DNA of 5,494 nucleotides from Escherichia phage Lilleto. Location of the stretch: the sequence record MK629529.1; one strand, written 5' to 3'. Positions 1 to 5,494 of the stretch are shown one piece after another. The translations under genes and the position numbers were made by a program. Under the pieces are notes generated by a model. That model was not told the DNA's origin. It did no database searches and saw only the letters and a list, made by a program, of their open reading frames with translations. How positions within the stretch are numbered: position 1 is the stretch's first letter; the number at the start of each line of letters is the position of its first letter.

Positions 1-1635
1 ATGTCTGTAGAATTAGTAAAACCACTCGTCGAAGCCGCTGGTATGTCGACACTTACACAATCCCCAAACCTCCGTATCTGGAAACAGGTAAACACCCGCG
101 TAAAACTCTTAGAAGAAATCCTTGCTCACTGGACAAATGGAATCCGTCGCTGCCCTGAAACCCAAGACTTCTACATGAACCCAAATTCTCAACTGGCTAC
201 CACTATTGCCTATCGTGCCCATCAAAAAGGACACAACCCAAAACTTATTCAATACCCTGATACATTTACTCTTGACGATATTATTCGCCGTAAACCAATC
301 CCTCAAACTGCCCCTAACGAATTGCGCCTCTCTGATGAAATCGGTGAGGATTACCGCCTTACAGTTATCGCTATTGCTGACGAACTGCAAGAATGTTACG
401 ACGTGCTCGGACAACTTGATATTAATAACACTATAGACCACACCCCTAAAGGTAACGCCCACTGGAGTATGCTTTATGATAAACCTGTTAACACCCATTG
501 GTCACAGCTCGTATCTAAACGACCCCTTAAAGATATCCGCGCCGATTACAACTATGCAAAGGCGAAGGGTATTAAGGATGAATGCTCAAAAATGCTTGAG
601 GAATCCACCATGAAATCACGCCGGGGCTTTACCGTTCAACGATTGATGAATGCTATGCGCCAAGCCCACACTGACGGCTGGTATGTTGTATTCGACACTC
701 TTACTCTGGCCGATGATCGCATACAGGCTTTCTATGATAATCCCAATGCTCTTCGTGACTACTTCCGTGATATTGGTCGTATGGTGCTTGCTGCCGAGGG
801 TCGCTCTGCTAATGACTCACACGCCGACTGCTATCAGTATTTTTGTGTTCCAGAGTATGGCACACAGCACGGTCGTCTACATTTCCACGCAGTGCATCTT
901 ATGCGCACACTTCCTCTGGGTTCTCGTGACCCTAACTTCGGTAAGCTGGTACGCACTAATCGCCAAATAAATAGCTTGCAAAACACTTGGCCTTACGGCT
1001 ACTCTATGCCCATCGCAGTCCGGTACTCCCAAGACGCATTCTCGCGCGCTGGCTGGCTCTGGCCTGTCGACTCAAAGGGTGAACCCCTTAAAGCTACCTC
1101 GTATATGGCTGTCGGCTTCTACGTCGCTAAATACGTCAACAAAAAATCTGATATTGACATGGCCGCAAAAGGCCTAGGGAATAAAGAATGGAACGCATCA
1201 CTGAAAACCAAAATCTCTCTACTACCAACCAAACTATTCAGAATCCGAATGTCCCGCAACTTCGGGATGAAGATGTTATCAATGGCGCACCTGACCGCCG
1301 AAACATTAATCCAACTGACCCAACTGGGCTACGACTCGACCCCGTTCAACAACGTCTTGAAACAGAACGCCAAGAAAGAGCTGAAATCGAGGCTGGCAAA
1401 AGCATCTGTCGCGACCGTTTTGGCGGCGCAACCTGTAACGACCAATCTGCTAAAATTTATGCGCGATTTGACCCGAACAATCGGAGCGTCCAACCTGCAG
1501 AATTTTATCGCTTCAATGACTCAGAAATTAACACTCATGGATACTTCTGATGAAACCAAAAACTACCTTGCTGCTGCAGGAATTACTACTGCTTGCTTAC
1601 GAATTAAATCGAAGTGGACTGCTGGTGGAAAATGA
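1..1635 (+). CDS. A: Replication initiation protein A (rolling-circle HUH endonuclease)
   Basis: 544-aa ORF from the track. HUH-type motif HFHAVH and the paired catalytic tyrosines in [12 protein letters not shown] (Tyr codons at 1120-1122 and 1132-1134). C-terminal two thirds closely resemble phiX174 protein A from memory. Stop TGA 1633-1635 overlaps the gene C start. Start at nt 1 assumes the genome was rotated to the A start; if circular, GGAGG at 5481-5485 lies 9 nt upstream. Confidence 0.94.
412..441 (+). other. ori(+): Viral (+) strand origin of rolling-circle replication, 30-nt core nicked by protein A
   Basis: Exact occurrence of CAACTTGATATTAATAACACTATAGACCAC, the conserved 30-nt origin embedded in gene A of phiX174-type phages (from memory). 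Expected nick between G418 and A419. Confidence 0.85.
610..1635 (+). CDS. A*: A* protein (in-frame internal initiation within gene A)
   Basis: In-frame ATG at 610 (A residue 204) preceded by GAGGAA at 598-603. Product is 341 aa beginning MKSRRGF, the same length and N-terminus I recall for phiX174 A*. Expression is not provable from sequence. Confidence 0.6.
976..1005 (+). promoter_or_regulatory. Candidate promoter P_B inside gene A
   Basis: TTGCAA at 976-981, 18-nt spacer, TACTCT at 1000-1005, about 185 nt upstream of gene B. The -10 match is weak; the call rests mainly on position by analogy to phiX174. Confidence 0.25.
1188..1550 (+). CDS. B: Internal scaffolding protein B
   Basis: 120-aa ORF in a different frame, fully inside gene A. 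C-terminal part ([25 protein letters not shown]....[15 protein letters not shown]) matches my recollection of phiX174 B. ATG 1188 preceded by AGGGA at 1176-1180. Stop TGA 1548-1550 overlaps the K start. Confidence 0.9.
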
Positions 1636-1714
1636 AGAAATTCAATCTTGCACTAAAGAACTCGAGAGGGTCTTACTTCGCAACCTTTCGCCATCAACTC
1701 GCAATACTCTCTAA
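1550..1714 (+). CDS. K: Protein K (small membrane protein)
   Basis: Not in the ORF track (short); hand-translated from ATG 1550 to TAA 1712-1714, 54 aa: [54 protein letters not shown]. The core [20 protein letters not shown] of phiX174 K is conserved. It sits in the third frame across the A/C junction, the canonical K position. Confidence 0.8.
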
Positions 1715-1892
1715 GGCTGATGCCCTTGACGAGGAAAAATGGCTTAACATGCTGGGCGCTCTTCTTAAGGACTGGTTCCGCTACGAAGAACATTTCGTAC
1801 ATGGCAAACAATCTTTAGTTGACATATTAATCGAACGGGGGTTACTATCCCCCACACAAACAACCCGTAACAACAAAGGAAATACCAAATGA
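1632..1892 (+). CDS. C: Protein C (DNA maturation / switch to single-strand synthesis)
   Basis: 86 aa from ATG 1632 ([23 protein letters not shown]...), very similar to phiX174 C. ATG overlaps the A stop as ATGA (1632-1635); stop TGA 1890-1892 overlaps the D start as ATGA. The track's 1614 start is a GTG extension; the ATG is preferred. Confidence 0.9.
1819..1848 (+). promoter_or_regulatory. Candidate promoter P_D inside gene C
   Basis: TTGACA at 1819-1824, 18-nt spacer, TACTAT at 1843-1848, about 40 nt upstream of gene D. phiX174 has a similar TTGACA...TTACTAT arrangement upstream of D (from memory). Confidence 0.45.
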
Positions 1893-2344
1893 ACTCCAAC
1901 GAATCTGCTGTAGCCTTTCAAACTGCAATCGCTTCTATCAAAATGATTCAAGCCTCATCCGTCCTCGACCTTACCGAAGACGACTTCGAATTCTTAACTG
2001 GCGACCGTGTCTGGATTGCTACTGACCGCTCCCGCGCCCGCCGTGCTGTCGAGGCTTGTGTATATGGAACACTGGACTTTGTCGGGTATCCTCGCTTTCC
2101 TGCTCCTGTTGAGTTTATTTCTGCTGTTATCGCTTACTACGTTCATCCGGTCAACACCCAGACCGCTTGTCTCATCATGGAAGGAGCCGAATTTACTGAA
2201 AACATCGTCAATGGCGTTGAATCCCCAGTTAAGGCTTCCGAACTCTTCGCTTTCGTTCTCCGTGTCCGCGCTGGCTGTAAAGACGTCCTCGAAGGTGCCG
2301 AAGACAACATCCGCGCTAAACTCCGTGCACAAGGAATCATGTAA
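1889..2344 (+). CDS. D: External scaffolding protein D
   Basis: 151-aa ORF, near-identical over long stretches to phiX174 D (e.g. WIATDRSRARR.VEACVYGTLDFVGYPRFPAPVEFI). AAAGGA at 1874-1879 upstream of ATG 1889. Stop TAA 2342-2344 overlaps the J start as TAATG. Confidence 0.95.
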   Translation: MNSNESAVAFQTAIASIKMIQASSVLDLTEDDFEFLTGDRVWIATDRSRARRAVEACVYGTLDFVGYPRFPAPVEFISAVIAYYVHPVNTQTACLIMEGAEFTENIVNGVESPVKASELFAFVLRVRAGCKDVLEGAEDNIRAKLRAQGIM

Positions 2345-2351
2345 TGGCTAA
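2064..2351 (+). CDS. E: Lysis protein E (MraY inhibitor), overprinted in the +1 frame of gene D
   Basis: 95 aa from ATG 2064 (MEHWTLSGILAFLLLLSLFLLLSL...); N-terminal hydrophobic domain with the W4/LAFLLLLSL signature of phiX174 E. GAGG at 2051-2054 upstream. Stop TAA 2349-2351. The track ORF 2007..2351 is the same frame with an upstream alternative start. Confidence 0.85.
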   Translation: MEHWTLSGILAFLLLLSLFLLLSLTTFIRSTPRPLVSSWKEPNLLKTSSMALNPQLRLPNSSLSFSVSALAVKTSSKVPKTTSALNSVHKESCNG

Positions 2352-2430
2352 AGGCAAATCATATCGCCGCGGCTCTGCTGGCAACAAAAAAGGCTCCCGC
2401 CTCTGGTACGTTGGCGGCTCACAATTCTAA
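2344..2430 (+). CDS. J: Small basic DNA-binding/packaging protein J
   Basis: Hand-translated: MAKGKSYRRGSAGNKKGSRLWYVGGSQF, 28 aa, stop TAA 2428-2430. Basic N-terminus and the conserved ARLWYVGG.QF-type C-terminus of J proteins. AAGGAA at 2331-2336 upstream. Confidence 0.8.
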   Translation: MAKGKSYRRGSAGNKKGSRLWYVGGSQF

Positions 2431-2438
2431 CCTCCTAT

Positions 2439-2456
2439 GTGGGACCACGGTCCCAC
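2439..2456 (+). terminator. J-F intergenic hairpin (terminator or mRNA-stabilising stem-loop)
   Basis: Perfect inverted repeat GTGGGACC / GGTCCCAC around a short loop, followed by TCTATTT. It sits where phiX174-type phages carry the post-J terminator. Confidence 0.5.
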
Positions 2457-2474
2457 TCTATTTAAGGATATAAA

Positions 2475-3761
2475 ATGTCTAATGTTCAAACTTCTGCCTC
2501 TCGTGATGCAATTGATTTATCACATCTGGTCTTCAACACTGGCGCTATTGGTCGCCTTAAAGTCGCATCATGGACCCCTGTTATCGCTGGTGATTCTTTC
2601 CAGCTTGACGCTGTTGGTGCTTTACGCTTATCCCCTCTGCGTCGCGGCTTGGCTATTGACTCAACTGTTGATTACTTCACTTTCTACATTCCACACCGTC
2701 ATATCTATGGCGATGCATGGATTCAATTTATGAAAACTGGTGTCGCTGCCACTTCTCTTAACCCTGTAACTACTGGCGAATACGTTGATAGCGCCTCTTA
2801 TCTTGGTGTAATCCCTTCTGCTGATGGCAAGGTTCCCAAGTTCCTGCACCAAGGCTATCTCAATATTTACAATAACTACTTCAAAGCCCCTTGGATGGCT
2901 GACCGTACTGAGGCAAACCCCTCCAACTTAAACGACGACGACCGTCGTCACGGCTTCCGCTGCTGCCATCTAAAAAACATCTGGTCCGCACCTCTTCCTC
3001 CTCAAACGGAAATCACTCGCGCTATGACTACTGGCGCTACTTCTATTGATATTATGGGTCTGCAAGCTGCTTACGCCCAACTTCACACTGATCAAGAACG
3101 TGACTACTTTATGCAGCGTTACCGTGACGTAATCTCTTCGTTCGGTGGCAAAACTCACTATGACGCTGATAATCGTCCTCTTCTGCTTATGCGCTCTAAC
3201 TTCTGGGCTTCTGGCTATGATATCGACGGCACTGACCAAACTTCATTAGGTCAATTCTCTGGCCGCGTCCAGCAAACATTCCGTCACTCTGTTCCTCGCT
3301 TCTTCGTACCGGAACACGGCGTTATTATGACTCTTCAGCTCGTACGCTTCCCGCCTACCTGCACTGAGGAAACTCACTATCTCGTCGGCAAAGGCGCACT
3401 AAACTATACTGACCTTGCGGGTGATCCAACTCTTTACGGTAACTTACCGCCTCGCGAAATCGAAATGAAAACTCTCTTCCGTGGCGCTGCTGGCTCTACT
3501 GAAAAAATCAAAATTGCCGAAGGGCAATGGTATCGCTATCATCCTTCTTACGTTGATGGACAATATCACAACCTTCAAGGCTTCCCGTTCATCCAAAATG
3601 GTCCAACTGGCAACATGGAAAACCGTGTACTGATTGACCATAAAAAATACGACGAATGCTTCCAATCACTCCAATTAACTCACTGGAATGCCCAGGCTAA
3701 ATACAATGTCACTGTATATCGACATATCCCGACCACACGTGATAGCATCATGACTTCTTAA
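2475..3761 (+). CDS. F: Major capsid protein F
   Basis: 428-aa ORF with high similarity throughout to phiX174 F (e.g. GALRLSPLRRGLAIDSTVD, HTDQERDYFMQRYRDVISSFGGKT, TTRDSIMTS terminus). AAGGA at 2464-2468 upstream of ATG 2475. Stop TAA 3759-3761. Confidence 0.97.
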   Translation: MSNVQTSASRDAIDLSHLVFNTGAIGRLKVASWTPVIAGDSFQLDAVGALRLSPLRRGLAIDSTVDYFTFYIPHRHIYGDAWIQFMKTGVAATSLNPVTTGEYVDSASYLGVIPSADGKVPKFLHQGYLNIYNNYFKAPWMADRTEANPSNLNDDDRRHGFRCCHLKNIWSAPLPPQTEITRAMTTGATSIDIMGLQAAYAQLHTDQERDYFMQRYRDVISSFGGKTHYDADNRPLLLMRSNFWASGYDIDGTDQTSLGQFSGRVQQTFRHSVPRFFVPEHGVIMTLQLVRFPPTCTEETHYLVGKGALNYTDLAGDPTLYGNLPPREIEMKTLFRGAAGSTEKIKIAEGQWYRYHPSYVDGQYHNLQGFPFIQNGPTGNMENRVLIDHKKYDECFQSLQLTHWNAQAKYNVTVYRHIPTTRDSIMTS

Positions 3762-3772
3762 AGCCTATAACG

Positions 3773-3812
3773 TGACAGGGGGCGAAAAATTTTAATTTTT
3801 CGCCCCCTGTCA
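3773..3812 (+). other. F-G intergenic hairpin with 17-bp perfect stem; candidate complementary-strand origin element or terminator
   Basis: TGACAGGGGGCGAAAAA (3773-3789) pairs perfectly with TTTTTCGCCCCCTGTCA (3796-3812) around loop TTTTAA. The F-G intergenic region is where G4-type phages carry the primase-dependent complementary-strand origin and where phiX174 carries a terminator. Confidence 0.5.
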
Positions 3813-3862
3813 GGTTGAACAAGCGCAAGCGCGTTAGCTACCTAACTATAAGGACTACTCAA

Positions 3863-4387
3863 ATGTTCCAGAACTTTGTCACTAAACACAATTCTCCTCA
3901 ATTTACTACTACTATCACAAAGGCTGTCACTCCCGCCGCGTTGGCTCCTATTATTAATACGCCAACCGTTGCGCGTGACAATCTATTTGTGAATCTAACT
4001 ATTACCGCCCTGACTTCTCCGGGCGGTATCTCTGCTGTTGTCGCTATCGACAACTCCTCTCATACCGACAATCAGGTCGTTTCTGTTGCTGCCTCACTTT
4101 CTACTATCGGCAGCCTCGTACCTGTTCTTTGTCGGTTTGAATCTGCTACTGTCCCAACGGCTATCCCCGCCTCTGCGGTTACTTACTATCCGTTGGAATT
4201 TAAATCATCTGATACTACTCTGTCCGTTAAGGACTGCGTTACTGTCTCTACTCTTTCTCGCTCTGGCAATCCTGTTTATGTAGGTATTGCCCTTATTGCG
4301 AAATCATTTGTCGCCGGTACTGTGTACGGCTCCATCTCAATTAATCAGGTTGACCAAGAAATCACAACTCTGCAACCTCTCAAATAA
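3863..4387 (+). CDS. G: Major spike protein G
   Basis: 174 aa from ATG 3863 (MFQNFVTKHNS...), preceded by AAGGA at 3850-3854. Ends ...QVDQEITTLQPLK, like phiX174 G (...QVIKEIICLQPLK). The track ORF begins at a TTG (3815) inside the intergenic hairpin region; that extension is rejected. Confidence 0.93.
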   Translation: MFQNFVTKHNSPQFTTTITKAVTPAALAPIINTPTVARDNLFVNLTITALTSPGGISAVVAIDNSSHTDNQVVSVAASLSTIGSLVPVLCRFESATVPTAIPASAVTYYPLEFKSSDTTLSVKDCVTVSTLSRSGNPVYVGIALIAKSFVAGTVYGSISINQVDQEITTLQPLK

Positions 4388-4396
4388 GGAATCTCT

Positions 4397-5434
4397 ATGT
4401 TTGGTGCAATCGCTGGCGGCATCGCCTCTACTCTTGCTGGCGGTCTAATGTCCAAACTGATGGGCGGCAATAAACAAGCCGCCCCTTTAACTCCCGGACA
4501 AGGCCTCTTTGCTACTCCTGAAACTACTATCTCTGCTGACAATGCAGGTATTCAATCTGTTATGCAGGGACCTAACCCGCCTAGCCCTGATAAGGCGGCT
4601 CCTACATTTACCGAATCTGCCGTCTCCTCACTTAAGGATGCTGGCAAAGGACTCCTCGATGGTACTCTACAAGCTGGCGGCTCTGCTGTTCAACAAGCTC
4701 TTCTTAACAAAATTGGCCTCGGTGGCAAATCTGCTGCTGATAAAGGCAAGGATACTAAAGATTACCTTGCTTCTGCGTTCCCAGAGCTCAACCCGTGGGA
4801 ACGCGCTGGCGCTGGTGCTTCCTCTGCTGGTATGGTTGACGCTGGTTTTGAAAACCAAAAACAACTAACCAAGATGCAACTTGACAACCAAGTCAAAATC
4901 GCTAAGATGCAAAACGAAACTCAAAAGGATATCGCTGGCATCCAGTCTGTCACATCACGCATGAATACTAAGGATTCTGTCTATGCTCAAAATGAAATGC
5001 TCTCTTACAACCAAAAAGAATCTATGTCACGCGTTGGCGCTATTCTCGAAAACACAAGCCTCACCAAACAACAACAAGTTTCTGAAATTATGCGCCAAAT
5101 GCTTACTCAGGCTCAAACCTCAGGACAGCACTTTACTAACGCTCAAATCCAAGAACTTACTCGAAAAGTCGGTGCTGATATTGATGCTGTTCGTGCTAAC
5201 ACTGAACGCACCCATGTAGAAACTGACCGCTCTAAACAGGAAGTCCAAAACTCACGTTATGCTTCATCACAGGTCGGTAAAACCGCCAAGGACGTATCAA
5301 ATGTCATTAGTGACGCATCTTCTGGTATTGTTGATTATTTTCGCGGCGTTGATAAAGCTGTGGCTGACACTTGGAACAATTATTGGAAAGATGGTAAAGC
5401 CGACGGAGTAGGCTCAAATATGTCTCGCAAATAG
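4397..5434 (+). CDS. H: Minor spike / DNA pilot protein H
   Basis: 345-aa ORF: [20 protein letters not shown]-terminus, glycine-rich region, and the KDGKADG.GSN.SRK C-terminus of phiX174 H. AAGGA at 4386-4390 upstream of ATG 4397. Stop TAG 5432-5434. Confidence 0.95.
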
Positions 5435-5435
5435 C

Positions 5436-5465
5436 TTGACAATCACATCATAAATCCTATCTAAT
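5436..5465 (+). promoter_or_regulatory. Candidate promoter P_A in the H-A intergenic region
   Basis: Consensus -35 TTGACA at 5436-5441 directly after the H stop; 18-nt spacer to TCTAAT at 5460-5465 (5 of 6 matches to TATAAT). Would drive gene A transcription across the circular junction. Confidence 0.4.
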
Positions 5466-5494
5466 AGCCTCCATTAACACGGAGGCTCTTTCGA
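5466..5494 (+). terminator. H-A intergenic hairpin (candidate post-H terminator; overlaps the gene A Shine-Dalgarno)
   Basis: AGCCTCC (5466-5472) pairs with GGAGGCT (5481-5487) around the 8-nt loop ATTAACAC, followed by CTTTCGA. The right arm contains GGAGG, 9 nt before the gene A ATG if the sequence is circular. Confidence 0.45.

Follow-up and report, generated by a model that had tools for sequence, protein, structure and literature searches.

The 5,494-nt sequence of Escherichia phage Lilleto as a very probably complete, circularly closed phiX174-like genome from an already published group of coliphages

The window, that is, the whole 5,494-nt stretch of Escherichia phage Lilleto DNA analysed here (MK629529.1), carries eleven genes on one strand, arranged canonically as A(A*)-B-K-C-D(E)-J-F-G-H, and their reading frames nest and overlap. 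The full phiX174-type set occurs once, with every gene present exactly once and all eleven reading frames intact, and no terminal duplication is found in the window. Hairpins were folded as single-stranded DNA and compared with 200 shuffles. The features are as follows.

1..1635, plus strand: gene A, rolling-circle replication initiator, 544 aa (PF05840, 204.6 bits)
412..441, plus strand: ori(+), the 30-mer CAACTTGATATTAATAACACTATAGACCAC, a single exact match
610..1635, plus strand: A*, in-frame internal start of A, 341 aa, beginning MKSRRGF, with GAGGAA upstream; start placed by homology
976..1005, plus strand: predicted promoter, pB homologue, TTGCAA, 18-nt spacer, TACTCT (column-by-column alignment with phiX174)
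1188..1550, plus strand: gene B, internal scaffolding protein, 120 aa, lying within A in a different frame (PF02304, 150 bits)
1550..1714, plus strand: gene K, 54 aa, overlapping the end of A and the start of C (PF12283, 61 bits)
1632..1892, plus strand: gene C, 86 aa, with an ATGA overlap at each end (PF12025, 136.5 bits)
1819..1848, plus strand: predicted promoter, pD homologue, TTGACA, 18-nt spacer, TACTAT (consensus scan and alignment)
1889..2344, plus strand: gene D, external scaffolding protein, 151 aa (PF02925, 268.8 bits)
2064..2351, plus strand: gene E, single-gene lysis protein, 95 aa, in the +1 frame of D (weak Pfam match, helix homology)
2344..2430, plus strand: gene J, DNA-binding core protein, 28 aa (PF04726, 36.2 bits)
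2439..2456, plus strand: J-F hairpin, GTGGGACC-AC-GGTCCCAC, then TCTATTT; terminator-like in the scan (z -2.4)
2475..3761, plus strand: gene F, major capsid protein, 428 aa (PF02305, 505 bits)
3769..3816, plus strand: F-G hairpin, 23-nt arms around the centre AAAAATTTTAATTTTT, 96% complementary (-28.7 kcal/mol, z -7.3)
3863..4387, plus strand: gene G, major spike protein, 174 aa (PF02306, 106.4 bits)
4397..5434, plus strand: gene H, minor spike / DNA pilot protein, 345 aa (PF04687, 473 bits)
5436..5465, plus strand: predicted promoter, pA homologue, TTGACA (5436-5441), 18-nt spacer, TCTAAT, facing gene A across the junction (alignment)
5466..5487, plus strand: H-A hairpin, AGCCTCC-N8-GGAGGCT, then CTTTCGA (z -3.7)

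All ten proteins match Microviridae Pfam families, nine of them above the curated cut-offs and E below. The D and G families by which phiX174-like microviruses are recognised (PF02925 and PF02306) are both present; they are not known from other microviruses such as the gokushoviruses. Neighbouring genes overlap at TGATG (B stop, K start), at ATGA (A stop with C start, and again C stop with D start) and at TAATG (D stop, J start). In length and identity, A, B, K, C, D, E, J and H are nearest to their G4 and ID2 counterparts. The A protein shares 83% of its amino acids with A of G4 and ID2 and 64% with that of phiX174, and contains the HUH motif HFHAVH (aa 294-299, nt 880-897) and the twin-tyrosine motif YVAKYV (aa 374-379, nt 1120-1137). 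By homology, A* would start at 610, which makes it as long as the A* of the G4 and ID2 annotations (698-1723). Synonymous divergence in A is strongly suppressed over 1321-1605, as evidence for gene B, and the coordinates of C are those annotated in Lilledu and Lilleput. D is 80-88% identical to its homologues in phiX174, ID2 and G4, and F is 74% identical to that of phiX174 and 67-68% to those of G4 and ID2. The most divergent gene is G, with 37-41% amino acid identity to every reference (39% to phiX174), a divergence of the spike that Olsen et al. 2020 also noted in these phages. The start of H is the one annotated in Lilleput, MG1 and lillemer. Within H, an island of 60-80 nt shows suppressed synonymous change across G4-like phages.

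The 30-mer CAACTTGATATTAATAACACTATAGACCAC is identical to phiX174 4299-4328 and occurs once in the window, inside gene A, where synonymous divergence dips over 412-441. The conserved 30-nt nick site is thus found within the gene of its own HUH/twin-tyrosine initiator. Since position 4306, the eighth base of the 30-mer, is where viral-strand synthesis originates in the phiX174 record, the corresponding nick would fall between G418 and A419.

Three promoters are predicted at positions conserved with phiX174. The pB homologue aligns with the phiX174 region holding the annotated start site 4899, and transcription from it would probably begin near 1012. The pD homologue matches the consensus at 10 of 12 positions, lies 41 nt upstream of the D start and is conserved in G4, ID2 and phiX174, where pD transcription starts near 358. 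The site corresponding to pA was not called by the generic promoter scan because its -10 hexamer is weak (TCTAAT after an 18-nt spacer). Its TTGACA is conserved in ID2, G4, phiX174 and alpha3, and G4 shares the TCTAAT; together with the GCCTCC-N8-GGAGGC hairpin, the TTGACA aligns with the phiX174 H-A spacer, in which a transcription start is annotated at 3962.

The intergenic hairpins are of mixed affinity. The J-F hairpin is the G4-type version by alignment and sits at the place of the TJ terminator, while the F-G hairpin is homologous to that of phiX174 and ID2; its spacer aligns with phiX174 as well and is 96.5% identical to ID2 over 86 aligned nt. By analogy with phiX174, whose primosome-assembly site presumably lies within this hairpin, the F-G hairpin is a candidate PriA primosome-assembly site for complementary-strand synthesis and/or a candidate TF terminator. 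A G4-type ori(-) was not found: neither blastn nor nhmmer gave a match anywhere in the window to the three-hairpin DnaG region of G4 (3884-4019), and nothing in the window resembles the ori(-) annotated in G4 at 3970-3998 or its alpha3 counterpart. Since ID2, which is classified as a Gequatrovirus, also lacks it, this feature does not define the genus. The H-A hairpin sits at the place of the TH terminator and is conserved as GCCTCC...GGAGGC in ID2, G4 and phiX174. Its 3' arm carries the Shine-Dalgarno sequence of gene A, GGAGG (5481-5485), 9 nt before the A ATG. Exactly 60 nt (5435-5494) follow the H stop, and they hold the promoter-like and Shine-Dalgarno-like signals, TTGACA and GGAGG, that the first-pass annotation placed there. 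Between this hairpin and gene A, members of the family have spacers of 5 to 8 nt. Here the spacer consists of 8 nt (TCTTTCGA, 5487-5494) that differ from the TTTAAC of close relatives, which could be real variation, in view of that spread, or a small error in closing the assembly.

The window matches six published complete genomes colinearly and over its full length at 93-97.7% identity (Lilledu 97.7%, lillemer 97.6%, Lilleput 96.2%, MG1 95.5%, SECphi17 93%). The first-pass annotation had taken it for a whole microvirus genome rotated to the start of gene A, and this is borne out by the end-to-end alignment, as the records of Lilledu, Lilleput, Lilleen and MG1 also begin at the A ATG; the gene set and order, overlapping layout, ori(+) 30-mer and intergenic hairpins of phiX174/G4 type are likewise each present where that annotation put them. 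Positions 5345-5494 followed by 1-150 form one unbroken alignment in lillemer, SECphi17, PJNS002 and the metagenome contig OBLN01002562.1. Because the join is unbroken in four relatives that are all rotated differently, the window closes on itself, as shown by this comparison with relatives. The length, also placed correctly at the outset between phiX174 (5386 nt) and G4 (5577 nt), lies within 2-11 nt of close relatives (5483-5492 nt), the Lilleen record aside, which is about 150 nt shorter. With closure by comparison, it falls in the range of circular genomes of phiX174-like microviruses (about 5.3-6.1 kb), which carry single-stranded DNA inside a T=1 capsid. The window is therefore very probably the complete closed genome of a lytic circular phiX174-like microvirus, linearised from the A ATG.

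The mixture of hairpin types might also suggest that the sequence is a chimera, or a mis-assembled consensus built from several microviruses that occur together. The J-F hairpin is of G4 type while that of the nearest relative, Lilledu, is of phiX/ID2 type, two extra nucleotides perfect the F-G hairpin in this window alone, and over about 691-945 the synonymous sites of A are unusually similar to those of G4. Yet identity to Lilledu and lillemer is even, at 97-100% in every coding gene; the only lower values are 68% for the J-F spacer, against Lilledu, and 92-93% for the H-A spacer. The G4-type J-F hairpin is also found in lillemer, Lilleput and Lilleen, so the combination exists in independent isolates; no frame is broken, and natural recombination in the family makes mosaicism expected. 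Such a consensus is thus very unlikely. Slightly less probable still is that the window is a microvirus-derived segment of a larger replicon, integrated or cloned, and cut so as to resemble a whole genome. No flanks are visible, and close relatives have another sequence in place of the 8 nt that precede the A ATG, but the unbroken join, the length, and the single copy of each gene with no terminal duplication all speak against it. No embedded copy was found in 5,426 complete E. coli genomes or in plasmid records, where the sole matches were 5386-bp phiX174 records, and neither an integrase nor a non-phage ORF occurs among the ORFs and Pfam matches of the window; this possibility is already largely refuted. 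Finally, there is next to no chance that the window is phiX174 itself, for instance as spike-in contamination from sequencing: the gene order and 30-nt origin are the same, but whole-genome identity to NC_001422 is 68% rather than near-complete, G is only 39% identical, and A (544 against 513 aa), H (345 against 328) and J (28 against 38) differ in length, just as the first-pass annotation had pointed out in judging it probably not phiX174.

For a complete microvirus of this kind, the life cycle would begin with conversion of the incoming plus-strand circle to duplex by host enzymes. Homology suggests that priming most likely involves a PriA primosome at the F-G hairpin, which is of phiX174 type, rather than DnaG acting directly as in G4. 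Transcription would run one way from pA, pB and pD, with attenuation at the hairpins that follow J, F and H, both activities being predicted from homology. Protein A would nick the 30-nt origin between G418 and A419 and start rolling-circle synthesis, procapsids of F, G and H would be scaffolded by B and D, and the single strand would be packaged by C and J. Lysis would be brought about by E, a step less certain than the others because E lacks the Pro21 reported to be critical.

E shows its defining features here: it is a short protein read in the +1 frame relative to D, and it has the homologous membrane helix at its N-terminus. Pfam gives a weak C-terminal match only (18.8 bits against a cut-off of 25), and the probability of such a frame staying open by chance is about 0.03. 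Over E codons 1-30, change at synonymous sites of D is suppressed. The first 20 residues hardly differ from those of G4 E, and E aligns with PDB chains 8G02_B and 8G01_B (E values 2e-9 and 3e-9). Within this helix the window and all eight other members of the clade carry Leu21 (CTG, 2124-2126 in the window), where all other E proteins examined have Pro21, the residue expected of an E that inhibits MraY. Mutagenesis reviews describe Pro21 as absolutely crucial to MraY inhibition by phiX174 E, and in ID52 E, P21A abolished lysis. In the clade the helix has changed from LLPSLLIMFIP to LLLLSLTTFIR (P21L, S22L, L23S, I25T, M26T and P29R), each change being a synonymous substitution in gene D. This remodelled helix is near-constant among nine genomes in which over half of the remaining synonymous sites of D vary, and the membrane segment of E is under purifying selection across the nine-member clade. 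Perhaps, and we lean slightly towards this reading, the E of the clade is a natural variant that remains functional without a transmembrane Pro21. If so, it binds MraY with a different helix geometry, or has a different target. His3 and Phe19, both naturally present in this E, are the pair of substitutions that enable phiX174 to lyse slyD-defective hosts.

Comparison with Microviridae genomes, as suggested in the first-pass annotation, placed the clade as the Lilledu/SECphi17 group, with ID2 and G4 nearest; the view that this is a known family and not a new system was right, and the observation is correct but ordinary, a small ssDNA coliphage whose group is already published, with the missing Pro21 of E as its single unusual feature. 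Lilledu (MK791318), lillemer (MN850599), Lilleput, Lilleen and MG1, at 95.5-97.7% identity, share the gene order, the divergent G spike, Leu21 of E and the phiX/ID2-type F-G hairpin. Differences from the window amount to about 2.3% substitutions, the J-F hairpin in the case of Lilledu, and the window's own two extra nucleotides (3782-3783) and differing 8-nt spacer before A. Their GenBank records annotate 5-7 of the 11 genes and leave out B, K, E, J and A*. These relatives were isolated as plaque-forming phages on MG1655, as was, according to NCBI, the ssDNA phage SECphi17 (LT960607), which has the same architecture and Leu21 but differs in its 7% divergence, a phiX/ID2-type J-F hairpin and an unannotated record whose 55-nt terminal repeat was left by assembly (true length 5483 nt). 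By the rule of Olsen et al. 2020, which asks for at least 95% identity, the window forms one species with Lilledu and lillemer, while SECphi17 at 93% falls just outside.

The nearest classified relatives are ID2 (Gequatrovirus talmos, NC_007817) and Gequatrovirus G4 (NC_001420), at 73-75% identity over aligned columns, a figure that falls to 71-73% when gaps are counted. They resemble the window in A and in the layout of A* and the B/K/C overlaps, ID2 further in the F-G hairpin spacer and G4 in the J-F hairpin. They differ in G (only about 40% identical), in Pro21 of E, in the 136-nt F-G spacer with its DnaG-primed ori(-) in G4, and in host, which is E. coli C for G4 and ID2 and K-12 for the Lilledu group. 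The ICTV genus threshold, here to be reached against G4, ID2 or ID52, lies at about 70% genome-wide nucleotide similarity, and NCBI taxonomy lists the Lilledu group as unclassified Bullavirinae, outside the genus Gequatrovirus. Olsen et al. 2020 reported 59-68% by BLAST, yet called the group gequatroviruses. With phiX174 (Sinsheimervirus, NC_001422) the window shares the eleven genes, their order and overlaps, the 30-nt ori(+), the positions of the homologous pA, pB and pD and an F-G hairpin with the AAAAATTTTAATTTTT centre, whereas it is set apart by overall identity, the lengths of A, H and J, and Leu21 in place of Pro21. Placement in the former subfamily Bullavirinae, now family Eubullaviridae, within the published Lilledu/lillemer/Lilleput/MG1/SECphi17 group infecting E. 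coli K-12, can be made with high confidence.

A megablast search with the window matched 569 phage records, the best of them end to end (Lilledu 97.7%, lillemer 97.6%, Lilleput 96.3%, Lilleen 96.1%, MG1 95.5% and SECphi17 93.3% identity), and a MAFFT alignment of the genomes, all rotated to the start of gene A, gave the same identities. Several of these best-matching records likewise open with the ATG of gene A; closure was assessed on relatives whose records start elsewhere, using as query the end of the window joined to its beginning (5345-5494 plus 1-150). An uninterrupted 300-nt alignment across this junction was obtained in lillemer (2026-2323), SECphi17 (5078-5375) and Salmonella phage PJNS002 (950-1248), and the junction was also internal in the metagenome contig OBLN01002562.1. 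No terminal repeat was found in the window and no copy of it in 5,426 complete E. coli genomes, and the sole matches in the plasmid collection were 5386-bp phiX174 records. The unbroken junction in relatives, the lack of a terminal repeat and the lack of a chromosomal or plasmid copy argue that the window is one complete circle opened at gene A, so that the first-pass annotation, which had called it a whole genome, is upheld by a junction continuous in four differently rotated relatives. A caveat on closure concerns the 8 nt that separate the H-A hairpin from the ATG of A (5487-5494): the window has TCTTTCGA there, and all close relatives have TTTAAC. Family members differ in the length of this spacer (5-8 nt), and the sequence of the window may be genuine variation or may stem from a small mistake in closing the circle.

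Some of the matched records call for comment of their own. In SECphi17 (LT960607) and OBLN01002562.1 the first 55 nt recur as a direct repeat at the end of the record, an artefact of assembling circular genomes; their true lengths without it are 5483 nt and 5484 nt, respectively. Six 5386-bp "plasmids" (from Vibrio, Cellulomonas, Edwardsiella and E. coli) have the length of phiX174 and match the window at ~77%, about the level expected of phiX174. Judging from this length and match level, they are almost certainly contaminants from the Illumina spike-in that were submitted as plasmids.

The plus strand of the window holds ten long reading frames and one internal in-frame start, listed here with the three intergenic hairpins.

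Features of the window (z, fold of the hairpin as single-stranded DNA against 200 shuffles; Pfam, match to a Microviridae family above the curated cut-off)
1-1635, plus strand: gene A, reading frame, Pfam
610-1635, plus strand: A*, internal in-frame start of A
1188-1550, plus strand: gene B, reading frame, Pfam
1550-1714, plus strand: gene K, reading frame, Pfam
1632-1892, plus strand: gene C, reading frame, Pfam
1889-2344, plus strand: gene D, reading frame, Pfam
2064-2351, plus strand: gene E, reading frame; C-terminal E model of Pfam below threshold (18.8 bits, cut-off 25)
2344-2430, plus strand: gene J, reading frame, Pfam
2439-2456: hairpin after J, terminator-like, z -2.4
2475-3761, plus strand: gene F, reading frame, Pfam
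3769-3816: hairpin after F, 23-nt arms, -28.7 kcal/mol, z -7.3
3863-4387, plus strand: gene G, reading frame, Pfam
4397-5434, plus strand: gene H, reading frame, Pfam
5466-5487: hairpin after H, z -3.7

Gene junctions are classical (TGATG at B/K, ATGA at A/C and C/D, TAATG at D/J), and protein A carries the HUH motif HFHAVH at aa 294-299 and the twin-tyrosine motif YVAKYV at aa 374-379. Reading frames, Pfam matches and junctions reproduce the gene set, order and overlapping layout that had been read from the sequence alone, as well as the protein lengths set against those of phiX174 (A 544 aa vs 513, H 345 vs 328, J 28 vs 38). The practical value of the analysis is a corrected annotation: all eleven genes and the regulatory sites are placed, while the GenBank records of the clade have just 5-7 genes annotated and lack A*, B, K, E and J in every case. 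Further discrepancies in these records include Lilledu H, annotated from a later start codon, and, in lillemer, whose record is split inside F, a hypothetical protein assigned to an off-frame ORF of that gene (window 2482-2733). Off-frame ORFs at 650-970, 2437-2733, 4038-4283 and 4509-4868 were rejected as genes; their length is not in excess of that in synonymous resampling, and they are attributed to T-rich third codon positions. An Rfam scan of both strands of the window at E<=1 gave no match.

The origin 30-mer CAACTTGATATTAATAACACTATAGACCAC occurs once in the window, at 412-441, which bears out the ori(+) 30-mer of the first-pass annotation, and is also present in phiX174 (4299-4328), G4, ID2 and every close relative. 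In the phiX174 record, viral-strand synthesis has its origin at 4306, which puts the expected nick of the window between G418 and A419. The intergenic hairpins claimed earlier were likewise recovered, in the spacers after J, F and H. Exactly 60 nt follow the H stop, and the promoter-like and Shine-Dalgarno-like signals attributed to them are present: TTGACA (5436-5441), TCTAAT 18 nt on, the hairpin, and GGAGG (5481-5485) 9 nt upstream of the A ATG at position 1. A generic promoter scan of the window did not call the TTGACA/TCTAAT site. The layout TTGACA ... GCCTCC-N8-GGAGGC ... ATG is common to ID2, G4 and phiX174, and the phiX174 record places a transcription start, 3962, inside it. Homologues of pB (976-1005) and pD (1819-1848) are conserved column by column with the corresponding phiX174 regions, for which a pB start is annotated at 4899 and the pD start presumably lies near 358. 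Promoter and terminator activity of these sites is predicted from homology. The J-F spacer (2431-2474) exists in two interchangeable hairpin versions among genomes that are 93-98% identical: a G4-type (GTGGGACCACGGTCCCAC) in the window, lillemer, Lilleput and Lilleen, and a phiX/ID2-type (GGGGCTTCGGCCCC) in Lilledu and SECphi17, with a hybrid in MG1. This distribution points to recombination or cassette-like replacement.

The G4 record places primer RNA and complementary-strand origin at 3970-3998, within a 136-nt F-G spacer, and nothing similar to this G4-type ori(-) was found across the whole window. Its own F-G spacer (101 nt) is 96.5% identical to that of ID2 over 86 aligned nt. The phiX174 spacer, where we take the primosome assembly site of that phage to be located, is also alignable to it, including the hairpin centre AAAAATTTTAATTTTT and then a GGTTGA-CAAGCG-AAGCGCG motif. 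Synthesis of the phiX174 complementary strand begins at a hairpin, the "primosome assembly site", recognised by PriA with PriB, PriC and DnaT (PMC5778457). Assuming a life cycle as in phiX174 and G4, the complementary strand of the window phage would be expected to be primed PriA-dependently and not G4-style, since a G4-type ori(-) is lacking and the F-G spacer resembles those of phiX174 and ID2. Two features of this region vary among relatives. In the left arm of the hairpin, the window has two extra bases (CG, 3782-3783) that make its 23-nt arms almost perfectly paired; they are absent from all six close relatives and from ID2, and the hairpins of all seven accordingly have a 2-nt bulge. From the Lilleen record (MK629526), ~157 nt corresponding to window 3746-3903 are missing: F is cut short at its end, G lacks its start, the F-G spacer is gone entirely, hairpin included, and F and G are annotated as overlapping. 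The candidate ori(-) may really have been deleted, or the record may be mis-assembled at the hairpin.

Lysis protein E, encoded in the +1 frame of D, reads MEHWTLSGILAFLLLLSLFLLLSLTTFIRS... in the window and departs from the segment ...LLPSLLI(M/T)FIP... found in phiX174, G4, ID2, alpha3, ID8 and three metagenomic E proteins, as well as in both solved E chains (8G02, phiX174; 8G01, ID21). Position 21 is Leu (CTG, 2124-2126) in place of Pro (CCG), a change that is synonymous in D (GCC to GCT), and the neighbouring changes S22L, L23S, I25T, M26T and P29R (E codons 21-29, 2124-2150) are likewise synonymous in D. These six helix changes are common to the nine clade members, P29R being missing in PJNS002 alone. 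The Pro21 kink has been described as "absolutely crucial" in a review of the mutagenesis by Tanaka & Clemons (PMC5039524), and P21A abolishes lysis by ID52 E (PMC11126076). Leu21 was seen in the window and eight other clade members (seven phage records and one metagenome contig) and nowhere else: IMG/VR gave no match to a Leu21-type 26-mer, a degenerate Leu21 pattern matched a single contig in a metagenome scan, and a search of 5.8 billion proteins with the window E did not return the clade E, only E of G4-like and phiX-like phages, with Pro21 in all six sequences inspected. A tblastn search with E recovered few records, since the leucine-rich helix is masked by the low-complexity filter.

Gene E nonetheless does not look dead. 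Its frame is open in all nine genomes (chance probability ~0.03 for a single genome), and over E codons 1-30 only 5/30 third positions of D are polymorphic among them, against 67/121 elsewhere (Fisher P = 1.7e-4), comprising 33/58 before E and 34/63 over the E C-terminal part; the same test on the window and PJNS002 alone gives P = 0.0011. In phiX174 adapting to slyD-defective hosts, R3H and L19F arise in E and permit lysis (PMC3324380). The window E has His3 (2070-2072) and Phe19 (2118-2120), as does G4 E, which suggests that lysis may be independent of SlyD. A natural E without Pro21, in phages that plaque on the standard laboratory host, would allow the kink model of MraY inhibition to be tested directly.

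Gene H contains an island of suppressed synonymous variation, present in all G4-like phages and not in phiX174 or alpha3. At about 4967-5101 (core 5015-5085), the window diverges from PJNS002, ID2 and G4 by only 0.04-0.16 at third positions, compared with gene averages of 0.27-0.38. Across 12 G4-like genomes, the third position varies in 65% of H codons but in only 15% over 5024-5083, and 75-80% of third positions vary in other H stretches where the protein is equally conserved. An 80-nt probe of the island is kept at >=90% identity in 381/381 G4-like records, the weakest among the matches listed being 92.5%. The island could reflect an overlapping coding constraint, a cis-acting site without structure, or a recombination tract swept through the whole G4-like group. 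A +1 ORF of 78 codons (4983-5219) overlaps the island and is open in 12/12 G4-like genomes, with identical start and stop in 11 of them and, in ID2, a start 3 codons earlier (81 aa) and the shared stop. Its openness alone does not support a gene (P ~0.08 by chance), as stop-free +1 runs in simulated H sequences average ~88 codons. A structured element can be dismissed, as neither strand of the island folds better than its shuffled versions (z +0.4 to +0.6). In a virus family that is among the best studied, the island points to an unrecognised constraint, which may be an overlapping frame or a cis-acting site. The side observations on E and H, both recorded as leads, could matter more than the main finding.

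That main finding concerns identity. The first-pass annotation had proposed a nucleotide search and whole-genome alignment to phiX174, G4 and alpha3; Lilledu came out as best match, and ID2 (74.7% over aligned columns) and G4 (73.3%) are nearer than phiX174 (68.4%) and alpha3 (60.8%). Its view that this is probably not phiX174 agrees with that 68.4% and with the differing A, H and J lengths, and its view of a known family, not a new system, with the 97.7% identity to published Lilledu. Its observation is confirmed and its interpretation supported: the object is a known kind of phage in an already published species-level group, one more near-identical genome among K-12-infecting microviruses, and matters little as a finding. 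Lilleen, Lilleput, Lilleto, Lilledu and lillemer come from Danish wastewater and were isolated on MG1655 by Olsen et al. 2020 (PMC7552041), who reported 92.6-94.5% similarity to SECphi17 but only 59-68% to recognised Gequatrovirus species, and still named them gequatroviruses with gpG similarity almost nil. NCBI taxonomy currently keeps the group under "unclassified Bullavirinae", alongside the family Eubullaviridae, which holds Gequatrovirus, Sinsheimervirus and Alphatrevirus.

Individual genes differ in their affinities. Gene G (3863-4387) is the most divergent by far, with 37-41% protein identity to G of phiX174, G4, ID2 and alpha3 and 58% nucleotide identity to PJNS002, a divergence that fits a different host, K-12 instead of E. 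coli C. Within gene A, third-position divergence at 691-945 is 0.00-0.12 from G4 and 0.2-0.4 from ID2 and PJNS002, a pattern suggestive of a recombination tract that the window has in common with the G4 lineage. In agreement with the whole-genome ranking, protein A as a whole is 83% identical to its G4 and ID2 counterparts and 64% to that of phiX174, and D is 83-88%, H 71-73% and K 73-77% identical to those of G4 and ID2. F, in contrast, is slightly nearer to phiX174 F (74%) than to the F of G4 and ID2 (67-68%).

Follow-up and report, generated by a model that had tools for sequence, protein, structure and literature searches.

A 30-nucleotide stretch identical to the phiX174 viral-strand origin within the diverged N-terminal part of gene A of a G4-like microvirus

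We analyzed a stretch of DNA from Escherichia phage Lilleto (the window, 5494 nt in total) and found that positions 412-441 on the plus strand very probably constitute the viral (+) strand origin of rolling-circle replication, ori(+), of a G4-like microvirus belonging to Bullavirinae. The site reads CAACTTGATATTAATAACACTATAGACCAC, and its 30 nucleotides are identical (30/30) to phiX174 NC_001422 4299-4328 and to G4 NC_001420 500-529. In the RefSeq record NC_001422, a rep_origin feature is placed at 4306 and described as 'origin of viral strand synthesis'. A sequence-only reading of the window had equated these 30 nucleotides with the phiX174 origin, reckoning with possible mismatches to the canonical 30-mer; alignment with phiX174 4299-4328 gave 0 mismatches. 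The match is exact and unique, as CAACTTGATATTAATAACACTATAGACCAC occurred once in the window, no second site was found when 3 mismatches were allowed, and the 30-mer appeared in 0/200 dinucleotide-preserving shuffles of the window. A second full origin per genome would end replication prematurely, so a single copy of ori(+) is expected. When phage records were searched with the 30-mer, 565 among the matched records carried it at ≥99% identity, and in the deposited relative Lilleen it was located at identical coordinates, 412-441. A full-text literature search for the 30-mer returned no match. The feature itself is already known: it is the canonical phiX174/G4 ori(+), the 30-nt origin described for isometric phages. 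Every defining feature of a phiX174-type ori(+) that can be checked from sequence is present at 412-441. The value of the assignment is mainly that of annotation, because it locates ori(+) and the predicted nick position in a genome whose closest GenBank relatives carry six annotated genes and no annotated origin.

The first base of the 30-mer is also the first of a gene A codon (offset 411, frame 0), and the 30-mer occupies codons 138-147, from Q138 to H147. It precedes the A* start codon (M204, nt 610), and thus falls in the N-terminal part that is found only in full-length A. Protein A of phiX174 cleaves and religates its origin at G4305/A4306 (bioRxiv 10.64898/2026.07.25.740675). Given the offset of 3887 between phiX174 and window coordinates, this position maps to G418/A419, which is the predicted nick and religation site G|A (418-419, plus strand) of the window. 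The same position had been expected from the letters of the window, and the arithmetic of the mapping, which is made by homology, was correct.

The window comprises an entire microvirus genome, whose genes are ordered as in phiX174 and G4, and it is a G4-like microvirus (subfamily Bullavirinae) of the Lille*/SECphi17 sub-lineage. Its nearest record was Escherichia phage Lilledu (97.7% identity), followed by lillemer, Lilleput, MG1, Lilleen, and SECphi17; this group comes from Danish wastewater and was described as G4-like and placed in Gequatrovirus (PMC7552041). Identity to G4, ID2, and ID18 was ~79-82%, calculated for the alignable part only. Gene A (1-1635, plus strand) is an ORF of 544 aa for the replication initiator, an HUH endonuclease, and it contains the A* reading frame (610-1635, plus strand) with an internal in-frame start, the ATG at 610. 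It is followed by, or overlaps with, genes B (1188-1550), K (1550-1714), C (~1632-1892), D (1889-2344), E (2064-2351), J (2345-2430), F (2475-3761), G (3863-4387), and H (4397-5434). In Lilledu (MK791318) and related GenBank records, six CDS are annotated and the origin is left without annotation. A* (610), B, K, E, and J, which are clearly present in the window, are absent from the annotation of the closest relatives' records.

Codon alignment of gene A with phiX174 revealed that the origin is an island of identity. The N-terminal part (codons <213, origin excluded) showed 56.6% DNA and 47% protein identity, and the C-terminal part showed 79% DNA and 83% protein identity, compared with 100% for the origin. 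The 60-nt bins flanking the origin were 35% and 47% identical to phiX174, and the bin that contained the origin was 80% identical. The maximal exact match with phiX174 covered exactly 412-441, with mismatches at 411 and 442. These values bear out the earlier description of the 30-mer as embedded in a diverged N-terminal half of gene A (57% DNA and 47% protein identity to phiX174), and the comparison inside versus outside the 30-mer that it had proposed gave 100% versus 56.6% DNA identity for the N-terminal part. A run of ≥30 identical nucleotides in the N-terminal part arose in 1/20,000 codon-column shuffles, and the estimate errs on the side of caution, as the pool still contained the ten identical origin codons. 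With G4, ID2, and ID18, the exact run around the origin extended over 42-46 nt.

Across the whole genome, the run at 412-441 was the tied second-longest exact match between the window and phiX174. The longest one (32 nt, window 817-848 and phiX174 4704-4735) consists of A codons in the well-conserved nuclease half of A and is not shared exactly with G4; it may be due to chance, as runs of ≥32 were obtained in 835/20,000 whole-gene shuffles. Another exact match of 30 nt was observed at 2090-2119 (phiX174 594-623) in the gene D/gene E overlap, where E residues ~9-19 read ILAFLLLLSLF. This D/E stretch matched alpha3 and ID21 exactly over 33-51 nt, and spanned 2069-2119 in the comparison with ID21. 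Its conservation reaches at least as deep as that of the origin, also in a clade with two origin changes, and probably results from double coding.

We then considered on which level, DNA or protein, the origin is constrained. All ten origin codons have degenerate third positions. When only codons for the same amino acid were counted, codon identity in the origin was 10/10 against phiX174, 10/10 against L017, 9/9 against Mimer, and 8/8 against alpha3. The corresponding background between the window and phiX174 ranged from 0.39 (N-terminal part) to 0.56 (whole gene), so that the frozen origin codons, set against the 39-56% expected, correspond to roughly P = 1e-4 to 3e-3 per lineage pair. In the metagenomic L017 (53% A identity), the 10/10 origin codons stand amid wholly different flanks, and in Pectobacterium phage Mimer, whose A is ~39% identical, the first 27 nt of the origin are identical. 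Non-synonymous changes within the origin were observed elsewhere, namely I to N and N to S in the alpha3 clade, H to K in Mimer, and Q to L or Q to R in PG19, L032, and L067. Saturation mutagenesis of phiX174 showed that synonymous changes at A codons Q107-D115 are detrimental, which its authors credited to ori(+), and H116, the last origin codon, is absent from the list of detrimental synonymous changes (bioRxiv 10.64898/2026.07.25.740675). The absence of H116 fits with origin positions 28 and 30 being naturally variable. Taken together, the frozen synonymous sites, the tolerated amino-acid changes, and the phiX174 mutagenesis point to selection on the DNA itself at 412-441. The site is another textbook example of a DNA element that acts in cis from within a coding sequence and overrides it.

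The sequence-only reading had proposed that origin function and coding frame both constrain this stretch. The DNA-level part of this proposal was upheld by the 10/10 codons, but a separate protein-level part is inseparable from it, because the peptide follows the DNA. L139, D140, T144, I145, and D146 (LD..TID) were invariant in all aligned A proteins, and this invariance would follow from the DNA constraint alone. It is very unlikely that the peptide of codons 138-147 is essential to A and that purifying selection on the protein has preserved the DNA only incidentally. The five invariant residues would agree with such selection, and together with N143 and H147 they account for seven of the small number of N-terminal residues that are invariant in a six-sequence alignment; also, 2/3 of the origin changes in Vibrio phage PG19 are synonymous. 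Nevertheless, selection on the peptide is at odds with the degenerate third positions, which are all frozen too where 39-56% identity is expected, with the non-synonymous changes that the spacer and the ends tolerate (I to N, N to S, H to K, and Q to L/R), and with the detrimental effect of synonymous mutations at these codons in phiX174. Extremely unlikely, in turn, is an origin of the identity from a short patch acquired by recent recombination or gene conversion, or from an assembly chimera with spiked-in phiX174. Horizontal exchange has been reported among microvirid coliphages, phiX174 is a common sequencing control, and the match of the 30-mer is sharply bounded. However, the 30-mer sits in its own diverged flanks across all G4-like isolates, the Lille*/SECphi17/PJNS002 relatives, the phiX174-like phages, and L017. 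Mimer likewise carries the first 27 nt of it, and the limits of the 30-mer are those of the functional origin in every lineage. Moreover, neither flank in the window is phiX174-like: the upstream flank (gacgtgctcgga) equals that of G4, ID2, and Lilledu, and the downstream flank (acccctaaaggt) is common to Lilledu and PJNS002.

Still less likely is that the conserved item is another overlapping element, for instance an unrecognized ORF on one of the strands, a promoter, or a hairpin formed by RNA or DNA. Overlapping genes are frequent in microvirus genomes, and two mechanical ORFs run over the site, 206-436 on the plus strand and 109-498 on the minus strand, but the conservation ends exactly at the 30-mer and follows neither of them. 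At 412-441, we detected neither a promoter-like nor a terminator-like site, no significant fold, and no Rfam match. In the minimum-energy fold calculated for single-stranded DNA, the 30-mer was fully unpaired and showed no significant structure (z = -0.45), and the Rfam search at the origin matched no family. The unpaired state of the 30-mer indicates that the nick site is not in a hairpin loop, unlike in most HUH Rep origins. GC content is 25% at 410-439, and locally no stretch is richer in A+T than the origin.

Natural variants of ori(+) divide the 30-mer into two cores and a spacer. The left invariant core ACTTGATA (414-421, plus strand; origin positions 3-10) includes the nick site, and it is unchanged in phiX174, the G4-like and alpha3-like phages, Mimer, PG19, L017, and L032/L033, which means in every A-homologue lineage. 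The A+T-rich spacer TTAATAA (422-428, plus strand; origin positions 11-17) is the naturally variable part and forms the palindrome TATTAATA together with its flanks. The right conserved core CACTATAGAC (429-438, plus strand; origin positions 18-27), presumably the binding part of the origin, is invariant across the lineages except for T21A in PG19, and beyond this core, positions 28 and 30 vary. The invariant origin positions are 1, 3-10 (ACTTGATA), 18-20 and 22-27 (CAC-ATAGAC), and 29, and the variable ones are limited to 2, the spacer 11-17, 21, 28, and 30. Both cores are kept in phages whose A is only 33-53% identical. The alpha3 clade carries T11A and A14G, Mimer carries C28A and C30G (AAG), and Vibrio phage PG19 carries A2T, T12A, and T21A. 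In L032/L033 (33-34% A identity), we observed A2G, T11A, a rewritten stretch at 14-17, and C30T (CAT in L032); in L063 (50% A identity), 12-17 is rewritten and C30A is present; and L067 (37% A identity) shows A2G, T12A, T15A, A16T, and C30G. The variant map covers A-homologue lineages only, which were found via the protein except for L067; this one was found via a DNA pattern that fixes both cores, and is therefore uninformative on the cores. The A-like loci L034-L036 (28-31% identity) showed no recognisable origin, with ≥12 mismatches, and the phiX-type origin could not be followed past ~33% A identity.

The phiX174 origin has been described as having separate bind and nick sites, and the picture of two cores plus a spacer agrees with this description (PMC5714925). 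The natural-variation map agrees with the phiX174 mutagenesis as well, in that synonymous changes at Q107-D115 are harmful and the last codon is free. In the 1980s, the Baas/Jansz and Hurwitz laboratories reportedly arrived at a three-part origin composed of a recognition sequence, an A+T-rich spacer, and a binding sequence. The phiX174 work of that time is also said to have found that ~27 nt are sufficient on supercoiled DNA and that alpha3 differs at two spacer positions. The map of natural variation from Mimer, PG19, and several metagenomic microviruses is a small addition.

IMG/VR was scanned with a pattern of the two cores and a 7-nt spacer, resulting in 39 stretches, eleven of which were tested by tblastn. 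An A homologue was found in 6 of the eleven, all of them on microvirus-sized contigs (4.9-5.5 kb). The larger contigs L046, L059, L061, L068, and L078 showed no A homologue in tblastn, and the other large contigs among the 39 stretches are probably chance matches too. A pattern with a 9-nt spacer had three matches in IMG/VR, one of which (L037) was on the strand opposite to the contig ORFs; chance is the likeliest explanation for all three. Within the window, the sole near-match to the nick decamer was CAACTTGACA at 4877-4886 in gene H, with one mismatch. It was considered as a second cleavage site; the rest of the origin is absent there, and the near-match was rejected as a conserved element, as it is found in the Lille/PJNS002 lineage only. 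This decamer overlaps a promoter-like TTGACA-16-TAAGAT (10/12 match), its G4 counterpart is CAGCTTGACA, and it probably represents simply codons for MQLDNQ. In PG19 (L010), a perfect canonical decamer, CAACTTGATA, was observed at 4244-4253 at the start of the pilot-protein gene, and the gene-A origin site of this phage (375-404) reads CTACTTGATA. In the Mimer record (L009, ON872163), gpA (2389-4022, minus strand) is split by a frameshift and annotated as several pieces, and the metagenomic contig L074 (L074/L017) has one N followed by a switch into the frame of gene B; in either case, an error of sequencing or assembly is the probable cause.

Protein A of the window, the cognate initiator, was matched by the Pfam family Phage_GPA (PF05840) at residues 162-385 with E = 2.6e-60. 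With A of G4 it shares 85% identity and with A of phiX174 64-66%, and its M204 aligns with phiX174 M173 and with the A* start of G4. The HUH motif H294-F295-H296 (CAT TTC CAC; 880-888, plus strand) aligns with phiX174 H263/F264/H265, and both His residues were invariant in 11/11 aligned A proteins. The catalytic tyrosine pair in Y374-V-A-K-Y378 (1120-1134, plus strand) aligns with Y343/Y347 of phiX174, a pair whose residues have a reported catalytic role (bioRxiv 10.64898/2026.07.25.740675), and it was invariant wherever the region was present among the aligned A proteins. Similarly, E285 aligns with phiX174 E254 and is conserved. As far as these residues indicate, the cognate HUH nuclease is intact. 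A search for a solved structure of an A relative found none.

The phiX174 mechanism is the likeliest one for the window phage, with every step taken over by homology. The A protein, encoded by the very gene that bears the origin, would first bind the right-hand portion of the 30-mer on supercoiled RF, and this binding would be followed by opening of the A+T-rich spacer. A catalytic tyrosine would then cut the plus strand at G418|A419 and remain joined to the 5′ end, and the 3′-OH would be extended by the host polymerase with the Rep helicase. One round later, the second tyrosine would cut the regenerated origin, and the first would religate the displaced strand into a circle.

The window origin shares with the phiX174 ori(+) the same 30 nt, the frame, and the place in gene A before the A* start and the Phage_GPA domain, as well as the cognate HUH motif and tyrosine pair. 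The two differ in that the origin begins at codon 107 in phiX174 and at codon 138 in the window, and the flanking gene A is ~57% identical. With the ori(+) of G4-like phages (Gequatrovirus), the window has in common the same 30-mer and ~12 nt more upstream (GTGCTCGGA...), but its A is shorter at the N-terminus than that of G4 (544 versus 554 aa), and gene G of the window lineage is very different (PMC7552041). The alpha3-like variant (Alphatrevirus), CAACTTGATAATAGTAACACTATAGACCAC, corresponds to the window origin in position, frame, and both cores, whereas its spacer carries T11A and A14G, both non-synonymous, and the spacer of the window is canonical. Beyond these phages, the origins of CRESS-DNA viruses/geminiviruses and of the plasmids pT181/pC194 are nicked by an HUH/tyrosine nuclease, which becomes covalently linked to the 5′ end, and they support rolling-circle replication that ends by religation (PMC5714925). 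The window origin would share this nuclease-nicked rolling-circle logic with the nonanucleotide in the stem-loop of the CRESS-DNA viruses/geminiviruses and with the double-strand origins of pT181/pC194. In contrast to these viral and plasmid origins, it lies inside the coding sequence of its own initiator, and its enzyme would use two tyrosines for repeated rounds.

The variable spacer raises a further lead concerning its partner in protein A. In AlphaFold 3 models of phiX174 A, two 'wedge' phenylalanines, one of which is F471, are placed in the A+T-rich part of the origin (bioRxiv 10.64898/2026.07.25.740675). F471 aligns with F502 of the window (nt 1504-1506). A Phe at this position was found together with the canonical spacer in five lineages (window, phiX174, G4, L074, and Mimer), and a Ser together with a variant spacer in four (alpha3, PG19, L067, and L077/L042); L063 is a counter-example, with Phe despite a variant spacer. 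On the NJ tree, the Phe/Ser-spacer pattern corresponds to at most one or two independent events. The F471-aligned residue may be a candidate partner of the spacer, a weak lead that is confounded by phylogeny. In the variants from lineages with 33-53% A identity, among them phages of Pectobacterium and Vibrio, the origin behaves like two frozen cores, ACTTGATA and CAC-ATAGAC, around a freely evolving 7-nt spacer. That these variants reflect co-evolution of the origin spacer with protein A is improbable in our estimation. If true, the spacer and the wedge would jointly set origin specificity between microvirus clades.

Several other elements were seen in the genome. The F-G intergenic region contains a near-perfect hairpin at 3769-3816 with 23-nt arms, AACGTGACAGGGGGCGAAAAATT and AATTTTTCGCCCCCTGTCAGGTT, and a small GC palindrome follows at 3822-3835. 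The hairpin region is common to ID2 (56 nt exact) and is unlike the F-G region of G4, where the complementary-strand origin is annotated; hence, the complementary-strand origin of the window lineage may differ from that of G4. A short GC hairpin after gene J (2439-2456), which is terminator-like and followed by a T-rich tail, is in the place of phiX174 T_J, and another short GC hairpin after gene H (5463-5490) is in the place of the phiX174 terminator T_H.

Follow-up and report, generated by a model that had tools for sequence, protein, structure and literature searches.

The gene junctions considered here are the founding example of overlapping genes. They have been described in phiX174 since 1977, were seen in both phiX174 and G4 in the 1970s, and the same four are named in the phiX174 literature (Wright et al.); as biology, they offer nothing new. 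In phiX174 (Sinsheimervirus phiX174, NC_001422) the motifs lie at 49-53 (TGATG), 133-136 (ATGA), 390-393 (ATGA) and 846-850 (TAATG), with single bases shared at 51 (B/K) and 848 (D/J). The window that we analysed, a stretch of 5,494 nucleotides from Escherichia phage Lilleto (MK629529.1), has the same gene order, the same reading frames and the same four junction motifs. About 15% of the sequence is multi-coding in both phages, and a P_D-type promoter with the same hexamers lies inside gene C in each. The two differ in that their proteins share only 44-80% identity, gene E of phiX174 stops 5 nt before the D stop whereas that of Lilleto enters J, the J protein has 38 aa rather than the 28 aa of Lilleto, and the Shine-Dalgarno (SD) match of D is weaker in phiX174.

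The nearest classified relatives belong to the genus Gequatrovirus (ID2, G4, ID11 and ID18), with 78-82% nucleotide identity over 71-86% of the genome. All four junctions of ID2 are identical to those of Lilleto, and E of G4 reaches past the D stop into J just as it does here. In contrast, C and D of G4 and ID11 meet at TGAaATG and share no base, the overlaps of ID18 measure 14 nt at C/D and 8 nt at D/J, and K has 56 aa in the G4-type phages rather than 54 aa. A further group of phages, all unclassified members of Bullavirinae (Lilledu, Lilleput, lillemer, Lilleen, MG1 and SECphi17), has 93-98% nucleotide identity and the same A, C and D coordinates, and the K and J proteins of Lilledu and Lilleput are 100% identical to those of Lilleto. 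Differences within this group include GTGA at the A/C junction of MG1 (a GTG start for C at the same position, in a record with no annotated C) and a 6-nt insertion that separates D from J in Lilleen.

The gene pairs of bacteria and archaea that are coupled by termination-reinitiation (TeRe; Huber et al. 2019, PMC6728339) are a more distant point of comparison. These pairs are also co-directional with -4 or -1 overlaps, and usually carry an SD motif inside the upstream gene. The phage junctions would be candidate members of this class, and they differ in that two of the four are probably bypassed by internal promoters.

Identity of the genome and its genes

We consider it very likely that the window holds the whole genome, circularly permuted, of a microvirus of the phiX174/G4 type, and that its four junctions are the canonical, compaction-driven tandem overlaps of the A-A*-B-K-C-D-E-J block. 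Roughly 570 Bullavirinae genomes matched by nucleotide comparison. The nearest relative is Lilledu (97.7% identity over the full length), and sequence comparison places the genome in the subfamily Bullavirinae, within the Lilledu/Lilleput lineage. Lilledu and the other close relatives have no classification below Bullavirinae, and the best classified matches, both in the genus Gequatrovirus, are ID2 (79.5%) and ID18 (78.6%) over 83-86% of the genome. The 5494 nt, read as a linear sequence, hold one full gene complement, and this length would suit a small circular ssDNA genome of about 5.4-6.1 kb.

Genes A, B, K, C, D, E, J, F, G and H follow one another in this order on one strand, which is the gene set expected of Bullavirinae. 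The 30-nt viral-strand origin CAACTTGATATTAATAACACTATAGACCAC, likewise expected of this subfamily, lies inside gene A at 412-441. It is the longest invariant run in the genome, being unchanged in 12 genomes including that of phiX174, where ori+ is located at A residues Q107-D115 (mutagenesis preprint). All ten proteins tested match a microvirus family in Pfam; the matches of A, B, K, C, D, J, F, G and H are above the cutoff and that of E is below it (Microvir_lysis, 18.8 versus 25 bits). The eight ORFs are all intact, and homologues of the window's genes were located in 14 relatives. The extreme coding density that had been proposed from the sequence is evident, with 96.1% of the genome coding and 819 nt (14.9%) lying within at least two genes. 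Against Rfam, the entire window gave no match at E<=1.

The genes of the overlapping block all lie on the plus strand. Gene A (1-1635, frame 1) encodes the replication initiator of 544 aa (Pfam Phage_GPA, E=2.6e-60), and gpA occupies the same coordinates in Lilledu. An in-frame internal ATG at 610 would give rise to a putative A* (610-1635, 341 aa), which is assigned by position and whose 1026 nt equal the length of the annotated A* of ID2, G4 and ID18. Nested in A is gene B (1188-1550, frame 3) for the internal scaffolding protein of 120 aa (Phage_B, E=4.8e-44), a homologue of annotated B genes. Gene K (1550-1714, frame 2) encodes 54 aa and overlaps the 3' end of A (1550-1635) and the 5' end of C (1632-1714); its residues 1-52 align with profile positions 1-52 of the 56 in Pfam Protein_K (PF12283; E=1.3e-16, 61.0 bits, cutoff 25). 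Gene C (1632-1892, frame 3) specifies the DNA maturation protein of 86 aa (Phage_C, E=2.8e-40), and gene D (1889-2344, frame 2) the external scaffolding protein of 151 aa (gpD, E=1.2e-80). The lysis gene E (2064-2351, frame 3, 95 aa), whose start codon was picked by homology, is nested in D yet runs 7 nt beyond the D stop and 8 nt into J, thereby crossing the D/J junction; its product is 41-58% identical to annotated E proteins. Gene J (2344-2430, frame 1) encodes the DNA-binding core protein of 28 aa, which matches Microvir_J (PF04726) over its full length (E=9.3e-9, 36.2 bits, cutoff 30) and keeps the C-terminal motif RLWYVGG in 15/15 genomes. Downstream, at 2439-2456 on the same strand, the hairpin GTGGGACC/GGTCCCAC followed by a T-rich tail is a putative terminator at the position of T_J, a terminator described in phiX174. 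Judged by this position, the transcription unit with the four junctions would end here.

The absence of K and J from the supplied ORF track was reproduced with the default list of ORFs of at least 60 aa, which also starts C too far upstream, with a GTG at 1614, and E with a GTG at 2007. At 54 and 28 aa, K and J are missing from this mechanical track because they fall below the 60-aa cutoff, which is a simpler cause than gene overlap. The broader warning that gene finders are unreliable in this region is well founded. A*, B, K, E and J are missing from what GenBank records for Lilledu, Lilleput, MG1, lillemer and Lilleen, and equally from the gene calls for ENA and Logan contigs. Furthermore, no exact K, J, B or E protein was present in a collection of about 15 billion predicted proteins, in which the exact C protein does occur, from the public Lilledu and Lilleto records.

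Geometry of the junctions and its conservation

All four junction motifs are exactly where they had been reported. At B/K (TGATG, 1548-1552) the B stop TGA (1548-1550) and the K start ATG (1550-1552) have one base in common, as do the D stop TAA (2342-2344) and the J start ATG (2344-2346) at D/J (TAATG, 2342-2346). Four bases are shared both at A/C (ATGA, 1632-1635), where the C start ATG (1632-1634) precedes the A stop TGA (1633-1635), and at C/D (ATGA, 1889-1892), where the D start ATG (1889-1891) precedes the C stop TGA (1890-1892). From base composition alone, the chance of an ATG overlapping all four of the given stop codons is about 2e-4.

The original prediction also held that all three frames are coding at once around 1550-1635, which overstates the case. 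The same base belongs to three genes only at 1550, at 1632-1635 and at 2344, a total of 6 nt. Positions 1551-1631 are read in two frames, A and K; B and C both use frame 3, which is empty between 1551 and 1631. The only multi-base stretch in three genes is thus 1632-1635 (A, K and C), and base 2344 is common to D, E and J.

We compared the junctions in 15 genomes from three genera, including the alpha3 clade. TGATG at B/K is invariant (15/15 genomes). ATGA at A/C is kept in the window's clade, the G4-type phages and phiX174, is GTGA in MG1, and gives way to a gap of 26 nt in alpha3 and WA13. The other two junctions range more widely, C/D from -14 to +43 nt and D/J from -8 to +42 nt. At C/D the window shares ATGA with ID2 and phiX174, and the spacing is +1 in G4/ID11, -14 in ID18, +26 in alpha3 and +43 in WA13. 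At D/J most relatives keep TAATG, the exceptions being Lilleen (+5), an ID11 clone (+42), ID18 (-8) and alpha3/WA13 (+1). Because C/D and D/J are this labile, and because phiX174 is viable when decompressed, the sharing of bases is not required.

The invariance of TGATG cannot be ascribed only to K, since these bases also specify the conserved C-terminus of B (G-Y-F-stop) and the A residues S-D-E. No other region has as large an invariant fraction as the A/K overlap (0.72). The overlap contains a run of 22 nt at 1604-1625, just upstream of the SD site of C and running into it, that is invariant in 12 genomes from the window's clade to phiX174 and is the second-longest such run after the viral-strand origin.

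Selection on the overlapped reading frames

The original prediction had made purifying selection on each overlapping frame, K for example, the point on which it could be challenged. The first half of K passes this test and the second half does not. Across the 15/15 genomes of three genera, the K ORF and its ATG are retained at a length of 53-56 aa while protein identity falls as low as 37%. Under K codons 2-27, pS of A is 0.00-0.05, versus 0.39-0.53 in the part of A that overlaps nothing else (Fisher p 1.5e-5 to 9e-4), and K pN/pS over the same codons is 0.12-0.36 in comparisons with G4-type phages. The nonsynonymous rate of A is raised within the overlap while its synonymous sites are nearly frozen, a pattern that would be expected if the K frame is the stronger constraint. 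The comparison with phiX174 reverses the ratio for the first half of K (pN/pS 7.4), with small counts and a K N-terminus that differs, and we treat this value as noise.

Variation in K codons 29-54 follows the periodicity of C's frame (chi-square p=0.004), with no depression of C pS over this stretch. This half of K appears to evolve in C's frame with no constraint of its own. Codon periodicity in the K frame itself was not significant over codons 2-27 (5/5/9 or 5/9/10 variable columns, p=0.28-0.33), and this particular test is powerless because the block is frozen at all three positions.

These results bear on the idea that K is not a functional protein-coding gene, and that its frame is open by chance and conserved through constraints on A, on C and on the initiation of C translation. 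An open K frame is in itself weak evidence for a gene. Synonymous redraws of the codons that leave the A and C proteins unchanged preserve it in 25% of trials, and open stretches of 54 codons are frequent in the +1 frame of genes that overlap no other. The C-frame periodicity of the second half and the non-significant K-frame periodicity of the first would also agree with this idea, as would phiX174, which tolerates K nonsense mutants with no loss of fitness. We nevertheless find it very improbable, given the retention of ORF, ATG and length in every genome compared, the 61-bit match to Protein_K, the frozen synonymous and raised nonsynonymous sites of A within the overlap, and the burst size that is 3-6 fold lower without K according to RefSeq notes. 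As to E, the depression of the D synonymous rate beneath it is inconsistent between comparisons, and hence we make no claim about selection on this gene.

Predicted promoters, ribosome binding sites and start accessibility

A predicted sigma-70 promoter of the P_D type lies inside gene C at 1819-1848 (plus strand; TTGACA, an 18-nt spacer and TACTAT), and both hexamers align with the TTGACA/TACTAT of phiX174. It is the joint-best promoter match in the window (10/12, tied with 4881-4908). Genome-wide, the promoter and terminator scans were not enriched over shuffled sequences (10 versus 7.2±3.0 and 6 versus 4.3±2.3, respectively), and from the promoter scan we accept 1819-1848 alone because it is positionally homologous to phiX174 pD. 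In phiX174, harmful synonymous changes at the C residues V63, D64, L71-S73 and S75 coincide in position with pD (mutagenesis preprint). P_D within C is conserved as far as phiX174, and by homology it would be expected to function in Lilleto, with transcripts starting near 1855. A P_B promoter inside A is probable, with a predicted start near 1012, judging from its counterpart in phiX174, where the flux of transcripts is increased 2-6 fold by pB and pD; in Lilleto it did not pass the promoter scan, and only its -35 element TTGCAA is conserved.

Three of the downstream genes have SD-like sites within the coding sequence upstream, all on the plus strand and with anti-SD duplexes in the 1.6th to 11th percentiles. 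That of C (GGTGGA, 1624-1629) lies inside A and K and is the strongest, with a duplex of -7.2 kcal/mol (1.6th percentile genome-wide), and GGTGGA or GGCGGA precedes C in all genomes outside the alpha3 clade. The D site (AAGGAA, 1876-1881, -5.6 kcal/mol) lies inside C, and the corresponding D ribosome binding site of phiX174, at C residues I82 and G83, is mutation-sensitive (mutagenesis preprint). The J site (AAGGAA, 2331-2336, -5.4 kcal/mol) lies inside D and E and reads AAGGA(G/A) in most relatives. Of the 11 starts, that of K has the weakest SD match (-3.1 kcal/mol, 30th percentile), which does not exceed background. In predicted accessibility, the D start region is very open (5th percentile) and that of C has a high opening energy (10.1 kcal/mol, 93rd percentile). 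We also considered a conserved RNA hairpin that hides the C start and rejected it, as the MFE z-score is -1.8 with 13/200 shuffles as good, and the outer stem is broken in G4-type genomes.

Possible translational coupling at the junctions

The overlaps most likely exist because B, K, E and the tail of A, which arose or were extended by overprinting, are packed into a genome limited by capsid size, and we envisage that a ribosome ending at an upstream stop could restart at the overlapping AUG. All four gene pairs are co-directional with a -4 or -1 overlap, which is the geometry of TeRe pairs. An SD motif inside the upstream gene is common in such pairs but not obligatory. When E. coli pairs with ATGA or TGATG were tested, 4/5 were coupled by termination-reinitiation (Huber et al. 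2019, PMC6728339). In the papers on phiX174 and other microviruses that we consulted, we found no demonstration of coupling at any of the four junctions.

Coupling had been presented as an implication of the arrangement. It is plausible, yet the geometry does not imply it, considering the internal promoters, the labile C/D and D/J junctions, the SD sites that C, D and J have of their own, and the viability of decompressed phiX174. We propose B to K as the step at which termination-reinitiation is most likely to be of consequence: the TGATG here never varies, the SD match of K does not rise above background, and no mRNA bears K without B also being translated from it. Coupling from D to J is plausible because both genes are on all transcripts and the SD match of J is moderate. 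For A to C and C to D, coupling may be only a minority route and most initiation at C and D should be de novo, because mRNAs from P_B and P_D would include the start of C or D but lack that of A or C, and because both genes have SD sites of their own.

It is possible, if on balance doubtful, that the shared bases are a by-product of compaction with no role in expression, such that ATGA, TGATG and TAATG arise easily by drift and each gene initiates independently from its own ribosome binding site. Viable relatives do differ in geometry, from TGAaATG in G4, TAAatattATG in Lilleen and the 42-nt gap of the ID11 clone to the 8- and 14-nt overlaps of ID18 and the 26-43-nt gaps of the alpha3 clade. 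The SD matches of C, D and J, the sensitivity of the phiX174 D site to mutation, and pB and pD transcripts that lack the upstream starts are of the same tenor. Furthermore, phiX174 remains viable with all overlaps removed. Its burst size is then about 9-fold lower, however, with C reduced about 6-fold and the levels of A*, B, C, E and H changed, effects that a transcription-only model could not reproduce. A by-product would also leave unexplained why K, with no SD above background, has an invariant TGATG in 15/15 genomes, and E. coli pairs that overlap in this manner are usually coupled. Where a gap of at least 5 nt replaces an overlap, the SD is stronger on average (-7.5 versus -5.45 kcal/mol, for example AGGAG in alpha3), a difference that reflects few independent evolutionary events and again runs against independence of the overlapping starts.

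Coupling at A/C might instead act by unfolding, with an occluded C site being opened by ribosomes that read through it in A, or in K after arriving from B at TGATG. The high opening energy at the C start, the invariant stretch directly upstream of it, the geometry by which K-frame ribosomes would cross the C start on every pB transcript, and the 6-fold loss of C upon gene separation in phiX174 are all in keeping with this mechanism. It is improbable in our estimation, because the local fold is not significantly better than shuffles, G4-type genomes do not preserve its outer stem, covariation cannot be sought in a block that never varies, and K nonsense variants of phiX174 show no fitness loss. 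A related and very improbable proposal is that the importance of K lies mostly in its translation as a leader and not in its protein, with ribosomes passing from B to K across a partly occluded C site and so tuning C output. If true, it would explain why the first half of K and 1604-1625 are frozen while the second half drifts in C's frame, and also why K is dispensable as a protein even though its ORF is never lost. We continue to favour compaction as the likely origin of the overlaps, with termination-reinitiation as a plausible route of expression, above all at B/K.

Implications for microvirus genomes

The practical value of these findings lies in annotation. Given that A*, B, K, E and J are missing from every public record of this lineage that we inspected, and the exact K, J, B and E proteins from the protein collection, automated pipelines under-annotate small microviruses, by about five of eleven genes. 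For studies of selection on overlapping genes, or for the refactoring of phage genomes, the comparison provides a modest refinement, in that the B/K junction does not change whereas C/D and D/J do so readily, and that constraint on K is confined to the half overlapped by A.

Genome layout and the four junctions

The window is one full genome (5494 nt) of a phiX174/G4-type microvirus, with gene A placed first. It shares 97.7% identity along its entire length with Escherichia phage Lilledu and 93-98% with Lilleput, lillemer, Lilleen, MG1 and SECphi17, and the closest classified phages are of the G4 type (ID2, ID18, G4 and ID11; ~78-82% identity across 71-86% of the genome). Pfam hits above cutoff were obtained for A, B, K, C, D, J, F, G and H. 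The lysis-domain match of E was sub-threshold (18.8 bits against a gathering cutoff of 25), and E shares 41-58% identity with annotated E proteins. The exact C protein is present in the public records of Lilledu and Lilleto. The extreme coding density that had been claimed is evident, in that coding sequence makes up 96.1% of the window, with 819 nt (14.9%) belonging to two or more genes, near the 15.1% reported for phiX174.

Inspection of the sequence places all four junctions exactly where the original prediction had put them. The B stop TGA and K start ATG form TGATG at 1548-1552 (common base 1550), the C start and A stop form ATGA at 1632-1635, the D start and C stop form ATGA at 1889-1892, and the D stop and J start form TAATG at 2342-2346 (common base 2344). 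Given the stops, the joint chance of an ATG overlapping all four is ~2e-4 from base composition, but conservation is the stronger argument for the junctions.

Coding in all three frames had also been proposed for the whole stretch around 1550-1635, and this holds at base 1550 and at 1632-1635 only. A and J are read in frame 1, K and D in frame 2, and B, C and E in frame 3; because frame 3 is empty between B and C, 1551-1631 carries only A and K. Three genes otherwise coincide solely at base 2344, giving 6 nt altogether, and the third gene there, beside D and J, is the lysis gene E (2064-2351), which the original prediction lacked. E extends 7 nt beyond the D stop and 8 nt into J, whereas in phiX174 it terminates 5 nt before the D stop and in G4_WWN it reaches 31 nt into J. 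The observation is therefore real and precisely placed, except for the extent of triple coding.

Several other elements of the window are worth recording. An inverted repeat of 23 bp, nearly perfect and with a loop of 2 nt, lies in the F-G intergenic region (3769-3816). Judged by its position only, it may correspond to the complementary-strand origin said to lie in that region in G4-type phages, or to T_F and ori(-), which phiX174 has there. Directly upstream of gene A is a hairpin, AATAGCCTCC/GGAGGCTCTT (5463-5490), whose 3' arm includes GGAGG, the ribosome-binding site of A, and which closely follows a TTGACA at 5437-5442; the arrangement across 5437-5490 mirrors the overlap of pA, T_H and RBS-A in phiX174. 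Among all starts, predicted opening energy peaks at that of A (98th percentile). Finally, the first ATG, taken here as the putative start of H, lies at 4397, as in Lilleput (345 aa), and the annotated start in Lilledu (4439 in that genome) is 14 codons downstream, yielding 328 aa; the Pfam H profile begins only from residue 18 of the long form.

Conservation of the junctions among relatives

The four-junction feature is already known in all respects of importance. In annotated phiX174, the B end/K start is at 51, C/A at 133/136, D/C at 390/393 and the D end/J start at 848, and ID2 has all four junctions as in the window. The phiX174 literature mentions the four overlaps by name. A review by Pavesi credits the discovery of overlapping genes to Barrell 1976 and Sanger 1977, and treats K, E and the C-terminal tail of A as products of overprinting.

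A comparison of 15 genomes shows that two junctions are evolutionarily rigid and two are labile. TGATG at B/K is present in 15/15 genomes, including alpha3 and WA13, where K is just 37-44% identical. ATGA at A/C is retained by the window clade, the G4-type phages and phiX174; in MG1 (1632-1635 of that genome) it is GTGA, with C starting at GTG and the rest of its ORF intact, which explains why C is missing from the MG1 record. In the alpha3 clade this junction is replaced by a gap of 26 nt, accompanied by an AGGAG Shine-Dalgarno (SD) site. At C/D, ATGA occurs in the window clade, ID2 and phiX174; G4 and ID11 have TGAaATG, C and D overlap by 14 nt in ID18, and gaps of 26 nt (alpha3) and 43 nt (WA13) also occur. 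At D/J, TAATG is found in the majority. The two genes overlap by 8 nt in ID18 and are 1 nt apart in the alpha3 clade, Lilleen carries a 6-nt insertion (TAAatattATG, 2342-2352 of its genome), and an ID11 clone has a duplication-derived gap of 42 nt (2432-2479 of its genome) that holds a copy of the aaggagttatgtaATG initiation region. Since natural and laboratory variants exist in which D and J are apart, the D/J overlap is dispensable. Judged from these sequences, C/D and D/J are the labile junctions and B/K is fixed. The rigidity of TGATG is not attributable to K alone, because the same bases encode the conserved C-terminus of B (G-Y-F-stop) and A residues S-D-E.

Selection in the overlapping frames and the status of K

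Selection was assessed frame by frame by comparing the window with PJNS002, ID2, G4, ID18, phiX174 and alpha3, using Nei-Gojobori counts. With only ~18-20 synonymous sites per sub-region and phylogenetically non-independent comparisons, synonymous divergence (pS) of A was 0.39-0.53 in the A-only part versus 0.00-0.05 under K codons 2-27 (four G4-type comparisons; Fisher p 1.5e-5 to 9e-4), and it was also lowered there against phiX174 and alpha3 (p ~0.003-0.005). In the same nucleotides, the ratio of nonsynonymous to synonymous divergence for K was 0.12-0.36 and the nonsynonymous rate of A was elevated. The K frame thus looks like the stronger constraint in the first half of K, which agrees with the published view of the A tail as a late extension.

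Among region classes, the A/K overlap ranks highest in conservation (72% invariant columns), and it includes a 22-nt run, TTAAATCGAAGTGGACTGCTGG (1604-1625), that does not vary across 12 genomes ranging from the window clade to phiX174 and is frozen at all three codon positions. This run sits immediately upstream of the C SD site and reaches into it. Only the 30-nt viral-strand origin CAACTTGATATTAATAACACTATAGACCAC (412-441, within gene A) is a longer perfectly invariant run among the 12 genomes. Dual coding may explain the invariance of 1604-1625, and an additional nucleic-acid role, such as a constraint from the C initiation region, may act in this frozen block. The first half showed no significant K-frame periodicity (p ~0.3), since all three positions are frozen in the block ahead of the C start.

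The second half of K is different. Across codons 29-54, variable columns number 18, 12 and 6 at K positions 1, 2 and 3, which is the codon periodicity of C (chi-square p=0.004). Since the synonymous rate of C is not depressed there, neither column periodicity nor that rate revealed any K-specific constraint in these codons. Purifying selection on K, the point on which the triple-coding argument was to be checked, is therefore apparent for codons 2-27 and not for 29-54.

The K frame was open in 25% of simulations, and an open frame alone is weak evidence. In the non-overlapped genes (A-only, F, G and H), a frame shifted by +1 stays open over 54 codons in 9-39% of windows, and one shifted by +2 never does. 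The permissive +1 shift is the one that K uses with respect to A and E with respect to D; B is a +2 shift of A, so its 120-codon ORF is much less likely to be accidental. K nonsense variants were tolerated in a phiX174 saturation screen, and according to RefSeq notes K is non-essential, with a 3-6 fold effect on burst. The evidence as a whole makes K a conserved accessory gene with clear constraint in its A-overlapped half only.

Translational coupling

The original prediction held that the junction geometry implies translational coupling, an interpretation that is right in part. In its favour, E. coli gene pairs with ATGA or TGATG are mostly coupled by termination-reinitiation, to which an internal SD often contributes (Huber et al. 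2019, PMC6728339). The anti-SD match of K is the weakest among 11 starts (-3.1 kcal/mol, 30th percentile genome-wide), with values of -7.2 for C, -5.6 for D and -5.4 kcal/mol for J, and relatives with a junction gap of at least 5 nt have a stronger mean SD (-7.5 versus -5.45 kcal/mol). In phiX174 stripped of all overlaps, C was ~6-fold lower, B lower and A* higher, and burst size fell from 145 to 16, changes that a transcription-only model fails to reproduce.

However, that decompressed phiX174 is viable, and together with the labile C/D and D/J geometries this means that sharing bases is not required. Internal promoters also weigh against coupling as a general consequence of the geometry. The joint-best sigma-70 match of the window (TTGACA-18-TACTAT, 1819-1848) lies inside C, ~40 nt upstream of the D start, and aligns with phiX174 pD with both hexamers corresponding; in phiX174, both synonymous changes at those same C codons and changes in the RBS of D within C are detrimental. 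The pB -35 is conserved too, within A. In phiX174, transcript flux rises 2.0-2.5 fold at pB and pD according to RNA-seq, and 6.4 and 2.5 fold, respectively, according to qPCR. A large share of mRNAs carrying the C start would thus lack the A and A* starts, and many with the D start would lack that of C, making A-to-C and C-to-D coupling impossible on them. Very high accessibility is predicted for the start region of D (5th percentile), as expected of a highly expressed gene initiated de novo.

Our literature search found no experiments on coupling at these four junctions. We infer that translation of K probably depends on reinitiation after B, that J is possibly assisted by upstream translation of D, and that C and D mostly initiate independently.

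Implications for annotation

The warning that gene finders are unreliable here is supported by sparse public calls, although the loss of K and J from the ORF track has a simpler cause, namely length. The default ORF list (at least 60 aa) left out K (54 aa) and J (28 aa) purely for this reason. In the same list C begins at GTG 1614 and E at GTG 2007, so that the ATGA junction is concealed. In GenBank, the entries for Lilledu, Lilleput, MG1, lillemer and Lilleen carry 5-7 CDS, with A*, B, K, E and J all unannotated, and the same genes are missing from ENA and Logan contig calls. Exact K, J, B and E sequences were not found in a collection of ~15 billion proteins, even though two public genomes encode K and J with 100% identity. 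Callers of the Prodigal type have a minimum gene length and limits on same-strand overlap that would exclude J (87 nt) as well as nested or long-overlap genes. The remaining value of the four junctions is as an annotation warning for this phage lineage, with a small refinement as to which of them, and which half of K, are under constraint.

Follow-up and report, generated by a model that had tools for sequence, protein, structure and literature searches.

An inverted repeat around the -10 hexamer of promoter P_D within gene C of Escherichia phage Lilleto and related G4-like phages

Introduction

Phages of the Bullavirinae are not known to use any RNA polymerase other than the sigma-70 enzyme of the host. 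P_D is a sigma-70 promoter located inside gene C, and it drives the expression of D, E, J, and the downstream genes; the D mRNA of phiX174 starts 9 nt after its -10 hexamer. In the phages of the G4 type, primase primes complementary-strand synthesis at an origin in the F-G intergenic region. Promoters associated with inverted repeats are known from other systems. In the early promoters of the N4 virion RNA polymerase, in Frpo of the F plasmid, and in the minus-strand origin of filamentous phages, the hairpin itself is the promoter that is recognised; it carries hexamers within its stem or has a particular loop of 3 nt, and a dedicated polymerase is used. Promoters of the rrnB P1 type have a G:C-rich discriminator, which is associated with short-lived open complexes and with stringent or supercoiling control. 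In addition, 5'-terminal stem-loops of the ompA type in E. coli are stable hairpins that stabilise the mRNA and precede a strongly expressed coding region by a short distance.

The phage phiX174 relies wholly on the host RNA polymerase, and its promoter pD raises transcription only 2.5-fold (bioRxiv 10.1101/2020.03.05.979765). The -35 hexamer of the phiX174 P_D is located at 320-325, and four substitutions there reduce the D transcripts (PMC3003669). In the G4-like phage ID11, recurrent laboratory-selected D-promoter mutations at positions 1908-1911, 1932, and 1935 delay lysis (PMC4958007 and its supplement). Such mutations were found in 62 of the 68 wells, which indicates that the strength of P_D is a recurrent target of selection (PMC4958007).

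Here, we describe a short G:C-paired inverted repeat that flanks the -10 hexamer of P_D in Escherichia phage Lilleto (MK629529.1), its distribution among the relatives of this phage, and the explanations that may account for it.

Results

The window, that is, the whole stretch of DNA that was analysed (5494 nt), is the complete genome of a G4-like microvirus (Microviridae, Bullavirinae) belonging to the Lilledu/SECphi17 group. Among Escherichia phages, Lilledu, lillemer, Lilleput, MG1, and Lilleen share 95.5-97.7% identity with it, and SECphi17 shares 93%. Olsen et al. placed this wastewater group in Gequatrovirus (PMC7552041). The ORF table and the annotation of Lilledu put gene A at 1-1635 and genes F, G, and H downstream of D. 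Gene C, which encodes the DNA maturation protein of 86 amino acids, lies on the plus strand at 1632-1892, as judged from the Lilledu annotation, the translation of the window, and the Pfam Phage_C family found on homologues; it encloses the whole element described below. Gene D, encoding the external scaffolding protein, lies on the same strand at 1889-2344, and its start codon shares bases with the stop codon of C in ATGA. The sequence AAGGA at 1876-1880 of the plus strand corresponds to the Shine-Dalgarno sequence of D.

In a consensus scan, TTGACA-18 nt-TACTAT on the plus strand matched the consensus at 10 of 12 positions and was the top sigma-70 site of the window. The -35 hexamer TTGACA (1819-1824) is homologous to 320-325 of phiX174 (PMC3003669) and to 1907-1912 of ID11. 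The 18-nt spacer (1825-1842) carries a run of five G at its 3' end, and the -10 hexamer TACTAT occupies 1843-1848. From the promoter geometry, transcription would start at 1854-1857, 6-9 nt past the hexamer. The region from -35 to -10 aligned without gaps with those of phiX174, G4, ID2, ID18, and ID52. The promoter shares its position in gene C, its TTGACA, and the protein context VDIL..ERGLLS with P_D of phiX174, G4, and ID11. Furthermore, it has the 18-nt spacer and TACTAT in common with phiX174, whereas G4, ID2, ID18, and ID52 have TATTAT after TTGACA and 18 nt, and ID11 also carries TATTAT. The ID11 D-promoter mutations map to 1820-1823 in the -35 hexamer and to 1844 and 1847 in the -10 hexamer (1932 A>G and 1935 A>G). 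The first-pass annotation of this DNA had placed a candidate -10 hexamer of P_D in the loop of a hairpin. This placement is borne out by the position-for-position homology with phiX174 (PMC3003669) and by the ID11 mutations that fall on the hexamers; to the extent that it can be judged from sequence and homology, the assignment of P_D is sound. The hexamers differ even among close relatives: the -35 hexamer of SECphi17 is TTAACA, and the -10 hexamer is TACTAT, TAATAT, TATTAT, or TGCTAT. This variation suggests ongoing tuning. The spacer (ATATTAAT) partly resembles the plus-strand origin, and the true origin is located at 414-431.

The hairpin consists of GGGGG at 1837-1841, TTACTAT at 1842-1848, and CCCCC at 1849-1853 of the plus strand, exactly as first described. 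The codons GAA CGG GGG TTA CTA TCC CCC ACA CAA were confirmed to encode ERGLLSPTQ of gene C, and the D start codon (1889) lies 36 nt downstream of C1853, close to the distance of about 40 nt noted earlier. The 5' arm is formed by positions 2-3 of Arg CGG and by Gly GGG and would cover approximately -18 to -14 relative to the expected start site. The loop, which carries the -10 hexamer, is composed of the two Leu codons and the T of the Ser codon. The 3' arm is formed by positions 2-3 of Ser TCC and by Pro CCC, and it also constitutes a C-rich discriminator between the -10 hexamer and the start site. Overlapping genes were considered as a constraint on the wobble bases of the stem and were rejected: gene K ends at 1714 (ID2 annotation), and the other frames and the opposite strand hold only mechanical ORFs. 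G5 and C5 each occur twice in the 5494 nt, and the other pair lies inside an 18-bp hairpin in the F-G intergenic region. When the -10 region of P_B was checked for the same motif, only a 3-bp GGC/GCC flanking repeat was observed, which is at the chance level.

The G5/C5 hairpin was predicted to be the minimum-energy structure both as RNA and as DNA. For the isolated hairpin, the predicted energy was -10.3 kcal/mol in the RNA form (z -2.1) and -4.7 kcal/mol in the DNA form. When 100 nt of flanking sequence were included on either side, the predicted pairing probability was 0.85 for RNA and approximately 0.5 for DNA. Because the 5' arm is located upstream of the -10 hexamer and is never transcribed from P_D, the hairpin cannot be present in the P_D-initiated mRNA. 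Folding is possible in the viral plus-strand ssDNA and in read-through RNA from P_A or P_B; in principle, the extruded strand of supercoiled replicative-form DNA would be a third such molecule. If the 2.5-fold effect of pD in phiX174 is taken as a guide (bioRxiv 10.1101/2020.03.05.979765), roughly 40% of the D-region RNA would come from upstream and would hold the hairpin. The hairpin is clear of the Shine-Dalgarno sequence and the start codon of D. The first-pass annotation had suggested that a structure in the ssDNA or mRNA may affect D/E expression. Of these molecules, the P_D-initiated mRNA has to be dropped, and plus-strand ssDNA and read-through RNA are those that can fold.

We compared the hairpin with known structured elements. 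It resembles the Bullavirinae terminator T_J (2439-2456 in the window) in that both are short GC-rich stem-loops of the plus strand, conserved with one compensatory change among nine Gequatrovirus genomes. Unlike T_J, it is located within a coding region and is followed by ACACAAAC with no T/U run. An intrinsic (Rho-independent) terminator was rejected on this account: ACACAAACAACC lies downstream without a T-run, and a terminator scan gave sites at 2439-2456 and elsewhere and none at 1837-1853. A search with Rfam 15 gave no match at the gathering score anywhere in the window. A small promoter-linked inverted repeat in a phage with an ssDNA stage recalls the N4 early promoters, Frpo, and the minus-strand origin of filamentous phages. 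A hairpin promoter of this type (N4/Frpo/M13) was rejected, with a loop of 7 nt, a -35 hexamer 13 nt outside the stem, and a -10 hexamer that is unpaired in the loop. The element is like the ompA-type stem-loops in that a stable hairpin is found a short way ahead of a strongly expressed coding region. As a 5'-terminal stabiliser of the mRNA it was rejected because its 5' arm (1837-1841) precedes the -10 hexamer (1843-1848), so that it is not at the 5' end of the P_D transcript; such a role could matter only after processing of read-through RNA. With promoters of the rrnB P1 type, P_D shares a G:C run between the -10 hexamer and the start whose C bases are on the non-template strand, a likeness of sequence alone; unlike in rrnB P1, the -35 hexamer of P_D is a perfect consensus.

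Homologous regions were gathered from GenBank phages, IMG/VR, metagenomes, and Logan/ENA assemblies. A DNA pattern search with the KDWF..HFVHG codons gave only five IMG/VR and three metagenome contigs, a search with the C protein gave mostly chimeric phiX174 reads and four useful natural variants, and the G4-like GenBank records were largely laboratory lines of ID11. The lineage of the window comprised the window itself, Lilledu, Lilleput, lillemer, MG1, Lilleen, SECphi17, OBLN L040, SRR L043, ERZ/ERR L045-47, and PJNS002/L044, and the stem was kept in all of them (12/12). In a nine-genome alignment, the identity to the window was 80% for PJNS002, 90% for OBLN L040, and 93% for SECphi17; the C protein of L043 was 88% identical to that of the window. 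The loops in the lineage vary while the stem is kept (TTACTAT, GTACTAT, CTACTAT, TTGCTAT, TTAATAT, and ATATTAT). PJNS002 has GGGGGAT-ATT-ATCCCCC, a 7-bp stem with a 3-nt loop (-12.3 kcal/mol as RNA). In L045-47, the sequence is GGGGA-TTAATA-TCCCC; the change of GGG to GGA costs a G:C pair in the register of the first-pass annotation, and an A:T pair arises when the register is moved by one base, so that 5 bp are kept. The predicted RNA pairing probability was 0.75-1.0 across most of the lineage; for L043 in its context, it was only 0.13 as RNA and 0 as DNA.

Outside the lineage, most G4-like phages have a weak GTGG/CCAC repeat shifted by one base. ID2 has GTGGA-CTATTA-TCCAC (-6.2 kcal/mol), and G4, ID52, and ID18 have only GTGG...CCAC, at about -4 kcal/mol (for G4, -4.1 kcal/mol as RNA, z -1.2). 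In NC6, CGC replaces CGT; the resulting C x A mismatch is uncompensated, and the hairpin is lost (-0.2 kcal/mol). In L048, a metagenomic ID18-like sequence, CCAT gives a G.T pair and the complementarity is lost. The P_D of phiX174 differs from that of the window in its -10 flanks (GTGGA...CTGAG against G5/C5 with a 5-bp all-G:C stem), as does that of G4 (GTGG...CCAC). Indeed, alignment and folding agreed with the earlier impression that phiX174 has no equivalent stem; it has a weak GGATT/AGTCC repeat of its own (-4.2 kcal/mol, z -0.6). The alpha3-like phages have no repeat, and gene C ends at this point in them. As for the complementarity in relatives, which had been named as the point that would decide for or against the stem, the outcome is divided: the lineage keeps it and the pair 1838:1851 changes from G:C to T:A between lineages; the shared register is shifted by one base from that first drawn, and NC6, L048, phiX174, and the alpha3-like phages are without it.

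The register common to the G4-like phages pairs G1837 with C1852, 1838 with 1851, G1839 with C1850, G1840 with C1849, and 1841 with T1848, and is not that originally proposed. The bases were paired in 88-91% of the cells in the shared register, compared with 56-62% in slid controls; in the originally proposed register, they were paired in only 61% of the cells. The sole covarying pair was 1838:1851, which is G:C in 8 sequences and T:A in 8/17 or 9/19 in the two alignments. This covariation corresponds to a single lineage split, in which the synonymous change of CGT to CGG is coupled with a change of Thr to Pro. Several independent double-sided changes were sought as a sign of conserved structure; one event was seen, and the breaks in NC6 and L048 were uncompensated.

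For multiple testing, nine complete Gequatrovirus genomes were aligned and scanned for all gapless 4-bp inverted repeats with a loop of 3-9 nt. Only three were Watson-Crick paired in 9/9 genomes, and double-sided change was present in two, the P_D stem and the T_J hairpin (2442). In the control relations, conserved 4-mers with co-change numbered 0/11 for mirror, 0/8 for parallel-complement, and 2/6 for direct repeats, or approximately 0.7 per type; hence, one covarying case per genome is not surprising. Within the lineage, variation was seen at 1 of the 4 wobble sites of the stem, compared with 11 of the 15 remaining four-fold sites of C and D (p ~0.06). The varying stem site is that of the GGG-to-GGA change in L045, after which five base pairs again form in the alternative register. 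Just downstream of the stem, positions 1856 and 1865, both four-fold sites, are also invariant, so that a general promoter or leader constraint could explain the low variation of the stem. The evidence for selection on complementarity is suggestive and not significant after the genome-wide controls.

The four wobble bases of the stem belong to minor codons (CGG, 3.4%; GGG, 4.5%; TCC, 15%; CCC, 12.5%), and their joint probability is 2.9e-5, a figure that is local and post hoc. A low local codon probability is largely expected for any hairpin that was picked as striking. From the codon usage, G at both the CGG and GGG wobbles has a probability of approximately 0.006 even if G or C is required at both. 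It is precisely the G of these rare codons that is paired with the fixed C, and the common alternatives are CGC and GGC. A perfect 5-bp core of equal stability was found in only 2% of the synonymous-codon shuffles, and GC-only 5-bp stems with loops of 3-9 nt were found in 42-44% of the dinucleotide or synonymous shuffles. A coding hairpin at least as stable was present in 97% of the synonymous-codon-shuffled genomes. In folds of 23 nt, the P_D hairpin ranked fourth among the coding hairpins of the window, after those at 4462 (-14.2 kcal/mol), 4004 (-12.8 kcal/mol), and 4719 (-10.7 kcal/mol). The results are thus mixed, and the excess over chance depends on the null model used. A case for exceptional stability was rejected, since the restricted result of 2% was judged to be an artefact of the class definition and the general scan of 23-nt folds gives 97%. 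Stability alone does not argue for function.

The duplex was also examined by nearest-neighbour calculation. The 5' arm CGGGGGT had a duplex stability of -10.97 kcal/mol, compared with -10.98 kcal/mol for CGTGGCC of G4. The arm is therefore no more stable than its G4 counterpart, and duplex GC-clamping does not explain the rare G-ending codons; a duplex GC clamp was rejected for the 5' arm and would account for the 3' arm at most. The discriminator, with CCCCC right after the hexamer, had a value of -10.1 kcal/mol, compared with -8.0 to -9.2 kcal/mol in relatives, and was approximately 1.7 kcal/mol more stable than that of G4 or ID2. GC-richness alone would predict the common codons CGC and GGC, and this is the best single argument for pairing. 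In the saturation mutagenesis of phiX174, the detrimental synonymous changes in C codons were at V63 and D64 (-35), L71 and L72 (-10), and S73 and S75 (downstream flank), and R69 and G70 were absent from this list (bioRxiv 10.64898/2026.07.25.740675). Hence, in phiX174 the promoter constrains the 3' flank although no hairpin is present, and the 5' flank is free. In the evolved lines of ID11, no recurrent mutation was found in either arm, and the only one was a singleton, 1927 G>T.

Discussion

That the hairpin may be chance was raised in the first-pass annotation, and it is still the single most likely reading. With a probability of about one half, we consider the hairpin to be an incidental, lineage-specific by-product of the Arg-Gly and Ser-Pro codons that flank P_D, any effect being exerted through ordinary promoter context. 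The amino acids R, G, S, and P fix 6 of the 10 stem bases, which is in line with a by-product. The core of P_D is written inside gene C, with two Leu codons spelling the -10 hexamer and with Arg-Gly before it and Ser-Pro after it serving as the arms. Most G4-like phages carry CGT GGN ... TCC ACN at this place, which yields the weak GTGG/CCAC repeat. In the Lilledu/SECphi17/PJNS002 lineage, a change of Thr to Pro (ACA to CCC) and the wobble changes CGT to CGG and GGC/GGA to GGG produced G5/C5. The complementarity is real, and it allows plus-strand ssDNA and read-through RNA to fold a small hairpin. An effect on D/E expression, if any, would most plausibly come from the promoter context of the duplex replicative form, where a C5 discriminator has to be melted and G is present at -14, and the folded hairpin would be a less likely route. 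We infer both the absence of function of the hairpin and any effect of the discriminator.

It is possible, although we hold it to be doubtful, that the complementarity is maintained by selection and that a 17-nt stem-loop in P_A/P_B read-through RNA, viral ssDNA, or both tunes D/E expression or genome handling. Such a stem-loop might shield the processed read-through mRNA, pause RNA polymerase crossing P_D, or stay SSB-free on ssDNA. The element would tentatively be regarded as a lineage-specific cis-regulatory structure in gene C, present in a weak ancestral form in most Gequatrovirus and reinforced in Lilledu/SECphi17/PJNS002. The rare codons coincide exactly with the bases that pair, the lineage shows an unchanging stem around a variable loop, and the G-to-A change in L045 switches the register and keeps 5 bp. 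The switch of 1838:1851 from G:C to T:A and the excess of pairing in the shifted register over the slid controls point in the same direction, as do the high predicted RNA pairing in most of the lineage and the share of D-region RNA that would arise by read-through. However, the one covariation event was matched by the controls, the stability was not above chance genome-wide, NC6 and L048 lose the pairing, and the predicted pairing of L043 is low. The hairpin is also absent from the P_D-initiated mRNA, leaves the Shine-Dalgarno sequence and start codon of D untouched, has no U-tract that would make it a terminator, and has no Rfam match; moreover, we know of no role for such a structure in any Bullavirinae phage.

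An explanation by duplex promoter adaptation only appears unlikely to us. In that case, the G run (with G at -14) and the C run of the non-template strand would each be selected through RNA polymerase kinetics, for example open-complex lifetime or sensitivity to supercoiling, temperature, or growth rate, and their complementarity would be coincidental. The strength of P_D is often selected, as the ID11 wells and the four phiX174 -35 substitutions indicate (PMC4958007, PMC3003669). The variation of the -35 and -10 hexamers among close relatives, the more stable discriminator, and the detrimental synonymous changes at S73 and S75 of phiX174 are consistent with such selection. However, the upstream arm is not more GC-stable than that of G4, GC-richness alone favours CGC and GGC, and R69 and G70 are not among the detrimental synonymous sites of phiX174. 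It is very improbable that the duplex inverted repeat is a protein operator centred on the -10 hexamer or a small cruciform that presents this hexamer single-stranded in the supercoiled replicative form. The repeat is indeed symmetric about the hexamer, and in PJNS002 a 3-nt loop is closed by a 7-bp stem, a geometry that is able to extrude in N4 early promoters. However, extrusion would hardly be expected of a 5-bp stem that closes a 7-nt loop. Depending on the lineage, the half-sites are separated by loops of 3, 6, 7, or 8 nt, which argues against a fixed operator, and we know of no sequence-specific transcription regulator in the Bullavirinae.

P_D controls the scaffolding protein D and the lysis protein E, and it is among the most-hit targets in the experimental evolution of phiX174 and ID11. 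If the repeat is functional, it would be a rare structural cis-element that, in a genome of 5.5 kb, is overprinted on coding sequence and promoter alike, and it would provide a new adjustable control for a model system of regulatory evolution. If it is incidental, which we judge to be slightly more likely, it serves as a caution that, in compact genomes, chance easily produces striking short GC hairpins and even a single compensatory change.

Other hairpins in the genome

The hairpin around the -10 element of P_D, the sigma-70 promoter of gene D inside gene C, consists of GGGGG (1837-1841) and CCCCC (1849-1853) flanking the loop TTACTAT. The only further G5 and C5 runs in the genome were found in the F-G intergenic region, where a perfect 18-bp hairpin with the arms TGACAGGGGGCGAAAAAT and ATTTTTCGCCCCCTGTCA occupies 3773-3812. 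When folded as DNA, this hairpin gave -28.7 kcal/mol (z -7.4), and it is probably either the T_F terminator or the complementary-strand-origin hairpin of G4-type phages. At 2439-2456 lies a terminator hairpin of the T_J type, GTGGGACCACGGTCCCAC, with a T-rich tail after it. The core of this hairpin was kept across nine Gequatrovirus genomes, in which its arms read either GGAC/GTCC or GGGC/GCCC, a compensatory difference.

Within coding regions, the most stable of all the short hairpins was located in gene H (4462-4484, GGGCGGC-AATAAACAA-GCCGCCC; RNA -14.2 kcal/mol), and the P_D hairpin was far less stable than this one. A second such coding hairpin (-12.8 kcal/mol) was present in gene G at 4004-4027.

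Corresponding sites in phiX174 and at P_B

phiX174 (L034 in our collection of relatives) has a weak inverted repeat of its own, GGATT/AGTCC, around the P_D -10 (340-357). The repeat gave an RNA folding energy of -4.2 kcal/mol with a z of -0.6, and its register differs from that of the G4-like phages. The codon at its 3' end, S75 TCC, was reported as synonymous-sensitive in a 2026 saturation mutagenesis preprint on phiX174 (bioRxiv 10.64898/2026.07.25.740675). The homologue of phiX174 P_B was located inside gene A at approximately 971-1003 as TTGCAA ... TACTCT, followed by ATGCCCATCGC; its -10 is bracketed by no more than 3 bp of repeat (GGC/GCC), as would be expected by chance.

The plus-strand origin core of phiX174, ACTTGATATTAATAACAC, was matched exactly at 414-431, and the octamer ATATTAAT is common to this core and the P_D spacer, where it occupies 1825-1832.

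Natural variation of the P_D hexamers

The -35 element of P_D, TTGACA at 1819-1824, corresponds to TTAACA in SECphi17 (L023, 1561-1566). This base change is identical to 1909 G>A, a laboratory-selected D-promoter mutation of the G4-like phage ID11 (PMC4958007 and its supplement). In ID2-type phages, the -35 is TTGACT. The strength of P_D thus seems to vary in nature. The -10 hexamer (1843-1848) was TACTAT, TAATAT, TATTAT or TGCTAT in close relatives, as seen at the homologous sites of SECphi17, a further relative (L024), an SRR assembly (L043) and an ERZ/ERR assembly (L045). Some of these -10 changes also alter protein C (Leu to Ile); therefore, promoter and protein co-vary at the -10 codons.

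Follow-up and report, generated by a model that had tools for sequence, protein, structure and literature searches.

Protein E serves as the textbook example of a “protein antibiotic”, and bacterial-ghost vaccine technology is built on it; Pro21 is its best-known essential residue, central to the reading of the E–MraY structure. The lysis gene found in the analysed window, a stretch of 5494 nt from Escherichia phage Lilleto, carries a leucine codon at this position. The question raised by this locus is how an E protein devoid of this proline should be understood: as a working lysis protein, a weakened one, a protein acting in another manner, a relic, or an artefact of the data.

The importance of the proline is documented in earlier work. 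In the E protein of phage ID52 the P21A substitution abolishes lysis; the same protein lyses cells without slyD and is countered by mraY overexpression, and the authors cite Pro21 as a sign of a very conserved E transmembrane domain in Microviridae (PMC11126076). According to a review of Tanaka and Clemons (2012), Pro21 of phiX174 E is critical, and MraY is no longer inhibited once the proline is placed elsewhere in the helix (PMC5039524), in agreement with the requirement named in the preliminary description of the window. In papers that cite the 2023 cryo-EM study, the E helix is described as bent and placed in a groove beside MraY helix 9, and one of them, referring to Orta et al. 2023, states that E occupies the MraY active site (PMC12506998). 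By analogy with the inactive P21A variant of ID52-E and the need reported for phiX174, an E with Leu21 would be expected to be dead unless its neighbouring residues compensate.

The window is a complete Bullavirinae microvirus genome of the SECphi17/“Lille” group, whose ORF map shows the standard arrangement A, B, K, C, D, E, J, F, G, H. Near-full-length megablast matches were obtained for Escherichia phages Lilledu (97.7%), lillemer, Lilleput, MG1, Lilleen and SECphi17 (93.3%), followed by Salmonella phage PJNS002 (83% nucleotide identity) and then by the phages ID2, ID18 and G4 (about 79–82%). The close relatives originate from wastewater or sludge and were isolated on E. coli K-12 MG1655, which is named as the isolation host of the Lille phages (PMC7552041), while SECphi17 serves in the literature as a standard test phage in plaque-efficiency assays. 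A quick neighbour-joining tree of the F proteins (gene F at 2475–3761 in the window) places the clade apart from G4, ID2 and ID18, unlike D, E and whole-genome BLAST, by which it is nearest to the G4 group; almost no similarity in G was reported by Olsen et al. (PMC7552041). This discord between F/G and D/E suggests a mosaic or a separate lineage, and the genus assignment is uncertain. Within the clade, the Lilleen E (2064–2357) has 97 residues and a different C-terminal end (...SCKYYG); the F and G annotations of this record overlap and its genome is shorter (5342 nt), so that assembly problems may be present.

The lysis gene lies within the gene of the scaffolding protein, and the following elements have been identified at the locus:

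1889–2344, + strand: gene D, external scaffolding protein, which carries E; annotated in Lilledu, Lilleput and MG1, Pfam gpD
2051–2054, + strand: GAGG, resembling a Shine-Dalgarno sequence, 9 nt ahead of the E start codon
2064–2351, + strand: gene E, lysis protein of 95 residues in the +1 frame inside D, with an ATG start and a TAA stop at 2349–2351

The protein begins with MEHWTLSGILAFLLLLSLFLLLSLTTFIRSTPRPLVSSWK. Its start lies 175 nt (about 58 codons) into D, the same as in ID2 and ID18 and compared to 178 nt in G4 and phiX174, so E sits at the position of the annotated E of G4, ID2, ID18, ID52, phiX174 and alpha3. Both the E start codon and the GAGG columns are unvarying in a MAFFT DNA alignment of 14 genomes. 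Gene J (2344–2430, 28 residues, ATG at 2344) overlaps the final 8 nt of E; the D stop, J start and E stop fall within 10 bases, with the E stop 7 nt beyond that of D. The best promoter-like match in the genome (1819–1848, + strand; TTGACA, 18 nt, TACTAT; 10/12) sits in gene C, some 40 nt upstream of the D start, at the expected position of a putative D promoter that would also drive E. Between J and F, a perfect 7-bp GC-rich hairpin (2439–2456, + strand; GTGGGAC CACG GTCCCAC) precedes a T-rich tail; with a predicted RNA fold of −14.9 kcal/mol (z = −2.3) and a location where phiX174-type phages have the post-J terminator, it looks like a candidate terminator.

E is annotated in none of the seven clade GenBank records (Lilledu, lillemer, Lilleput, MG1, Lilleen, PJNS002 and SECphi17). 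The genes J, K, B and A* are likewise unannotated in the first six of these, and the SECphi17 record is devoid of any annotation. A search of the window E against a database of 5.8 billion proteins gave no Leu-21 E, the best match having 58% identity. The missing annotation together with the absence from the database is probably the reason why the Leu-21 form has escaped surveys of E diversity.

The affiliation of the protein was assessed by similarity searches. With phmmer, the window E matched phiX174 E (8G02_B) at E = 1.7e-9 and ID21 E (8G01_B) at E = 3.3e-9, and HMMER matches to gpE of ID8, G4 and ID11 ranged from 6e-15 to 7e-11. Among 22 E proteins the residues W4, T5, L6, L10–L16, L18, L20, L24, F27, I28, W39 and K40 are invariant, and the conserved N-terminal pattern of the family, W4-T5-L6 followed by the LAFLLLL core, is present in the window E. 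The Pfam family PF04517 (Microvir_lysis) scored 18.8 bits (E = 0.0015), matching in the expected region (residues 36–64) and below the gathering cut-off of 25 bits, compared to 45.4 bits for the E of PJNS002 and 87.2 bits for that of G4; this sub-threshold score, by which the window E has drifted outside the helix too, counts against the reading as a working E. The remodelling of the helix and the divergence of the C-terminal part (2169–2351, residues 36–95) are nevertheless separable, because PJNS002 E has the same helix and scores 45 bits. Judged by its locus, its frame and this significant similarity, the window E is a Bullavirinae lysis protein E by descent, lacking, in its transmembrane helix, the Pro21 that marks the functional class.

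The differences from the classical E are concentrated in three features of the reading frame:

2124–2126, + strand: E codon 21, CTG (Leu), which is CCG (Pro) in classical E
2124–2141, + strand: recoded block, E codons 21–26, LLSLTT instead of the classical PSLLIM; the same in 23/23 clade sequences
2148–2150, + strand: E codon 29, CGG (Arg), which is CCG (Pro) in classical E and PJNS002; synonymous in D (CCC>CCG)

Re-reading the ORF reproduced what had been described for the window at first, namely Leu at 21, Arg at 29 and the next prolines at 32 and 34, with none in residues 1–31; phiX174 E has prolines at P21 and P29. In the D frame, the classical GCC GTC ATT GCT TAT TAT is replaced by GCT GTT ATC GCT TAC TAC. 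Five transitions at D third positions (GCC>GCT, GTC>GTT, ATT>ATC and TAT>TAC twice), all synonymous in D, thus convert E PSLLIM into LLSLTT, and P29R is a sixth D-silent change. Over the region of the block, D reads PVEFISAVIAYYVHPVN in the window and PVEFIAAVIAYYVHPVN in phiX174, with one difference, Ala to Ser; its base is the position whose G>T change gives E L19F in phiX174. The earlier statement that the change is specific to the E frame and leaves D almost untouched thus holds. Leu21 belongs to a block remodelling of residues 21–26 and is not a point change.

The preliminary description had left room for a faulty alignment or a wrong premise about Pro21, and for a proline that would align at position 21 once gaps were placed correctly. 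The alignment was found to be gapless by three methods: (i) MAFFT on DNA; (ii) MAFFT on 22 E proteins, with columns 1–90 free of gaps; (iii) HMMER against 8G02_B and 8G01_B. A rescue of Pro21 by gap placement is rejected on these grounds, and the premise is borne out by the reported need for P21 (PMC11126076 and, in review form, PMC5039524). A sequencing error, mis-assembly or mis-alignment could in principle mimic the loss of a proline, and we assign this explanation a practically negligible probability; nothing in the data speaks for it, and it is refuted by the same bases in 23 independently obtained sequences and by gapless DNA and protein alignments.

The two forms are distributed by lineage. 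All 23 clade sequences, PJNS002 included, carry ...LSLFLLLSLTTFI..., and all 24 classical E proteins sampled from Sinsheimervirus, Alphatrevirus and Gequatrovirus carry ...LPSLLI(M/T)FIP; those of phiX174, G4, ID2, ID18, ID52 and alpha3 read ...LSL(L/F)LPSLLIMFIP.... This split is no random variation. The third-position base of D that sets E codon 21 is C in 24/24 classical genomes and T in 23/23 clade sequences. The clade sequences represent 13 distinct D/E haplotypes, all with LFLLLSLTTFI, and derive from Denmark, China, the Israel-derived SECphi17, Salmonella phage PJNS002 and ENA, Logan and JGI assemblies. The same helix occurs in six GenBank relatives, PJNS002, one JGI metagenome contig and six ENA or Logan contigs, the last recovered via their D protein. 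Leu21, at first treated as peculiar to one genome, is hence a trait of a clade and not a one-off, being common to SECphi17, Lilledu, lillemer, Lilleput, Lilleen, MG1, PJNS002 and metagenomic contigs. The possibility that relatives might normally carry Leu here proved right for the window's own sub-clade and wrong for G4, ID2, ID18 and ID52, which keep Pro21.

Metagenomic collections were scanned with degenerate D-frame patterns that demand an otherwise conserved D motif, so that divergent genomes could be missed by these counts. A pattern with a non-C key base, specifying a non-proline codon, gave 0 matches in IMG/VR and one in JGI metagenomes, which is a clade member. The proline version recovered 18 IMG/VR contigs, all with PSLLI(M/T)FIP, and the IMG/VR and JGI pattern scans contained no helix intermediate between PSLLIM and LLSLTT. 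One IMG/VR copy of the G4 RefSeq genome (L023) encodes Thr26 (LPSLLITFIP) in place of Met26, and this G4 Thr26 is the only partial step toward LLSLTT seen among the classical genomes. Leu21 is the derived state, because it is fixed in one lineage while Pro21 is invariant in 24 classical genomes across three genera.

Whether the altered frame is maintained can be read from D. The second codon positions of E are the third positions of D, and for this reason D silent sites report selection on E. Between the window and PJNS002, D-synonymous codon differences number 3/31 under E residues 1–30, compared to 23/52 upstream (Fisher p = 0.0012) and 17/43 under the E C-terminus (p = 0.007). Within the close clade (12 haplotypes), variable D third positions number 3/31 under E residues 1–30, 28/57 upstream (p = 1.7e-4) and 16/61 under the E C-terminus, the last also differing from upstream (p = 0.013); variable E residues are 2/30 in the helix and 18/61 elsewhere (p = 0.015). 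The classical pair ID2 and phiX174 gives a matching profile, with 3/31 under E residues 1–30, 22/43 upstream and 23/50 under the E C-terminus. Compared to ID2, the silent-site change under E residues 1–30 amounts to 11/30 for the window and 3/31 for phiX174 (p = 0.016), which is consistent with a phase of rapid change after which conservation resumed. The E ORF is open in every clade member, and the +1 frame stays open in 1.4% of synonymous D recodings and in 17.5% of trials if D's own codons are permuted. The new helix is under purifying selection. In principle, a different constraint acting on this part of the D mRNA could also account for the scarcity of synonymous changes under E.

These data bear on the explanation that E is defunct, lysis being achieved by other means and the ORF remaining open only through the constraint on D. 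Such a state would suit a gene left unannotated in every clade GenBank record, and the +1 frame still stays open in 17.5% of the trials in which the codons of D are permuted; yet the D synonymous sites are frozen under the E helix and free upstream, a freeze that D itself does not need, and the start codon and GAGG motif are conserved. No other conserved lysis ORF was found in the search for an alternative, and we know of no second lysis system in a 5.5-kb microvirus. A defunct E is, with these points taken together, very improbable. A very hydrophobic ORF of 98 residues (2437–2733, + strand), listed as a hypothetical protein in lillemer, runs, in a different frame, across the J–F spacer into the start of F. 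As a lysis gene it was rejected, being interrupted by stops in PJNS002, ID2, ID18, phiX174 and alpha3; its frame is uninterrupted in G4, ID52 and the close clade, and it is probably a chance ORF.

The N-terminal segment itself is described by one feature:

2064–2153, + strand: E residues 1–30, a proline-free N-terminal transmembrane helix by AF2, hydropathy and the suppressed D-synonymous change

The mean Kyte–Doolittle hydropathy of residues 9–28 is 2.71. The AF2 model of the window E contains a confident continuous helix at residues 6–30 (pLDDT blocks 82/96/85), and that of the G4 E control a helix at residues 6–26 with lower confidence beyond residue 20; these are monomer models consisting of a helix and a disordered tail, which cannot show a kink or docking. 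The difference between the two predicted helices agrees with a compensated helix and is not decisive. A Foldseek search of the E model against the PDB gave no matches.

Two further codons of the same segment concern the relation of E to the host factor SlyD:

2070–2072, + strand: E codon 3, CAC (His), the residue that the slyD-bypass mutation R3H introduces in phiX174
2118–2120, + strand: E codon 19, TTT (Phe), the residue that the slyD-bypass mutation L19F introduces in phiX174; in D, this base gives Ser for Ala

In phiX174 adapting to slyD-deficient hosts, R3H and L19F compensate for the loss of slyD, and the nt 624 G>T change yields both D A79S and E L19F (PMC3324380). His3 and Phe19 are shared by the window E and G4 E; Phe19 occurs in all Leu-21 E proteins and, among the classical ones, only in G4 itself. 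By analogy, the two residues suggest that the window E may be independent of SlyD.

The nearest systems delimit what has changed. The G4 E (Gequatrovirus; AAL51014) has the same locus in D and 96 residues compared to 95; its residues 1–20 (MEHWTLSGILAFLLLLSLFL), with His3 and Phe19, are identical to those of the window E, and the SSWK motif is conserved. In contrast, G4 has PSLLIM and Pro29 where the window has LLSLTT and Arg29, and the overall identity is 54%. The phiX174 and ID21 E proteins, both known from the YES complex MraY–E–SlyD (PDB 8G02 and 8G01), show gapless full-length homology to the window E (E~1e-9) and share its layout, a membrane helix at the N-terminus and a basic C-terminal part that is disordered; MraY, the presumed target, is present in K-12. 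Unlike phiX174 E, which relies on Pro21 and, unless R3H or L19F arise, on SlyD, the window E is proline-free before residue 32 and has His3 and Phe19 naturally. The E of ID52 (Gequatrovirus) is likewise a protein of the G4 group; it reportedly lyses cells lacking slyD, and mraY overexpression counters it. Unlike ID52 E, in which P21A destroys activity, the clade has Leu21 naturally, together with four changes at 22, 23, 25 and 26. The closest counterpart is the PJNS002 E (an unannotated ORF, 3163–3438 of L007), proline-free in residues 1–28, where only residue 8 differs (Ala for Gly). Unlike the window E, the protein of PJNS002 has retained Pro29 and a C-terminal domain of the classical type (45 bits); the two share 61% identity and their hosts differ.

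We consider it probable, though well short of certain, that the clade encodes a working E, orthologous to the E of phiX174 and G4 and directed against MraY, whose helix has been rebuilt without the Pro21 kink. A working MraY-directed E is favoured most because clade phages have been isolated and plaque formation is their routine assay. The orthology follows from the same position and frame in D, the identity of residues 1–20 with G4 E and the matches to the E chains in the PDB. A difference in the host target was rejected as an explanation at the level of the E. coli gene: the clade host is K-12, whose mraY is an ordinary E. coli gene, and mraY was found in 5425/5426 E. coli genomes. The possibility raised at the outset that E acts without the proline is the favoured one, the Leu-21 helix being fixed in a plaque-forming clade and under purifying selection. 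The searchable literature contained no lysis assay of a clade E and no paper that connects E, MraY or the proline with SECphi17 or the Lille phages.

The course of events may be pictured as follows. A G4-like background with His3 and Phe19 would have predated the block change, and Phe19 may have been permissive. Along the ancestral branch of the SECphi17/Lille/PJNS002 lineage, five D-silent substitutions would then have turned E residues 21–26 from PSLLIM into LLSLTT, and the close clade would have gained P29R later. The small polar residues Ser23, Thr25 and Thr26 replace the proline and might make the helix bend or flex, or offer it a new surface for packing. It is general knowledge of membrane helices that Ser and Thr side chains form hydrogen bonds with the backbone, by which a helix can be bent or loosened, and bending of this kind may compensate for the loss of the proline. 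Such a compensated helix would let its cytoplasmic end still reach the region of the MraY active site, killing would still proceed by the binding and blocking of MraY, and lysis would depend on the clade E.

A retained and attenuated E is an unlikely explanation, although not a far-fetched one. Weak inhibition of MraY would be offset by more or stabler E, brought about by His3 and Phe19, or later lysis would be favoured, and a low-potency allele would be kept. The null phenotype of P21A in ID52-E and the critical role ascribed to P21 of phiX174 E in the review cited above speak for it, as does the presence in the clade of His3 and Phe19, residues which arose in phiX174 on slyD-deficient hosts. 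Both residues are, however, also found in G4, which keeps Pro21, so they are not specific to proline loss; moreover, the clade helix is as conserved as the classical one, unlike a barely functional segment, and the phages form plaques well enough for repeated isolation and standard test use.

It is distinctly unlikely, in our estimation, that the proline-free E represents a second structural solution, with a straight or Ser/Thr-bent helix and a different geometry on MraY or, at the extreme, another site or target with the N-terminal anchor kept. A changed binding mode or target as such, brought about by the remodelled C-terminal half of the helix together with the divergent C-terminal domain, for instance a straight helix docked differently on MraY or an attack on another envelope step, is to be regarded as improbable. 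The substitutions do fall in the segment that runs on from the kink to the cytoplasmic face; it is there that E, in a paper citing the structural work, is said to lie in the MraY active site (PMC12506998); there is more change under E residues 1–30 on the clade branch (11/30 compared to 3/31), and the C-terminus of the window E remains below the Pfam cut-off. Against this, residues 1–20 are identical to those of G4 E and F27, I28, W39 and K40 are invariant throughout the family, which points to the same partner, and in PJNS002 the Leu-21 helix occurs together with a C-terminal domain of the classical type.

The preferred reading, a working E with a rebuilt helix, has consequences for the view of this protein family. 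On sequence grounds, the clade contradicts the generalisation of a Pro21-conserved E transmembrane domain in Microviridae, and the “essential proline” rule seems to depend on the sequence context. If a natural, selected, proline-free E is confirmed, the Pro21 kink would not be an intrinsic requirement for killing by E. The clade would then be a ready-made natural experiment, indicating which neighbouring changes make the proline dispensable and how much freedom exists in the plugging of MraY by a peptide, and it could show whether mraY resistance alleles act against both forms of E. More generally, unannotated overprinted genes can hide functionally important variation, and E of these phages is a case of this kind.

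Follow-up and report, generated by a model that had tools for sequence, protein, structure and literature searches.

The open reading frame at positions 2344–2430 of the Escherichia phage Lilleto genome (MK629529.1) is very probably gene J of an already known group of Bullavirinae coliphages, the Lilledu group, encoding a protein of the short J class and not a step towards the 38-residue form of phiX174. Its 28 residues would reflect a lineage-specific difference of two codons (Gly4-Lys5) at the flexible N-terminus when compared with the 26-residue J protein of phage PJNS002. The biological weight of the length itself is small, J being a textbook protein whose sequence was already contained in six deposited genomes.

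Gene J and Its Junctions with Neighboring Genes

The whole stretch of DNA that was analyzed (5,494 nucleotides, referred to as the window) is a complete Bullavirinae (phiX174-like) genome in which the open reading frames follow the gene order A(A*/B/K)-C-D(E)-J-F-G-H. Translation of gene J (2344–2430, plus strand) yields a small DNA-binding/packaging (core) protein of 28 amino acids (MAKGKSYRRGSAGNKKGSRLWYVGGSQF) and bears out the initial reading of a 28-residue J with an LWYVGG core at this position. The ATG at 2344 is the first start codon after an in-frame stop, and no second methionine occurs inside the open reading frame. Gene J sits between D and F on the same strand and abuts the stop codon of D, an order that is shared with phiX174, G4, alpha3, and ID2. 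The upstream gene D (external scaffolding protein, 1889–2344, plus strand) is annotated in the relatives, and its product displays 83–89% amino acid identity to the D proteins of ID2 and G4. The downstream gene F (2475–3761, plus strand) encodes the major capsid protein of 428 amino acids, the expected binding partner of the J C-terminus, with 79% amino acid identity to the F protein of PJNS002. The lysis gene E (2064–2351, plus strand; 95 amino acids, MEHWTLSGILAFLLLLSL...) is embedded in D as part of an open reading frame at 2007–2351 with a methionine codon at 2064, and a tblastn comparison of this region with ID2, G4, ID12, and PJNS002 shows 49–61% identity.

The stop codon of D (TAA, 2342–2344), the start codon of J (ATG, 2344–2346), and the stop codon of E (TAA, 2349–2351) form a three-gene junction at 2342–2351 on the plus strand. 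The D stop and J start codons overlap as TAATG, and the same arrangement is annotated in phiX174 and ID2. Gene E extends beyond the D stop and 8 nucleotides into J, so that three genes end or start inside 10 nucleotides, and the E stop codon comes from codons 2–3 of J (GCT AAA). The TAATG overlap is kept in all clade members except Lilleen, where it is broken at 2342–2352 by a 6-nucleotide insertion (AATATT) between the D stop and the J ATG that leaves the J protein unchanged. A Shine–Dalgarno-like AAGGA motif is located at 2331–2335 (plus strand) within the 3′ end of D, 8 nucleotides upstream of the J ATG, and is a candidate ribosome-binding site for J. Its AAGG core is invariant in an alignment of nine genomes (the window clade, PJNS002, ID2, and phiX174).

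Gene J Is a Genuine Coding Gene That Annotations Miss

The 28-residue J is confirmed as real and lies far beyond a chance open reading frame. The protein matches the Pfam family Microvir_J (PF04726) with 36.2 bits (gathering cut-off 30, E=9.3e-9) over its full length, with residues 1–28 aligned to positions 1–29 of the 29-position profile, and its PHROG matches are “DNA condensation” families. A comparison with all PDB sequences returned five hits only, every one of them a virion J chain: the best match is the J protein of PJNS002 (9k3n_J, E=4.7e-11) and the others are alpha3 (1m06_J), G4 (1gff_3), and phiX174-type chains (36cq_A/9k3m and 1rb8_J/2bpa). The protein contains seven Lys/Arg and no Asp/Glu residues and is organized into a basic N-terminal part followed by a hydrophobic/aromatic C-terminal tail of the RLWYVGGxQF/Y type, within which R19–G25 is invariant in eight aligned J proteins. 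Among the seven genomes of the clade, nine nucleotides of the J gene are variable, all of which are synonymous third-position changes (0 nonsynonymous). With ~20 synonymous and ~64 nonsynonymous sites open to change, the chance of this outcome under random changes is, by our own arithmetic, roughly (20/84)^9 or ~1e-6. The J open reading frame is thus under strong purifying selection.

The GenBank records of the six relatives of the window (Lilledu, lillemer, Lilleput, Lilleen, MG1, and SECphi17) and of PJNS002 all lack a J annotation. The records concerned are MK791318, MN850599, MK629525, MK629526, OR702609, LT960607, and PQ479935. Furthermore, a collection of ~15 billion predicted proteins does not contain the exact 28-residue protein, and a 5.5-kb contig supplies its only 26-residue PJNS002-type J, under the name “hypothetical protein [Salmonella enterica]”. 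Both gaps could be read as a sign that the open reading frame is unexpressed or starts elsewhere, a reading to which we assign a negligible probability in view of the purifying selection, the full-length Pfam match, and the conserved Shine–Dalgarno motif and TAATG junction. In addition, the homologous 26-residue product is seen in the PJNS002 virion even though its gene is equally unannotated in GenBank, and genes B, K, E, and A* are likewise absent from the records of the six relatives. The missing annotation of gene J is better explained by the minimum length applied by gene callers, for which 90 nucleotides is a common default, since the J open reading frame spans 87 nucleotides including the stop codon. 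Taken together, the annotation and protein-collection gaps mean that automated pipelines miss an essential structural gene in the Lilledu group. The records of the relatives contain five to seven CDS each, with none in SECphi17, and lack J, B, K, E, and A* throughout. Gene F is annotated as split in lillemer, and in Lilleen the annotated F and G overlap around a ~150-nucleotide deletion relative to the window.

The 28-Residue J Is a Marker of an Already Known Clade

The J lengths on which the original prediction relied agree with the annotated records: 38 amino acids in phiX174 (annotated at 848–964), 24 in alpha3, and 25 in G4. The other annotated J proteins contain 24 (St-1), 25 (ID12), and 26 amino acids (ID2, ID18, and ID204), and the J protein of PJNS002 has 26 residues (MAKSYRRGSSGKKKGSRLWYVGGSQF). 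An exactly identical 28-residue J is encoded in six out of six relatives of the window: Lilledu (97.7% genome identity to the window), lillemer (97.6%), Lilleput (96.3%), Lilleen (96.1%), MG1 (95.5%), and SECphi17 (93.3%), all codon differences being synonymous. The J protein of the window is therefore an ordinary one. Denmark and China are the places of origin of the six genomes, apart from a sewage sample for which no country is given. A variant of the 28-residue J with the substitutions N14K and F28Y is found on a metagenomic contig (L110, OBLN01002562.1) whose best blastn segment is 89.9% identical to the window.

No 28-residue J was identified outside the Lilledu/SECphi17 group among the other Bullavirinae genomes sampled. 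Degenerate J-core patterns run against IMG/VR and JGI metagenomes recovered J genes of 24, 25, 26, and 28 amino acids only; with Arg coded as CGN, J genes with AGR arginine codons or an altered RLWYVGG core would escape. Neither scan contained a J of 29–37 amino acids except for two 37-residue alpha3-like open reading frames that were read from an upstream methionine. The QQF ending was left out of the JGI pattern on purpose so that phiX174 spike-in contamination would not be picked up. Of the 93 hits in IMG/VR, most were chance matches in large unrelated contigs, and a filter for a stop codon within five codons of the core removed them.

The original prediction held that the length may mark a distinct lineage, and named the common occurrence of identical 28-residue J proteins in a known clade as the finding that would speak against it. 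The first part stands insofar as every member of the Lilledu/SECphi17 group carries 28 residues, and the novelty of the lineage does not, since the identical protein occurs in six coliphages and isolates of the lineage are already published, the Danish isolates having been described as gequatroviruses related to SECphi17 (Olsen 2020, PMC7552041). The 28-residue length is a stable marker of this one known clade. Across the Bullavirinae, J length is usable as a quick lineage marker, with 24 residues in alpha3-like, 25–26 in G4-like phages and PJNS002, 28 in Lilledu-like, and 38 in phiX174-like genomes.

The Window J Belongs to the Short Class

The J proteins of G4 (25 residues), ID2 and ID18 (26), and alpha3 and St-1 (24) are 62–65% identical to the window J in global alignments. 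All of them share a single basic N-terminal stretch with 7–8 Lys/Arg, no acidic residues, the RLWYVGG core, and a gene position between D and F that is followed by a hairpin. The window J differs from the G4/ID2/alpha3-type proteins in being 2–4 residues longer at the N-terminus and in a Ser instead of an Ala before RLWYVGG, and it ends in SQF, as alpha3 does, and not in TQF or TQY. The stretch before the RLWYVGG core comprises 18 residues, two more than in the longest of the other short forms (14–16). The C-terminal 20 residues align with the phiX174 J at 70% identity, and the M-x-K-G-K N-terminus and the TAATG junction are shared with phiX174, whose J contains ~10 more residues including a proline-rich segment that the window J does not have. 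In the alignment, this difference appears as one 10-residue gap opposite phiX174 residues 6–15, the block that makes the phiX174 J long. In the phiX174-like phage PJNS001, the 12 additional N-terminal J residues are reported to traverse the β-barrel of a neighboring F protein (PMC12328618).

The two classes are separated by charge. The J proteins of the window, PJNS002, ID2, ID18, G4, and the metagenomic genome L095 contain seven basic residues each, those of alpha3 and of contig L110 (which carries Gly4-Lys5 and K14) contain eight, and that of phiX174 contains 12. At 60 J copies, this corresponds to 0.075–0.080 positive charges per nucleotide of the genome for the short forms and 0.134 for phiX174, which makes phiX174 the charge outlier among J proteins that otherwise stay at 7–8 basic residues. 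The window J lacks the features of the long two-domain phiX174-type J (two basic clusters, a proline-rich linker, ~37–38 residues, and ~12 basic residues), with no proline as compared with three in phiX174, and displays those of the short single-domain J of the G4/alpha3/ID2/PJNS002 type. The protein accordingly falls into the short single-basic-stretch class typified by these four phages.

The original prediction had described the 28-residue J as intermediate in length, which could be taken to mean an evolutionary or structural intermediate between the 38-residue two-domain J of phiX174 and the 24–25-residue J of G4 and alpha3. The number of residues does fall between the two classes, and the MAKGK N-terminus resembles the MSKGK of phiX174 with the single 10-residue gap directly after it. 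The protein is intermediate by residue count only: it carries seven basic residues and lacks both proline and a second basic stretch, its class is identical to that of the 25–26-residue forms, and it is just two residues longer than the J of its sister PJNS002. Moreover, the scans described above hold no true J of 29–37 residues, and short J proteins are found in all other lineages (alpha3-like, G4-like, PJNS002, and the deep-branching L095). An intermediate is largely refuted by this evidence, and we consider it very improbable. The long J is found in phiX174 in this study and, as reported, in its close relative PJNS001 (PMC12328618), and in no other lineage. Since the short J occurs in all other lineages, the long J is most simply an insertion in the phiX174 lineage, and the two extra residues of the window J most simply represent an independent small indel that would be unrelated to the long form.

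Comparison with PJNS002 and Predicted Role of J

The closest characterized J protein is that of PJNS002 (9K3N chain J), with 23 out of 25 aligned residues identical to the window J (phmmer). The two proteins share the SYRRGS...KKGSRLWYVGGSQF sequence, the seven basic residues, the gene position, and the conserved contact residues on F, and differ by the extra Gly4-Lys5 of the window J and the substitutions S10A and K12N (PJNS002 numbering). The hosts are also different (Escherichia coli K-12 for the window and Salmonella rough mutants for PJNS002), and the identity between the two genomes is no more than ~83%, over 86% of the length.

All 26 J residues were modelled in the 2.6 Å cryo-EM structure of the PJNS002 virion, in which Lys3, Arg7, Arg17, and Tyr20 of J contact the ssDNA and hold ordered nucleotides, and J forms hydrogen bonds with two neighboring F subunits in regions that include Asp14, Asp62, and Arg215 of F (PMC12328618). 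The equivalents of these contacts are conserved in the window (K3 or K5, R9, R19, and Y22 in J; Asp14, Asp62, and Arg215 in F). In the virion structures of homologues (9K3N, 1M06, 1GFF, and 2BPA/1RB8), 60 copies of J bind the ssDNA as well as the inner F surface. By homology, the window J would be a small, basic core protein coating the ssDNA as it is packaged. The N-terminal part of the protein, rich in Lys/Arg, is predicted to neutralize and order the DNA, and its conserved C-terminal RLWYVGGSQF tail to dock in a groove that F presents on its inner face. With one J copy per F subunit, the protein would tether the genome to the T=1 shell.

The Gly4-Lys5 Indel

The two-codon difference between the 28-residue J and the 26-residue J of PJNS002 is located at 2353–2358 (GGCAAA, plus strand; placement ambiguous by 3 nucleotides within AAA-GGC-AAA) in both the protein and the DNA alignments. 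It may represent an insertion in the window clade or a deletion in PJNS002. ID2 starts with MAKGS and phiX174 with MSKGK, which suggests that a KG(K) N-terminus may be ancestral and that PJNS002 may have lost the GGCAAA. The indel would lie at the flexible DNA-facing N-terminus, away from the tail that docks to F. Its effect is probably small, and it is assumed to be nearly neutral. A change from K to N at J position 14 was considered as a compensation for the extra Lys of Gly4-Lys5 and rejected as a rule, contig L110 carrying both Gly4-Lys5 and K14. With eight basic residues as a result of N14K, this contig also shows that the J charge is not strictly fixed at seven.

Congruence of F with Other Genes

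The original prediction had suggested that the J length may mark a recombinant and that J and F should be compared with the Bullavirinae clades for phylogenetic congruence, the premise being that J length co-varies with F interactions, which is reportedly derived from phiX174 J-swap genetics. The quartet (window clade, G4 group)|(phiX174, alpha3) is recovered in four-point bootstraps for A (1.00), C (0.91), D (0.95), F (0.86), and H (0.93), on corrected distances and few taxa, with moderate support and a short internal branch for F. Gene G is saturated (corrected distances 0.9–1.6, conflicting quartets) and uninformative on the topology. Overall, no discordance between F and the other genes was found, and PJNS002 is the nearest outgroup for J, F, A, and H.

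An acquisition of the J–F module by recombination from another Bullavirinae clade, with the odd J length as its footprint, would fit the F identities, which are higher to phiX174 (74%) and alpha3 (71%) than to the G4 group (67–69%; 67% to G4), whereas for A, C, and K the G4 group is closest (82–85% for A, as compared with 72% to phiX174, MAFFT alignment). However, the G4-group F is distant from every other F (corrected distances 0.42–0.49), so the higher raw identity to phiX174 reflects the long branch of the G4-group F and not a misplacement of the window. The F quartet is the same as that of A, C, D, and H, and PJNS002 is nearest for J and F as it is for A and H. The congruent quartets and the shared nearest outgroup provide no evidence that J or F entered from another clade.

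Two further points would favor an acquired module: transfer of F between clades is seen elsewhere, and the 44-nucleotide J–F spacer is 87% identical to that of G4 but 68% identical to that of Lilledu. The apparent exchange of the spacer goes no further than the J stop codon: in the final 60 nucleotides of J, the identity is 75% to G4 as compared with 98% to Lilledu, and the same 28-residue J is found with both spacer alleles. Overall, we regard a recombinant origin of the J–F module as highly unlikely. The transfer seen elsewhere concerns three alpha3-like IMG/VR genomes (L016, L101, and L103), in which A and C are 98% identical to those of alpha3 and F shows 80% identity to the G4-group F as compared with 67% to that of alpha3, a clear case of inter-clade capsid-gene transfer. 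Such transfer has reportedly been described for microvirid coliphages.

The J–F Spacer Hairpin

The J–F spacer (2431–2474, 44 nucleotides) contains a terminator-like hairpin, identified by a terminator scan at 2439–2463 on the plus strand (GTGGGACC-ACG-GGTCCCAC, with a T-rich tail), which has a perfect 8-bp stem and an RNA folding energy of −14.3 kcal/mol (z = −2.2). Phage phiX174 presumably has a terminator after J, on the basis of which the hairpin is a putative terminator. A hairpin is found at the same position in all Bullavirinae compared, with two alternative stem alleles: GTGGGACC-RCG-GGTCCCAC in the window, lillemer, Lilleput, Lilleen, and G4, and GGGGC-TTCG-GCCCC in Lilledu, SECphi17, contig L110, PJNS002, ID2, ID18, and phiX174. 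The stem of MG1 is a hybrid that contains an A.C mismatch. The alleles cut across clades, which suggests either the exchange of a terminator-sized cassette with G4 or convergence. The high identity of the window spacer to that of G4 (86.7%, as compared with 68% to the closest relative Lilledu) does not extend into its flanks, where the identity to G4 drops to 75% in the last 60 nucleotides of J and to 67% in the first 150 nucleotides of F. The spacer hairpin is the sole element that looks exchanged with G4. Both alleles occur with the identical 28-residue J, and this small exchange or convergence is therefore unrelated to J length.

A scenario in which Gly4-Lys5 is non-neutral, could retune the tethering of the genome to the capsid, and could be co-adapted with the divergent F of this clade is in our estimate improbable. 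The J–F hairpin may be a small cassette that was exchanged between G4 and some members of the clade. If Gly4-Lys5 did retune tethering, particle density, stability, or attachment could shift in this K-12-infecting lineage; swaps of the phiX174 J are said to affect these properties.

Genome Placement and Other Relatives

A placement of the window clade in the genus Gequatrovirus is possible. The A, C, D, F, and H quartets put the clade with the G4 group, and its A protein shows 82–85% identity to that group. The megablast identity is 79–81% over only 72–86% of the genome. Genus-level practice at the ICTV is set at ~70% intergenomic similarity. The relatives in the Lilledu group are unclassified within the Bullavirinae in the NCBI taxonomy, and a nucleotide similarity of 59–68% was reported for phages that were nonetheless called gequatroviruses (Olsen 2020, PMC7552041).

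The published assignment of PJNS002 (PQ479935) is Sinsheimervirus (PMC12328618). The A protein of this phage is 84–88% identical to those of the G4 group and of the window clade as compared with 70% to phiX174. The H protein alone leans towards phiX174, with 81% identity and a corrected distance of 0.21 as compared with 0.36 for the window, which hints at a mosaic H in PJNS002.

The uncultivated genome L095 (IMGVR_UViG_3300005306_000004, 5241 nucleotides) displays amino acid identities to the window of 57% (A), 54% (D), 68% (F), and 46% (H) and may represent an undescribed, deep-branching genus-level lineage of the Bullavirinae. Its J gene is located on the minus strand with a start near reverse-strand position 2985 and encodes a short J of 26 amino acids (MSKRTIRGTKGRKSGSRLWYVGGQQF), which ends in QQF as is otherwise found in phiX174. 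Within the window, positions 1–300 (the 5′ end of gene A) are the most divergent relative to all close relatives, with 91–95% identity as compared with 97–100% over most of A.

Follow-up and report, generated by a model that had tools for sequence, protein, structure and literature searches.

A two-hairpin element between genes F and G of Escherichia phage Lilleto is very probably of the phiX174 type

The hairpin between genes F and G of Escherichia phage Lilleto (MK629529.1) very probably represents, in this phage, the F-G intergenic element of the phiX174 type, which consists of two hairpins in the packaged (+) strand. The element itself belongs to a well-known kind; what it adds is the dichotomy of origin types in G4-like phages, a hyper-stable allele private to this genome and the presence of relatives of the element at plasmid origins. 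The window (the whole stretch of DNA that we analysed, 5494 nt) holds the complete genome of a Bullavirinae (phiX174/G4-type) microvirus, whose genes all lie on the + strand. Its sequence identity is 96-98% to Lilledu, lillemer, Lilleput and MG1, wastewater phages of E. coli K-12, 93% to SECphi17 and ~80% to the G4-like phages ID2, ID18 and G4, and Pfam identifies F, G and H in it. The F stop codon TAA (3759-3761) and the ATG of G enclose a spacer of 101 nt (3762-3862), the length already given in a first-pass annotation of the sequence. The features of this region are as follows:

2475-3761, + strand: gene F, major capsid protein (Pfam Phage_F, E 3e-151; called F in relatives).
3769-3816, + strand: hairpin 1, composed of an AAC/GTT closing helix, a G.G mismatch, an 18-bp stem and the loop TTTA; homologue of the phiX174 T_F / PriA-binding hairpin.
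3769-3771 with 3814-3816, + strand: AAC/GTT closing helix of hairpin 1, separated from the stem by the G.G mismatch 3772/3813.
3773-3790 with 3795-3812, + strand: perfect 18-bp stem of hairpin 1, with the loop TTTA at 3791-3794.
3783-3784, + strand: CG dinucleotide found in this genome only, which fills a 2-nt CG bulge in the 3' arm seen in relatives and so yields a perfect stem.
3813-3837, + strand: motif GGTTGAACAAGCGCAAGCGCGTTAG, nearly invariant and kept from phiX174 to Erwiniaceae plasmids.
3818-3835, + strand: hairpin 2, one base after hairpin 1; contains GCGCAAGCGC.
3818-3820 with 3833-3835 and 3823-3825 with 3830-3832, + strand: parts of hairpin 2, namely the lower stem AAC/GTT, the bulge AA, the upper stem GCG/CGC and the loop CAAG.
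3833-3846, + strand: possible third small hairpin, GTTAG-CTAC-CTAAC, from the minimum-free-energy fold and a reading of the alignment.
3850-3854, + strand: Shine-Dalgarno sequence AAGGA of gene G, read directly, 8 nt before the ATG at 3863.
3863-4387, + strand: gene G, major spike protein, starting at ATG 3863; Pfam Phage_G positions 1-175 cover residues 1-174.

The 17-bp perfect stem with a 6-nt loop that had been annotated at 3773-3812 is present and can be read directly from the sequence. These positions read TGACAGGGGGCGAAAAATTTTAATTTTTCGCCCCCTGTCA. With the loop TTTTAA, 17 perfect pairs form, and if the loop is shortened to 4 nt there are 18; this longer version has the minimum free energy and is also the longest perfect stem in an exhaustive scan of the genome, in which the longest of the other perfect stems have 9, 8 and 7 bp. 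A repeat search extended the arms to 23 nt (3769-3791 and 3794-3816, 96% complementary). Folding the region as single-stranded DNA, a check that the annotation had proposed, revealed a highly stable hairpin: −24.1 kcal/mol for the 48 nt of hairpin 1 (z = −12.95 against dinucleotide shuffles) and −28.7 kcal/mol for the whole spacer (103 nt as folded), compared to −9.9 +/- 2.3 kcal/mol for the shuffles (z = −8.2, with 0 of 200 shuffles as good). Hairpin 1 is far more stable than chance would give. Downstream of the stem, the GC-rich GCGCAAGCGC occupies 3823-3832 as annotated. Hairpin 2, to which it belongs, was 100% paired among 11 phages, with one compensatory pair (A-T to C-G) at 3819/3834. 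The possible third hairpin would form at the expense of the lower stem of hairpin 2, and it has no conserved counterpart in phiX174.

The open reading frame of G can be extended upstream to a TTG within this structure, an extension that the annotation had set aside as non-coding. Comparison with relatives bears this out: the extended frame is interrupted by a stop codon in ID2 and is shifted in ID204 and PJNS002. In addition, the Phage_G profile begins at residue 1 of the ATG-initiated protein. The TTG (3815) sits in the GTT of the hairpin 1 closing helix, and on sequence grounds this start is a mechanical ORF extension. A promoter for G in the conserved flank was also considered: TTGAAC resembles a −35 element, but no −10 lies at a suitable distance from it, and the promoter scan was empty there.

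Relatedness to phiX174 was found in both search directions. A distant-mode search with the spacer matched phiX174-clade genomes across the hairpin and did not match G4, and blastn with the spacer of a phiX174-clade phage (NC5) hit the window at 3785-3837 (E 2e-8). A covariance model (R1), trained only on sequences of the phiX174 clade, the ID18 group and PJNS002 with the window's clade left out, matched the window at 3766-3841 on the + strand with 67.1 bits (E about 9e-14) and found nothing in the G4, ID11-like, WA-like and alpha3-like loci. When the phiX174 coordinates of T_F and of nt 2353-2373 were mapped on the alignment, they corresponded to hairpin 1 and hairpin 2 of the window, respectively. 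No Rfam family had a match anywhere in the window at E <= 1, and in the open literature we found no paper on the origin type in ID2, ID18 or Lilledu-type phages, nor any containing the invariant motif.

The alignments show one common layout in the window group, ID2/ID204, ID18, Salmonella phage PJNS002 and the phiX174 clade: an invariant AACG, the stem, the apex AAATTTTAATTT, likewise invariant, and a 3' flank with hardly any variation, GGTTGA(A/C)CAAGCG(C)AAGCGCG(T/G)TAG. The mid-stem sequence differs completely between clades, and the architecture was identical in all variants that were folded (6/6). Covariation in the stem is strong. Among the 11 phages, compensatory double changes occur at 8 of the 21 hairpin 1 pairs and 98% of cells are paired, compared to 33-51% in a control where the 3' partners were shifted in register. 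Selection thus maintains here a stem-loop of the size known from phiX174-type sites (roughly 44 nt). The motif GGTTGAACAAGCGCAAGCGCGTTAG, which spans the junction with hairpin 2, is likely to be the sequence-specific determinant.

The perfection of the stem is peculiar to this genome. The CG at 3783-3784 is absent from all eight other sampled genomes with this stem type (Lilledu, lillemer, Lilleput, SECphi17, MG1, ID2, ID204 and the metagenome contig L031), and scans of viral contigs and metagenomes for variants returned ID2-like, ID18-like and Lilledu-like genomes only, none of them with the CG insertion; phiX174 and ID18 have T.G at the same stem junction. In the 101-nt spacer the insertion is the sole difference from Lilledu, with 124 substitutions elsewhere in the genome, and it changes the free energy of the ssDNA hairpin from −16.1 to −24.1 kcal/mol. 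The stem of the window is thereby 5-11 kcal/mol more stable (as ssDNA) than those of the five other phage variants folded, and 8 kcal/mol more stable than those of its nearest relatives. As the 5' arm is exactly complementary to the 3' arm once the CG is in place, the insertion arose most simply by a template-switch 'correction' of a quasipalindrome, a real biological process with such a signature (PMC7202029).

Because the stem is more stable than the other variants, it may be suboptimal for PriA, or else the CG may be a sequencing or assembly error. According to the latter explanation the hairpin is real and only its perfection is artefactual, the CG having been introduced during assembly or polishing of a palindrome whose true sequence carries the 2-nt bulge of the relatives. 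The absence of the CG from 8/8 sampled genomes and its position as the only spacer difference from Lilledu are what an error would look like. On the other hand, the exact complementarity of the arms is the classic mark of quasipalindrome template switching (PMC7202029), and the other three indels relative to Lilledu likewise lie in non-coding DNA. Moreover, plasmid members of the family (see below), e.g. that of pEPIR37, have natural perfect stems of 20 bp, so a perfect stem is compatible with the element family. We therefore regard an artefact as unlikely, with a small but real chance of being correct.

What the element does is best described in phiX174. The annotation had stated that phiX174 holds a terminator in this region; this is correct with respect to T_F and incomplete, as it omits the PriA-bound ori(-) in the same hairpin. 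A saturation-mutagenesis preprint of 2026 states that the hairpin of T_F in phiX174 (nt 2308-2326 for its 5' stem) shares sequence with ori(-) and provides a PriA binding site, and reports that the short downstream hairpin, nt 2353-2373, is sensitive to mutation on both arms (bioRxiv 10.64898/2026.07.25.740675). The phiX174 primosome assembly site (PAS) is a fork-like hairpin bound by PriA, and PriA, PriB, PriC and DnaT load DnaB onto SSB-coated DNA (PMC5778457; PMC8246471); the site has been placed ahead of gene G (PMC9865509, citing Shlomai & Kornberg 1980). As a terminator T_F is weak and blocks only 20-40% of transcription (bioRxiv 10.1101/2020.03.05.979765).

A corresponding series of events can be proposed for the phage studied here. 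After the viral ssDNA has entered the cell, SSB would coat the + strand except for hairpins 1 (3769-3816) and 2 (3818-3835), which would stay folded and, being one base apart, would together mimic an abandoned fork. PriA would recognise the hairpin pair, to be followed by PriB and DnaT, then DnaB/DnaC and then DnaG, and the resulting mobile primosome would prime (-) strand synthesis and so convert the ssDNA to the replicative form. In RNA, the stable hairpin at the 3' ends of F transcripts, which has no U-tract, would probably act as a leaky terminator or a 3'-end stabiliser, like phiX174 T_F. For this phage, a need for PriA and any activity as a terminator are both inferred from phiX174. An origin of the phiX174 type predicts dependence on PriA, PriB and DnaT, and by this analogy the likeliest host starter of the phage's replication would be the PriA restart primosome, as in phiX174, and not primase alone, as in G4.

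The element also occurs outside microviruses. The spacer matched plasmid pEPIR37 of Erwinia piriflorinigrans with 81% identity (E 6e-9) and had a second match in Winslowiella, and a follow-up search found the element in 21 plasmids of Erwinia, Pantoea and Winslowiella. R1, a model built from phages only, scores these plasmid elements at 32-52 bits. Without exception they share the strand of a Rep3-family initiator gene (repE or 'RepB family') and precede it by about 280-400 nt. In pEPIR37 the element is 17 nt from a perfect DnaA box, TTATCCACA, and next come an AT-rich tract, TGTGACAA iterons and repE; we take this arrangement to be a mini-F ori2-like origin. In most such plasmids the upstream neighbour (parA or a peptidase gene) is divergent, so that no gene 3' end is found there and the element cannot be the terminator of that neighbour. 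When representative genomes were scanned with the invariant motif, 20 loci were obtained and the model confirmed 17, 16 of them from Enterobacterales. Most of these are upstream of a Rep3 initiator, and two are just after traC in conjugative regions. Furthermore, a 5.9-kb inovirus-like Pectobacterium contig carries two copies in inverted orientation; as it encodes the filamentous-phage proteins G2P and G5P, this contig is another ssDNA replicon.

With plasmids and genome contigs included, 14/19 and 15/19 hairpin 1 pairs were compensatory and 95-98% of cells were paired, pair counts that are somewhat inflated because the model was used to fit alignments A5 and A6. In A6 (the genome-derived set), hairpin 2 shows no variation by construction, as the scan pattern required it. 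The plasmid parallels come from non-E. coli Enterobacterales, where the elements are unannotated and putative: the repE/sopA region of the E. coli F plasmid had no detectable copy (best R1 E 0.43, filters off), and complete E. coli genomes and plasmids gave no match to the element. Priming on ssDNA is a need common to all these replicons, which supports the reading of the element as a primosome assembly site, and the plasmid-origin and ssDNA-replicon contexts favour a priming role over pure termination.

These contexts bear on a purely transcriptional explanation, in which the hairpin takes no part in DNA replication and serves F transcripts only, either as an intrinsic terminator or by stabilising the 3' end of the mRNA. 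There are reasons to consider it. The homologous phiX174 hairpin is annotated as the terminator T_F, hairpin 1 is very stable as RNA (−35.6 kcal/mol), and several family members tolerate G.U-type pairs, which RNA accommodates well. However, no U-tract follows hairpin 1 or hairpin 2 in the window, ID2, ID18 or PJNS002. The annotation had already pointed out the lack of a U-run after the stem, correctly (the tail reads GGTTGAAC). A TTTT tract is limited to the phiX174 clade, and what is conserved is thus the ssDNA-relevant structure and its flank, i.e. the hairpins together with 3' sequence that is not U-rich, and not a terminator tail. The element is also found between divergent parA and repE genes, beside a DnaA box and iterons, a place where no gene ends, and the phage genome has no other candidate ori(-). 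A canonical intrinsic terminator (a stem with a T-run within 0-2 nt) was looked for as such: the stem is present and the T-run is absent after either hairpin, and a consensus terminator scan of the window did not flag this hairpin, though it flagged 2439-2456. Taken as the whole explanation, transcription is improbable. The annotation's view that the hairpin is at least as much a complementary-strand origin structure in viral ssDNA as a terminator is supported.

Which type of origin it would be is a separate matter, and here the first-pass annotation is only partly upheld: an origin structure is plausible, and its type is that of phiX174 and PriA instead of the G4-type DnaG-primase origin that had been suggested. 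At an origin of the G4 type, DnaG binds the SSB-coated stem-loops directly and the primer starts at an exposed CTG without PriA, DnaB or DnaC. In terms of host factors, the G4 origin needs DnaG alone and the phiX174 type needs the PriA primosome. The overall grouping of the genome with G4-like phages (~80% identity to G4, ID2 and ID18) and the location of G4's own origin, also between F and G, would be in line with the suggestion. The annotation had proposed alignment with the G4 F-G origin and had named a lack of similarity as part of what would speak against its view; the alignment found no similarity in the window. The best blastn match of the 136-nt G4 origin (3841-3976 of the G4 sequence, L001) to the circularised window had an E of about 1, and the G4 spacer gave chance 7-13-mers only (blastn and blastn-short). 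As positive controls, the same G4 origin query found the G-H spacers of alpha3-like phages with E 1e-21 to 1e-23, and ID11-like and WA2/3-like genomes with 94-99% identity.

The structures disagree as well. G4 has three stem-loops followed by CTACTG, the classical primase start, whereas the window has two adjacent, unrelated hairpins. The three stem-loops (III, II and I) are absent from the window spacer, which forms one long and one or two short hairpins unrelated to them. No exposed 5'-CTG-3' primer start 3' of a stem-loop I was found in 3762-3862; the sole CTG of the spacer, at 3807, is base-paired within the 3' arm of the stem. R1 cleanly separates the two origin classes. Judged by sequence, a G4-type origin at this locus is largely refuted, and we give it very little credence.

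The palindrome might instead serve in the duplex of the replicative form, as a protein operator, a cruciform or a recombination hotspot, since its 40 bp are near-perfect in dsDNA and its minus-strand mirror yields weak R1 matches, but this is highly unlikely: those matches reach 25 bits compared to 67 on the + strand, covariation keeps the pairing of the stem and not its sequence, the G.T pairs of the + strand would be A.C on the other strand, and the conserved flank is asymmetric (3' of the hairpin only), with a fixed orientation to the rep genes.

The phiX174-type origin structure has implications beyond this phage. G4-like microviruses have two origin types at the same locus, and close relatives of the phiX174 priming hairpin, not annotated before, lie at plasmid origins of plant-associated Enterobacterales and in a filamentous-phage-like element. 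A wider reading, which we put forward tentatively and would rate at somewhat below even chances, is that the phiX174 n' site belongs to a family of single-strand priming elements that is conserved and defined by sequence, with the form AAC-N-[16-20 bp free-sequence stem, A/T loop]-N-GTT-G-A(A/C)CAAGC..GCGCG(T/G)TAG. Its members would be spread across Enterobacterales, in Bullavirinae, in Rep3 iteron plasmids, in an inovirus-like element and in some conjugative regions; what PriA or a partner protein truly recognises would be the invariant 3' motif together with the junction, and microviruses of the G4 lineage would have swapped PriA-type and DnaG-type ori(-) cassettes at the F-G slot. If this is true, the perfectly corrected stem of the window would be a natural hyper-stable allele for testing stem imperfection against PriA loading. 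A covariation-backed structure with a short invariant motif could also guide work on PriA-DNA recognition and better annotation of single-strand origins.

Compared with known systems, the element resembles a canonical Rho-independent terminator in being a GC-rich hairpin directly 3' of a highly expressed gene, and differs from it in having no U-run and in a conservation that covers the non-U 3' flank and non-terminator contexts. With the origins of the G4 / alpha3 / St-1 type it shares the principle that the complementary strand is started on SSB-coated viral ssDNA via stable hairpins, and with that of G4 also the place in the F-G spacer (alpha3-like phages carry theirs in the G-H spacer), while the sequences are unrelated. 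The phiX174-type ssi signals of plasmids (ColE1/pBR322, mini-F ori2) are hairpins by origins that load the PriA primosome. Such primosome assembly sites or ssi signals of the phiX174 type (PMC8246471) resemble the Erwiniaceae homologues of the element, which are likewise hairpins beside origins, near a DnaA box and iterons; between the classical E. coli plasmid sites and the element there is no detectable similarity (F-plasmid repE/sopA region, E. coli genomes). The closest counterpart is the phiX174 element. The genome backbone of the window is G4-like and not phiX174-like. The mid-stem sequences of the two are entirely different, with compensatory changes, and the phiX174 stem has a T.G mismatch and an internal loop (−13.1 kcal/mol as ssDNA), whereas that of the window is perfect (−24.1 kcal/mol). 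The phiX174 clade has TTTT after hairpin 2 and the window does not, so termination should be even weaker in the latter. Both elements occupy the F-G position on the same strand and are built in the same order, AAC-N-stem-A/T loop-stem-N-GTT, then G, then hairpin 2, with an identical apex, AAATTTTAATTT, and a nearly identical 3' motif.

Close homologues of the two-hairpin structure of the F-G spacer were found upstream of the Rep3-family initiator genes of Erwinia, Pantoea and Winslowiella plasmids, where they lie 280-400 nt from the gene in unannotated DNA (the pEPIR37 locus listed below, loci L034-L040 and 21 plasmid records). In pEPIR37 a perfect DnaA box is located 17 nt from the element; an AT-rich tract comes next, and then iterons. 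Outside plasmid origins, we found two inverted copies with a hicB antitoxin gene between them in a 5888-nt Pectobacterium contig, which is inovirus-like and encodes a G2P replication protein, a G5P ssDNA-binding protein, a TrbL-like protein and a TIR protein. These two copies scored 70 and 54 bits with the covariance model. Copies in Yersinia similis and Acerihabitans arboris occupy conjugative regions, next to traC, and do not adjoin a rep gene; they may serve as single-strand initiation signals for transferred DNA.

Locations of element copies outside the Bullavirinae phages
3999-4071, Erwinia piriflorinigrans plasmid pEPIR37 (L033), element homologue
5080-5150, minus strand, Pectobacterium brasiliense contig_77 (L051), element copy 1
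5678-5748, plus strand, Pectobacterium brasiliense contig_77 (L051), element copy 2
1164-1237, Yersinia similis (L057), element copy directly after F-type traC
3632-3705, Acerihabitans arboris (L042), element copy directly after F-type traC

We compared the window with its close relative Lilledu and found that substitutions are distributed unevenly along the genome. The F-G spacer carries none and G differs by 0.4%, while A, F and H differ by 2.3-3.0% and the J-F and H-A spacers by 5-7%. The low divergence at window 3762-4387 suggests either that this region recombined recently or that sequence around G is strongly constrained. Separately, the deposited genome of phage Lilleen (MK629526) lacks ~150 nt corresponding to window about 3746-3902, that is, the F stop codon, the entire F-G spacer with its hairpin and the start of G, and its annotated F and G overlap. 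Probably the assembly collapsed at the palindrome, or else the genome is a defective one.

Other hairpins are present in the window. The J-F spacer (2437-2460) contains a 7-bp GC-rich hairpin, GTGGGACCACGGTCCCAC (2439-2456), with a T-rich tail; it is the sole intergenic terminator-like site called on the plus strand of the window and probably corresponds to T_J. Of the four indels relative to Lilledu, two flank this hairpin (ATG at 2437 and CTCT at 2456). Perfect stems of 7-9 bp also occur within coding regions (4462-4484, 4003-4028 and 4775-4804), for example GGGCGGC-AATAAACAA-GCCGCCC early in H. In the H-A spacer, the hairpin AGCCTCC-ATTAACAC-GGAGGCT (5466-5487) carries GGAGG within its 3' arm, a short distance before gene A, which starts at position 1. 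This arrangement resembles that of phiX174, in which the T_H terminator overlaps the gene A ribosome-binding site (bioRxiv 10.64898/2026.07.25.740675).

The start of H is annotated inconsistently among the relatives. The longest H ORF of the window starts at 4397, 9 nt past G, as in G4, and with this start the G-H spacer is only 9 nt; in Lilledu H is annotated ~50 nt later (4439 of that genome). The Pfam match of the long form runs from residue 18 onward.

Within Bullavirinae, the types of complementary-strand origin are mosaic. G4 and the ID11-like and WA2/3-like phages (L001, L022 and L024) have the G4-type, DnaG-primase-dependent origin in the F-G spacer, whereas the alpha3-like phages (L013, L016, L018, L019 and L025), whose F-G spacer is only 30 nt, have it in the G-H spacer instead. 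The phiX174-type hairpin is found in ID2, ID18, PJNS002 and the group of the window, although these phages count as 'G4-like'.

Follow-up and report, generated by a model that had tools for sequence, protein, structure and literature searches.

The H-A junction of Escherichia phage Lilleto is a likely homologue of the phiX174 pA promoter, T_H hairpin and gene A ribosome-binding site

In phiX174, the well-studied junction between the genes H and A combines the promoter pA, the terminator T_H and the ribosome-binding site of gene A (Sanger et al. 1977 annotation; Logel & Jaschke 2020). The junction reads TTGACA-17-TTTCAT-GCCTCC-AAATCTT-GGAGGC-TTTTTT-ATG. In the RefSeq entry of this phage the pA start is annotated at 3962, which is the first base past the 5' arm of the hairpin and thereby the first loop nucleotide; pA transcripts therefore lack the 5' arm. 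The in vitro transcript of pA reportedly begins with pppAAAUCUUGG, which agrees with phiX174 3962-3970. pA and T_H overlap, and the net change of transcription across the combined element is 0.29-fold (Logel & Jaschke, 10.1101/2020.03.05.979765).

Saturation mutagenesis of phiX174 placed the -35 hexamer of pA at 3927-3932, the -10 hexamer TTTCAT with a TATG extension at 3950-3955 and the gene A ribosome-binding site GGAGG at 3969-3973, inside the 3' stem of T_H (bioRxiv 10.64898/2026.07.25.740675). The same data confirm -35, -10 and GGAGG as functional, with 15 of the 35 detrimental pA mutations located within the -35 hexamer and GGAGG being highly sensitive to mutation (10.64898/2026.07.25.740675). 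With fitness as readout, 17 of 27 mutations of the 3' stem were detrimental (63%) compared to 3 of 23 in the 5' stem (13%) (10.64898/2026.07.25.740675). At least for laboratory fitness, the essential part in phiX174 is the ribosome site and not the pairing. In the literature we searched, which did not extend to the primary papers of the 1970s, pA is described as overlapping T_H and the ribosome-binding site as overlapping the 3' stem, but no test of a masking of the gene A ribosome site by read-through RNA was found.

A related logic is said to operate in IS10 and IS50. Transcripts coming from outside reportedly pair an upstream segment with the ribosome-binding site of the transposase gene, and the elements' own promoter is said to start inside the fold-back structure, as reportedly described by Davis, Simons and Kleckner in 1985 and by Schulz and Reznikoff in 1991. 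A translational effect of the fold-back has reportedly been demonstrated, too. IS200 possesses a terminator directed against impinging transcription and a hairpin sequestering the Shine-Dalgarno sequence (PMC4513863). The logic proposed here for Lilleto is that of IS10/IS50: only RNA from a weak dedicated promoter would expose the ribosome-binding site, and read-through RNA would be terminated and/or translationally silent. Unlike in IS10/IS50, a single hairpin would be both terminator and mask in Lilleto. Furthermore, the sequences are unrelated, and the gene concerned encodes a phage replication initiator instead of a transposase.

The stretch of DNA analysed in our study (the window, 5,494 nt) is the complete circular genome of Lilleto, a G4-related microvirus (Bullavirinae, Microviridae). 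According to the list of open reading frames, one strand carries the full microvirus set A, B, K, C, D, E, J, F, G and H. The Escherichia phages Lilledu, lillemer, Lilleput, MG1 and Lilleen show 95.5-97.7% identity to the window over its whole length. The values are 93% for SECphi17, 83% for Salmonella phage PJNS002 and about 79-82% for the G4/ID2/ID18 group. Since the window begins exactly at the ATG of gene A, the H-A intergenic region forms its 3' end, where a gap of 59 nt (5436-5494) was read directly. The coordinates of its features are listed in Table 1.

The original prediction had presupposed a circular genome, with the end of the window joined to its start. This was confirmed by two relatives, lillemer, which was deposited as the opposite strand and with another cut point, and SECphi17, which was cut at another point as well. 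In both genomes the junction runs without a break from the H stop through 52 nt to the ATG of gene A, and these 52 nt, from the -35 hexamer to the end of the stem, are the same as in the window without a single change. H and A are therefore contiguous on the circle. Within the intergenic region, Lilleto deviates from all six close relatives only in the tail following the stem, where these have TTAAC or TTAACA, and for this reason the whole-genome matches end at 5487. The Lilleto tail shifts the Shine-Dalgarno motif of gene A from 7 to 9 nt before the ATG.

Table 1. Features at and around the H-A junction of Lilleto (window coordinates; position 1 follows position 5494 on the circle).
Feature	Position	Strand	Basis or remark
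Gene H (minor spike / pilot protein)	4397..5434	+	ORF list; homologous ORF annotated as gpH in relatives
H stop TAG	5432-5434	+	1 nt ahead of -35 hexamer
-35 hexamer TTGACA, putative pA-type promoter	5436-5441	+	sequence; consensus match; same place in relatives
Spacer, 18 nt	5442-5459	+	sequence
-10-like hexamer TCTAAT	5460-5465	+	5/6 consensus, without A at position 2; ends 0-1 nt before stem
Predicted pA-type transcription start	5472..5473	+	homology to phiX174 3962; 7-8 nt past -10 hexamer
Hairpin 5' arm AGCCTCC	5466-5472	+	fold; conserved, covaries with 3' arm across clades
Hairpin loop ATTAACAC, 8 nt	5473-5480	+	fold; varies between clades, stems kept
Hairpin 3' arm GGAGGCT	5481-5487	+	fold; holds gene A Shine-Dalgarno motif
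Gene A Shine-Dalgarno GGAGG	5481-5485	+	9 nt before ATG
Tail CTTTCGA, degenerate U-tract	5488-5494	+	between stem and gene A start codon
Gene A ATG	1-3	+	on the circle, next after 5494
Gene A (replication initiator, 544 aa)	1..1635	+	99.6% identity to lillemer gpA

A promoter-like element TTGACA/TCTAAT had been predicted for this junction. Both hexamers are indeed present, but they are separated by 18 nt and not by 17. No site other than TTGACA-18-TCTAAT agrees with the sigma-70 consensus in 11 or more of the 12 positions on either strand of the genome; about 0.04 such matches per strand were expected from first-order Markov random genomes with the same dinucleotide make-up. A consensus scanner applied to the window listed neither the promoter nor the hairpin of the H-A region. 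The filters of this program require an A at position 2 of the -10 hexamer and, for terminators, at least 5 T in 8 bases. It omits the Lilleto promoter because of the first filter, which the known pA of phiX174 fails likewise, and the hairpin went unlisted because of the second filter and the linear end of the window.

TTGACA was found at the matching place in phiX174, ID2, PJNS002 and alpha3, and TTGACT in G4 and ID18. The -10 hexamer TCTAAT is unchanged in PJNS002 despite a genome-wide identity of 83%. Judged by sequence, TCTAAT is the counterpart of the degenerate TTTCAT in phiX174 pA, and the putative Lilleto promoter is homologous to pA. The distance from the -35 hexamer to the 6-nt core of the 5' arm amounts to 21-25 nt in all clades compared, so that the end of the -10 hexamer meets the base of the stem in every case. 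Given the standard distance of 7-8 nt from the -10 hexamer, transcription is predicted to start at the first base of the loop, a column occupied by A in 15 of the 17 aligned sequences. A start near 5472, as originally proposed, agrees with the C5472 or A5473 that we predict from homology to phiX174 and from the conserved spacing. The hexamers TATCTA and TAATAG were considered as alternative -10 elements and rejected as worse matches; either of them would still put the start at or past about 5470. The pA-type promoter may be weak in Lilleto, since its -10 hexamer has neither an A at position 2 nor a TG extension and its spacer comprises 18 nt.

The predicted hairpin at 5466-5487 was found as described, with the only Shine-Dalgarno motif of gene A in its right arm, 9 nt before the ATG. 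No other Shine-Dalgarno-like motif is present within 30 nt upstream of gene A. The CCUCC of the 5' arm has the same sequence as the anti-Shine-Dalgarno core of the 16S rRNA. With 7 bp, 5 of them G-C pairs, the hairpin reaches -12.1 kcal/mol (z = -5.4), and none of 200 shuffled sequences was as stable. It stays the dominant structure when folded in longer contexts and is the seventh most stable local 30-nt fold of the genome, about 3.6 standard deviations below the mean (mean -3.1, sd 2.7). A search of Rfam gave no family at gathering score in the window, in lillemer or in phiX174.

Lilleto and phiX174 have in common the position of the element between H and A, a TTGACA just past the H stop, a -10 hexamer without A at position 2 which adjoins the stem, and a GCCUCC/GGAGGC stem whose 3' arm contains the Shine-Dalgarno motif, with the ATG 7-9 nt downstream of this motif. 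The first loop base is the transcription start in both phages, as annotated in phiX174 and as predicted in Lilleto. They differ in the spacer (18 nt in Lilleto compared to 17 nt in phiX174), in the TATG (TRTG) extension of the -10 hexamer, which Lilleto lacks, in stem and loop (7 bp and 8 nt compared to 8 bp and 3 nt) and in the tail (CUUUCGA compared to U6). The closest classified relatives are the Gequatrovirus phages G4, ID2 and ID18, with about 79-82% identity of the DNA and about 85% of gpA. Their intergenic region of 58-61 nt shows the same order of elements as that of Lilleto. The stem of these phages consists of the 6 bp GCCUCC/GGAGGC with an 8-nt loop, to which the Lilleto clade adds an A-U closing pair. 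Furthermore, the Lilleto clade has TCTAAT-A against the stem, whereas NNNCAT or TAATAT directly adjoins the stem in G4, ID2 and ID18. The G4-type tails contain 5 T in 8 bases. Apart from a convincing U-tract, all features which define the phiX174-type element are present in the sequence of Lilleto.

Every enterobacterial Bullavirinae clade compared shows this layout, which was detected in phiX174, G4, ID2, ID18, PJNS002, the metagenomic contig L014 and 12 alpha3-like genomes; the energies of the hairpins lie between -11 and -16 kcal/mol. Three contigs (L028-L030) were left out of the comparison, being cut off or having an unclear start of gene A. GCCUCC/GGAGGC stems are found in phiX174, G4, ID2, ID18, PJNS002 and L014, the gpA of the latter being 53% identical, and the 12 alpha3-like genomes possess GCCCUC/GAGGGC stems plus inner pairs. 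Between the window and PJNS002 there are 5 differences in the spacer, 2 in the loop and further ones in the tail, but none in the 26 nt of -35, -10 and stems. In an alignment of 17 sequences, the helix was paired in 84% of the cells, compared to 37-52% with the partner slid. Both sides change at four pairs, and none of 500 shuffles reached the covariation score. The main event is an exchange of U-A/C-G for C-G/U-A, whereby GGAGG becomes GAGGG in the alpha3 group and the 5' arm follows. The inner pairs of the stem alternate between UAG/CUA and AAG/CUU, and G-U wobbles occur in three alpha3-like phages, which is consistent with folding of the + strand. As there are few independent events, mainly one swap between clades, the covariation is supportive but not decisive. 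Within this alignment, the phiX174, G4 and alpha3 groups have retained the same base pairing and arrangement as the Lilleto clade.

Two groups of sequences deviate from this picture. In the alpha3-like isolate NC35 (L016, NC_007820), a natural deletion of about 29 nt at 690-730 has removed the -10 hexamer together with the 5' arm of the hairpin in front of gene A; TTGACA and a GAGGA ribosome site are preserved. As a natural isolate has lost the 5' arm, the pairing is not essential. Together with the finding that most changes of the 5' stem are tolerated in phiX174, this loss indicates that the hairpin is dispensable under at least some conditions. The second group comprises Pectobacterium phage Mimer and Vibrio phage PG19, whose gpA is 35-39% identical. 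In their H-A regions a hairpin lies upstream of a promoter-like sequence, and the Shine-Dalgarno motif of gene A is unpaired. With this reversed order and without pairing of the Shine-Dalgarno motif in both phages, the layout is not universal in the wider group; placing the promoter inside the hairpin appears to be restricted to the enterobacterial lineages among the sequences compared.

In alpha3 (L005) the module consisting of TTGACA, a hairpin whose 3' arm carries the Shine-Dalgarno motif, a T-run and an ATG is present twice (1-70 and 700-758). The first copy directly follows the H stop and opens an unannotated reading frame of about 47 codons. The second is located in front of gene A, about 700 nt downstream. 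A post-H copy was looked for in alpha3 alone.

According to the original prediction, transcripts reading through from upstream genes would mask the ribosome site of gene A, and transcripts starting locally without the left arm would leave it free. Folding calculations agree with this, at predicted costs of about 12-15 kcal/mol compared to about 5-6 kcal/mol in Lilleto. In seven genomes representing all enterobacterial clades compared, 12.6-14.9 kcal/mol are needed to unpair the region from the Shine-Dalgarno motif to the AUG inclusive if the RNA reads through, compared to 3-7 kcal/mol if it is pA-started. The sequence L019 was left out of this comparison because the automatic search for the 5' arm misses its G-U wobble. 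When the start position was moved along the Lilleto sequence, the cost fell sharply from about 12 kcal/mol, found for starts as far as 5466, to 7.6 at 5468, and it amounted to about 5 for starts from 5470 on. RNA begun at 5472/5473 still needs about 5-6 kcal/mol to expose the ribosome site, since a weak pairing with the first codons persists; the short RNA is thus predicted to be more open, but not fully free. A ribosome-binding site paired with a segment found only on upstream-started RNA, by which fold-back systems are recognized, is hereby given as a folding prediction. The H stop lies 32 nt upstream of the stem, which should be too far for a ribosome terminating there to open the hairpin. 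On the basis of these modelled energies, a coupling of gene A translation to promoter choice is plausible.

Taken together, we consider it likely that the H-A junction of Lilleto is a homologue of the phiX174 element made up of pA, the T_H hairpin and the gene A ribosome-binding site, and that it works as follows. Polymerases coming from upstream promoters would read through H and both arms, and the hairpin would form. Part of the upstream transcripts would end there, probably fewer than in phiX174, and the hairpin would cap the 3' end of the H messages. On RNA that reads through, GGAGG would be held by CCUCC, resulting in a poor translation of A. RNA from the local promoter would begin at about 5472/5473 inside the hairpin and, having no 5' arm, would not be terminated there and would offer an accessible ribosome site. 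The weak local promoter, and not the heavy late transcription round the circle, would then chiefly determine the amount of the cis-acting A protein.

Only small amounts are made of protein A, a cis-acting replication initiator. We know of no dedicated regulators in microviruses, whose gene dosage is set by the layout of promoters, leaky terminators and ribosome sites on the circle. A tentative extension of the homology would be that the layout acts as a conserved translational insulator in the enterobacterial Bullavirinae; virtually all A would then come from pA-started RNA, the many circling transcripts of pB and pD would be silent with respect to A, and masking instead of termination would perhaps be the main selected role in the Lilleto clade. 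A hairpin of 22 nt may combine a terminator, a 3'-end cap, a ribosome-site mask and an element bypassed by the promoter. Such a compact design principle would help to refactor phiX-type genomes and to annotate the numerous new Bullavirinae which have automatic gene calls only. The overlap of promoter, terminator and ribosome-binding site has already been described for phiX174 and is hence not new. As the counterpart of a well-studied element the finding is real, yet largely ordinary, and what it chiefly adds in the case of Lilleto is a further lineage with the textbook arrangement.

The prediction that the same hairpin could act as the post-H terminator is doubtful for Lilleto. T_H is documented in phiX174, and the Lilleto hairpin has the stem of a canonical rho-independent terminator (at least 5 bp, at least 3 G-C pairs, a loop of 3-8 nt). 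However, its U-tract is poor. Canonical terminators have at least 5 U within 8 nt after the stem, and the best 8-nt window in Lilleto contains 4 T. In the first 8 bases past the stem there are 3-4 T in the Lilleto clade compared to 5-7 in all other clades. The tail score of Lilleto (3.4) is the lowest of the genomes compared (phiX174: 5.4), yet it lies at the 97.5th percentile of the genome background. No terminator was called by the scanner at the hairpins of lillemer and PJNS002, where the junction is unbroken, whereas the phiX174 hairpin was called. With a tract as poor as CUUUCGA, fewer terminations than in phiX174 are to be expected, and the terminator is probably weaker than T_H of phiX174.

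It might nevertheless be that the hairpin is selected only as a post-H terminator or 3'-end stabiliser, the overlap with promoter and Shine-Dalgarno motif being a by-product of genome compaction and the masking having no regulatory significance. T_H is an established annotation in phiX174, where the combined element removes about 70% of the transcription, and the 5-7 T past the stem are kept by all other clades. Mutations of the 5' arm are mostly neutral for phiX174 fitness, and NC35 is viable without this arm. Nevertheless we regard this explanation as unlikely. In the Lilleto clade the stem is perfectly conserved although the U-tract has decayed to 3-4 T in 8 and no terminator is called, a combination that termination alone explains poorly. 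The change from GGAGG to GAGGG in the alpha3 group was accompanied by a matching change of the 5' arm. Furthermore, the predicted start lies just past the 5' arm in every clade, a placement for which a plain terminator has no need. A perfectly conserved stem next to a decayed U-tract suggests that masking of the ribosome site or protection of the 3' end may matter more than termination in the Lilleto clade.

Considerably less probable is an action of the inverted repeat mainly as DNA, in the single-stranded genome or the replicative form, i.e. as a 'reduction sequence' or as a packaging or replication signal. The H-A 'reduction sequence' has been proposed to bind a limiting host site or factor for the replicative-form conversion of incoming DNA, and a plasmid-borne 495-nt fragment of phiX174 (3705-4200) inhibits superinfecting phage (PMC8310164). 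The determinants of reduction that were mapped are, however, amino-acid changes in gene H and not changes in the hairpin (PMC8310164). Parallel H-A substitutions arose in phiX174 chemostats, for which the authors were undecided between replication and transcription (PMC3606162). The Lilleto repeat does fold as DNA (-6.3 kcal/mol, z = -5.2). But its 3' arm is under constraint to remain GGAGG, correctly spaced from the ATG, the distances between -35, -10 and stem are typical of a promoter, and G4-type complementary-strand origins are situated in the F-G region, where Lilleto has a far stronger palindrome. The missing entries in the consensus scan of the window would fit promoter match and hairpin being functionless chance features of an A+T-rich spacer, but this can be dismissed, as the scanner also misses the proven pA of phiX174 through its position-2 filter, the shuffle and random-genome statistics speak against chance, the homologous phiX174 element has experimental evidence, and conservation with covariation across genera excludes it.

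Further elements were observed elsewhere in the Lilleto genome. The F-G intergenic region contains a perfect 40-nt palindrome at 3773-3812 with the arms TGACAGGGGGCGAAAAAT and ATTTTTCGCCCCCTGTCA and the loop TTTA. No other local hairpin in the genome is as stable as this palindrome, whose inner 30 nt reach -20.7 kcal/mol and which probably represents T_F and/or the origin of the complementary strand. A terminator-like hairpin at 2439-2456 (GTGGGACCACGGTCCCAC), located shortly before gene F, is followed by TCTATTT and is probably the counterpart of T_J of phiX174. A further perfect TTGACA is located at 1154-1159, just upstream of the gene B ATG (1188), and TTGACA-18-TACTAT at 1819-1848, just upstream of the gene D ATG (1889). 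These sites are probably the counterparts of pB and pD and would supply the transcripts reading through H.
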